From NCBI RefSeq assembly GCF_016432865.1, contig NC_067398.1:725834001-725898000 (forward strand): DNA of 64,000 nt. The letters run 5' to 3'. Made by a program: the position numbers and the translations under genes. Below are positions 1 through 64,000 of this stretch, in pieces. The DNA is from Antechinus flavipes. Taxonomy: Eukaryota. Under the pieces are notes generated by a model, which was not told the origin of the DNA, made no database searches, and saw only the letters and a list, made by a program, of their open reading frames with translations. Within the stretch, counting starts at the first letter, position 1. Every line of letters starts with the position of its first letter.

Positions 1-1749
1 GTATAGGAAGTAGCTAAGAAACAGCAGCCGGAGAAAGGATACATGGAGATCATGTACCAGACGGCTCGGAATGGAGGAACTCGGCCGCTGGAAGGGAGGT
101 AGCTCAGCCAGCGCAGAGAGCTCCAGGTCTCATCCCGGGGGAAGTTTGCCGAGTCTGTAGGGTAGCAAGTAGAGACAGAGGCGAGAGGCCCCTCTCTTGT
201 CAGCTTCTTCCCGGAACCTGGAGCTCCCTGCAGCACCCGAGGGAAGCTGGCGCCCCCAGCTCCGTCCTCCAGCGCCCGAGCAGCTTGAAGAGACTGTCTC
301 AAGAAGAGCGCGCTCCTGCTCCTCACACGGGCCTGGGCACAGGAAGCCCCCCTCGGGGCTCGGGGCGCGGGTGAGGTCCTCCCGGGACAAAGCTGCCGCA
401 GAGATGCTGGAACAGTCCCCAGACTCAGAAATATACCGCGGAAACACAAGCGTCGGGGACTTTCCTCGCCTCCCAGGCCGTCCTCCTTTGGTACTGTTGC
501 CCTTAGAATAGACCAGGGCCCACTGACAGGCAGCAGACAAGCGTCAGAGGCCGCCACAGCGACAACAGAGCACGCTCAGCTCCCGGAGCCATCCTGCTTT
601 CTGTCCCGCGAGCCTTTTCGTGCCCTGCACGAGGGCGCGCTGGGGCCGTCCCTGTTTTGTTTTGTTTTTGTTTTTAGCAAAGACACTGAAGCGCTTCAGA
701 TTAAGCCTTGCGGGGGTCTCATAGCCAGAGCCGGAGATTCCGCCCGGGTTTTCTGTCCGCTGCAGCGCCGCCTAGTGGTCCCGCATAGCTAGCCAGCTGT
801 CACAGTGGTGCTAGGGATAGACCCACAAAATCAGCGCATCAGTGGCAGAGACGCGAACCCGCGGACAAAGCGACTGCTGCGACCCCGCGGAGCGGCCCAA
901 ACCCCCCTCGAAGGCACGGGCGGCTCCTCCAGCGTGAGGAGTTCAGCCGCATTTCACACGTGCTCCCTTAAGGCGCGGGTCAGACGCCTTCAGGTTTCCC
1001 CAGGACATCCCGTAGCCGGGGCTCTCAGCTCCCACCTGCGCTGCCCGGCAGGACCCCCAGCTTGCCCACCCCTGGCTGGCGGCCGGCAGGGCCTTCCTGC
1101 TGTGGGGATCTTTCCCTTGGAGGCTCTGGCAGCCTTGGACCGGGCTTAGTTCTTCTCCACAGGATGCAGACTAAGCCAGTCATTGCCCGAAGCAATGGGA
1201 CAGTCAATGAAGGGGGACGGTCCCTAGGTCCTGCAGTTCCTAAGGAACAGGGGCTGGCCGGGGCTTCCTTTGAGAAATGATGAAGGGCCTTTCGCGCTCT
1301 TACGCGGCTTCCATCTTTCCACCCAGATATTCCAGCCAGGTGCCCGAGCGCAGGAGTCAATCAGCGAGCATGTATTGTGCCAGGCACTGTGCTAAGCGCC
1401 GGGGACACAAGCAAGAATGAAAGGACAGAACCTGGCCGAGGGAACGAGAAGAGACGGGAAAGAGTGACCGGCGGCCCCCCGGAGGACCCCTGAATGGGCT
1501 GCGATCTGCCCTAGAGGAGAGACTTTCCATTATCCAGTTCACATGAAGGGCACATTTATTTATAACTTGCTTCCCCAAAGATACAGGTAGGGTCGCGCAG
1601 GCCCAGGACCAGGGCAGGAGCGGGGTAGGGTCTCAGCCGGGAGGAGTTCATTTCCAGTCCGTCCGCGCTGCAGAGACAAGAGAAGCAGTAGGATTCAATG
1701 CATGTGCACGCCCTCCGAGGCCAAGGACTACCTTTCCCAGAAGGGAGGG

Positions 1750-2400
1750 AGTGGAGGCTACGGGCGGGTTTCCGGCAGGTCTCCATGGCAACGGCACTTC
1801 CGCCCCTTAACTGGCATACCCATCCTAGTCCAGCCTGTCAGCCTCGGTTCTGTTTCGTCCGCAGCCGTCGCCAGGGCTCGAGCCTTCCGGGGTAAGTGGG
1901 AGCCGGGCCCGGGGCCGGAACCAAGCAGACGGGAAAACCGGGTTGGTTCCGGGCGCCCGGCACCTGTTTTCCAGACCAACAAAGAGGAAAAGTGGGCGTG
2001 GTGTGGGGGGGACTTAGAGAAGTGCCGGCCCTGAGGCAGCTGCGCCTGCGCAGTCCGGTACCTAGCACCACTTCTAGCACCGCCCTTAGCCCATCCTTCG
2101 GCGACAAAGCGTTTCCACTGGCTGATTCCTAGGCCCTAGGAGCCAATCAAAGACTTTGCTGCTTCCCCGCCCCTCCTCATGGGAGAATAGGTGTGGAGCA
2201 AAAGGAACAAAGACTAGGAGGGTCCATGGAGCAGCGACACCGCTGATTGGCTTCGATGGCCCTAGGCTGTCCAATGGGCTCGCTGGGCGAGGACGGGGAC
2301 TACAGACCTCCCCGAGGCGGCTCTGTGTGAGAGTTACTGCCCTGCTCCCCCACCTGCTGTGGCTCCCCAGTGCCTCAGGAGAGACCCGTGTCCCATAGAC
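1750..2400 (+). promoter_or_regulatory. CpG-island promoter of ZNF-A (island extends over about 1-3300)
   Basis: CpG-rich; NRF1-like TGCGCCTGCGCA 2041-2052; CCAAT boxes at 2143-2147, 2246-2250 (reverse) and 2271-2275; lies directly upstream of the ZNF-A start exon. Confidence 0.7.
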
Positions 2401-2779
2401 CGCCAGCGCCAGCGCCCTTCTCTCTGGGCATCCCACACTGCCCCCTCTTCTTCCTGCTGTGGCTCCCTGATGCCCTGTCGGACCCCAGTGCTAGCCTCCT
2501 TTTATCAGGTCATCAATCACTGTCCCCTTCCTCTACCCGCTTGGGCCCCCCAGTGCCTTAGGAGAGACCCCAGTCCCCGCTGACATCCAGGGCCAGCCCC
2601 CTCTCCCTGGGCACCTCCCATGACACGTTCCCCACACGTCCTTGGCACCCACATAGCCAGGAGGCGTATCCCGCGTTTGCCTGCGGTGCTGGGGGTGGGG
2701 GGTGGGCACATGCTACCGCCTTTGTCATGGCTCCTTTCCCTTCTCAGCTCTGCTCTGGCCCCAGAGGAGGAGGCCGGCC

Positions 2780-2803
2780 ATGGCGCCCGTGCTGCAGACC
2801 CCG
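2780..2803 (+). CDS. ZNF-A first coding exon (MAPVLQTP); exon probably 2748-2803
   Basis: Acceptor ttcccttctcAG at 2746-2747; ggccATGG start; phase-0 donor CCG|GTGAGT matches the phase-0 KRAB-A acceptor. Confidence 0.75.
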
Positions 2804-2860
2804 GTGAGTCACCGGCTGTCGTCCTGCGGCTTCCTGGAGTCTAGGACGCTGCGTGGAGCG

Positions 2861-3253
2861 CCGCCAGGGGGTGCTGTCAGAGGGTGCTGTCAGAGAACGC
2901 CACCAGGGGGCGCTGTCAGGGGCACTGCCAAGGAGGAGCTGCAGGGCAGCTGTCAGGGGGCGCTATGGGGGACACTGCCAAAGGAGCCGTGGAAAGCACT
3001 GTGGGGGTTGCCACCAGGGGGCGCCATCAGGGGGCGCTGTCAGGGGTGCTCTCCGGGAGGTTGCTGCCAGGGGGCGCTGTCAGGGGGCGCTGCCAGGGGG
3101 CGCTGTCAGAGGATGCTGTCAGGGGGTGCTCTCCGGGAGGTTGCTGCCAGGGGGCGCTGTCAGGGGGTGCTCTCCGGGAGGTTGCTGCCAGGGGGTGCCA
3201 TCAGGGGGCGCTGTCAGGGGGTGCTCTCCGGGAGGTTGCTGCCAGGGGTGCCA
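2861..3253 (+). repeat. GC-rich tandem repeat (13-bp core CAGGGGGCGCTGT) forming a CTCF-motif array
   Basis: 14 copies of AGGGGG(C/T)GC in one orientation; exact CCACCAGGGGGCGC at 2900-2913 and 3011-3024; higher-order unit of about 41 bp toward the 3' end. Confidence 0.85.
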
Positions 3254-3527
3254 TTTGAGAGCTGCCCCTCAGTCTGGTGGGTGAAGGTTTCCCTGGGTGG
3301 GGGGCACGCCGCAGGCCTGAGCTCCCAGCCCCTCCACCTTGACCAGAGGCCCTGGGGCGGCGCAGCTGCTTGGAGGGAGGCAAGGTCTGCTGTGGAGTCC
3401 CGTTTCCCAGGGAGGGCCGCAGTTCAGCGTCCTGCCTCCGGTGCCCCTTGTCCCCAGTGATGGAGCCAGCACTTGGGGGGAAGCAGAAAGATGGTCTCCA
3501 GCTCAAGACCAGCCTTTGGTGTTTTAG

Positions 3528-4045
<518 letters not shown>

Positions 4046-4339
4046 GTGAGTGAGGTGCCCTGGCAGCAGGAGGCCCCGCTTCGGGGATGGGGCACGACCC
4101 TGGCAGAATGGTCCTGCTGCTTCCCGTGAGCACCTTGTGCCTCACCGCTGTCTCTGATTTGGTTCCCCGGGGCTGAGACTGACCCCAAATCCCCGTCCTG
4201 GGTCCTCTCCTCTCAGCTGGCACTGGGGGGCTGGTGCCGTCATTGGCTCCCCGTATCCGGGCCCAGGTCCGGGCTGCCTCTGAGCTTCCGCTGACCTCCA
4301 GGCCAGCAGTCAGGTGTGGGGTGACACTTGGAGTCATTT

Positions 4340-4680
4340 TCATTTGTTTTTGTTTTAAAATAATGATTTTTCCTGTGATTGTCGGTAGTTTGGGCTTCTT
4401 CACAGTTTGCCTATTTCTTTTTTCGGGAATGCTCCTCTTCTCTTTCAGTGTTTGGTCTCCATGTTGGCTATTGGAGCTTAATCGGACTGACTTGTCAAGA
4501 TTTTCGTTTTCAGTTAACTTTTTTCTTCTCATTTTAGCTGCATTGATTTTGATTATCCCTGAGCTTTCCAGTTTCATGTAATCCAAATTGTCCATTTTAG
4601 TCTTCTCTGTTGTTTTCTATCCCTTGTTTGGTCAAAAACTCTCCTTTCCTGTCCCTCTCATTTGTCAAGAACCCATCTGG
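4340..4680 (-). mobile_element. degenerate L1 ORF2 3' fragment
   Basis: Resembles the antisense marsupial L1 ORF2 C-terminal region (gcattgattttg...tttcatgtaatccaaattgtccatttt...tttggtcaaaaactc). Confidence 0.55.
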
Positions 4681-6871
4681 AGTTGTGTTGTGTTGTGTGA
4701 ACCTTCGATTTAGATTTAATTTCTGCTAGACCGCTTCCCATTTTTTGATAACCTTTTTTGCTGGAGAGCAAACGCCACCCTGGTGGTTACGGTTTGGGGA
4801 TTTATCAGTCTGGGTGACTGTTCTTTCCTTCAACTTGTCTCTAATCAATACTAAATAAAACTGGTGATGATTATACAGTATTTTGGTTTGAGACCTAGTA
4901 TTGCTGGCCCTCTTCCCTCCTCCCTCCCAACTCCCCCCCCCCCCCAGCCTTTTTGTGGATGGCATTTCTCTTGAGATTCTTGATCTTTTATTTATCTGGA
5001 TGAATTTATTATCTTTTCAGTTGTATAAAAGCACGTTTTGACAATTTAAATAACAGGACTCTGAATAAGAAATTAATTTATGTGGTACTGTCATTTTTAA
5101 TATATTGGCAGAGCATAAAGCAATAAACATCTCTTCAGTTTTCTTTAGGTCTGCTTTTATTTTTGTAAAGACTGCTTTGTAGTCAGTAAGTCAGAAGTGT
5201 CCATACCTGCCAGACCTTGGGCTAAGTGTTGGGAAACTAAGAAAGGCAAAAGCTCTTAAGGAGCTTCCAGTCTTTGGGGGAGACAATTTTAAAAGACCTT
5301 TGCATGGATTGTGTCAGAGAGAAATAGAAAGTGATTGTGGGGATTAAGGAAGATACAGACAGACTTCTTAAGGAAGATGCGATTTTAGTTAGAATTTGTT
5401 AGAAGCCAGGGTTGCTAGGAGATGGAGGTGAGCGAGAAGATCCCAGCATGTTCTCCGAGAATGCTGAGGACGTTCAGGAGCCCAGGCTCCCTGGGTTGCA
5501 GAGTAAGGAATAAGAAGGCAGAAGTGGGGCAGATTGGGAAAGGCTCAGGGGTTTGGAGGTTCGAGGGAGCCCTGGAGATTTTTGACCCAAGATTTTGGAG
5601 ATTAAGCTTTTGAAACTGCCTTGAATCATTGCATTGATGAGAAGAGCAAAGTCTTAAGACAGATGGATGCAAAGAGAAGTGAGCAGTGGGAATACTGCAC
5701 ACAGTTAAAACAATTCTCTTTGACCATCTGGGAATGACTTACTATTTTCTGCAAGGCAATGAACCTCAAAATAGTAGAGGTTGCCTAGTGATGGTAGTGG
5801 AGGAAGAATCTGGAAGTGGCCTTGGGGAGCACATATACTTCTGATTCCCCCACCTTGACTAGTAAGTTGGAGGTACTAGAAAAAGTTGAAAGGGAAGCTA
5901 GGCCAGAGGGCCTAGGTCTCTGAGTGCCGGAAGCTGGAAACATAAGAGAAGAGGATGACAGGGGAAAGAAGTTTGCTCATTGCTGAGCAGGCAGCTTGAC
6001 ATTGAGGGCAATGGATTGAAACGGATGGGAGTAAGGGAGTTGGCAGCTGGTGATTCCAAGCTGTTTCACTGGTTAGAGGGAGGAGTGGAGAGGGAGAAAT
6101 GGTGCAAGTGTTCAAGATCTTCTGTGGAGGTCCAGTCTCAAGTGAAGCTATGACCTGGGACACCCTGGGAGGCTCAGCTCACAACCCAAAAGGGATCAGA
6201 GGAGGTAGGGAAAGCTGCCTCTGCTAGAGAAGGATTGTGTGAAGGTTGGGAAGAAGAGGCAGGAAGTAGAAGGAGTCTGAGACCCCAACAGAACTACCAA
6301 AGAAGACCTTGTCTTCCTAAATATGGCCTCCTGGTCAGAGAGGTGGTGTGACATGGTATACCAGGAAGGCTTGGGGTCAAGCTCTGCTTCTGACACATAG
6401 TATGTGGGATCCTTAGCCCCTCAGTGACATGGAAAGAGAAGAGGCCAGCCTGTACTAGTGGGAGGAATTTCCTGTGTCATCACGGAAAGTGCCCCTTTCC
6501 TCCTTCCTGGACTTATTGGTCTTCAGTTGTCCCTTCTCCCATGCTTCATTTGTGATGCCTTTAGAGTCAAGGCCACATAGTTTTCATTGGTGTTCTATTT
6601 CATTCAGATTACAGCTCTGTCTGTCTCTATATATCTATGTCTGTCTGCCTATCTATTTATGTGTCTATCTATATGTATATCTCAAAGAAAGGTCTTGTTC
6701 TTTACTCCATAACTCATATTTTCACTATAACTTTGGAAATAAATACATCCTTAATTGGTAACTCTTAAAATACATTAATGAATTGCCTGTTCTGCTAATT
6801 CATGTCACTTGCTGACTCAATTTGACTTCTGAGAAGTGATATTCTTTCATGTAAAAATTGTTAATTATTGA

Positions 6872-8980
<2,109 letters not shown>

Positions 8981-9039
8981 CCTAGAGGTTAAATGTGAGT
9001 GTAATGTATGGAAGAAGTAATAGGTGCTGGATGGAAGAG

Positions 9040-9290
9040 TCAGGTTACATAGTGGAGAGATCCCTGGACCTGGAATCAGGAAAATCTGAATTCAAATCTG
9101 GCCTCAGAACTTTCCCAGCTATCATGTGAACAACTAGGCAAGTCATTCATCTCTCTCAGCCTCAATTTTCTCATCTGTAAATGAAGATATTACCAACAAC
9201 AACCTCTCAGTATTGTGATAAGGTTCAAATGAGCTAACTCTCTGTGAAGTCCTTAACTAACCCTAAAAGCACCATGTACATGTCACTTAT
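9040..9290 (+). mobile_element. MIR-type CORE SINE
   Basis: tRNA-like head (ctgaattcaaatctggcctc) plus core ggcaagtca...cctcaattttctcatctgtaaatg...ttgtgataaggttcaaatgag. Confidence 0.75.
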
Positions 9291-9489
9291 CAGAACTACC
9301 AATAACAATAATAAATTCTTGTTGATTAATTGAATCTTGGCCTGAATTTTAATAGGACTTACTCAACCTTGAGGAATGCATGACAGTGAGAAACCCTATT
9401 AAGGTAATGATTGAGGAAAGACCTTCTTCCAGAGTTAAAGGTCAATTTGTGCTAGAGAAAAAAAAAACATTGTGATGGCCAAGGTGGAG

Positions 9490-9960
9490 ACTGGCATGGT
9501 AGCTTTGGGCTGCAAAGGGTCGGGGATCTTAGGAACACTTCTACAGCCAAGGGAAGCACCAGCAGAGCCAAGGGGATCAAGGTTTTTGGCAACAATTCTA
9601 AAGCCAAGGAAAGCACCAGCAGAACCAAGGGGAATGGAGGTGTTGGGCACAGTTCTAGAGCCAAGGGGAGCTGGAGTCTTGGGCACACTTCTACAGCCAA
9701 GGGGAGCAGGGGACTTGGGCACACTTCGGAGCCAAGGGGAGTACTAGCAGACCTGCAGGAGAGTGGAGGTCTTGGGCACACTTCTAGTGCGAAAAGGAGC
9801 TGGGGTCTTAGGCACACTTCTAGAATCAAGGAAAACACCAGCACAGCCAAGCAAAGCAGGAGTCTTGGAAACACATCTAGAGCCAAGGGGAGCGGGGGTC
9901 TTGGGCAGACTTCTAGAGCCAAGGGGAGGACCAGCAGAGCCAAGGGGAGCAGGGTTCTTG
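9490..9960 (+). repeat. 36-bp/21-bp mixed minisatellite
   Basis: Units cttctagagccaaggggagcaggggtcttgggcaca (36 bp) and gccaagggaagcaccagcaga (21 bp), both multiples of 3. Confidence 0.85.
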
Positions 9961-10301
9961 TTGCCTTGACCTCATGTTTGTCATGAAACATGAAACCCAG
10001 ATAGTCTACCAGCTCCAGGTCAGGAATCAGAACCGTTCCTATTTGAATTGTCTGAGGAATATTCTAAAATTCTCCCAGCAGAAGCTACTTGACACGGGTT
10101 CTTTCTCCAAATAAACTGCCCGGCATTCCAGCTGTCCCCCAGAGAGCACAGATCCATTGGGTGACCATGTTTTGAATGCCCAATGGATGCTTTCCAAAAA
10201 GACTATTTAAAAAAAAAAAAAAGGACGAGAACTCCCAAGATAGTCAGAAAAAGTGATACAAAGACATGCTCAAAGTCTCTCTTAAGAATTTTAGAACTCA
10301 T

Positions 10302-10570
10302 GTTTTTACCTTCTGAATTCAATTCTCCCTGTGCAACAAGAGAACTGCTCGGTTCTGCAAACATATATTGGGATATATGTATCTAGGATCTACTGCAACA
10401 TACCTAACATATATAGGACTGCTTGCCATCTAGGGGAGGGGTGGAGGGAGGGTGGGGAAAAATCGGAACAGAAGCGAGTGCAAGAGATAATGTAAAAAAA
10501 TTACCCTGGCATGGATTCTGTCAATATAAAGTTATTATAAAATAAAATAAAATATTTATAAAAAAAAAAA
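10302..10570 (+). mobile_element. 5'-truncated L1 3' tail with poly(A) and 18-bp TSD
   Basis: TSD AAGAATTTTAGAACTCAT at 10284-10301 and 10571-10588; TT|AAGA endonuclease site; tail ...taccctggcatggattctgtcaatataaag. Confidence 0.9.
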
Positions 10571-10689
10571 AAGAATTTTAGAACTCATTGGATGACACCC
10601 TGGCCCAGGACTGGCCAGCACAACATGCCCTCATCAGAAAAAGTGCTGGAATTTTAAAATTAATTTTAATTTTAAAAATTGAATATAAT

Positions 10690-12130
10690 CTTTTTGTGGG
10701 GGAAATGGACATTTAACAAAATAGAGGAGTTTCAAGCATTTGTAATGAAAAGACCAAAAGTGAATAAACATTTTGATCTCCAAGGTCAAAGACTCAAGGG
10801 AAACATAAAAATATAAACAAGAAATGAGAGAAAATACAAAAAATTCAATGAGATTAGCTTTATATTTCTGCATGGCAAGATAATATTTGTAACTCAACTT
10901 TATTATTATGATATCACTTAGAAAAAATATATGTAAACAGAGGGTTTGGAGATAAGATGACTTTGATGAGATGATACCTCCCCCCCAAAAAAAAATAAAT
11001 AAAAGGACTAGAAAGAAAATTACACTGGAAGAAAGGGGAAAATCCAATGGGGGTAAATTATCCTACCTAAAAGAGGCATGCAAGAGCTATTATAATGGAG
11101 GGGGAGATTGAAGGAGGTGATAAGCAAACCTTACTATCAACAAAGGAATAACATACACACTCAGTTGGATATAAAAATATATCTTACCCTATAAGAAAGT
11201 AAAATGGGATGGGGAATAATAAAAGTGCAAGAGAAGGGGAGGACTAAGAAAAGGGAGGATATAAAAAGGAAGGTAGTTATTAGAAGTATGAGGAGGGAAA
11301 GAGTGAGGAATAAGAGGGGAAATAAACAAGCAAAAATTGCATGAATGAAATACAGTTATCATAACTATAATTGTGAATGGGATGAACTTACCCATAAAAC
11401 AGAAGTGCATAGCAGAATGGATTAAAAACTAGAATCCTACAATATATTATTTATAAGTAGCACATTTGAAGCAGAGATGCACATAGGATAAAGGTAAGGA
11501 GCTATAGCAGAAGCTGTTATATTATACTAGAAATGTTAGCTATAGTATAAGAGAAGAAAAAAATTAAAGGAATTTGAATGGGTAACAAGAAAACAAAACT
11601 ATCATTCTCTGCAAATGACATCATGTTATACTTAGAAAATCCTAGAGAATTAACTAAGAAACTACTTGTAATTATTCACAACTTCAGCAAAATTGCAGAA
11701 AACAAAATAAATCCACATAAATCATTAGCATTTCTATATATTACCAGAAAAGATAGAAAGAGAAATTTCCCTTAAAATAACTGTGAATATAAACTACTTG
11801 GGAGTCTATCTGCCAAGATAAACCTAAGAACTATGTAAATAGAACTAAAAAACACTTTTCACATCCATAAAGTAAGATCTAAACAACTGGAAAAATATTA
11901 ACTGCTTATGAATAGGCTGAGCCAATATAATATAAAATTACAATTATACCTAAATTAATCTTTTCAGTGCTATAATAATCAAATTATCAAAATTATTTTA
12001 TAGAGCTAGAAAAATGACAAAATTCATCTGGAAGAAGAAAAGCTCAAGGATATTAAGGGAATCACTGAAACATTTTAAAGTTGATCCAGCTCTATCAGAT
12101 CTCAAATGGTATTATAAAGTGGTAATTATC
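10690..12130 (+). mobile_element. degenerate, internally deleted L1 (ORF1 end, ORF2 endonuclease start, RT segment)
   Basis: About 11360-11510 matches the EN N-terminus (IIVNGMNLPIKQKCIAEWIKN); 11578-11775 ORF KTKLSFSANDIMLYLENPRELTKKLL...KINPHKSLAFLY is the L1 RT FADD region. Confidence 0.85.
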
Positions 12131-12219
12131 AACTCCAATTATCACTTCCCACTAGCTTCTCCTCACATACAGAAGGAACCTCCTCTTCTCCCTTCTATCT
12201 CGGAGCTCCAGAATGTCAT

Positions 12220-12720
12220 CTCTCATTAGCTTCTCCTCTGATAGAGCTGATCCCTTCATCTCTCCTTCTGTTCAAGAACCCCAGTCTGTCACCTCTCCCA
12301 TTGGCTCCTCCTTTGATGGGTGGCCCCTCTCCCGATCCAGCACCCATCCTTGATCCCTCCTGTCTCCTTTAGTAGACTGCCACTTAATGATCTGACCATT
12401 CCTCAGTCTCCCTTTAACTGAGCTGTTTCCCCAAATTCTCTCCTGGGCCTTATCCTGTACTCTCCCAATCATGTAAGCCCTCAGTTCCTATTAATTTGGT
12501 TACCATTTCTGTGTAGATGAGTCTCAGAGTTCTATCTCCTCCCCCAGTCTCCCTTGAGCTTTGGTCCCAGGTCACCACTGCCTACTGGACATTTCAAAGG
12601 GGACATTTTGAGAGGCATTTCAAACTCAACATGTTCCAAATGGAAAATGATTTCTTTTTCCCCAACGAACCCCTCTTCCCAACTTTTTTTTTTCTTGTAG
12701 AAAGCATCTGTCAAAGCCTA
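12220..12720 (+). mobile_element. L2 fragment
   Basis: L2-type segment ctggacatttc...catttcaaactcaacatgttccaaa; further L2 pieces near 13130-13210, 13640-13720 and 13990-14300. Confidence 0.65.
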
Positions 12721-15058
12721 TCCCAGGCAATGGTGAGATGCTCTTGACAAAGTGCTGATGGCAGTGGGAGGTAAGATGCACCTGCCAGGTGTATCCCCAC
12801 ATCCCCAGTACTGCCCTCGACTCCTCCCTCTCCTCTCTGTCCTCCTCCCCCTAACCTCACTCCCTCCCACCCCCGGTCACCAAATCTTGCCATTTCCACA
12901 TCTCTCATATCCTTTCCATGCACACAGATACCACCTTGGTCCTGATCTTTGTCCCTTAACTCAGTTAGAAGAAGGCACAGAGCTCATTTTTCACCTGGCC
13001 TGATCTCCACAAACGGTGCCTCCTACCTCCTCAGATTCTGATCCAGCTGGCTCTAGGGCTTCACTGGGCCTCATGCCCGTAACCTTATGACCACCCCCTT
13101 TCAGCTTCTTTTGTACCATGAAAGCCCTAGGACAGTCCCTGCTCACAAGGTGGAAGGAGCTAGGACTTTCTTGGTGCCTAACACACAGCGAGCACTCAAT
13201 GTCTCTCGTTGCCTCTGCCTCCCACCTGGTCCCCTGCCTTTCTCCCCAGTCTGGTCCATCCCATACACTACAGGCAAGTACAGAACTGACCATGGGACTC
13301 CAGAGGCTTACTGTGGCATCTACAATCAAATTTAGAGTCTTCCATTTTGCTGAGAAAGCCTCCCAACCCGAGCCTCTTCTCCTTTCCCAATTCCAATACT
13401 GCAAGCTCCCCAAATTGGCCTTCTCTCTGCTCTTCACCCCTAACCCTCCACACCTTTGCCCCTCTCCGTCATAGCAAAACTCCCCCTTTTTTCTAAGCAT
13501 CATCTTTGCAGGAATTTTTTTCTGATCCCCACAACACTAGTGCCCACCCTTGTATTTAATTCCTTGTCAATCACTTGTATTTACTCCTTTCTTTGTATTT
13601 ACAAAGGCACTTCTGTACTCCTTGCAAACTTCATGTAAGCAGAGATGGGGACCTCTGTCCCCACCCCCAAGCTCAGGGCCTGACACACAGTAGGTACTTC
13701 ATAATGCTGATTTCTTGATGGCTACCTATAAACATATCCAGGTATCTTTCATTCTATTAGAAAATAAAAGGTCTGTTACTTAACTATTGGCTAAATACTC
13801 TCCCTTCTCCAGATTCTCACATCTCTGTCCTCACCCTTTTCCTGTCCACCCGACTGGCCCCTTGCTGACCAGTCGCTTGCTACAGGCCTGGCTCTGTCCT
13901 GGTCTTTCTATCCCCCAATGCTGTCTTAGTCCCATGGCTCCTAATATCCTTCCTTCGCAGACACCTCTGAGATCCTCTTTCCTGAGCTCCAGGTCTCCAT
14001 CAGCAATGGCCCGTTTGGGAGCCTGAACTCAGCATCTCATTAGCACTCCACATACCCAGGAGAATTCTATCTTGATCCCCTAACTCTCCCTAATACTGCT
14101 GTCAAGGACACTGTCATTCTTGAGGTTGGCAAGCTTGGTCTCAGACTCATTCCTCCCATCTCTCAGCTCCTCCAGCCAACACGGTGCCTGTATTTCCCCC
14201 CTGCAGCATCTCTCCAAGATGACCCTTTCTCTTCCACCCCTGCCCTGGAGCAGACCTTCATCTCCTCACCCTGGACTGTTGCAACAGCTGCTAGGGTGGG
14301 GAATAGAAGGAAGCAGAAGTCAGAAGGGCATTTCTGCCATTGGGGGAACCCTTAGGACAAAGCCACCAAAGTGAGTGAGGAGGAGGAGCAGGAAAGTTGG
14401 TGTCACAGAGTACACCACGGAGTGGCAAGTGTTAGAAGACATGGAGAGAGGGGCTGACCACCAGGTGAAGGCTTTATGAGCCACATTGAGAATCGGCTAT
14501 TTGGTCCCGGAAGTAACAGGAAGGTGGTGGAATCTATTAGGAAACAATGGATGTGGCCGGGGTATGATTTAGGGAACCCTTTTTGGCAGAGGGATGGGAG
14601 TAGAGCTAGAATTAAGGGAGATGAGAGGCAAGCCCTGAGGCCACTGACAGAGGAAGGGGATTCTGGGAGTGGAGACGAGTACTGGGTGAGAATGAAGTCC
14701 CAGAATGGGAGGTGACTGACAGGAGAGCCACCAGGCTGAAAGGATGGGGGATAGGGCAAACATGGCCAGAGAGAACAAGACCGGACCTCAGGCTGAGTCT
14801 GAGTTGTCCAGGGAGCCTTGGGCCAGAAACATCCAACAGACGCAGGAGTTGTGAGGCTGCAGACCATCGGAGACCCCTGCTAAAAAGCAAGTGTGATGAG
14901 AACATCTACCAGAAGAGGAAGAGCAGCTACCAGACCAATACTCAGAGACCACACAGCTGGTGAGGGGGGCTGACGGTGGCTTAGGAAGGAGAGAGCTGAG
15001 GGACTACTGGTGGCTCAGGAGCAGCAAATGGGCTTGGATGGTGAGGTCTTAGTGCTCC

Positions 15059-15192
15059 TTGGGAAAGCCTAGACCCATCATCCAAAGGCAGGACCGAGGG
15101 AGGACAGTTGGGAAAGCCTAGACCCTTCATCCCAAGGCAGGATTAAATAATGACAGTTGGAAAGCCTAGACCCATCATCCTAAGGAAGGATG
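15059..15192 (+). repeat. three direct repeats with 49-bp period
   Basis: TTGG(G)AAAGCCTAGACCC(A/T)TCATCCNAAGG(C/A)AGGA starting at 15059, 15108 and 15157. Confidence 0.85.
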
Positions 15193-15811
15193 CAGTGAGG
15201 GCAGACTTGTCACAAAGCTCTTGGGAAAAGGGTAAAGCACCAGGACAGTGGCTGAGGAGAGCAGGATGTGACCACATCTAAGACTGGAAGACACTGAAAA
15301 GCTAAAGGGTTACAGCCCGCCGTGCTGCCCGCAGCTCTTCAGAAAGCCTTCTTCATCCACTCATTCATTCTTTGTCTAATGCCTAGAAAAGCAGGGATGC
15401 TAAAAATCACGCCTAAGTGTGGAAACCCAGAAAGCTTGGAAAGCGTTAAAGGAGACTGCACCATTAAGGGGTGGGTCCGTTCTCTAAAAGCCCCCACAGC
15501 TGTGAATCATAACACACTTGAAGGAATTACAAATTGGCCTTTACTGAAGCAGACCCTAAATGCGTTGCTTGTGAATTGGGAGGCAAATGGGAAGATGTCA
15601 AAGATCAGAGAATCAGTCTCCTTGTATCATTATCATCCTCTCACATGAAGGGATCTATTCTGCTGTTCAAATTAAATCCCCAGCGGCAACTAGCAGGTGG
15701 CTCCTATAATGGGGAGGCAGGAGCCTGGCCCAGGCCCAGGCCCAAAGCCAGGGGTCCCTTCTTGGCTTAGGCAGGGCCCTCCCATGGACACTAAAACCAG
15801 AGAGTCCTCAC

Positions 15812-16644
15812 CTGGAGGGTGGATTCTGGACCCTTGGTCCTAGGGCCTCCATGATATCTTCCCTTGATGCAGCTGGATGATCACACTGCGTATTGAAGTG
15901 GCCAGTCTTGTGCATTGGAGACAGAGGGAGCTCAGGGCTCCAGCCTCTGAGGAGCAGCCCTGAGGGTTGGGGGCCATGGGCAAAGCTGGGGGGGGGGGGC
16001 ATGGGATGCTTCATTGGGTCCAGTTCAGGGGCTGATCACTAATCCAAAGCCAGCGTCCTCAACTAGGCCCACCAGGGTCCCAAAAGTCTCCAACATCGCC
16101 TCCCATTATAGCTCCCTCTAAGGGGGGATCAGGCACCTCCATTCCTCCACTGTGAAAATCACTAACCACCCAGAAGGTCACCAACTCCTGAAAACAGAGG
16201 TCCTGGGTGCCAGTCTGGCACACAAGGGTATTCTGCTTCCTGCCCACCAGGCAGAGGTGAGGAGGGCAACCAAGGCCTCCTCCTCCTGTGCTGAACCTCG
16301 AATCCAGGGCCACAGGCACAGCCAGACAGAAATAGCATCCAGGACCATGGGCACAGGCTAGCTCATATCCCATGCCTCAGTGTCCTCAACTGACAAATGT
16401 GGACAAGCTGTACCATCTTTGGCTGGATTGAAAGGCCTTGGGGCACCCCAAAACATGTATAAGGCCTGGAGTCAATAAGTCCTGAGTTCGAATCCAGTCT
16501 GCTCCTCCCCCCTCTCCCCCATCAGAAAATTCTGCTTCCAGTCTTACCCCTCTCTTTCTCTCTCCCAATCCTGCTCTGCGTTACCTCAATTTCCCCAATT
16601 TGTTCCCTTGATCTTGGGCTCACCTGGATGCTAACAGCGGACAT
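15812..16644 (-). pseudogene. KRAB-ZNF pseudogene relic: start exon 16624-16644, KRAB-A 16063-16187, KRAB-B 15812-15907
   Basis: MSAVSIQ|GTGAG start exon; KRAB-A is 125 nt (frameshift) reading ELVTF...FTVEEWRCLIPP*REL*WEAMLETFGTLVGL with donor GT>TT; KRAB-B is 96 nt reading LATSIRSVIIQLHQGKISWRP*DQGSRIHPP with acceptor AG>AA. Confidence 0.9.
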
Positions 16645-16979
16645 GTTCAAACTCAGACCCTTCATTGCCTTTTTGGGACTCTAACCCATCAATGGGGAGG
16701 ATATCCTGGAGGGAAGCCTGGAAGAGGAGGCTAGGGGAGGGGGAGAGGGAGGGGAAAGATATGGAAGGAAAGAGGGGTGACTAAGGGTCCTGCTCATGCG
16801 CACCGACCCCGAGGGGAGGACATGGGTGAGGACATCAAGCTTGCGCTTCAACTGGCTCAGACCAGATCTCCGGATCAATGCCAAGATCCCGGAGGGGACT
16901 CCGGGGGAGGGGACCTGAGAGAGGACTCACTTCCAGTATGGCTTCTGGAAGTCACTTGGCTTTAGAGGACCAGGAAGGC

Positions 16980-17560
16980 CTAGGAAATGTAGTCTGGAGA
17001 TGAGGCGCGATTTTTGACCTAGGGTTAAGCCGCTAGACGCTCGGATTTTCATCGGCCAGAGGCCAGAGCCCTAGGTGGCGCCAAATCCTGGCCTCCTTCT
17101 ATGTGTACAGCGACAGGGCTTGAGAGAAAGTGAGGGGCAACGCTGGGCGAGCTGGGACGAGGCAGTCGTCTGGGAGGAGCAGGGAGGAGTCAGCCCCAGA
17201 ATGCCCCAAAAGCCCTGCCTTCACCGCCCCGCTGGTGTCTAGCCATCCAATAGCTGATGGCCCTGATGTTTCCCCCCATCATGTCCCATTCCCCGCTGCA
17301 TAAGTCCTGCCAGGCTCCAGAGGCACCGTTACCCCACCTTGTTCGTGTGCCCACTTTATGGCGGGCCTCTTCTATTAATGGGGGACGCCTGGCCTGGAGC
17401 TAGGGGGCGGCCGCAGTTCTCCAGAGTCCCCACTCCCCTCCAACGCCCTTTTTCGGGGGGAGATCAGCCAGGCCAGGGTGGCCTGTGCCCCGGAAGCGTT
17501 CTGACAGTGGTTGAGGAGACCCCTACCCACGCTGACGGCTGGGGCCGAGTGTTCAGCCCC
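16980..17560 (-). promoter_or_regulatory. relic CpG-island promoter of the KRAB pseudogene
   Basis: Local CpG enrichment; GACTACATTTCC (ZNF143/THAP11-type) on minus at 16983-16994; CTCF-like CCCTAGGTGGCGCC at about 17069-17082. Confidence 0.5.
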
Positions 17561-18519
17561 TGATTCCAGGGCACTGCCCAGGGAGGGAAGGACCCCGGAT
17601 CTGGCCTTGTGAATCAGCATCCCAGCTCCGTCCCTCACACCCAGTAGTGTCTACACTGTGACCTAGAAGGCGTGGAGCAAAGAAAGGCGGGTTCCAGTCC
17701 TTGGAGAGGTCAAGGAAAGAAGTGCTGAGGAGGCCTTTGTGTAGGGCCTCCCCCTTCCTGCCCAATCCCGAGGAACAGGGTCTTAACCCGAGGTCACCCG
17801 AGGGCGAGTTGCTCTGCACTGTTCACACAGCTGCCTAGCTGCCCAGTTTGAAAATTATTTTTTCTATGAGCTAGAAAAGGAAATGACAAATTAGTCCAGT
17901 ATCTGCCAAGAAAACCTAAGTCAGTTACAGAAGGTGAGACAGGTCTGGACAATAAAAGATCTTTATATATCGAGTCAACATTTATTAGAAACACTGTGGC
18001 CCCAGCGCCAGGCTAGCTGGCCCTCAACGAACTTACAGTCAAATGGGGGAGACTAGTCACAAGAAAAGTACATACGGAAGAATTGGAAGTAGTCACAGAA
18101 GGACCGAGAAATACCTCTTACCAATGGTGGAACTTTAGCTGAGAATTCAGAGAAGCCAGGAGGCAAGGATGGGAAAATGTTTTGTATGACTAGGATGGAG
18201 AACTAATGAGGTGCAAGAAAGGAGGGAAAAGATCTCAAAAGCTAGAGGAAGACATCTGTGGACAGGAGAAGTGAACAGAACTATCAACATTATAAAAATG
18301 AATATTTTTGAGGTCTTAGTAATCAGAACCAATTGTAATTTCAAATTGTAATATAAATATATAATATAAATAAATGTAAATATATGAATAAGTATAAAAA
18401 CAAACACATTACAAAAACAAATAATCTTGAAAGAAGTATAATCAACAGAATGACCATAATTCTAGCATACCAGTGATGAAACATGATAACCATGATAGAA
18501 AAGGCATGACTAGCAGAAT

Positions 18520-19165
18520 AAGTCATATTAAAGAGGGGACCCCGAAAGTCTAAAAATCCTTAGAGGAGAAAATCTTCAACTCTGCCTCAGTGAGGGACCC
18601 AGCTCAAGGGACAAACAGTTTCTTCCTTGTTATCTAGGTGGGGTTGGCTCAGATCTGAAACTCATTAAATTCAATTCAAATTTCAGCTCAAGCTGAAACC
18701 CAGGGATGAGCCAGCTTGGGACTCCACACACAAGTTCCCTTCAGCCAAAGCTCCATTATAAAAGAGCCAAACTAAAACCCTCTCTTTGCAGAGGTTCCAA
18801 ACATGCCAGCTCCATGCTTGGCATGCCAAGGAGCCTCTGGCCACTGGAATACTCTTTCCAGTGCCATACTCTCTTTACCCTCACCTATTTCCTAACCAGA
18901 CTTTATGCCTCTCTGTCAGGATTTCCAACCTTACTTCCAATCCCTATAATAAATCTCTTTTATCAATCTAGGTTTTCAGGTATGTAAATTTTTTTACAGA
19001 GAACCTCTGCACTGCCAGAAGGGAGTCCCCAAAACTCCCTATCCTTGTGTCAAATCCCAAGGGGTTGCAGGGGAGCCAAACTTCTCCATTTGATTCCTTG
19101 AACCCCGAACCTGCCACTAGACCTTATCATTTAACTCCCTGACCACCAGAAACTCTAATCTCATC
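18520..19165 (+). mobile_element. probable solo ERV LTR
   Basis: TATA-like ttataaaaga near 18757, AATAAA near 18949, LTR-like U3-R-U5 spacing; termini approximate. Confidence 0.55.
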
Positions 19166-22100
19166 TTGGTTCCCTAAATCTAAATCTTACCAATATGTAT
19201 TTTTGCATACCACTACTGAGGAAATTTAATTTCATTTTTCCCCAGTGATGGCAGGTGAGAGACAGAGAAAATTGACTTCTGTTAATTATTTAAAAGAGAA
19301 ATGAGTTACTATAAATATAAAATGTTGTACTTGAAGATATGGAACTCCAAAGGAGGAAAAAAAAAATGCATTTTCTGTATCAAGGAGTTCGGGCTCTAAG
19401 ATTAAACCTGATTTCCTATGGACTCTATGTACTAATGGAAGAGTTATATCTCCAGTTTGGAGGGAATGTTTGCATCAACTCTACCACTATAGTAGATGAC
19501 TTCTAAGAGTTAATTAACGAGATATCAGTTGATAATCACAAAAAGAAACACAAGGTTCACAAGCTGTAGCTTAGATAGTATTAAACTGAGATGATAATCA
19601 CAGGAATTCTAGAAACCTAAGCTGCTTGTGCAAATCAGAGTTAGGAAGAGTAATTCCAGTTCTATCTGCATTAGATACATAAAAGATATATTCAAAGCAG
19701 ATGAAAGATAATGAATGGGACCAGGTGAAGATTTCTCAAAAAGTCTATGAGATGGAGTTGGTCAGAAACCTCAGGAAGTTTATGTGTATCACAGGAAGTA
19801 GACAGCATTGCTGTCCATTGGTCGATGTTACTTCCTTTTCAATCCATCTAATGAACCAAAGTCTTTGGCTATTTAACCAGTTTATTATTTCTGCCTCACA
19901 GCCAGGCACAATGCTAGGAGTTGGGAGCTGAGAGGCTCTGGATCTGCTCAGTTGGTGTGTTTGGATCTCTCCTTGCAAGGACCAAACAAATGCTTCCTGT
20001 TTGTATCTGAAGATGTCTCTGAGTAGTCAATTTGGGTAAGGGGGTCTGGCACTTCTACCAGAAGGATGGAGGAGAAGGAACTCAGTTGGTTTTGATGGGG
20101 GGAACCCTGAAACTGTCCTCCCTGACTACGGAATCACCCCTACTCAGAATCTGACTTCCTTTAGATCTTGATTATGGCAGAGGACCTTTCCTGTTACCCT
20201 TTCCTAGATTGGATGATAGAATATGAGAAGGAAAATAATGTAGAAATGAGAATGGAAATAATGAAATATAGGATGGAGGCAATTATAAAAAGTCAATGTC
20301 TGATCCTGGATGTTGGAAGAACAAAAATTGAATAGGAAAATTGAATTTAGGAAATGCACTTTGGCAGTTGAAGGGATAAGACTGAATTAGGAGAGAGATT
20401 TGAGGCAAGACCAAGTAGTAGACTATAAGACAGTCTCTCAGTAAAGGGGGAAGCTCTCAGTAGATTTCTAAAGGGACAGATTTGGTATTCCATCTCAAAA
20501 AGGACTCTTGGCAAGGCAATGCTCTCCCAATCCCCAATGCCCAAGAAACATGATAGTGTGGGAAGTCAGCAGTACCACTAAGACAAGCCCTCTGCCCAAT
20601 TCCACTGATGATCTGGACTTCTGATGTAACAAAAGTGTCATCATTTGCACCACAGTCCTCACAATTCTGGTGCTGCTGTTAATTCATCAGGTTTTTACCT
20701 ATATTCTTGCTATTTTAGATACTAAAAGTAGACAGTTGGAGTTGTAGGCAGCTGACATTGCCCATCTTTTGAGCATGACTTCTTTTGTCAAAGAGGTTTG
20801 AGGTCCTGTTTATTGGAAAAATTATTTAGCCCTCTATTAGCCACATGACCATCAATTAAGTCTTGAAGACAATTCCAGTACCTTTTCAAGTAAGACACAG
20901 TCCAGCCCTATTGAATTGTTAATAGGCCAGTAAAGAGCTAACAAGTAGCTAGGAGCTTTTTCAAAGAAAACTTAAAGTACTTTGCTAGACATTTCCTCCT
21001 GTCATAGGTAGTGTAATAATCCTGGAAAAGGGTTAGGGGATGATGCTTTAGATGAAGGCAAGAAGAAATATGGTAGAAAAAGTTAAAAAGTCTATTGAAG
21101 CAACTTTTTAAAATGCAGAGAATATAAAGCAAGAAGACAGACGAACAGCAGGACAGTTTTGAAAGCTAAAGGTTGAATTTATTCTCAAAAAAAACAAACA
21201 GTACATAATAATGATCTACAATTTGAGGACAATCCCCTTTCTGTGGTCTTTGCATATGAAAATATCTATTTTGATTTTTAATTCAAAATAAAAATAAATT
21301 TCTTTAAAATCCCGTGGGCTAAAATCAAAATTAAGCTTGGGAAAATTGACTTTTTGAAAAAAAAAAAAAAAAAAAAACACAATACCCAACATGATACAAA
21401 TGTAGTTTCCTGGAAAATTAGCAAATATGTCAAAATTTTATGGACTCTGCCTAAGAGTAAAATGAGAGAAAGCAGCAGAAAGAGGATATATTGCAAACTA
21501 TAAGTGTTTTAAAGATGTATAGGGTTGTAAGGCTTATTGCATAATTTAATTTGTTTTTAATTTGCAAAATGACAGAGTATGAATTCGTTTAATGACTATT
21601 CAGTTTTTACATTTTCTCAATCCTTCCCTTTTACCTAACCTGTTTTACTAAATTCACTCCCAAATGGTCTCTCCTCCCAATAGACCTGAAAAAAAGGTGT
21701 TGGGTAGGGATATAATTTCAAAGGATTGGGGTGATCATCCTCTTTATTCATTCCCCAACATTTAGCAGCAAAATCTCTCTAACTAGATGAGTTATATGTT
21801 ATTCCCATCATACCATTAACCCTACACAAGTAAAGCCCAATAACACACATAACTAGTACTCAAGTGGGATTTATTGAAGTACGATGTTGCACAGGCATCT
21901 AGGTCCCAAAATGATCATTGGAATGCTCCTACCTCCAATAATCCCCTAAAGTCAATGCTGGTTCCTCAGTTCAGCCTTTCATGTCATTCAAAGTGAGCTT
22001 TAGGAACAGTGTATTTATTTTCAGCCTGATTGACTCTTCCTTATGAAGAAAAGGCTTCATTTCTCATGATTTGAGACCATTCATTGACCATAATACATGT

Positions 22101-24627
22101 TCTTGAGAGTATGGCTATTCTTTTCTGAAATAACTGGTCTTTAAGGCAACTCAGACCTTGCATGCAGTCAATATCCCCAGCAATTTTAGACACAGATGGC
22201 CCTTATCTAGAAAGGAGACCTGTTTTGGGCAACTTTTCAAAATTACCTTAGAAAATGAGACCTATCTTGAGAGGCAGCTCTTATCTCAGGCTGAGCAGCA
22301 TGCCCCCAAGGAGCAGATGTTAATAATCATCCTGAGCCTAATTACATATTAAATTATATATATGTGATATATATATATATAAATTAAATATAATTATATA
22401 TTTTAAAAAATAATAACAAAAACAAACAAAAACCCCCTATCATTTTGATGTGTGTATAGGGAAAATAAGAAAGGGAACTACTCAAAGCCAATAAAACTTC
22501 TAGCAAGTTACAACAGAAAACAAACACCTATTGAATTGTTAACAAGCCAGCAAAGAGCTAACAAGTGGTTAGGGACTTCAAAGAAAACTCAACATGCAGA
22601 GATTTATAATATATTATACAAAATTCAAATTTTTCTTTTCCCTACTTAGGGAGTGAATCTCTTAAAGAATGAAGCATGGCCAGGATCAGTTCCAGGATAG
22701 AGTAATAAACATATCCATTCCTACGAAGAGGCCTATCCATCACTTGGATTTACTTCTACAGGCAAAAATTCAGATATCACTGTCACAAAAAGTGGTGAGG
22801 TGGGTTGCAGTGGTCCCATAAGGCACTGGCCAAGGGAAAAAAAAAACAACTAATAGTACTTTAAAAAATCAATCTTTTCTAGCTCTATTGATGAACTCAA
22901 TTTTGCATGTTACTTTGGTGTGCACACTAATCTGCTTTGCTTTTTAGAGTATTATATTCTTTTTGTTGTTTCTTGTGAACAATGGTTTTGTGCAATTTAA
23001 TTTGCTTTTCCTTGGAAATACAAAAGGTTTCCTCTTGGGTGCTTGCAAGAATTTTTGTTTAATATTGAAATTCTGAAGCTAGATCTATAAGTTTCTAAGG
23101 GAACTAAAATTCAAGTGTATCTTTTGGCAATATATGGATTCTAGTGATCCATCCCTTTACCCTCAATTTTCAGTGTGTGTGTGGGGGGAGGGCAGTTTTT
23201 GTTTTACTAATATGGTTTTCAGGGAGTTTGTTTCATTTTAAATTAATGAAAATTTTACATTTCTCAGATTATTTGGGGACTTTCTTTAAGGTCAGTTACT
23301 ATTGCTTGTATTGAAACCAGGTAGTCTTACAAAAGTCTTATTTTGTTCTGAAATCCTTCATTGTTGCACTTTTGATTTCCAGATCTGTGTTTCTCTTTCA
23401 GAGAATCACCAATTCTGAAGAAAACATCCATTTATTCTGTTACTTATTCCTTGTCAGTCTTTTGTACCTTTGAGTTCTAATTTCTACTCTATTTACACCC
23501 TTATTTTTTAAATTGCCTTTTAAAAACCATTCCAGAAGTTTTTTCCTTTTCTTCCCTGACTTTGAGACCTTGTAGTAGCTACTATAATGCTTTTTCTCTC
23601 ATTTTCAGTCTTCAAAAGATTATATTTTACTGCATAGTCATTACTCCTTCTATTGTACTCTTTGGGATGGCTAAATCATTCTTATTATTAGTGCTTCTGC
23701 TATTTATCCTAATGATTTTTTCTAAGCAGTATTATATCTGTTATTCATTAATTCTAGCATGTGATGAAGGAAAGCTAATTATGTAAAATAGTTGAGATAG
23801 AAACTCAGTTGCTAAGTATTCAGATGATAGATTTACATGCAAAAAAAGAAAAAGGAGAAACATAAATTTTCGATGTCTCCCCTCCCCCAGCAAGAAAGGG
23901 AGGTGGGAAAATCTAACTGCAGTAGAAGAATAGGTATGCTCTTTTCCTCCTTAGTACCAACCACAACTGTGTCAGTTGGTAAAAAGTGCACACAAAAAAA
24001 GGAGTGCTTGTAGGAATAAAATCTTGGAATAGTCTGATAAGGATATGATCAAGAAAAAGAATTTGATTTAGTAAACAGCAAATATATTTTTTTTGTCTGG
24101 GACTGGAAAGGAAGAAAAATGACTGATTCAAATAACTTGAGAGAAATAGAGTCAATTTGCCAAAAACTTCTAATTTACTGAGACTAGAATGGTGAAAATC
24201 AGCTACCACAATATGGCAAATAAAAGAGGGACTTGAGGCTAAGGACTTGAGATTAGGAGAATGGTAAAAGTAAGAGATTTCCTTCAAATATGGGGTTTCC
24301 TTATAGTCTCCATTCACTAACTTTCAGTCAAAGATTGGTGCTTGCTGAAATCTTTCTTGTTTTTAATACATTTACAAAGCTTTCCTCCCTATCTGATGCA
24401 CAAGTTATGATCCCAGGATGTTGAGTAGGTTCTGTTCACTAACTGAAGATGTTCTTTCTTCAGGACAAACTGATGTTGAGAAGGCAATGGCTATGGAATT
24501 TATAATTGCTCATCTATAATAAACTTTCTACGGGGGGATACTTTAACGTAACAGTTAATAACATATCTGACATTGAGAAAAATCACTGCTCAAATTGAAG
24601 GCTCTTACGTTTATTATATTCACAAGA

Positions 24628-25931
24628 TTATTCCCCACTATGAATTTTCTGATGGATAGCAAAGGTTGTACTCAGAAGGAAGGCCTTCCCACACTCATGA
24701 CATTCATAAGGTTTCTCTCCAGTGTGGATTACCTGATGCCGAGCCAATTGTGAGCTTTGGCAAAAAGCCTTCCCACATTCATTACATTCATAAGGTTTCT
24801 CACCAGTATGAACCCTCTGATGTTCAGCAAGTTCTGTGCTCCAGCTGAAAGCCTTCCCACATTCATTACATTCATAAGGTTTTTCTCCAGTGTGAATTCT
24901 CTGGTGGACAGCAAAAGTTGTGCTCAGAAGGAAGGCCTTCCCACACTCATGACATTCATAAGGCTTCTCTCCAGTGTGAATCCTCTGATGCTGAGTAAGC
25001 TGTGAGCTCTGTCGGAAGGCTTTCCCACATTCACTGCATTCATAGGGTTTCTCTCCACTGTGAATCCTCTGATGTTCAGTAAGAACTGTGTTCTGTCGAA
25101 AGGCCTTCCCACACTCATGACACTCATATGGCTTCTCTCCAGTGTGAATTCTCTGGTGCACAGTAAGTTGGGTGCTCCTATTGAAGGCCTTCCCACATTC
25201 ATTACATTCATAGGGTTTTTCTCCACTATGAATTCTCTGATGAACAATAAAGTTTGTGTTCAAAAGGAAGGCCTTCCCACATTCATTGCATTCATAAGGC
25301 TTCTCTCCGGTGTGAATCCTCTGATGTCGAGTCAGCCCCGTGCTCAACCCAAAGGCCTTCCCACACTCCTTACATTCATAGGGTTTCTCTCCAGTGTGGG
25401 TTATCTGATGTTGAGCAAGGTGTGAGCTCCATCGGAAGGCCTTCCCACAGTCATGACATTCATAAGGCTTCTCTTCAGGATGCATTTTATGGTTTTCAAT
25501 GAGATGGGAATTATAACTGAAGGATTTCCTACTCTCATTATACTTAGGGAAAATTTTTGAGCAGATTTTATTACAGTTTCTGAGGGCTGAATATAGTCTG
25601 AAGTTCTTTCCATATGTATCACATTTAGAAAGAGTATTTTCTAATGATATTTTTTGTTGGGGAAAATGAACTGGTCCCACATGAGCACTTCTAGCACAAT
25701 GACTATGGTCATGGCTCCTCACTTCATTAAGAGGTTTCCTTTGGGCATTTTTTAGTACTCTGGATGTATCTTCGTCATTCTGCTGCCTCTCTAACCTGGT
25801 AGCATATATCCAGGTTTGGTCCAAGTTGGAGACACAGACACCACTATTTGTGAAACTTTCCGAGAATGGTTCTTCCATAGAAAGGCCCACTTTGATAACT
25901 GATTCCTTGTTTTCAGATCCAGTTTCCCAAT
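24628..25931 (-). CDS. ZNF-B spacer + C2H2 zinc-finger exon (10 intact fingers)
   Basis: Acceptor tttctttcAG|ATTGGGAA (D-W-E-T-G); open to TAA 24628-24630; 10 fingers with TGEKPY linkers. Confidence 0.96.
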
Positions 25932-26149
25932 CTGAAAGAAATAGGAAACAGATAAAATATCCCTTCTTCCTATTATTACACACATAGTACTGTCTTGCCT
26001 TAACAATCAAGAACAATAATTCTAACATATAAAACATGAATTGCTCAAAGATGGAAATTGTGTTTTTTGCCTTTATTTGTATTCCCAACAATTAACATTG
26101 TAGGCACTTAATAAATGCTTGCTGAAGGATGGTTCTTTCTGTAATGACA

Positions 26150-26650
26150 AAGAATTAAAAATTGAAGGGATGCCCATCATTTGGGGAACACTTGATCAAG
26201 TTGTGATGAATATATATAATGGAATAATATTGTGCTATAAGAAATGATGAGCCAGTGGATTTCAAAAAAATCTGGAAAGACTTACATGAGCTGATGCTGA
26301 GTGAAGTGAGCAGAACCAGGGGAACCTGGTATACAATAGCAACATTGTAGATGATCAGCTATCATAACTTAGTTCTCAGCAATACAATGATCCAAGACAA
26401 TTTCAAAGACTCGTGATATTAAATGCTATCCATGATCAAAGAAAGAACTGATGGGGTCTGAAAGCAGATTGAAGCATACAATTTTCACTTTTTTGTTTTT
26501 TGTGTTTTTTTTTCTTTTGGCCTATTTCTTCTTTTACAATATCACTAATATGAAGAATGTTTTATATGACTGCAGATATATAACCTATTATCAAAGAAAA
26601 TTTGGAACTCAAAGTTTTATTTAAAAAGTGAATGTTTAAACTTGTCTTTA
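26150..26650 (+). mobile_element. L1 3' region fragment
   Basis: gatgcccatc...atggaataatattgtgctataagaaatgatgag...catgagctgatgctgagtgaagtgagcagaaccagg. Confidence 0.8.
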
Positions 26651-26689
26651 CATGTGATTAGGAATAGAATAATTATTGAAAAGAAAAAT

Positions 26690-27298
26690 GCTTATGCAAT
26701 AAACTGGGAAAACATTTTTACATCCAAAGGATCTGATAAAGGCCTCATTTCTAAAATATATAGAGAACTGACTCAAATTTATAATAGTTCAAGCCATTCT
26801 CCAATTGATACATGTTCAAAGGATATGAACAGACAATTTTCAGATGAAGAAATTGAAACTATTTGTAGCCACATGAAAAGGTGTTCTAAATCACTATTGA
26901 TCACAGAAATGCAAATTACAATTCTGATACCACCACACACCTGTCAGATTGGCTAAGGTGACAGGAAAAGATAATGGTGAATGTTGGAGGGAAATGTGGG
27001 AAAACTGGGACACTGATGCATTGTTGGTGGAGTTGTGAACGGATCCAACTATTCTGAAGAGCAATTTGGAACTATGCTCAAAAAGTTATCAAACTGTGCC
27101 TATCCTTTAACCCAGTAGTGTTACTACTGGGCTTATATTCCAAAGAGATCTCAAAGGAGGGAAAGGGACCCACATGTGCAACAATATTTGTGGCAACCAT
27201 TGTTGTAGTGACAAGAAACTGGAAATCAAGTGGGTGCCCATCAGTTGGAGAATGGCTGAATAAATTATGGTATAGGAATACTATGGAATATTATTGCT
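26690..27298 (+). mobile_element. L1 ORF2 C-terminal fragment
   Basis: ORF 26642-26956 reads NWENIFTSKGSDKGLISKIYRELTQIY...MNRQFSDEEIETICSHMKRCSKSLLI, the L1 ORF2 C-terminus. Confidence 0.88.
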
Positions 27299-27311
27299 CG
27301 ACATTTAATTC

Positions 27312-27457
27312 TGTGGTTGTTCAGTCATGTCTGATGGTTTGTGACCCCACTGGGGGTTTCCTTGGCAAAGATACTACAGGGTTTGCCATTTTCTTCTTGA
27401 GTTCATTATACAGATAAGGAAACTGAGGCAAACAGGGTGAAGTGACTTGTGGCAGGG
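27312..27457 (-). mobile_element. Mar1-type marsupial SINE fragment
   Basis: gttcagtcatgtctga...cttggcaaagatact...tttgccattttcttc...acagataaggaaactgaggc. Confidence 0.7.
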
Positions 27458-30400
27458 AAAAGCTGGGAACAAAGTAGATGTTCAACAACTGGGGAATAGT
27501 TAAACAATTTGTTGTCCATGGGCAAAATGGAAGATTACTATCAGTAATGACCACAGAGGAGTCAGGGAAGACTTAGAAGTGAAATAAGTAGAACCAAAAA
27601 GCCAAAATATACAACAAGCACAGTGTGAATATAAAGAACAATCCCTACAAAACTCCCAAATTGGATGTGGAAAAATGGTAACAACAGGGTTGATCCCAGA
27701 AGGGATCTGGGAAGACACCTGCCCCAGTTCAACTGCAGAAGTGGGTATCCAAAGACAGAATTTAAGTTAGGGGGACTTTGAACAGCCAGCTAAGCCAATT
27801 CATAAGTAAAAGGATTCAATCTCTCCTATAACATGCCCACCAAGTGTTCTTCAGCCTCTGCTTATACTGAAGATACCATCAGGCTTTTCAATATGGAGAT
27901 TCATTTTGCAAAAGTTTTTTCTCTTTCTTTTTTCCCTTCATTTTTATGACATGACTCTCTATAAAGAGATGAGATGAGGGAAGCAGCAAGAAATGTAGGT
28001 GATGTGAAAAAATAAAATATATCAACAAAATCTCATTTTGAAAATATTTCTGCTAAAAGCTAACATTTAAGAGCTATAGTAAATTGATGCAAACTTCTAA
28101 GAAAATGAAATCTTTTTCAAAGGACAAATGCTGAAAGCAAATAAAACCAGGCAGTTGAGGAAAAAACTTCACAAATTACTACTAGCCATGTGATAAATCG
28201 TTCCAGGTTCTTTCTCCCAGAAGACAACATCTGTCTGCAGAACCATCTGTTCTCTTTCTCATGTGCTCATGAGCCAGGAAGAGTAAGAGAAAGCATTCTC
28301 CTGCATCCTCACTGCCTCTCCAAACTGGCCTTCTGTCCCCCTCTTCCTTCGAGGCTGGTTCACTACCCACCCTTGTTTAACTGCTTCTCGGGAGATTCAG
28401 GGCCAGATGCTCAGTCTTCCTCACAAGCCCAATCCTGTCTGGGATTCCACTGTATGTGGCAGATTCCCACCAAAACCAGAGCCAAGAAAGCGTGGCCACA
28501 CAACCAAGCCAAGCCTTCCCCAGAGCACTGACAGACAAAATGGAAATGGGACGAGGGAAAAGTCCTGTTAAGGATCAATCTGAGGAGCCATTTCCCCATC
28601 CAGGACAGAGCAGCTCCCCTTGGGCCCTAACCAACAATTCCTGATGGGCTGCGGAGGGAACACAGAAAGGAAAAGCAGCAGGGTGGGCTGCAGAGGAAGG
28701 AGAACCCTCCTCCATGCTGGGGCCATTCTGGGATCAAAGGTCAAAGAATGAGAGGATGCCAATGAAGGAGGGAGAGAAGAGAGGCGGGAGGGAAACTGGG
28801 GAGCTTAACGATCATGGACCAGCTGCTGAGAAGGCGACACTGCCTAACGTCCGAGCCAGGGCTTCACGAGGCTCATAAATTCACAAACCAAGGACATCCC
28901 CCAAAGGCAGGAGGAAGGAACAAGTCCGTTTTCTGACACGGTCATCAGGGAATGGGGCTGGCTTGACAATACTTACTACTGGGGTTTGTTTTTTTTTCCC
29001 TAATGGGAAGAGAAAAAAAAATGCTTGTTTAAAAAAAAAGTATGAGTTTTCAAAAAGTAGCAGGAAACATGCAACCTTTTATAAGAGACATTTCATAACG
29101 CACTCTCCTCTCTCCCCAACCGCCTTATTAATGCCAGATTCACCTTCCGGGGCCCCGGGGCGTCACAACTCTGATGTCCTCCTCATTTCCTATCTAATCC
29201 CCCTCCCCTCCTCAGAGACCTCCATCCAGAGCCCCTCAGGGCTGAGGTGGGGTCTCCCTGCCTCAGTCTCTCCCCCCTCCAGTCCCTCCTACATTCAGCC
29301 ACCAAAGGGATTTCCCTAAAATGCAGAATCAGCCTCCTCCCTAACCTCCAGTGGCTCTTCCTTCCTCCGGGACAAAATACAAAGGGCTGCACGAACCTGG
29401 ACCCTCGGCCTTCTCTCGCCTCGCCCCCTCCCATGCCCACCGGCCACTCCCAGCGGCAGGTGGGTCACAGCGGAGTCAGAGCCAGGCCTGGAAATGCAGG
29501 AAGGGCCTTTGGGAGCCAAACAGACGATTTCACACGTGACCTGGCAGTAAGGAAGAGCCACTGGCCGGACCACAAGGCGCTAAAACAAGGAGCCCGACGT
29601 TGGCGGCAAAGTCAGGGATCGCCCCAAGGGTTCAGGGCCCCTCTGAGAACAAGGTTATGTGGGTCACCACGAAGCTGGGCGCCGGGTGAGGAAGGCCGCC
29701 GTGGATGGGGGTCCCCCCGCAGGAGGGGAAGGCTCAGCTGCCCCTCCACTTCCTGTGTGCCCATCGCTGCCGGCCTGAGCACCGCTCGGTGCTCACGGAC
29801 TGACCGGGTCACCCTTCCCTCAATTCCCTGCTTGTGTCTAAAATATGTCAACACGAGGAGGCTTCCCATCACCAATAACTGAATGGACCTAAATCTCAAC
29901 TGGGTGACCAATCTTCCTTAAGCAATCCTGTCCTTGCCAAAAAATGACATAATTCTGCCACAGGACTGACTGGAAAAACCCTTCCAGACTTCCACTGGCA
30001 GCCTGGAATCAAGGCCCAGGAAGGGCTGGTCTGAGTCTGTGTTTGTGGAGCTCCATAGCCAAGAGTAAAACAAACAGGGACTTCAACGGAGCCTTTGACC
30101 TCACTTAGTGGGAGCTAAGGTTTAAGATCAGGCAGGAAAGGGGATTTTTCTGCTGAAAAGCTAAGTGCTCCTGGCAGCACTCCCGGGAGGCAGGGACTGT
30201 ATTCTCCCTCTTCTTGGATACCCAGTGTTTAGCAAAGTACCTGGCACACAGTAGGTGCTTAATAAACATTTACTCTCTGTATTCCCAATCCTGGCCAAGT
30301 ACGGAATGCAAAGAGAGAGAGCAAGAAGAGGAAAGGTGGAGGTTTAAAAGGTTTTCTTTTTGCCACTGCTGTTGTTTGCAAGGCGATCGGAGTTGTGACT

Positions 30401-31425
30401 TGCCCAGAGTCACACAGGTATTAAGTCTCAAGTGTCTGAGGCTGGATTTGACAGACTTAGGCCCGCACTCTATCCCTTGCTCCATCGAGCTGCCCCTGAA
30501 TGTTTTCTACATAAAAAAAGAGGATTTCACTTGGTAGAATTGTCCTGCAAACAGCACACTTCAAGCACTTCCTCTCTTCTCTCCAGGATGATGGAAAAGA
30601 GAATTAAAATGCTGCTTCCAAACAGGCCACGAGGTTTCCACTCGAGGTTTGGAAGCCTCTCATCCGCCCGAGCAACTATTAACTCTTCTCCAGTTTGGGA
30701 AGGAAGGAAGCTCTGTTTGAGGCAGAGGGAGGATGTTTTCCCTCCTGCTATTTCTGTGGGGAGAATTCAGACAAACTCATCCAGGAGAATCAGCAGCTAA
30801 AGGAAGGGCACAAATAGCATTTTTGCAAGCCCTTAAGAGACCAGATGAAAAAACACCCCTTTGTACAGCTCGGAAGTTTCCATTCCCACCCAAGAAAGAA
30901 TAAAGTGATGAAATGGATTTCATCTGAATAAATGTCCTGCACCCTTTCCTAGAAATAAAGACATGGAAAAGACTAAGAAAGGAGGGGTGAGGGAAAGTAC
31001 ATAAAGATGGACAACCTGGAAGTTCACAGGCCTTTAATCAGAGTCTATAGGGAGGAAAAGGTTGTCCCTCGTTCCCCTCCCCAACCTCACCTGGGAGCAG
31101 GGGGAGAGGACAAGGGGAGCTAAAGGCTGCAGGCAGCTCCCCTCACGTTTTCTGAGAACACAAAGGATGGAAGTAGACCAGAACAGGGACAGCCATAAAG
31201 GGCCACGTGACTCCCCACCTGTCAAAGATGCTGCATCACACTAGGAAAAACACCGAATACAGCATGGAAGCCAACATCCAGGATGAGTGGCTGATTATCC
31301 CCAATATGGCAAGGGGAGGTGGGAAAGAGAATATGTACCCCCCTCATCCTGGGGCTCCCCTTTCCTTAAGCCTGAGGAGATGTGCACACCCTTCTCCCCT
31401 CCCCCAGCCTGGCCAAATCACTCAC

Positions 31426-31521
31426 CTGGAGGGTGGATTCCAGAACCTCTTTCCTCGGGTCGCCATGGCGCCTCCCCTCGCTCTAGCTGGACAATCATTT
31501 CTGGTGTGGAAGCAGCCAGTC
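31426..31521 (-). CDS. ZNF-B KRAB-B exon
   Basis: 96 nt, cAG/GTGAGT flanks; GLAASTPEMIVQLERGEAPWRPEERGSGIHPP. Confidence 0.9.
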
Positions 31522-31844
31522 CTGCCCAATGAACACGGAGAAAGGCTCAGGACAGAAAGCTTCCCACCTAAGGGTCAATCCCAGCTCCTGTCTCTGAGAG
31601 AGTAAGTGGGCCCACCAGGAAGACCCCCTAGGGCAGGAGAAAAAACCATTACATGACAATCTTCCAATATGGAGAAAAGGTGAGAGAAAAAATGGCTTCC
31701 TGCTGAGAAGGGCAGTTCTTGGACCGAGGGAGCAGAGCGTGGAGAAGACACAATTATAGGATGACAAGACCAAGCTGCCAGGCTCCAGGTACATCCGGGG
31801 CCAAGAAACACAAGGGCCCCGATTCGGGTCCCAAGGATCTCTCA

Positions 31845-32057
<213 letters not shown>

Positions 32058-32105
32058 TCACCCAGGGACCACAATTTCTAGTGCCCTGGGAAGAAGGGGA
32101 AGCTG

Positions 32106-32260
32106 GGGGCAGCTAGGTGGTGCAGTGGGAAGAGTACCACCCCAAAGTCAGGCGGGCTTGAGTTCAAATCTGGCCTCAGACACTTAACACCTCCTAGCTG
32201 CGTGACCCTGGACAAGTCACTTAATCCCAATTGCCTCAGCCCCCCAAAAAAAGAAGAAGA
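32106..32260 (+). mobile_element. WSINE1-type short SINE
   Basis: ggggcagctaggtggtgcagtgg...gagttcaaatctggcctcagacac...caagtcacttaatcccaattgcctc plus A-rich tail. Confidence 0.8.
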
Positions 32261-33009
32261 GAAAGCCAGAAGGACAGCTCAGGCAGTGGAAGGGCACAAT
32301 CACCTATGTGAGAATAACCTGGTCTCCTAGGATTGTCTACAGTCTTTGACAAGCTCCATCACCCTCAAAGACTGGATTATCTCTTATCCCTAATTTTCCT
32401 CACACTGGTTATCCTCCTACTTGTCTGACTGATCACTCTGCATCTTTAAGAGGGTTACACCCAATTAACAGAGAACACCGTCTAAAGTGTCTATTTGGCC
32501 CCTTTTCTCTTCTCTCTCTAGTGTGCTTACTGATCTCACAGCTCCCATGGATTTACCATCACAGATAACTCTCAGATTGACTTATCCAGCCCTTACCTTT
32601 CTCCTAGATTCACCCCTCCAACTGTTAGACATCTCAAAGCAAATGTCCTCTAAGACATCTTGAACTCAACACACCCAAAATTGAATTCACTATTTACCCT
32701 CAACAGACTGTGAGTTCTTGGTGGCAAGGACTATCTCCTGCTTTTCTTTATAATCCCAGGGTATAAAGGGCTTGATATAGTACCTAGCACATGGTAGGTG
32801 CTTAATAAATGTTTTTTGACTGACTTGAATCTCCCCTCACTTACTTTCCTCATCTCCATGAAGGACACCACCATCTTCCCAACCCCCCAAGCTTCCCAAC
32901 CTCAGAGTCATCCTAATTCCTCACTTACTCACCCCAACCCCGATTCCCATTCTCCATATCCAGTGTGGCAAAAAGGCCTGTCCGCTGGGCCTCTGCACCA
33001 TATCTGGTC

Positions 33010-33780
33010 CATTTCACTTCTGCCGCACCTCTAGTCAATGTCACCTCTGCAACATCTCTAGTCAATGTCACCTCTGCAGCACCTCTGCAACATCTCTAGT
33101 CAATGTCACTTTTGCAGCACCTCTGGTCCGTTTTACCTTTGTAACATCTCTAGTCAATGTCACTTCTGATCCATTTCACCTCTGTATAATCTCTAGTCAA
33201 TGTCACTTCTGATCCATTTCACCTCTGTATAATCTCTAGTCAATGTCACTTCTGATCCATTTCACCTCTGTATAATCTCTAGTCAATGTCATCTCTGCAG
33301 CACCTCTGCAACATCTCTAGTCAATGTCACCTCTGCAGCACCTCTGCAACACCTCTAGTCAATGTCACTTTTGCAGCACCTCTGGTCTGTTTTACCTTTG
33401 TAACATCTCTAGTCAATGTCACCTCTGATCCATTTCACCTCTGTATAATTTCTAGTCAATGTCACCTCTTCAGTACCTCTGCAACACCTTTAGTCTATGT
33501 CATCTCTGCAACACGTTTAGTCAACATCATCTCTGGTCCATTTCACCTCTGTATTATCTCTAGTTAATGTCATTTCTGCAGCACTTCTGGTCCACTTCAC
33601 CTCTGCAACATATCTATCAAGGTCACTTCTGCAGCACCTCTATAAGGCCTTTAGTCAATGTCATTTCTTTTTTTTTTTTAATTTTTATTTAATAATTACT
33701 TTATATTGACAGAATCCATGCCAGGGAGTCAATGTCATTTCTGCAGCACCTCTGGTCCATTTCACCTCTGTAACATCTCC
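33010..33780. repeat. complex tandem repeat in ZNF-B 5' intron
   Basis: About 16 copies of (tc)tagtcaatgtca interleaved with cacctctgca(g/a)ca; three near-identical 43-bp units at about 33146-33280. Confidence 0.88.
33668..33726 (-). mobile_element. 59-bp L1 3' tail inserted into the tandem repeat
   Basis: poly(T) + ttatattgacagaatccatgccaggg; 15-bp TSD AGTCAATGTCATTTC at 33653-33667 and 33727-33741. Confidence 0.88.
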
Positions 33781-35399
33781 CCTTGCCACTCCCTTCTCTC
33801 TGATCTTGACTTTCATCATCTCATGCCTAGATTATGGTAATAACTACCGGGGGTGCCTGCTTGTCTCAAGATCTCTCTTCTTCAATCTAATCTCCATTCA
33901 ATGTTCAAAGTGGTTTTTCTAAAATGCTGATAATCACTTCCCCTACTCCAGTGATTCCCTATTGCCTTCAGGAACAAATACAAAATTCTGTTGGGCATTC
34001 AAAAACTGATTCCCTGCACATCCTTTTCTATCCAGTGTTACTGGTCTCCTGGCTATGCCCATCTCTCAGCTCCGGGAATTCTCTTTGATTGTCCCCCATG
34101 CCTGAAAGGCTCTATCTTCTCTGCTCTGCCTATTCATCTCCCTGGCTCCCTTTAAGCCTCCTCCAACTCCTACAGGCAGCTTTTGCCAACACCTCTTAAT
34201 TACAGTGCCTTCCTAATTGTATTCAGTTGTTCTGCCTGTTCTCTCACTCATTCTATTGGAAGTGAGAGCAGGGATTGTCTCCTGCCTTTCTTTAGCTATT
34301 CAGGATTCACTACTATGTCTGGCACATAGTCAGTATTTAATAAAAGCTTCTTGACTTGACTCTGCATTCTGAACAATGCTTCTGGTGCACTACAGATCTG
34401 CTGCAACTTATTCACATCAGTGTGCCATCCAGTCAGGGATGGACAGCGATGCCTCACAATGAATGCCACTGATGACAGTCTCCTCCCAAGCTACCAAGAT
34501 GCCGACCAGAAAAGCAGTTTGGGGCAAGATGCAGCTGGGAGGCAGAAAACAGGGTTTTTTATAAAAGTTACTACAAAAGAAAGAACAGACTTCACTGGAC
34601 CCATGGAAACAGTATCTTCTTGGTCAGGTAACAAATCAACATTGGTTAGGGTCCCATTACAGACCTTAAAAGGGGGCCTTTTTGGACTATTCAAAGTCTT
34701 TAGGAATCCTGGAGTGATGGGGGAAGGAGGTGAAGGGCAAACAGCACAAAGTGGAAGTCGGGTGGCTCGATCCCTTCTCCAACCCCATCTCCTGCCTCCA
34801 AACCTTCCTGCTGGCAGCCATGCAGCCACTTCAAGGCCTCCTCTGCACATGCTGGGCCCAGACAGAAATGCCAACCAGAGCCACCGCACTGGGGGCACCC
34901 CAGGCCAGACTAGTGTCTGCTAAGGCCGGGGAGGGTACAAGGCTGGGGTCGCCTCGCCCCCTTGGTACCAATTCTTGACCCTGCAGGTCAGGGAGGCAGA
35001 CTTGGGCTTTTCCCTGTCTCCTCCCCCCATTCCTATCTTCAGTCCTCCCCTCTCCACGTGTGCCCCGACTCCAGACAGACTTGGAGCTCTTCCCCGCCGG
35101 ACCCCTTCCCTTCCCCTGCCCCCAGTCAGTGTCCCGCCCCCGCTAACCACATTAGGGTCTGCCCCACCCCATATCCGCCAAGACCCCCTCCAGAGCATGC
35201 GCTCCCTTGCCCAGGCTGGATTTCAGGTCCTCCCCTCTCCTTGGGCGGGTGGCTGCCTCAGTTTCCCCACCTGTCACACGGGGATGAGCCTCCAGGCAGG
35301 AACCTTCCACAAGCTCGGGAAGCTTCCCAGTCTACGTGTTCCTCCCTCCACCCTTCCAAGCCCCGGATTCCGGACCCACCAGAGTGGAAGCCGCGCTTG

Positions 35400-36350
35400 C
35401 TCCCCGAGGACCCTCTTCCACGGATGCGGCCCGAGCAGGGGCTAGAAAGGGAGTGGGCATCCCGGAAGGCAGCCTGGAGGAGGCGGTCGCGGGGCCCATG
35501 AAAGTGACGAGAGACCTTGCGCGTGCGCACACAGGGCATCCGTGAGGGGCGTGGCCAGACGCCCGGGCCCCGAACTCTCGGTCTGGTCTCGGTTTTCTTG
35601 GGACTCCCGAAGCTGTATTACAAAACTCCACTTCCGGGAGGGTGGGGGAACGAAGCGAATGGACGGAAGCGGACGTTACGGAACCGGATCGAGGGCAAGG
35701 CCTTGTGGGAATGGTAGTGCATCCCCTGATGCCCCTGGCAGCCGCTTGAAAAGGCCCCGAACTTTCCTCTCGGCCTGCTAGAGCCTGCCCACCTCCCCTC
35801 GCTTCCAAGGGAGCGCGATGAGCCCCCCGGGATCCGCTCCAGTCCTCCCCCAACCCCGAGCTCCGGACGCCGCCCCTCCGTTCTCTAAAGTGGCCCAGTT
35901 GGCCCCGCCTCCTGAAGGGAAGCTAAGGAGGGAAGGTCCTGGTTGACCTCAGCCGGGGCAGGTCCCCTCCCCCGCCCTTCCGTGCCCCCAGCCTTGCCCT
36001 GGGCCCTCATGAGGGCAGGGACTGTAGGAAAAAATGGGCCTTCAGGCCCTGGTTGGTTGGTCCGTCCGTCCATTCTTGGTTCTGGAAGGCCCGCCGTGAC
36101 ATCCCGGTGTCGGGGTCCTGCGGTTCCAAAGGCCGGATGAGGAAGCGCGCTCCCCTGCGGAGAAGGGCTGCAGGCAGGCGGAAGCGAGCGCTTTCAACTT
36201 TCTCGGTCCGTGCCTCAAGGCTTATTGTACAAAGTGACCCCTGGGGGACGTTGTCCGTAACCGCCCGCGGAAAATCTGGCTGCCGTCTGTCTCAGGGAGT
36301 GGGGAAGGGAGGGAAGTTAACTCGAAATGTTAATGTTTTTCTATTTTATT
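35400..36350 (-). promoter_or_regulatory. CpG island, probable ZNF-B promoter
   Basis: CpG-rich; ETS-type CACTTCCGG near 35629-35637 and CGGAAG motifs near 35663 and 36178; nearest island upstream of KRAB-A on the minus strand. Confidence 0.6.
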
Positions 36351-36469
36351 TTCTCTGGTTATACATGTACGTTAATTTTTAAATACATATTTCTTTGTGA
36401 ATCATGTTGGGAGAGAAAATCAGAACAAAAGGGAAAAACCATGAGAAAAAAAAGCGAACATAGCACGTT

Positions 36470-36850
36470 TCTGCTTTACATCCCTCTCTGGATGTGGATG
36501 GCGTTTTCTATCCGAGGTTTATCGGGATTGATTTGGATCGCTGAGCCTCCGAGAAAAACCATATCTTCCGTAGTTGACATCGCACATTCTTGCCGTTCCT
36601 GTGTCCAATGTAGCCCTGGTTCTGCTTGGTTCCGTCAGCATCAACGTGTAAATCTCTTCAGGCCTTTCTAAGATCAGCTTGTTCATTTCTTACAGAACAA
36701 TAATATTCCATAACATTCATATCCCAGAACTTATTCAGTCATTCTCCAACCGATGGGCATCCACTCACTTTCCAGTTCTTTGCTACCACAAAAAGAGCTG
36801 CTACAAACATTTTTGCCCCTGTGGGTCCTTTTCCCTTCTTTAAGCTTTAA
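36470..36850 (-). mobile_element. L1 3' region fragment (CpG-enriched)
   Basis: ctctggatgtggatggc...cctggttctgct...cagcatcaacgtgtaaatctcttcaggcc...gatgggcatccactcactttccagttctttgctaccacaaaaagagctgc. Confidence 0.8.
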
Positions 36851-37929
36851 AAAATAAAAACAAAGACAAGGGACTATTTCAACTGCTAATCCTTGTAATG
36901 TCCCTTTATTACTTGGTCAGAAACCTAGTAAGAATGAATACCTGCTGGTTTGTCCAAAACATAAGTTAAGGTTGCACATTTTATTTTTTGGCCTCTTTAC
37001 CTAATTGGCCCAAATCTGGAGACTATACAATCCCATGCCCCTCCAAATATGTACTTTTTAAAAATAGTGAGTTTGCATGCTGCTTCTTTTCTATTCCTAT
37101 AAATGAGTTAGTAGAACATACTAACATATGTAGAACATATGTTTTTTCCCCACCAGCCCCTTTCAACAACAAATGTGTTGTAAACTCCCAAAGTCATTTA
37201 ACATAGACTGCTCACAAAATTCTTCTGGATTTATTAAATACTTATAACTTCAATTACAATTTTTGCATCAAAAAGTTCCAAATTAAAATATACATTATGT
37301 AATTGTTATAAGCATATTTTTATTCTACCACTAATTAGAAAAACTAAATATAAAATTATACAATAATTGCAAATATTTTATATGGAACATTCTGTAGGAA
37401 TTATAAAAAGTTAATTCAACAAGAAGTAATATGCTTAGTATTATTTGTGAGCCTTCACATTAAATTTATTTTCAAATTCTCAGTATAATAATTTTATTGA
37501 AATAAGTTACAATTAAAAAGGTGTTTAATACTGACATAAAAATTATATAATTTCAACATTGCATTTTATCTGAAAGTTTGCAATACAGGGAAATATGATC
37601 TTAAATCAGGCTCTACATATTTATTTTGATTTAAAATAAGAAAAAATTAAAATACACAAATATGTGGTGAAAAAGCATAAGATGATTTCCCAAGCTCTCT
37701 TGCTAAGATATGGAAATCATTTTTAGCCAAAAATGTATATGGCTGTCATTTTTTAATATATATATAGTTTGAATTCTATTATTTTTTTTATTGTTAATTC
37801 ATCAGCCAAAGATATATCAAATGGGTTGTGAATCTAATTTCAGAAACTATTCATTGGAAGTCATTTCAGTTTAATTATGTCTGGCTTGATGAGACAAAGA
37901 CAGTTCATTTTCTAATAAGAAATAAAAGC

Positions 37930-38470
37930 TCTGCAATTTGGAAATATGCCCCAAAGGGCTATTAAATTGTGCATATCCCTTGATCTAGCAGTGTCTTTAC
38001 TGAATCTGTCTCCCAAAGAGATCTTAAAGGAGGGAAAGGGATCCACATGTGCAGTTCTTTTTGTGGTGCAAAGGAACTGGAAACTGAGGGGATATCTATC
38101 CACAGAATAGTTGAGTAAGTTATGTTACATGAATGTAATGAAATATAGTTCTACAAGAAACAATCAGCAGGATGATATCAGAAAGGCCTGGAAAGACTTG
38201 CATGAACTGATGCCAAGAGAAGGGAGTAGAACTAAGAACATTGTAAGCAGCAACAATATTATATGAGGTTCAAATGTAATGGATTTGAGCTCTTTTCAAC
38301 AATGAGATGATTCAAGGCAATTCCATGGGATGGAAAGTGCCATCTGCATCCAGAGAGAGAACTAAGGAGACTGAATGTGATTTTTCATTTTTTGTTATTT
38401 GCTTGCTTTTTGTTTTCTTTCAACTTCTGATCTAATTTTTCTTGTGCAGCATGATGAATATGAAAATGTG
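37930..38470 (+). mobile_element. L1 ORF2-end/3'UTR fragment
   Basis: ccaaagagatc...gggaaagggatccacatgtgca...ggaactggaaactgaggggat...gaaaggcctggaaagacttgcatgaactgatgc. Confidence 0.75.
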
Positions 38471-38645
38471 TTTAGAAGAATTGCATGTTTACTTTTTAAA
38501 AAGCTCAGTGAATTGTGTGGTTCTAAATTTTTAGTTTCTTGATAATACGTGTTTCTTTTTCTTGAGCTTTGAATATTTATTTAGCACCCTTTGACAAGGT
38601 GCTGAGTTTTTCTAAAACAACATTTTTTGAAAATATCTGCTAAAC

Positions 38646-39288
38646 CTCTTTGTAGTGGCCAGAAACTGGAAACTGATTAGATGCCCATCAAGTGGAGAAT
38701 GGCTGAAAAATTGTGGTATATGAATATTATTGTTCGGTAAGAAATGAACAACAGGACAATTTCAGAAAGGCCTGGAGAGACTTACACGAACTGATGCTGA
38801 GTGAAATGAGCAGGGCTAGGAGATCATTATATACTTCAACAATACTATATGATGATCAATTCTGATGGACATGACCATCTTCAGCAATGAGATGAACCAA
38901 ATCAGTTTCAGTGGCGCAGTAATGAACTGAACCAGCTACACCCAATGAAAGAACTCTGGGAGATGACTAAGAACCATTATATTGAATTCCCAATCCCTAT
39001 ATCTTTGCCTGCCTGCATTTTGGATTTCCTTCACAGGCTAATTGTACAATATTTCAGAGTCTGATTCTTTTTGTACAGCAAAATAACGGTTTGGACATGT
39101 ATACTTATTTTGTATCTAATTTATACTTTAATATATTTAACATCTACTGGTCATCCTGCCATCTAGGGGAGGGGGTGGGGGAAAGGAGGGGAAAAATTGG
39201 AACAAAAGTTTCCGCAATTGTCAATGCTGTAAAATTACCCATACATATAACTTGTAAATAAAAGCTATTAAAATTTTTTTTAAAAAAA
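38646..39288 (+). mobile_element. 5'-truncated L1 with poly(A) and TSD
   Basis: L1 3' region; TSD AAAATATCTGCTAAAC at 38630-38645 and 39290-39305. Confidence 0.88.
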
Positions 39289-39305
39289 GAAAATATCTGC
39301 TAAAC

Positions 39306-39491
39306 AGGTAACTGTATAAATATATATATATATTGGATTTAACATTTAATATGTATTGGAGTACCTGCCATGTATGGGAGGGGGTGAGGAGGAGGGGAAA
39401 AGTTGTAACAGAAGGTTTTGCAAGGGTCAATGTTGAAAAATTACCCATGCGTGTTTTGTAAATAAAAAGCTATAATAATAATAATAATAAA
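39306..39491 (+). mobile_element. second short L1 3' tail with (AAT)n end
   Basis: L1 tail ...aaaattacccatgc...aataaaaagctat(aat)n; TSD ATCTGCTAAAC at 39295-39305 and 39492-39502. Confidence 0.8.
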
Positions 39492-40683
39492 ATCTGCTAA
39501 ACGTGCTAATCTTTATAGTTGTCATATCATTTTTGTACTCAGTTGAAAAGAATGACCACTGAAGAAAACTATTCTCTCAATTCAAATAGACAAATAATAA
39601 TTCTGCCACGAGAGTAAAATCTGTTAGAAGTGTAATGTACTCACTGCCCTCTATAAAGTTGAGAATTAGTATGTCATGATTTTTTGTTGATGTTACAACT
39701 TGCAGTGCATTCACTATGTATTTTCATTTTTAAATGTGAAACAATGTTCCAACATTTGCCAATCATCAATGTTAGTTAGTTAAACTTTATAAACAGAGGA
39801 CCAATTGTTTTTCAAAGTATGAACTAATTAGATTAAAAAGTATATTTTCCAGTTGTACATCTAATTAAGTGATGAGGAAATAGCATATTCTCTACTATTT
39901 TCCCACCATGCAGATCTCACAAAAATAATTTTAAAATTACTAGGTTACCAACATAACGAGTCTCATTTAATTGCAAAGTATAAATATCACTTTTTTGAAT
40001 CCTTTATTCAATGAGTTCAACATTATTGGACAGTTGTGTCTGCTATGTTTAATGTACTTAAAATTTAAATGCACATACAGCTTTATTTTAAATAATGTTT
40101 CTATATAATCATCTAATCTTTATAAGGAAAGGATCCCTTTAGATAAAAGATTTTCTTTCCTTTTATCACTGGCACACCAGCTACACCCTCCTAAAAACTT
40201 CTGAATTAACCAGTGTTGCCAACTAGGTCATTTGAAAATGTATCAGACAGACTTGACTTAGTTGTCCAGCTAGCGAATGGGTCCAACCTAGATTTCCAAG
40301 ACTTAGATCCAACATGTAGTTTTCCTTCTGTGCTTGACAGCTTTATAATAAAACCAGTTATCTGTTTAAAAAGAAAAGAAAATGTACCAGACAGAAGAGT
40401 AGTAACTTAAGCAGAGAATGAGTTTAAATCATAAAACAGCTTTAATAGTGCAATAATAATGAAGTTTGTTTCTACAGAACATTTGTGATAAGTCTGTGAT
40501 GGTTTCAAGAGAGCTAATAATGCCTAGTGATGGTCAATGTTCACAACATCTCAATCATGTGAAGACCAGCTGATGAGGTAAGACTACAGTGTAAAGGAAA
40601 GGAATCAGAGCACCACTATGATGCACAGTACAGAATGCCAATGAGATGCATTTGCATCTGTTCATTTGTTAGTAATAGGTTCA

Positions 40684-41038
40684 CGTGAAGACCGAGTAAA
40701 CGCCCTGGATGCCTTAGAATCAGCCGGAGTCAGGATAAGCAAACATCCTGGGTCTTTATTCTTGGTTTTAGGGGTCGAAGTGAAGGGAATGGACACAGAA
40801 ATCTCCACACCTCCTTTCTCTTTCTCTCACACCAACAAGTGACTCTGACTTGTCTTACTGCATCCCCTAATCCCTCCTACAATTCTCTGTATACACCAAC
40901 AGATTGAGCCAGCACAGAATGGTGGGAAGGGCCATTTTCCAAGCATATGCTAATAGAGTATTGTCCAATTGGTAATTAGCCTTAAGTGCTTGGTTGTCCG
41001 ACTGCAGTGCGTCAACTCAAGAGTTTCAGCCCTTTACA
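40684..41038 (-). mobile_element. solo LTR (355 bp) with 6-bp TSD
   Basis: Minus strand starts TGTAAAGGGCTGAAAC and ends ...GGTCTTCACG (CA>CG); AATAAA on minus; TSD GGTTCA at 40678-40683 and 41039-41044. Confidence 0.8.
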
Positions 41039-41469
41039 GGTTCATGTTCAAATGTCAAGGTGGGGAAAGATTGAGAAACTATAAGATTAAGGAGATCTCT
41101 TTGGTAGTGTTCAGTTGGTTGATGGTTCTATCAAGTCCATCTTGGGGAGCCATGAAAGATGATTTCCAGACAGACTCACTGCTAGAGGCTTTGTAAATGC
41201 CTAATGAAGTATGCTGCTCACTAGACTGCTTTGAAATGCTTTTCCCCTTTTTGTACTGGCAAGGAAATGGAGACTGAGTGGATGCCCGTCAGCTGGGGAA
41301 TGGCTGAACAAGTTATGGTATATGAATGTTATGGAATATTATGGTTTTGTAAGAAACAACTAGCAGGATGGTTTCAGAGAGGACTTGAGAGACCTACATG
41401 AAGTGATGCTGAGTGAAGTGAGCAGAACCAGAACAGCAATACAGCAACATTATGTGATGGTTAACCAAA

Positions 41470-41620
41470 CTCCTGACTCAACTCATTTGCCTCAGTTTCT
41501 TCAGGGATGATGATAGCATCTACCTCGTAAGGTTGTTGTGAGGATCAAATGACTAATTTTTTAAAGTGCTTAGAACAATGTCTGGCACGTAGTAGGTGCT
41601 ATATAAAGGACAGCTGCTAT
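41470..41620 (+). mobile_element. MIR core fragment
   Basis: gcctcagtttc...aaggttgttgtgaggatcaaatga...aaagtgcttagaacaatgtctggcacgtagtaggtgct. Confidence 0.7.
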
Positions 41621-42069
41621 TGTTGTTGTTATTCTTTGGGGAGAAGCTTGGGGTAACTAAAACCAGATCAGTAGCCTTAAGGAAATCTCATGGGAAACTA
41701 GATATTTGCTTCATGTAGTATAGAAAGATTTGACAACTTCAACTTAAGGGCCAAATGTGGTCCACCCCAAAGCCAAGGTTTTTGCATTTTAAAATAAAGG
41801 TTTCCTAGGCCACACAAGACCAGCCAGTATCCCAGATCATAGTGTAACAATCAGATTTTTACAATTTCCCTTTAATTGAATGCCTACATTTCAGTGTCTG
41901 CAGTGGTTGGGATTCTTCTTACATTTGTTATCTTCATAAAACTCTGCCATTCAAAAAGCTAAATTTTTGAATGATTTAATGTCAAGTAAGACATATGCTC
42001 TCAGAAAGCTATTCTACATAATATCCATTGTTTCACTTTGGTATTGCCACTGATTAAACTGTTTGCTCT

Positions 42070-42479
42070 TATACAGTTTTCCCACATTTATTATATTCAC
42101 ATTTCTCACCACAATGAATTTTCTGATGTTGCTCTAGAAAGGCCTTTTCACATTCATAAGGTGTCTCATAAACACGAATTATTTTTATATTCGCTAAATG
42201 GTGAGCTCTTATGAAAGGCGTTGTTATATTCATAAAAGCTTGCCATCACTCATGAATTCTCCAGTGTTCACTTAGGTTCTCTACTCTCTAAAAAAGCCTC
42301 CCCATATTCATAACATGCACAAGGTTTTTCTACACTTATGAAGTCCGAGATTGAGCAAGCTGTTTCCCAAGAAGAGTCTTCCCATATTCTATCACATTCA
42401 CAAAGTTTCTCTACACTTACAAAGTCTTTGAAGTTGAATAAGCTGTTTCTACTTTTGGAAGGTGGTCATCTCATGTTTG
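42070..42479 (-). pseudogene. decayed zinc-finger repeats downstream of the ZNF-C stop
   Basis: Recurrent remnants of finger-coding sequence (ttcccacatt, aaggtttttctac, aagctgtttc, ttttctgatgttg) at roughly finger-length spacing, with stops and indels. Confidence 0.7.
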
Positions 42480-43844
42480 CTACAGTAAGGTGGCAATTCC
42501 TTCTGTGTGAATCCTCTGATGGTGAATAAGTGGTTTCCTGTCAAGGAAGGTCTTTCTACATTCACTACATTGATAAGGCTTCACTCCGATAGGAATTCTC
42601 TGATGCTGAGTAAGGCACGTCTTAGGAGAGACTTTCCCACATCCATTACATTTATCATAAGACTTCTGTCCAGTGTGATTTGTCTGGTGTACAGTAAGGT
42701 ATGACTTGGAGCTGAAGGCCTTCCCACACTGATCACATACATAAGGCTTCTCTCCAGTATGAACTCTCTGATGCCGATAAAGTTGTTTCCTCTCCAAGAA
42801 AGCCTTCCCACATTCGTTACATTCATGAGGTTTTTCCCCAGTATGAATTTTTTTATGTTGATTAAATCGTGAACTCTGACGAAAGCTTTTCCCGCATTCA
42901 TTACATTTGTAAGGTTTCTCTCCAGTATGAACTCTCTGATGTTGGGTAAGCTGTTTCCTCTCTAGGAAGGTCTTCCCACACTCATTACACTCATAAGGTT
43001 TTTCTCCAGTATGAATTTTTTTATGTTGACTAAATCGTGAGCTCTGACGAAAGCTTTTTCCACATTCGTTACATTTGTAAGGTTTCTCTCCAGTATGAAC
43101 TCTCTGGTGTTGTATAAGCTGCCTCCTCTCCAAGAAAGCCTTCCCACATTCATTACATTTATAAGGTTTTTCTCCAGTATGTATTTTTTGATGCCGGGTA
43201 AGCTGCGTCTTCTCTAAAAAGAACTTCCCACATTCAGTACATTGATAAGGCTTCTCTCCAATATGAATTTTTTTGTGCTGACTAAATTGTGAACTTTGAC
43301 GAAAGGCTTTGCCACATTCTTTGCATTTATAAGGTTTCTCTCCAGTGTGAATTCTCTGGTGTTGAATAAGTTGTTCATTCCGACGAAAAGCCTTCTCACA
43401 GTCATTACATTTATAAGGTTTTTCTCCAGTGTGAATTCTCTTATGTTTGATAAGTCCTGTGCTCCGACTAAAAGTCTTTCCACATTCATTACATTTATAA
43501 GCTTTCTTTCCGGTATGAATGCTTTGATGTCGGTTAAGTTGTGAACTCTGAGAGAAAGCCTTCCCACATTCGTTACATACAAAAGGTTTCTCTCCACTAT
43601 GAATTCTCTGATGCAGAGTAAGGTGTGCACTAAGCCGGAAGGCCTTCCCACATTCGTTACATACATAAGGCTTCTCTCCACTATGAATTCTCTGATGTTG
43701 AACAAGGTGCGTGCTCAGGAGGAAGGCCTTTCCACATTCATCGCATGTATAGGGTTTCTGTCCACTATGAATTTTCTGATGTACATTAAGTCCCTTGCGC
43801 CAGCAGAAAGTCTTCCCACATTCATTACATTGATGAGGTTTCAT
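42480..43844 (-). CDS. ZNF-C zinc-finger ORF (454 aa; 15 canonical + 1 degenerate finger), not in frame with KRAB
   Basis: [16 protein letters not shown]...[13 protein letters not shown]; in-frame TGA (43902-43904) and TAG (43896-43898) just upstream. Confidence 0.85.
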
Positions 43845-44071
43845 TGCAGTATGAAAACTGTGATGGGAAGTAATGAATAAGCTGAATATGAATAACTACA
43901 TTCATAATACTTTCTCCTTTAAGATACTAAATAAAGTCTGCATTGTAACAATGATTTGCTGAACCAATTACAATTAGAAAATACCTCATTTATGGCAAAG
44001 ATCTCATCTTTACTCAGTCTAAACAGACTCAAGAAAGTATTTTTTCCGAGTATCCCATTTAGGGAGACTTT

Positions 44072-44367
44072 CTAATGAATAATTTCTATGGTGGAAAAAG
44101 GACCAGCCCAAGACTTGAGCTTCCACCCCATCCATGACTTTTGTGGGGCCCCACTGTACTGGCAGTTTTCCTTAGGGGTGATTTTTACTTGCCTAGAAGA
44201 TTTATCCTTGTTGTGCTGTCTCTCTGACATAGCATCACATTCTAAAGCTTGTCCAAGTTTGGCAGCATGGTGTTGATGATGCCTTGGCAATCTGTCTTCA
44301 TAAAATCCTTTCAAAGTAACGCCAAGCTTTGGAGTGGGCTCCTTTGCTTCAACTATCTCTTCCCAAT
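44072..44367 (-). CDS. ZNF-C spacer portion of the last exon, ending at a premature TAG
   Basis: Acceptor ttttttcAG|ATTGGGAA (D-W-E-E) as in paralogs; 98 codons then TAG 44072-44074; different frame from the finger ORF. Confidence 0.7.
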
Positions 44368-45781
44368 CTGAAAAAAATGCCCAAAGTCACCATGCTACTT
44401 TGCAGGAAATAAGGGAATCATTTCATTGTTTTCCACTTAGCTAAGTACAAGGGGCAGCCACCCCAAAATGACACAGAAATGTCATTTATAAGAAAGAAGG
44501 TTAATAGGGTACCAGGAAGGAGAAGGGGAGTCACGTGCAATCAAAATGGGGGAAGAACAGGAGGGGGCAGGTTTGGGCTTGAGGAGGCATTAGGGAAAGA
44601 AAGCAGGGCAGGGAGGGAGCACAGTGGAACACCGAGCCTGGAGTCAGGAAAACATGGTCGCCTACCTTTGGAACTGTTATAAGGACCAAAGATAATATTT
44701 GTAAAGTGCTTAGCACAAGACTCAGCAAACAAAAACTGCGTTACTATTACGAAGTAGGTATGAAGATTCCCATCTTCATACACGTCTGAGACAGAATGCT
44801 TAATAACCCTGGGCCAGCCAAGCCCTGACCCTGGGACCCACCCTGCCCTCTCATCTGCTGACATGAAGAGGTCTAATGGTGTCCCACCCCAAAGCCCATC
44901 TCTCTCCCTCTATAGGAGGGGCTTACACTACTTTGTCCAGTGTGCTGCCCAGATTTGGATAAAAAGTCCACAGTGTTCTCCTCAAAGCTTAGGAGTCGAA
45001 TCAAAGGAAGAGAACAGGTGAGTCTGGCAGCCCCTCGCCCAGCAAAGCCAGGCTCGCCACAGCCTGGGCTCTACCTTCCCTAACCACCTGATTAAACATT
45101 CTAGAAATTTTCTTAAGAAACCAAGTCTGTGAATTCACGGCTTACAAATATTGCTTTCCTGTGTATAAAAATCAGCAAAGCAGTTAGAGAGGGAAAGGCC
45201 TGGCACTTGGTAGTCCAGGCAGGCCGGCGAGCTCCTGCACAGGACCCCGTACCCAAAGACCTGCCAAACTAGCAGAACTCTTCCTAGCCCAGCCCCTGGG
45301 GATCACCCTGCCCAGGAAGCAATCCTGGAATGGACTGGCAGCTTTCTCTGTAGGGGTTCCAGCCCCAACTTCCAGAGGAGCCAGTTATAGAAGTCTCAGT
45401 ACAAAAGCTTCAGGACCAAAGCCTTCGGCACCGTCAGTGAATAAGCCTGTGTCCCGAGATCTGGTCCATTTTGTCTATGAAACCTTCAGTCCCACGATGT
45501 ACTCCCAGGGCCCGGGGCCGGGCCTTCCTTTAGCACTGTCTCCCCCATTAGAGCCCGTCTTGCTTCTCTATTGTATTGCTGGCCCACAGCACAGAGCTCA
45601 GGGAACTTTTGCCAAATTGTTTCCGGAGTCCGCTTCTTCATGACTCCATTTGGGGTTTTCTTGGCAAGAACGTGGTTTGCCACGTCTTTCTCCAGCTCAT
45701 TTTACAGGCAATGCCCTGAAGCCAGCAGGTAAAGTGACCTGCACAGTCACACAGATGGTGTCTGAATTTAAGAGGCAGCTG

Positions 45782-46445
45782 GAAGAATGTTTGTGGCAGC
45801 CTCTTTGTAGTGGCCAGAAATTGGAAACTGAGTGGATGCCCATCAATTAGGCTGAATAAATTGTGGTATATGAGTATTATGGAATATTATTATTTGGTAA
45901 GAAAGGACCAACAGGAGGATTTCAGAAAGGCCTGGAGAGACTTACAGGAATGGATGCTGAGTGAAATAAGCAGGACCAGGAGATCATTATATACTTCAAC
46001 AACAATACTGTATGATGATCAATTCTGATGGACGTGGCCCTCTTCAGCAATGAGATGAACCAAATCAGTTCCAATAGAGCAATAATGAATTGAACCAGGT
46101 ACACCCAGTGAAAGAACTTTGGGAGATGACTACTGCATAGAATTCCCAATCCCTCTATTTTTGTCCGCCTGCATTTTTGATTTCCTTCACAGGCTAACTG
46201 TACACTATTTCAAAATCCGATTCTTTTTGTACAGCAAAATAACTGTTTGGACATGTATACTTATATTGTATTTAATTTATACTTTAACATATTTAACATG
46301 TATTGGTCAACCTGCCATCTGGGGGAGGGGATGGGGGGAAGGAAGGGAAAAATTGGAACAAAAGGTTTGGCAATTGTCAATGCTGAAACATTACCCATGC
46401 ATATAACCTGTAAATAAAAAGCTATAATTTAAAAAAAAAAAAAAA
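45782..46445 (+). mobile_element. 5'-truncated L1 with poly(A) and 12-bp TSD, next to a Mar1-type SINE piece (about 45630-45770)
   Basis: TSD AAGAGGCAGCTG at 45770-45781 and 46446-46457; TT|AAGA site; L1 3'UTR sequence. Confidence 0.9.
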
Positions 46446-47298
46446 AAGAGGCAGCTGTGGGGCATGTATAAGGTATAAGGGAAATGCCTGGGATCAGAGA
46501 GACCTGAAGTCAAATCCTCAGACTACTTACTGTCCGACCCTGGGCAAACCACGTTTTCTCATCTGTCAAACACAGATAATAAATGCATCTTCCTCACAGG
46601 GTCAAATGAAATAACATCTGTATAAGTGCTTAGGATAGAGTTCACACATAGTAGGTGCTTAATAAATGCTTGTTTCTGCTTTCCTAATGTTTTCCCATTG
46701 TTCATTCCTGAGATCCTTAACCTTTTATTGATCTAAACCAATTTTTTTTTCCTGGTTTCCTTAAGATGCCCTTCAAAAACTTGAATGGTCACATTGACCT
46801 TAAATGCCCCTAGTTCCTTCTCCTAAAGGCTTCTAAAGGTCATCCATCTTCTCTCAAAAATTCACCAGAGTGGATGCCCTCCATTGAGCCTTCCTTGTAC
46901 AAGAGTACTAGTTGGGGAAGTCTGGGGCCCATCTCTCATCTCTTGCTTTGGTAAAGGGATCAGCTCTTCTTCACTTTCTTGGAAAAGAGCAAATATTCTG
47001 ATTAAACAAAAAAGAAAGTAGTGAGAAAGGTCATGGAAATAAACCAATTTTTGTTCTCTAATTTTAAATAGGCCCTCAATGGGACAGATGTCTTCTTCTC
47101 TTCCCTCTTTCTCCCACTCACCACAATAGCTGTTACCCAAGGATCCCTTAGTACTCCTCCCATCCTTTCCTCTTCTTATTTCACAGGATGGAGACCATCC
47201 ATTGGGTACTATCCACTCATATCTCAAGGGCAATTTGTCAGTCTCTCATTTCCATCCCTTCTTGTTGGAATCTTTACAAACTGTTAACTCATTAGAGC

Positions 47299-47765
47299 TG
47301 ATGTTTTGGGCCAGAACCTGAAACAAGGTACTAAGTAGAACTAATTAATACAATGCTTGTGTTTACATCTTTACTCATTGGAGTTCACAAGTATGGGAGA
47401 TTCACAAAGTTAACTATGTAACTTTGTGAATTCACACCTCCCTTAGGTATGCCTCCAGAAGGAGGAGTCCATATATAAAGAGGCTCTTAGCTTCGAGTTA
47501 GAGAGAGATTCATTCCATTTTCCACTTGGCTGGCTGAGCTGAAGGACAAACCTTTGGATTTGGAGACATTCGGAGGGAGCTTTTGGAACCAAGCAGAGAG
47601 ACAGGCCTCTAAGCTAACTGGGCTATATTGGAGGCAATAAAAGATATGAACTTTTATCACCTGGCTGCATTTGGGGTAATTATTGATCTGAATTGATATT
47701 AAGGCTGCCTCCAGAAAACCTCTCCAAGAAACCTGCTCACTTCCAGAGAGAACCATCTTATATTA
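47299..47765 (+). mobile_element. probable solo ERV LTR
   Basis: TG start (tgatgttttgggccagaacctgaaacaagg); TATATAAA near 47471; AATAAA near 47636. Confidence 0.65.
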
Positions 47766-48784
47766 TATATTATAAAGAAGAAAAAGAACACCACACCTTC
47801 TTTCTAAGCTATGCTCCCATCCTTTCCTGCATCCACCAATCACCTTGTTCAGCTCTATCTGTAATTCTTTTCACTGGACCTTTCCCCATTCCCCTTCTCT
47901 ATGGTGAACTTCTGGGAGAAGAATGATGGGCTTCTGGACTGCAAATCCATGCCCTGGCCGCTGCTAGCTCATACTGGAACTTCCCTCAGCCCTCGGGAAC
48001 CCCTGCCTAAGCACCCCGGTCCGGCATCCTTCTCTGTCCTGTCCAGGAGAGACGGCACATTAGGCAAAACATCCAACAATGTCTGTACAGACACAATGTG
48101 TATATAATATTGACAGTTGCTATTTGCTAATAAGAAACTCCCTGTCTGCTCCTCCAGCTCTGAAGGACAAGACCATAACTCAAACAAACCCAGAGGTCTG
48201 TAGGCCCTTGGACCTGCTCCCAAGCCCTGCTGTTTGCCGAGTGTATTTCCAGTTCTTGGCAGGGAATGGCACACAGGCAGCCTTCCATAAATGCTTCCTT
48301 GCTTGGCTCTGGACCTTCTGCTCACTTTTCTTCTCTCATTCGTTGTTTCAACGCGGGAACCCTCTGCTGCTCAAGTCCCCGCCTGTCCGTTCTTTCACCT
48401 TCTGTTCTCATGCTTCTTTCTACTGGTCCTCGGATCCCCTTACACAAATGATGCTGTGCCCTCTCTTTGTAATTTAGGATCGACCTGTTAGATCCAAAGC
48501 TCTGGTCTGGGCCTTAAGCCCCAAGACAAAGCGAGGGACTTGACAGCCCTGCTCCAACTTCTGTTCCTCTTGCTGGTTGTTTAGGCTTGATGGACTTAGG
48601 CTGACACAGGTGGCCATGGGCCACCCTCCCATGGACTCCTTTCTCAGCAGGTATTTCCTGGGAGTTGGTGCGTTTATCACACTGCACTGTGGAGTCTCTC
48701 AGCAGCATCTGCTCCATGGTCCAAGGTGAGTCTCATCAACCTCTCCTTTTCTATGTAAAGTCATTCTGGTCTTTAAAAACTTTT

Positions 48785-48909
48785 GGGGTAGCTGGTACAG
48801 TGGATAAAGCACAGCCCTGCAGTCAGGAGGACCCGAGTTCAAATCTGCCCTCACACTCAACACTTCTTACCTGTGTGACCCTGGGCAAGTCACTTAACCC
48901 CAACTGCTT

Positions 48910-48946
<37 letters not shown>
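48785..48946 (+). mobile_element. young WSINE1-type SINE with 33-nt poly(A)
   Basis: ggggtagctggtacagtggataaagcac...gagttcaaatctg...ggcaagtcacttaaccccaactgc + A33; flanking AAAA(A/G)CTTTTGG near-duplication. Confidence 0.85.
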
Positions 48947-48949
<3 letters not shown>

Positions 48950-49784
48950 TTTGGGTCGGCTAGTCCTAAAATGACCCGCACCAGAATCCAGAAACGCCAA
49001 TCCCACTTTCAGAAGCTAACTCTCCATAGAGAAATCCACTCACACTTATTCCCTGGGACTTTCAGCCTTCATCCCAGAGAAGCCTCAATCCTCCTCTGAC
49101 TGGTGAGTTCTTGCCCAGGCCAAGATTCCTCACTTTCCCCTGGCTGTTTCTGCTTGAAATTGTATTCCCAGGACATGGCTCGGTATGTGGCAGGGCCAAG
49201 TGATTAATAACTAAACTCTCCTTCCCACATCAGATCTTTTGGACGCAAACACCTCAAACCACTGGTCTTCATTCTTACCTAAGATGCAGTTCAAAGATGG
49301 CCAGCCTCGTTTGGGTCTACGTGCATCCCCAGCAATGGGCTGAGGTTGTTGGTCTCGGTCGATTCTGTTATGACAGACTGGTTGGCAGAGTCACCAGCCA
49401 TTGTCACCTCCCCCGACCCAGCCCACACAGATGCCCTTAGCATCCTCAGAGAACAAGCCTTCCCTCTTCAGATTTCTTGGTTCTACGTGTTCAGGGGCCT
49501 CCAGCCTCCAGCCACAACCTGGAAGCTCTCTGAGGCTTTCAGATCTTCTCTTTGGGCGTCCCTCCATTGAAGGTCTTTTTCCAGTTTTCTAAAGAACACT
49601 CTCCCCCCCTTGAAAACCTGGGAGACAGACCTCATCAAGGCCACGTGCTTTCTAAGAGGAGACCACTTCAATGGGAGCCTTAGTGGTGGGCCAGAGCAGG
49701 AATACACTCGCTCCCTGTGGGCCGGAGGGGCAGCAGCGGGGGCTGGCGTGTCAGGAAGGCTGCTGGGCCACCACCCTCACTCAC

Positions 49785-49892
49785 CTGCACGGCGGCTCCC
49801 TCTGTCACAGAGGGAGGTGTTTCCCTCTGGCGTCCAAGGGCCTCTCCCTTGTTCCAACTGGTGGATCACGTATGGTTTGGAAATGGCCAGGC
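49785..49892 (-). CDS. ZNF-C KRAB-B exon (108 nt)
   Basis: cAG/GTGAGT flanks, phase 1-1; GLAISKPYVIHQLEQGRGPWTPEGNTSLCDRGSRRA. Confidence 0.9.
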
Positions 49893-50392
49893 CTGTTCAT
49901 TGAACACAGAAAGGTTTTATGGACAGAAAGCCCCTTTGAGATTCATTTTAGTTCCTTCTCTCTTCTTGAAAAAAAGAAGGCTGGTTGAGAGGCTCAGAGA
50001 ACTGGTACCAAAGAACCCGAGACTCCTGAGGAACAAGTTCCCAAGGATCCACATCTGGGGTCAGAAAGACAGCTATGATACTCCCTGAGGAGAACACCCA
50101 AGAGCAGGCGGGCGCTTTGTGCCTTTTGGGGGTCTCCCGTACATATGCCTGGCCCAGAACAGGGACTTAGTAAATGCAGATACTGGGGCACTACCCGAGA
50201 ATCTTGGGCCCGAGGGAACAGAGAGGCCTCTGGAACATCATCATCCAGGGGCCTGGGCCTCCCCTGCCTCCCTCGCCGGCAGCCCAACCACTCGAGGTCA
50301 CAATAGGATTCGGGAGGCCAAAGAATAATTGCAAAGCAGTCGGGATACCCCAGGTGCTGTGCCCCTCCCGGGGCGGACTCCGGGTGAGCCTA

Positions 50393-50632
<240 letters not shown>

Positions 50633-52739
50633 CTACCCGATCTGTGCAACAACGCGGAGAACACAGCGGCCGGCGGCCACTACCCCGTACTACAACATCC
50701 CCCTGACAGCGGAGGTCAGGACACCAGCTGCGGCAACTCAGAGCCGGCCCTGCCTGATCTCGAGGCTGCGCTGAGCCAGGAGAACGGACGCCATCCCGAC
50801 ACTTTACATCTTCTCCGGAGGGCAATCCTTCCACCCCTCCTGGAAATCTCTCCTGGAAAAACCTTCTTGTCCCTCCCCCAAGCTCCAAGCCCCCCTTCCC
50901 TACCCGCTGCCTCCCCCTCCTCCTTCACCCACGGCAGGAAGGGCGGGCCCTTCTCCCTGCTCCAGTGATCCCCTCCCCCCAACAGCTCAGCTGATCCCTC
51001 TCTCCCCACCGCGGCCTCCTTCCCCTGAGGAGACTGTTTCTGACAGAACCGACCCGTGCCAGGCTCTGCAGTCTGGCTCCGTCACCCCCTGCTCTCTCCA
51101 AAGCTTCCAACGGCCTCTCAGCCCTCGGTCGTCTCCATGTGCTCGGCCCGGGCTTCTCCAGCGGAGGTCTCTGGGACGTGGCTTTTCCACAGCCCCTCCC
51201 GGTGCGGCCCAATCACTTCCCAAGGGCCGACTGACGGTCGGGGCCGAGCCGAGCAGGCTCTGGGAATCCCCGGCTCAAGCCGGCCGCTCTCTGCGCCTCG
51301 TGTCTCCCCGACCGTCCCTCCTGGTTCTGCTTCCTTTCGGATGTGACCGAGCCCTCGGTTCCGGGCTCACCTTTAAAGCGCCCCTGGTGCCCGGGGCTCC
51401 CCTGAAGAACACGCTGTGCCCTGTCCCCCCGGCGCTCTGGGAGTCCGCACTCTCTAACGCCCCCCGCCCCCCGAGATGCCAGGGCCCCCCTCAGAAGGGG
51501 CTCAGAAAGACTCTGCCTTCGGAGGAGACGTTCACAAGGCCCCACGGCTGCCTTCTCGCCGTTGTATCTCCTTCCTCCTTCACCGAGTCTCTCAAAGACA
51601 CAACCCCCGGTGCTCAGGAGGTGGGATCCCGGGCGCAGGGAGCGGCCGGTCTGGCGCCACATCCCTCCCCAGCCGGCCAGAACCGACCCAGCCTCCGCAG
51701 CAAAAGGGAGCGTTTCTGCAGCGCCTAAAGGCCCGAAGCACGTCCCCAGCATCAGGTCAGCGCCAATCTCCCTGGTCCCCTCCGCCTACCTGGATGCGGA
51801 TGCCCTCTGCGCTCCTTCTGTCTCCCCGGGGGCCGCATCGTGCCCCTTAACTGAGGCTGCTCCCCAAAAGTCTGAGGCCCGAGGCCGGCGGGTCTCACGG
51901 CCTCTGCCCCCGCTTTCCAGGGGAGTGCTCGGGGTGCTGGACCCTCCAGGAGCCCTGGCCCCCAGCCCGGCTTCTGGCTCCCCGGGGCCGGGAGGATCCT
52001 CCCAAGGACGGGCTGGCTTCCGGCTGCAGCGGAGGAAGCTCCTCCACCTCCTCTCAGCTTCCTCCCAAGCACCCGAGGCTCTGTCCAAAGGCCAGTGACC
52101 TCCTACCCGAGGATGGGGGGGCTGGGTGACATAGTGCCCAGAGCCCCCCCCGATTCAGGAGCACCTGAGCCCAATACTGAGACTGTGACCCCGGGCACTT
52201 CGCCCCAACCGCCTCAAAAAAAGGGGGGGGAGGCAGAAGCTGGGTGACACGTTCCCAAAGGAAAGCTCTGGGGGCGAGGGGGGTCTTCATGAATCATGTG
52301 TTAAACAGCTCAGGCGGGGCGTCCTCGGCGGAGGTCAGGGAGGGGCTCCAGGGGAGGAGACCAGGACAGACGGAGGGGGCGTGGGCTGCAGGGCCCCCGG
52401 CTGGCCAGGGCGGAGAGGGTGAAGGTCAGACCCCCCCCCCCCATTCTCAGCTGTAGGGCTGTCCCTGAATTTTGGGCAGGCTGCTCCTGGAGGAAAACGC
52501 CCTCCTCCCCATTAATGCCGATGGCCCCCTGCCAAGCCCCCTAGGAGGATGTGACCAGGGAAGCTCCGAGCCTCTGGAAGCCCCCTCCCCATCAATGCCA
52601 GGGGTCCCTCCCGCGCCTCTAGAGAGCAGAGACTGCTTCCTGAGGAACAGGTGCTTAATCGTCTCGCCGGGACCCGGAACCGGCGCCAAAAGACCCAAGA
52701 GGGGCTCCCACCCCGACACGGGCCCACGACCTCACTCAC

Positions 52740-52784
52740 CGTAGCGGGGGCCGCAGGAGACACAGGCGGGGGCCCCGGGGCCAT
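52740..52784 (-). CDS. ZNF-C first coding exon (MAPGPPPVSPAAPAT)
   Basis: gcggcgATGG Kozak context; 45 nt; phase-0 donor ACG|GTGAGT. Confidence 0.8.
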
Positions 52785-52789
52785 CGCCG

Positions 52790-53400
52790 CTTCCTTCCCG
52801 AGGGATGTAGATGGAGAAGAGCGGAGGGAGCCGGAGCCCACTCCAACTGAAGGGGCACGGCCACGCCCCCTCCCCGCACCGCCCAATCAGAACTGCTGAA
52901 GCCACGTGCGGAGACCAGGAAGACGGGGCACGGAGAGGGCGTGGTCATAAGGGAAGGGCGGAGGAATCCAGCTGACGTGCCTCGCGACTCCCAGCCCGAG
53001 GAGCAGTATTACCGCAATTGGCTGACATCCTTAGCCACGCCCCCTCGTTAGCAAGAAGCAACGCGTGAGGGCGTGGCAGAAAGGCGGATACCCCGGCTCC
53101 TCCTCTGCTTTTCCCCTCCCCCAATGCCCCACCTTGGCGCAGGCTCCGAAATTACTCGTCAGCGAACCATTTCCACCGCCGGTCCAGAGCCCGATAGCGG
53201 CTGAGCGTGAATGAAGACACAGCGTCCTGAAAAAAGAACCGGCTGGCGGGGCAAACGTGATGTAACCTTGGAGCCCGCGCCGGGACCTTGCCCCGAGCGC
53301 TCTCGGAAAGTCTGCCGGGAAATGTAGTCCGGACATTCTGGGTCGGGCAGTGCGCATGCCCGAGTCCCTGGCCTCGCCTCTCCTCCCCCCCCCCGGGAAA
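52790..53400 (-). promoter_or_regulatory. ZNF-C CpG-island promoter (island about 50500-53900)
   Basis: CCAAT 52883-52887; E-box CACGTG 52903-52908; TGACGT near 52973; GGACTACATTTCCCGGCA on minus 53313-53330; NRF1-like TGCGCATGC 53351-53359. Confidence 0.75.
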
Positions 53401-54702
53401 GCCGAAGGGAGAACGCTTCCTGGTCCCCTCTCTGCTGAGGGCGTCTCCCGGGGGCCCCTGTACAGCTCGGCCGATTCCTCCAGCTCTGCGTCTTCCAGAA
53501 AACCGTGGAGATTAGTAACTGTACAGAGGGACGCTGGGAGTTTGGGGTTTGGGGGAGGGCCCTTTTCGAACTGCTCAGATCTTTGGGCCCCGCCCAGATA
53601 ACTGCGGAGGAACTGTTCTGGGGGCGGGTCCCTCACCGAGGCGCTTCTCCTTTAAGGGTTTCCAGATTCCGGGGCCCCTCGTCCTGCCTGTCTCTCAGCT
53701 CTGACTGAGGTTTTGAAACGGAACCCCCAGTAGTGTTGGGCTTCCCGCTGGCGTCTCCAAGTGTCTCAAAAGGATTTGCCGGCTGCACTCGGGAGACGGA
53801 GGTTTTATTACGAGCGGGCGGACTCTGTTAGCAAAAGCAAGTGGCGGGCAGCAAACAGGTGGGAATTCCAATTGGGGGGCTCTGTTTGGGTTCCTGGGCT
53901 CTTGGATACTTCCAGTCAATTTCGTTTCAAAGAAAGCCTTTATTTTGTTCATTTTTAAAGGCTACAGAGGTGCTGCTGGGTCAGTTCCAGGATTGTACTG
54001 ATATGCAAATGTGTGGCGAAGATTTGAGTTCGAATTCGGGCCAGTCTTTTTTCTTCCTGAGCCTGATTGCCCGGATTAGTTAAGTCTTCCGGAGCGGTTA
54101 GTTAGGCGTCTTCCGTCCAGAGCCAGCGTACCCGAGCCTCTCAAAACCCACACTCTTGTAGTTAGAACGAACACGGTGTTCTTGGAGTCAGAATCTTTGT
54201 GGTATAGACAGGTCGGAGGCGCAGCGGAGTATCCGGAGATATAATCACGCCGCTCCTCCCTCAAACAGTATCCCTGGGTTACAACCACATGCTCCTCCCC
54301 CACCCCCAGCAGTTTTCCTAAGGTTACAATCGTTGAGGTTCGAAGGAGACTCCCAAAGTCTGGGGTTTCAGACCTGGGGTGCAAGGTGTCTCAATAGAAT
54401 TCGTGGACTTTAACCCATCTCTAAACTAAAAGTTTGTTATAATGATACCACGGAAAGAAATGGGCTAAATTCCAAAAGATTAGCAAAGAAAGAACTAGGA
54501 GCAAGAAGGTAAATTTATAAGAAGAAAAAAAGACGGGATGTTTCGTGTCATTGATATGTTAATTTTATGGCTTAGATATAGAATCCCTGAGGGACTTCTG
54601 ATCTCCTCTCTCAGTCAGGACTGCTTTTTCCCCAGTTATTAACAGTCTCTTGGTTGCCAAATCCAATGGGGCTCCACTCTCTCCCCTTTTGGTCTCTGCA
54701 CC

Positions 54703-55213
54703 TGATGGAGGTGAACCCTGAAACTGTGTAATCTATAAAAGATTTTATCTGTAATTTAATCTATAAGAGAAGGGAGATAAGGAGTCTCAGGCCTTCCTGG
54801 GAAAGCGGACCTTCCCAGACAAATTAAGTGGCTTCATTCAATTGGAGATCTTGGTCAAATCACCTTCCATTGATCTTTTGGGTGTGGCCCGGAACCCCTT
54901 TGGGAAATTCCCAGATTCTGGGAAAAAGTCTTCAAAATGATTTTATTCAATTGGAGATCTCTGTCTGATGGTCCTTTTTTGATTAGCCCAGACACCTCCC
55001 AGCCTCAGGCCAACATTTGCCCATATAACCAGAAGTCTGTTAAACCCATCTTTGCCAAACTTCTAATGAGTGTTGCCTGCTAAGAAAGCCTCCTTCTTGG
55101 TGAAAAATAAAAATCCTTTTTTTGCCAAGATTTCGGGGTTTGTGAATTCGTTCGCATTGGACCTGGGTCTCAGAGCAGAAGGGATCTCTTCCCCCTATTC
55201 CCACACCTCAACA
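54703..55213 (+). mobile_element. solo ERV LTR (about 511 bp)
   Basis: TG...CA termini (tgatggaggtgaaccctgaaactg ... cctcaaca); TATA-like catataacc; AATAAA near 55107; near-TSD CACC/CACT; same 5' motif recurs at about 20093. Confidence 0.7.
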
Positions 55214-55949
55214 CACTCACTTCATGGATACTGTCTCCTGGATTTTCTTCTCTTGGTTCTCTTGTGGGTCAGACCGCTTCTGTTTATTACTTGCTACACT
55301 ATGGGTGTCCCCCTCGATCCAGAGCCTTCTTCATTAGAAACCTCATTATCATTTCCTTGTAGATGATTCTGCAGCTCAGTGTAGCTAGTCTATTCACTTT
55401 CCTTAGCACCAGTCTCACATTATGAAACTGCTATTTGAGGTGGATAGGAATCTCATAAAAGAACTCATCTTTCTCCAGTAAAGCTACTTATCTTCCAAAT
55501 ACATTTACTTTTGTTGAAGATGGTGTCATGACCTTGGTGTCATACTAAGCTTTTACATTCACCCCACACAGCCAATTAATTGTCATAGGTTTAACATTTA
55601 GATTTAATTTTCTCTGTGACATCTTTTCTATGTGTCCTTTTCTCTATGTTTACATAGCCATCACTAGTGCAGGCTCCCATCCATTCACACCTGGGCTGTT
55701 TCAACACTTGCTGGTGAGTTTACCTGATGTAAATCTTGTTTTTCTAATTCCTTCTCTGTAAAGTCACCAAAATGATTTTTCTAAAACACAGATCTGACTG
55801 TAATTTCTTTTGTTCAATAAATGACATTTCTGTTCAATAAAAATTCTACAAGGTTAAATACCGATAGGTATTTCAAACTCCCCACAACTTGTTTTATTAC
55901 ATTTTATTCCCCTCCACATAGTCTACATTCCAACTATGCTATAACCAAT

Positions 55950-56560
55950 CGATAAAGTAGTAAGCTGCTACTGTCTGCAAGACACTGTTAAGTTTTGTGC
56001 ATACAAAATGAGATCAAAGACCCTGCATGAGGGAGCTTGAAGGAGACATGCAAACAAATGTGTTCAAACAATTACATACACTATAAATAGGAAATAGTTA
56101 ACAGAGGGAAGGCACTGGAATTGGGGGGATGGGGAAAACTTCCAGTAGAAAATGGGATTTTAGTTGGAATGTAAAGGAAGTCAAGGTAGGGCAGAGGAGG
56201 GAGATTATTCCAGGCATGAGAGATAGAGAAAATCCTCAGAGCCAAGAAACAGATTTGCTTGTTTGTGGGCCAGCAAGAAGGTCAGTGTCACTAAACTGAA
56301 GAATAGGTCTAAGTGACTAAAGCATGAAAAGACTGGAAAGACAGGAGGAAACTAGGTTATAAAGCTTTGAATGCCAAACGGAGCATTTTGTATTTGTTCC
56401 TGCAGGTAATAGGGAGTTACTGAAGTTTATTGAGGAGAAAAGTGATATGGTCAAGCTTGCACTTTTAGAGAATCACTTGTGTGCCTGAATAAGGTTAGAT
56501 TGTAGTGGAAAGATACTTGAGGCAGGCAGACTCCTGTAGGATAATGTGCAATAATTCAGA
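55950..56560 (-). mobile_element. L2 fragment
   Basis: gctttgaatgccaaacggagcattttgtatttg...ggtaatagggagttactgaagtttattgag; further L2 pieces about 55600-55950 and 57340-57900. Confidence 0.65.
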
Positions 56561-56587
56561 ATTGAGATGATAAGGGCCTGCTCCATG

Positions 56588-57338
56588 TGTTGTGCCACAG
56601 TTCCCTTTTATTGTCCTGCCTCAGTTTCCCTGAACTGTTCTCAGTTCCCTTTATTGTTCTGCCTCAATCCCCCTGGTTGCAACACCTCCCCTCCTGGGGG
56701 ATTCCTCCTGATCATTAGGACTGAGATAATTAAGGCTTGGAGATCTGGCCACTGGCATTCCAAAAGATAAAACTCCAGATGTACTATCTCATACCTAATT
56801 GTTATCCTCTTCTGTCTCTCTGTCCCAGACTTCCTGGCTCTAGTTGGACACCTCCTAGGTCCTCCCTATTAGTAAGAATTGATGGTCTTACCCCGCCCCC
56901 CAACTTGTCAGAACTGAATTGATGGTCCCTTCTTGAAGATTTCCACTCACCAGAGTTTTGACTCCCCCCCCCATCGTCTTTATCTATCTACCTGAGCTTA
57001 GAGCTATATGTGTTTCTTTTTTTTTTTAATATTTTATTTTATTTTATAATAATTTTATATTGACAGAATCCATGCCAGGGTAATTTTTTTTACAATATTA
57101 TCCCTTGCACTCGCTTCTGTTCCGATTTTTCCCCTCCCTCCCTCCATCCCCCTCCCCTAGATGAGCCATATGTATTTCATGGGAAACTCACACTCACTGC
57201 TGGATACTTTGAGACTTATTCAGCCCTGGGATCAAAATGAATCCTTTTGGTCCCAGAAAATCTCTCCCTCTCAGAAATCCAAATAAAATATTAAAAACTC
57301 TCTAACCTCTATCTTGACTCAGTTGCTCCAGCATTCCA
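56588..57338 (+). mobile_element. solo LTR interrupted by an L1 tail
   Basis: Starts tgttgtgccacagttccc; TATA-like gctatatg at the insertion point; AATAAA near 57282; ends ...ccagcattcca. Confidence 0.6.
57017..57162 (-). mobile_element. L1 3' tail inserted in the LTR
   Basis: poly(T) + attgacagaatccatgccagggtaat...cccctagat; 16-bp TSD gagc(t/c)atatgt(g/a)tttc at 57001-57016 and 57163-57178. Confidence 0.88.
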
Positions 57339-58039
57339 GATGGTGGTGGCAGTGTCCAACCAGAGAAATGACAAATGGGGAAAATGTTCAATTTCAAACA
57401 TGTTGAATTTAATATGTCTACCTGATATTGAATCCTAAGTTTTCGATAGGCATTTAGAAGTGGAAAACTAGAAGCAAGAGAAGTGTGTGTGTGTGTGGGG
57501 GGGGGGAGTGGAGGGGGGTGTGAATAAGTAGATTTGAGGATCATCAGCTTAGAGATGATAATTGAATCTATGGGAACAAATGAGATCATTAAGTGAAGTA
57601 ATGTAGGGGGAGAAGAGGGCACAGGACAGAATGGTTAAGTATGGTTAAAGGGTAAGATCTGAATGAAGATGCAGCAAAGGAGACTGAGAAGGAACAATTA
57701 GATAGGAAGGAGGAGAATCAAGAGAGAGGGGTGCCCCTAAAACCTAGAAAAAAAAGATTATCAAAGAGAAGAGAGTGATTGAGTGTCAAAGGAGAATAAG
57801 GACTGAGAAAAGGTCATTAGATTTGGCAACTAAAATCATTGGTAACTTTGGGAAGAACAATTTTAGTGAAATGATGAAATTGGAGGTAAGATTGGAGAGA
57901 AATTATTGTTTTGATGTTATGTTAATAACTAATTATTACATTATAATCAAGATTTTCTCCTTTATTTCCTCATTTAGGGTCCAGCCTCCATAGAAAGTCA
58001 GACAGTCTCTGAAGAACATGGCTGTTTGATGAAATATTC

Positions 58040-58480
58040 CTGTGTGTGTGGGATGGGTGCAAGACCCCTCTTTCCCAATTAACTAAACAAAGACATCATC
58101 AGGTAGGAAGAGAAAGCATTTATTTAATCTCTGCAGGGAGAGGTCCAGACCCACCTGGGAACCATCCCAACTTCACTAAGTGCTCCTGGAACCTGGGCAG
58201 CTCCGGCTTGTCCTGAAATTAAAAGCAAAAGACCTGAGCCTTCTCATTGGATAGACTAAAAGGATGTAACTATCTATCTTTGATCAGTGGTCACCAATGT
58301 TGGCTACCTCCCACAGACCTGTCACTTCCTACAACTTCCTGTATCCCAGGGTTCAAAGTTCATCCCTCCAGAGATCATATGACACTCTTCTCCCCCTCCT
58401 CCAGGATCCCAGCTCTGGGAACAGCGATCATGTGACTCAATACGGAGGAATACTTCATCTAATCAGTCCCATTCATTCCT
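58040..58480 (-). mobile_element. possible LTR-like element
   Basis: AATAAA on minus near 58120 and LTR-like composition; termini not resolved. Confidence 0.4.
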
Positions 58481-59449
58481 AACTCTCAGGGAACATGCTT
58501 CTCAATCTTGGACTCAGCCCCATCCAACTAGGATGGTGGGAGTATTAATAGAATCCAGTCTGGGTGAATTCTTGCCCCAAGGAAAACAGCCCTGTCCTTG
58601 TGCTCGCCATTAAATTTTAGGATGACCCAGTTCCTGAAGGAGAAGACAAACCAGAGTGGTCTGGATGGAAATGGATTCCTTTGTCCAAACTGCTGCAAGT
58701 GGCTGAGTCTCATAAAACCACATTCTCAGAAGGAGCAGCCGAAGACTTCTAGCTCATTTCCTCATTAACTGTTCAGCAATTAGGCGTGATTACCAGGGCA
58801 TCCTCTTGAAATTGTTTTGAAACAGCCAGTGTCTCCATCAGATTTTCCACCATCAATGTATTGATTTTTAGCTAGTCTAATTAATAGGTTGATTGTTTGC
58901 TCCCCATAAACTACATCTCTTGGATCTTTCATTCATTTCAGATTGGAAAGACTTAAGAGAGTGAGAGGAGGGAAAGTGGAGACCACAATTGTTTTTTGGG
59001 GGAGTTGAGATAGCTACAAAGGGCACAAGGGATGGAGAATAATAGCAGGGATTTAAGGGTCGCGTTTTATGGGGAGACGGGAACGTGTTTGTAGGTAGTA
59101 GAGAATGAGCCACTGGTCGCAGAGAGACTGAAAAGGAGGAAGTCATTCCCAACTTAATCCCCCTGCTTTCTTTAGTTGTGGGCTTGAGGGTATTTAATGT
59201 TATTGATCGATGACCACAGGCACGATTTGTTGGAGGACGGGAATAGAAGGGGATTGCTTGAGTAGGTAGAGGAAGGAAAATGTCCACGATGTCGGTGAAA
59301 GGAAGAGACGCAGGAGGCACCTGAGCGATCGATGAAGAAGGGGGAAGAAGCAGCTCTGGCAAATGGCCTCGATTTTTCCTGCAAAATGAGACAAGGTTTT
59401 CAACAAGAAGCTGGGAGCCAAGAGAGGCTTAAGAGGGATGGAAACGTCT

Positions 59450-61000
59450 GCAAGAGTACTGCGGGGCGCGGGTTCCTAAGGCAGGCTCTCCCGGCAGCGG
59501 CAGAGACCAGCGAGATTGGGGAGCCCAGTCGGAGGCGGATCCGGCTAGAACGGGCGCGTGGTTTTTCTGCTCCTTAGTCCCACGGCCGGCGGAGGAGCAA
59601 GAGTGGCCAAGCGGCGGCCGCCCGGGCTGGGCTTGGCGGTGGGACCGGTGACGGGGAGAGGGCCGGAGAGTTAGGGGAGGGGGACAGTGTACATTAAACG
59701 GGGTTTGTCTGCACCAAGTGCCCTCCGTTTTGAGGCCGAAGTTTCATTTTCTGTAAATTATCATGGGAATTGAATAACTTCTCTTACTTATCTGGGGACG
59801 AACCCGCCAGGGCCAAACACCGGCTCCAGTCTAAAGCCGGCAAGGACTCGGGCGTATGCTCACCTTACTCGAACTACGTTTCCCAGAAGGCCTTGCGGCT
59901 CTGACTGGGACTCCTGCTTGGGAATCCCCAAGACGTCACTTCCGCTCGCGCTGCTTGGGCCCTTTCCTGCTGCCTCGCCCCGGCTGCCTCTGGTTAGAGC
60001 GGGCCGGAGTTCTGCCTGGTGAGTGAGGATGCCTCCATTGGTCAGGCCGAGGACGGCGGCGAGGCTACGGAGCCAATCAGCACGCGCCTCTCGCTCCTCT
60101 CTCCCCAGCCGGAGGGACTCCATTTCTCCTCAGCCCTTTCTCTTTGCAGCTGCAGGAGGGGGGCGGGGCGATAGGTTGTCAGACCAAGATCTGCCGGTGT
60201 AAGTGGACCACAAGCTCCGGAGGCTTCTGCCCGGGAAGGGGCCGCATTGAGAGAGGTTAGAGTTTCCTTGGGCAGGCCCCTTCCCCCACTGCCTGCTGTC
60301 CAGCTGTGTACCTCAGGCACCGAGCCCAGCCCCGGAGGTCCAAAGAAAGGTGGAGGCGCAGGTCCTGCCTAGAGGGGCCTAATGGGGAGGCAAGCGGGGA
60401 AATGCAGGATAAGTGGGAGATAATGAGCAGAGGGAAGGACCTAGCCTGGGGGGGAGGGGAAGTGCCCCTCCCCCACCCTACCCCTAGCAGCTTGGGGGGG
60501 ATCCCGCTGGGGGCGGAGGTGACACGGACAGGCCCTGACCCCATGTTAAATCTGGGCTGGGGCCCGGACAAGAGGAAAGCCAGGGAGAGCGCCCACCGTG
60601 TGCCAGGCTCGGTGCCCAGGGGCACACAGCCGCGGGAGTGGGGGGCTCCGCCTTGTGTGCCATTGGTTTTCGGGCCAGAGGCTCCTCCGTGTTGGGGCAC
60701 ACCCCATTCCTCAGAGCCCCGAAGCCCCCGGTGCAACACGCTACCATTGCAGGGACCCCTACACCCCGGACCCGGTTCTGCTTCTGGCAGCCAGGGGTGG
60801 GTGGCGGAGCGATGGCCTTGTCCGGCTGTGCCAGCTGAGGTTGGGCAGCGGGGAGAGCATGGAGAAAGGGAGGCTGGCAACCCGGACCCAGAACCCGCTC
60901 CTGCAGGCCCAACTTGGGCTCCTCTGGGAGAGCTGAGCTGGTTGGGGCCGGGGCGGCCGGACCAGCTCCCTGACGCTCCTTTTCCTGCCCAGATCGGTCT
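59450..61000 (+). promoter_or_regulatory. CpG-island promoter of ZNF-D, possibly bidirectional
   Basis: GAACTACGTTTCCCAGAAGGCC (ZNF143-type) 59871-59892; CRE-ETS composite GACGTCACTTCCG 59932-59944; CCAAT boxes near 60037 (reverse) and 60073. Confidence 0.75.
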
Positions 61001-61035
61001 CGCCCTGCCTCCCGATCCCGAAGCCGGAGGGGAGA

Positions 61036-61068
61036 ATGGCCGGGCTGCTGCTGACCAGCCCCGCCCAG
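61036..61068 (+). CDS. probable first coding exon of a fourth KRAB-ZNF (MAGLLLTSPAQ); rest outside the window
   Basis: Acceptor tttttcctgcccAG at 60991-60992; gagaATGG; phase-0 donor CAG|GTGAGT; same short MAxxL...Q phase-0 architecture as the paralogs; no KRAB-A exon seen before 64000. Confidence 0.6.
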
Positions 61069-61419
61069 GTGAGTCTTGGGCCTCCGGGACGGCCCCCGGT
61101 AGAACCGGTTTTGTGGGTAATGCTTTTGCCCGGCCCAAAGAGGAAGGAGTCCTGTGGGCTTCGAGATCCCAAAGGAGCGTTCTCTTAGGTCGCATTTCCT
61201 TGTGGGTCAGGGCCCCGAGCAGTGCGGGGCCGGCTGGAGTTTCTTTGGGGACAGACTTGCTGCCCGATCTCTGTGGGCGGCGGGGGCAGCCTGGTGGTGA
61301 CGGCCCGGAGCCGCATGGTCCTCCCTGCCAAGCGGCTCTGGTTCTGCTCCCTTCCTTCTGCCGCGGTCCTCGTAAGTCCTCCCAGATTTCTCCGGAACCA
61401 GCCCTTGGAACGCCACGAT

Positions 61420-62130
61420 CTGCTCAGCCCGATGGATGGCGGTCTCCCAGCTGCCGCTTCGTTCTGTTCTTCTGGGTTGTTTCCTGATCTCTTTGGAGCG
61501 TCGGTCTCGAAGCGGTATCGCTGGGTCCAGAGTCCGGCAGTTTTCCGCTTCGATCTCCGGCACTTTCCTGGTACCACACTAATGGGTCTGTCTTTCCACG
61601 GTCTCTGCAACCATGACCATTTTTCTTTTTTTTGCCATTTTTGTCCGCCTGATTGGTGGGAGGTGAAACCTCAGAGTTCCTTTAATTTGCATTTCTCTAA
61701 CAATTAGTGATTTGGAGTGTTAGTTTTTCTTTTCTTTCTTTTTAAAATAATAGCTTTTTATTATCAAAATATGTGCAAAGATAGTTTTCAGCATCCACCC
61801 TGGCAAAACCTTGTATTCCAAATTTTTCTCCCTCTCTTCCTCCATTCCTTTTTTTTTTTTGGCTGAGGCAATTAGAGTTGTGACTTGCTCAGTCACATGG
61901 GAAGTATTGTCTGAGACTAGATTTGAACTCAGGTGTCCTGACTTCAGGACTGGTGCTCTATCCACTGCACCACCTAGGTGCCCCCACTCCCTCTCTTAGA
62001 CAGGAAGCGATCCAATCTGTATTAAGTATACAAAATTCTTTATACATATTTCCACATTTATCATGCTGCACAAGGAAAATCAGATCAAAAAGAAAAAAGA
62101 CACTTTTTTTGTTTTGTTTTCCCATATTGC
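61420..62130 (-). mobile_element. L1 fragments (ORF2 end and 3'UTR)
   Basis: acctcagagttcctttaatttgcatttctctaacaattagtgatttggag; tttattatcaaaatatgtgcaaagatagttttcagcatccaccctggcaaaaccttg. Confidence 0.75.
61849..61985 (-). mobile_element. WSINE1-type SINE nested in L1
   Basis: poly(T) + ggctgaggcaatt...atttgaactcagg...ctctatccactgcaccacctaggtgcccc. Confidence 0.85.
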
Positions 62131-64000
62131 TGTTGATTCCTTGGTTTTCTTCCTTTGTAAGCTCCCTATTCATTCACTCCGGCCATTTACCAGTTGGGGA
62201 ATTAACGCTTAGTCTTTTCATTTTGAATCAATTCCTTTCTTGTAAATGAGATCTATCAAAGATACTTGTTAGAAAGATTTTTCTGCAGTATTTAGTTATG
62301 TTAATTCAGTGGAGTTTTTATTGCTTTTGGTTTTGTTAATCTCCGCTTTGATGTTCAGAACTTTTATTTTGGTATTTGAAACGTTTGTATTTGTTCCTTT
62401 TCTAGGTTTTAGAATTTCCAGTTCATCTGTTCTTTTTAGTTAAAGATCTAAATTTCCCTCCCACAAATGTTGCTGTGTGGCCTTATTGTCTCTTTGGAGG
62501 TCACTATCTATTATTTCTATGATGTTTTTTGACCCACTGATTTCTTAGGATTATGTTATTTAGTCTACAATCAGTCCTTTTTTTGACTACCCTGTAGTCA
62601 GTAAAAAACGTGTTTTTTATCTTTTCAATAGTTAACATTCATTAAGCCCCTCACATGTGCAGGGAACTGAGGGTCCAAAGAGAGGGAGCTCAGAGAAAAG
62701 ACAACAAGCAAACCAATCTGTACAGATAGGTCTGAGACAGGATAGGTAGGGAGCACTTAACAGAGAGGGGGGAGCCAGGAAAAGCTTCTTGTAAGAGACT
62801 TGCCAGAAGCCGGGAAGGTTTCTGGGGCTCTCAGGTCTTAAGCCTGGGGGACTTGGGTACATTCTCCTTACCCTGCTAAGAAATATGCACGCTCCTTGCT
62901 CTTCCCGTCCAGTAACTCCCAGAGACCCATCACTTCTCTCTTTCTAAAAAAGAGGGTTTAGGCTCCTTTTCAGACACAGCACAAACGTAGATCCGACGTT
63001 AGCGGATGACCCACTGCCCCGTCTCGCCGGGTTTGGCCGTCCTGGGGCAAGGTCCAGAAAGCTGGGATGGCTCTGCACATTCCTCCTCAGCCTTCTGTCC
63101 AGAACCTGGCGCGCCAGGAGGCCAAACAGACGCCTGTTCCCAGCCCCGCCTAGTCCAACCACCGCGCACTCTTCCCTCATCGCCATCGCTGTTCATCAGC
63201 CCTAACTAATGTTTATCTGATTTACAGCAGGTGGAACAACAGGCACTTATCGAGCACCTACTGCATGCCAGGCTGTGCTAAGCCACAAGTTTATAGAGAG
63301 TGAGCCAGTCCTGGCTGCCAGACCCCTTCCCCCCACCCCCCACCCCCCCACTGTCTCCTTTGCCAGCTGGGCTTGTAGCCGTGGCTTTTGCGTCCTAATT
63401 GCTCGTTCTTCCTTCATTCTGGAGTGGGACTTTGTGTTAGGGCCAGACTCGAGATGCTTCCAGAAGAATGTTGGAGCCCTGGATACCCAGGTCTGAGTCC
63501 TCTGGGCCTCGAGTGCTGTGTACTTCTAGGATCCCAGGGGTGGGTCACGGCGGGCATTGCCCAACTGTTAATGCCCCCAGACTGATCTGAGTTGGGCATG
63601 GGCTGATAACTGCCCCCTGGTCTGAGCCGGGCACAGGAGCCGGGGCCTGGCTGATAACTGCCCCCAGTTGGCCTCTGCCGCTGCCAGAATCCCGGGTCTC
63701 AGACTGGGATCACTTTCCTTCGGTCCTTTGTCCAGGGGCCTGGGGGCTCCCAACCCTGAGCCACTGTGGTCTTTCCTGAGACTGTGTCCTTAGCTGAGGT
63801 CTAGCTGAATCAGAAGCTGGGACAGTTGTGGGGGGCAAGACTGCCTCTTGTCCTGTCCCCTGCCCTGGGGGCTTAGCCCAGGCTTGGGCGTCCCTCCTCC
63901 AAAGCAGAAGCCCATGAGAGCAGCTCACAGTGGCCACAGTCATAGGGGATGGAGGACAGTGGGGGCACAACGGCCACTTGTAGGAATGGCCAAGAGGGCT

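What the first reader, a model, noticed from the sequence alone, without database searches (positions are those of the whole stretch)
2861..3253. Tandem array of CTCF-consensus motifs in ZNF-A intron 1
Seen: about 390 bp built from a 13-bp unit CAGGGGGCGCTGT, with 14 same-orientation AGGGGG(C/T)GC cores and two exact CCACCAGGGGGCGC matches (2900-2913, 3011-3024). It sits between the start exon and KRAB-A, and many CpGs are retained. Established: this is the CTCF core consensus; CTCF binding is orientation-dependent and CpG-methylation-sensitive; clustered sites act as insulators at loci such as the H19 ICR and DXZ4. Inference: a repeat-expanded, possibly methylation-switchable boundary or loop anchor at the edge of a KZFP cluster, perhaps shielding the promoter from gene-body H3K9me3. 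It may vary in copy number between individuals.
Basis: partly seen in the sequence, partly recalled or inferred. Interest (0 to 1): 0.72.

Follow-up and report, generated by a model that had tools for sequence, protein, structure and literature searches.

The report
Intron minisatellite carrying CTCF-type motifs
A real 390-bp G-rich tandem repeat in the 5' intron of a marsupial KRAB zinc-finger gene carries five good, same-direction matches to the CTCF binding motif, so it may bind this chromatin-loop protein, but it looks like an ordinary young minisatellite of a known kind, not a special methylation-switched boundary.

Summary
All 14 AGGGGG(C/T)GC cores in the 64-kb window lie on the + strand inside 2861-3253. 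Exact CCACCAGGGGGCGC sits at 2900 and 3011, and TRF calls a 13-bp unit with 41/80-bp higher-order repeats.

Only part of the array is CTCF-grade.
- 5 sites are strong (p<=5e-6).
- 4 are borderline.
- 5 plain CTGTCAGGGGG(C/T)GC units fail, because the 13-bp unit drops the CCA half of the motif.

- The repeat's CpG falls at core positions 12-13, which are methylation-insensitive in vitro. Only one site has the sensitive C2pG3.
- The array sits on a CpG-island shore (CpG o/e 0.36).
- By earlier scan notes, KZFP genes continue at least 52 kb upstream, so this is not the cluster edge.

Contigs from four related organisms hold the array with rearranged joints. In two of them a C>T change hits the key cytosine of the best site.

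Best reading: a lineage-specific minisatellite, probably grown from a CTCF-type site, with likely but untested CTCF binding at a few units. The scan has already noted at least five similar arrays in this genome. Interest is low to moderate.

The parts
2861..3253 (+). Whole G-rich minisatellite: 13-bp unit CAGGGGGYGCYRT plus a 27-bp variant unit. GC is 71% and GC skew is about +0.27.
2861..3013 (+). Older, decayed left block of the array (about 67% unit identity). Holds sites 2858 and 2897.
3014..3248 (+). Younger right block with 41- and 80-bp higher-order repeats (81-91% identity). It starts at the best CTCF-type site.
3008..3026 (+). Best CTCF-type site, TTGCCACCAGGGGGCGCCA: 24.7 bits, p 3e-10. 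Its core C2 (3012) reads T in organism D and in one contig of organism C.
2897..2915 (+). Second exact-core site: 21.6 bits, p 2e-8.
3021..3039 (+). CCATC-type site: 15.9 bits, p 2e-6. It lies 13 bp from site 3008, so the two cannot both be occupied.
3195..3213 (+). CCATC-type site: 16.2 bits, p 1.6e-6.
2858..2876 (+). CCGCC-type site: 14.5 bits, p 5e-6. It is the only site with a CpG at the methylation-sensitive core positions 2-3.
   Evidence: PMC10484683
3061..3200 (+). Four borderline CTGCC-type sites starting at 3061, 3087, 3141 and 3182 (9.1-12.2 bits, p 1.6e-5 to 7.3e-5). All lack C2.
2780..2803 (+). Coding part of the ATG exon (MAPVLQTP), with donor GT at 2804. A candidate acceptor AG lies at 2746-2747.
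   Evidence: read directly
2804..3527 (+). 724-nt intron that holds the array. The array starts 57 nt after the donor and ends 274 nt before the acceptor.
   Evidence: read directly; the reading frame joins across it
3528..3654 (+). 127-nt KRAB-A exon.
   Evidence: Pfam KRAB, E 1.1e-26
6953..8980 (+). Terminal exon of the same gene: a lineage-specific spacer plus 18 C2H2 fingers.
1..2300 (.). CpG island (GC at least 0.55, CpG o/e at least 0.6) upstream of the array. The array lies on its downstream shore.
763..781 (-). Opposite-strand CTCF-type motif (16.5 bits) inside the CpG island. Together with the array it gives a divergent '<>>>' pattern.
   Evidence: PMC7422557 for the grammar

Best explanation
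This is a lineage-specific, GC-rich minisatellite with its G-rich strand on the sense strand. It fills about half of the short intron between the ATG exon and the KRAB-A exon of an intact 18-finger KRAB zinc-finger gene, just downstream of the gene's CpG island.

Shown:
- It is built from a 13-bp unit, CAGGGGGCGCTGT, which equals the 3' two-thirds of a CTCF core.
- The unit is shorter than the 15-19-bp motif, so a unit scores as a full site only where the preceding unit happens to end in CCA(C/T). That leaves 5 strong sites, 4 borderline sites and 5 failing units, all in one orientation.

Inferred:
- The array grew by replication slippage or unequal exchange from one or two true CTCF-type sites. 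The two perfect matches sit in the old block and at the left edge of the young block.
- CTCF probably occupies up to about five or six non-overlapping sites when this island shore is accessible. In that case it acts as an ordinary promoter-proximal, forward-facing CTCF cluster that points into the gene body.
- The repeat expansion itself is a by-product of minisatellite dynamics. It is not a purpose-built, methylation-gated insulator.
For: - Counts, orientation and unit structure come.
- The per-core matrix scores show a 5 strong / 4 borderline / 5 failing split that tracks the CCA half of the motif.
- Chance alone rarely gives such strong sites. Random G-rich tandem arrays reach 21.6 bits in at most 0.003% of trials and 14.45 bits in about 0.1%. 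This fits seeding from a real site.
- The two paralogous KZFP genes in the window show no homology to the array or its intron; only the KRAB-A and KRAB-B exons match. The array is therefore gene-specific and young.
- Contigs of four coded organisms hold parts of the array. Organism B has joints that go back 74 and 283 bp, and organism C has a 104-bp skip, so the structure varies.
- The same CTCF motif and ChIP signal are documented in a marsupial, the opossum (PMC3368268).
- The period of 13 bp is not a multiple of 3, which argues against coding.
Against: - No occupancy, methylation or contact data exist for this species.
- The seed model is not proven, because no pre-expansion orthologous intron could be fetched.
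- The key cytosine C2 of the best site (3012) reads T in organism D and in one contig of organism C. The perfect site may therefore be a recent gain, not the ancestor, and it is not under visible constraint.
- In human cells, KZFP clusters are H3K9me3 domains in which CTCF motifs stay unbound until ZNF274 is removed (PMC11397430). The sites here could likewise be masked.
Confidence: 0.55

Rival explanations
1. First reader's model. The array is a selected, repeat-expanded CTCF insulator or loop anchor at the edge of the KZFP cluster. CpG methylation switches it, and it shields the promoter from gene-body H3K9me3.
For: - There are five strong and four borderline co-oriented motifs.
- A reverse motif at 763 gives the divergent '<>>' pattern that is enriched at domain boundaries (PMC7422557).
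- A moderate reverse-strand motif at 52389, near the 5' end of the convergent gene C, could serve as a loop partner 49 kb away.
- Tandem CTCF arrays such as DXZ4 and FIRRE do act as architectural elements (PMC6985041).
Against: - The CpG of the unit lies at core positions 12-13, which are methylation-insensitive in vitro. Only 1 of 14 cores has C2pG3 (PMC10484683, PMC6222495).
- KZFP genes continue upstream of the window by at least 52 kb according to scan notes, so this is not the cluster edge.
- Amplification kept the G-rich half and lost the CCA half in 9 of 14 units. That is the opposite of what selection for more binding sites would do.
- C2 of the best site varies among relatives.
- The two paralog genes in the window have no such array.
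Confidence: 0.12
2. A neutral VNTR that CTCF does not bind in vivo. The motif likeness has no consequence because the region is methylated or heterochromatic, as KZFP clusters are in human cells.
For: - CpG o/e is 0.36 and 5 of 14 cores have decayed from CG to TG, a sign of germline methylation on the island shore.
- Human KZFP clusters exclude CTCF until ZNF274/H3K9me3 is lost (PMC11397430).
- The scan has noted at least five other CTCF-like minisatellites in this genome. Roughly 0.1% of random G-rich arrays reach 14.45 bits.
Against: - Two sites at 21.6 and 24.7 bits are much better than random arrays give (at most 0.003%).
- Sites that strong, next to a CpG-island promoter, are usually occupied in mammals (own knowledge).
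- In human KZFP genes the H3K9me3 lies mainly over the 3' finger exons, not the 5' ends (own knowledge).
Confidence: 0.23
3. The sense-strand G-runs are what matters, not CTCF. They could act as intronic G-run splicing enhancers (hnRNP F/H) that help define the tiny ATG exon and this short GC-rich intron. Or they could be part of the promoter-proximal GC skew that favours R-loops and G-quadruplexes on the non-template strand.
For: - Sixteen G5 runs lie on the sense strand and none on the other strand.
- The array is the most G4Hunter-positive 393-bp stretch of the window (0.97). The next two highest stretches are sense-strand G-rich 5' regions of the other two KZFP genes.
- Non-template G-richness in first introns is a known general feature (PMC2275096).
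- Intronic hnRNP F/H sites stimulate splicing (PMC1326234).
Against: - The loops between G5 runs are 8 nt, so no canonical G3+N1-7 quadruplex motif is present. Four appear only if loops of up to 12 nt are allowed.
- G4Hunter 0.97 is below the usual 1.2-1.5 threshold.
- The paralogs manage without such a repeat.
- G-runs alone do not explain the exact 14-bp CTCF matches.
Confidence: 0.1

Closest known systems
SLC6A4 Stin2 intron-2 VNTR (16-17-bp units), bound and modulated by CTCF (PMC2848977)
   Same: Both are short-unit, GC-rich, copy-number-variable minisatellites in a 5' intron with CTCF-type sites in the units.
   Different: Stin2 has ChIP and reporter evidence, and this array has none. 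The host here is a marsupial KZFP gene. The two perfect core matches here are stronger than the loose Stin2 matches.
X-linked CTCF-binding tandem repeats DXZ4, FIRRE and ICCE (PMC6985041, PMC3491370)
   Same: Both are tandem arrays of co-oriented CTCF motifs that evolve quickly in sequence and copy number.
   Different: Those are macrosatellites, or arrays tens to hundreds of kb long, with one motif per kb-scale unit and proven allele-specific binding and superloops. This is a 0.4-kb autosomal intronic minisatellite whose unit is shorter than the motif.
H19/IGF2 imprinting control region CTCF sites
   Same: Both have several CTCF sites clustered within repeated sequence near a promoter.
   Different: Binding at the H19 sites is blocked by methylation of the CpG at core positions 2-3 (PMC10484683). 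Here 13 of 14 cores have no CpG there; their CpG lies at positions 12-13.
Latent CTCF sites inside human KZFP clusters, unmasked on ZNF274 loss (PMC11397430)
   Same: Both are CTCF-motif sites embedded within a KRAB-ZNF gene cluster.
   Different: The human sites are single motifs defined by ChIP-seq gain. No chromatin data exist here, and the motif is repeat-amplified.
Other CTCF-motif minisatellites noted by this scan in the same genome (s1-198796, s1-217929, s1-208930, s1-192108, s1-211376)
   Same: They share the species, the kind of object (co-oriented CTCF-like motifs in a young tandem repeat, mostly intronic) and the untested status.
   Different: Those have units of 49-66 bp that hold a whole motif each. 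Here the unit is 13 bp, so most units hold only a partial motif.

Membership tests
CTCF binding-site cluster / insulator | Match to the CTCF core motif (CCASYAGRKGGCRSY; JASPAR MA0139-type matrix) | tested here: met
   Five sites reach p<=5e-6, two of them at 21.6 and 24.7 bits. Four are borderline and five of the 14 cores fail.
CTCF binding-site cluster / insulator | Common orientation of the clustered sites | tested here: met
   All 14 cores and all 9 matrix hits are on the + strand under the uniform background. Only two weak reverse-strand hits appear under the window-composition background.
CTCF binding-site cluster / insulator | In vivo occupancy by CTCF and cohesin | not testable with these tools
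   No ChIP or CUT&Tag data could be reached. The runs found are genomic contigs.
CTCF binding-site cluster / insulator | Boundary, loop-anchor or enhancer-blocking activity | not testable with these tools
   No Hi-C or Micro-C data are available. Only motif grammar can be described: 763(-), the array (+), and 52389(-).
CTCF binding-site cluster / insulator | Evolutionary retention of the key motif bases | tested here: inconclusive
   No difference was reported at site 2897 in the four runs, which were laid from contigs, so this does not prove identity. C2 of the best site (3012) is T in organism D and in one contig of organism C, and 3199 C>T occurs in one contig of C. Unitig contigs break inside the repeat.
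Methylation-switched CTCF site (H19-ICR type) | CpG at core positions 2-3, where methylation blocks binding | tested here: not met
   Only site 2858 (CCGCC) has it. Nine of 14 cores have their CpG at positions 12-13, where methylation does not reduce binding in vitro (PMC10484683, PMC6222495).
Minisatellite / VNTR | Head-to-tail units of about 10-100 bp | tested here: met
   TRF gives period 13 with 41/80-bp higher-order periods.
Minisatellite / VNTR | Length or structure differs between individuals or close species | tested here: inconclusive
   Contig joints go back 74 and 283 bp in organism B, and skip 2964-3067 in organism C. Depth over 2884-2971 in C is about 4 times the flank depth. No read spans the array, so lengths are unknown.
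CpG island | GC at least 0.55 and CpG o/e at least 0.6 | tested here: not met
   The array has GC 0.71 but CpG o/e 0.36. The island proper is 1 to about 2300.
Canonical G-quadruplex motif | Four G3+ runs with loops of 1-7 nt | tested here: not met
   The array holds none, because the loops are 8 nt. Four motifs appear with loops of up to 12 nt. Mean G4Hunter score is 0.95-0.97.

The most novel reading that the evidence does not exclude
The array is a genus-specific, copy-number-variable cluster of CTCF sites. With the opposite-facing site at 763, it forms a divergent boundary at the 5' end of ZNF-A. It loops to the reverse-strand motif at 52389 at the 5' end of the convergent gene C, and so encloses three KZFP genes in one domain of about 50 kb. 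Differences in array length or unit type between Antechinus species or individuals would then tune insulation and expression of these fast-evolving repressor genes.
Probability: 0.1. Interest if true: 0.55.

Novelty: new member of a known kind. Interest (0 to 1): 0.3.

Why it matters
If CTCF binds here, this would be a compact natural example of a tandem repeat multiplying, and at the same time degrading, an architectural-protein site next to a promoter inside a rapidly evolving KZFP cluster of a marsupial. It offers a simple test series of unit types (CCACC, CCATC, CTGCC, CTGTC) for how much of the 5' half-site CTCF needs. It also offers a test of whether CpG methylation at core position 12 matters in vivo. 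As it stands, it is one more of several CTCF-like minisatellites already noted in this genome, with no functional data, so its value is mainly as a catalogue entry and a candidate for ChIP or long-read follow-up.

Tried and rejected
- **Orthologous introns through proteins.** The spacer of the terminal exon has no relatives; hits cover only the first finger. The whole exon finds only generic KZFPs at 39-66% identity. No ortholog was found, so no cross-species locus could be fetched. The joined spliced protein was not built or searched. Exons were searched apart by reference.
- **Paralog origin.** blastn of 1-4400 against the rest of the window matches only the KRAB-A and KRAB-B exons. Smith-Waterman alignment of the array flanks against the equivalent introns of genes B and C is not above shuffles (z 0.8-1.6).
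- **Coding repeat.** All three + frames are open across the array. However, periods of 13, 41 and 80 bp are not multiples of 3, and open frames are expected in A/T-poor sequence. Rejected.
- **Hairpin or cruciform.** The single strand folds worse than shuffles (z +3.9). Rejected.
- **Canonical G-quadruplex array.** Not met, because the loops are 8 nt.
- **INSM1 site array.** The unit TGTCAGGGGGCG resembles the old in-vitro INSM1 consensus as I recall it. PMC11880201 shows that INSM1 has no preference for GGGG motifs and that CTCF is the protein that recognises them. The original 2002 paper was not held. Rejected as a separate reading.
- **Look-alike stretches in earlier scan notes by sequence.** Blank.

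Full report
**1. Observation**

The stretch was read directly.
- A regex count finds AGGGGG[CT]GC 14 times in the 64-kb window. All 14 are on the + strand, all start between 2866 and 3216, and none lies elsewhere or on the - strand.
- CCACCAGGGGGCGC occurs at 2900 and 3011 only.
- CAGGGGGCGCTGT occurs six times.
- Tandem Repeats Finder reports a 13-bp period in two blocks: 2865-2964 (7.8 copies, 67% matches) and 3014-3225 (15.9 copies, 71%). Higher-order periods are 41 bp (4.8 copies, 81%) and 80 bp (2 copies, 91%).
- A unit map shows 13-bp units CAGGGGGYGCYRT and a 27-bp variant, CAGGGGGTGCTCTCCGGGAGGTTGCTG. The left third of the array is decayed.

**2. Gene context**

- ATG 2780 opens an eight-codon exon end (MAPVLQTP) with donor GT at 2804.
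- Acceptor AG at 2526-3527 region, precisely 3526-3527, is followed by a 127-nt exon, 3528-3654. This exon is in frame and is a KRAB box (Pfam E 1.1e-26).
- Homology to the two other KZFP genes of the window marks a KRAB-B exon near 3945-4073.
- The terminal exon ORF 6899-8980 carries 18 C2H2 fingers.
- The array fills 54% of the 724-nt intron 2804-3527.
- A candidate non-coding first exon ends at a GGTAAGT donor near 1890, and an acceptor lies at 2746-2747. 'Intron 1' may therefore be intron 2. No RNA evidence was available.
- Positions 1-2300 meet CpG-island criteria. The array does not (GC 0.71, CpG o/e 0.36), so it lies on the island's downstream shore.
- Earlier scan notes name the genome as the marsupial Antechinus flavipes. 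I did not verify this.

**3. How CTCF-like is it?**

Its consensus, TGGCCACCAGGGGGCGCTA, is as expected, but this is not a tool-supplied matrix. Exact p-values were computed by dynamic programming.

With a uniform background, nine + strand hits in the array pass p<1e-4.
- Five are strong: 3008 (24.7 bits, 3e-10), 2897 (21.6 bits, 2e-8), 3195 (16.2 bits), 3021 (15.9 bits) and 2858 (14.5 bits).
- Four CTGCC-type sites are borderline: 3061 and 3141 (12.2 bits, 1.6e-5), 3087 (9.2 bits) and 3182 (9.1 bits).
- The plain unit junction CTGTCAGGGGG(C/T)GC, present at five of the 14 cores, fails (p 2e-4 to 2e-3).

The cause is structural. The 13-bp unit supplies core positions 5-15, and positions 1-4 come from the tail of the preceding unit. 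Only tails that end in CCA(C/T) or CCGC restore the near-invariant C2. Nine of the 14 cores have T at C2.

Under a background matched to the array's own composition, four sites still pass. Dinucleotide shuffles of the array give 0.02 hits of at least 14.4 bits, against 5 seen.

Sites 3008 and 3021 are 13 bp apart and cannot be co-occupied. By spacing, at most about six molecules could bind at once. This last point is inference.

**4. Chance and origin**

- Simulated random tandem arrays with this composition reach 14.45 bits in about 0.1% of cases and 21.6 bits in at most 0.003%.
- Weakly CTCF-like minisatellites are therefore expected by the dozen in a mammalian genome, but two perfect cores are not.
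- The perfect cores sit in the old block (2897) and exactly at the left edge of the young block (3008).
- This fits a model in which one or two true CTCF-type sites seeded slippage of their G-rich half.
- The model is inferred, not shown. The array and its intron have no homology to the equivalent introns of the two paralogs in the window, and I could not fetch an orthologous intron.

**5. Relatives**

Twenty public runs hold part of 2400-3700, and five hold at least half of its sampled words. I laid the contigs of four coded organisms, A to D, on the stretch.
- All four cover the right flank. There are 2 differences in 394 nt in A, and 4-5 plus indels in B and C.
- All four cover parts of the array, and the contigs break inside it.
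- Organism B shows joints that go back 74 bp and 283 bp.
- Organism C shows a form that skips 2964-3067. Its depth over 2884-2971 is about four times the flank depth.
- These are signs of a different repeat structure, but no record spans the array, so lengths are unknown.
- At 3012, which is C2 of the best site, organism D and one contig of C read T. At 3199, which is C2 of site 3195, one contig of C reads T.
- The best sites are therefore not visibly constrained. No difference was reported for site 2897, but these are contigs, so that does not prove identity.

**6. The three interpretive claims**

(a) Methylation switch.
- Structural work reviewed in PMC6222495 and restated in PMC10484683 shows that CTCF binding is blocked by methylation of the CpG at core positions 2-3. 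Full methylation at positions 12-13 slightly enhances binding.
- In this array the unit's CpG is at positions 12-13 in 9 of 14 cores, and five have decayed to TG. Only site 2858 has C2pG3.
- In vivo, differential binding correlates with methylation at both positions (cited in PMC10484683), so an indirect effect is not excluded. A direct switch is not supported.

(b) Edge of the cluster.
- Earlier notes place four KRAB-ZNF genes from 9 kb to about 52 kb upstream of the window, and two more lie downstream within it.
- The array is inside the cluster.

(c) Shielding from H3K9me3.
- This is untestable here.
- In human cells, CTCF is excluded from KZFP clusters by ZNF274-dependent H3K9me3 and appears only when that is lost (PMC11397430). 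This makes masking as likely as shielding.

**7. What can be said for a boundary**

- A reverse-strand motif at 763 (16.5 bits) inside the island, followed by the forward array, gives the divergent '<>>' pattern that is enriched at domain boundaries (PMC7422557).
- The forward array faces the gene body.
- A moderate reverse-strand motif at 52389 (13.4 bits) lies at the 5' end of the convergent gene C.
- This gives a concrete, testable loop prediction, but it is speculation.

**8. Other readings**

- The G-runs all lie on the sense, non-template strand. The array is the most G4Hunter-positive 393-bp stretch in the window (0.97). The next two are sense-strand G-rich 5' regions of genes B and C. 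This matches the general non-template G-richness of first introns (PMC2275096).
- Loops of 8 nt fail the canonical quadruplex pattern, and the single strand folds worse than shuffles.
- A role as intronic G-run splicing enhancers (PMC1326234) is possible but untested.
- A coding reading is rejected because of the 13-bp period.
- The resemblance of TGTCAGGGGGCG to the old INSM1 consensus adds nothing. INSM1 lacks that specificity, and CTCF is the binder of such motifs (PMC11880201).

**9. Comparison and novelty**

- CTCF-binding tandem repeats are known at several scales: the SLC6A4 Stin2 intron VNTR (PMC2848977), DXZ4/FIRRE/ICCE (PMC6985041, PMC3491370) and a tRNA VNTR (PMC4041453).
- CTCF binding has been mapped by ChIP in a marsupial, the opossum, where motif-word usage is largely conserved across mammals and the CTCF-bound SINEs carry the M1 motif (PMC3368268).
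- This scan has already noted at least five CTCF-like minisatellites in this same genome, on other DNA.
- The one distinctive point here is that the unit is shorter than the motif, so the expansion mostly multiplied half-sites.
- This is a new member of a known kind.

Noticed in passing
window 763-781 (-): A CTCF-type motif on the opposite strand (GGACCACTAGGCGGCGCTG, 16.5 bits, p 1.4e-6) lies inside the CpG island about 2.1 kb upstream of the array. Together they form a divergent pair.
   Followed up: partly
window 52389-52407 (-): A moderate reverse-strand CTCF-type motif (13.4 bits) lies between two CpG-island pieces at the 5' end of the convergent KZFP gene C. It is a possible convergent partner for the array, 49 kb away.
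   Followed up: no
window 50699-50710 (-): The 12-mer GCTGTCAGGGGG, typical of the array, occurs once outside it. That copy is on the sense strand of gene C's equivalent intron, about 170 nt before its KRAB-A exon. About 0.05 matches are expected per window. The flanks are not homologous, so it may be a remnant seed or a coincidence.
   Followed up: partly
window 32990-33668: Gene B, on the minus strand, has an unrelated and less GC-rich minisatellite (27/38/43-bp units, CACCTCTGCAACATCTCTAGTCAATGT) about 1 kb upstream of its KRAB-A exon. Its exon structure there was not worked out, so the host intron is not established. Two of the three KZFP genes here thus carry a minisatellite in the 5' region upstream of KRAB-A.
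   Followed up: no
window 2702-3460 (+): The frame of the ATG at 2780 stays open through the donor site and the whole array until 3460, and the other two + frames are open over the array as well. Retaining the intron would give a Gly/Arg/Cys-rich product of about 227 residues without a KRAB domain. This is probably just the lack of stop codons in A/T-poor sequence.
   Followed up: partly
window 9534-9960 and 3793-3900: More tandem repeats lie in and beside ZNF-A. Units of 36/57/93 bp (AGAGCCAAGGGGAGC...) sit just after the finger exon, and a 54-bp unit repeated about twice sits between the KRAB-A and KRAB-B exons.
   Followed up: no
window 6953-7430 (+): The roughly 160-residue spacer between the KRAB domain and the fingers of ZNF-A has no detectable relative in the 5.8-billion-protein word search. 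No protein is more than 66% identical to the whole exon. This looks like a lineage-specific KZFP without a recognisable ortholog in annotated marsupials.
   Followed up: partly
window 2884-2971, run X4 (organism C): Contig depth is about 100-125, against about 26 in the single-copy flank. This part of the array is either several-fold amplified in organism C or present elsewhere in its genome.
   Followed up: no
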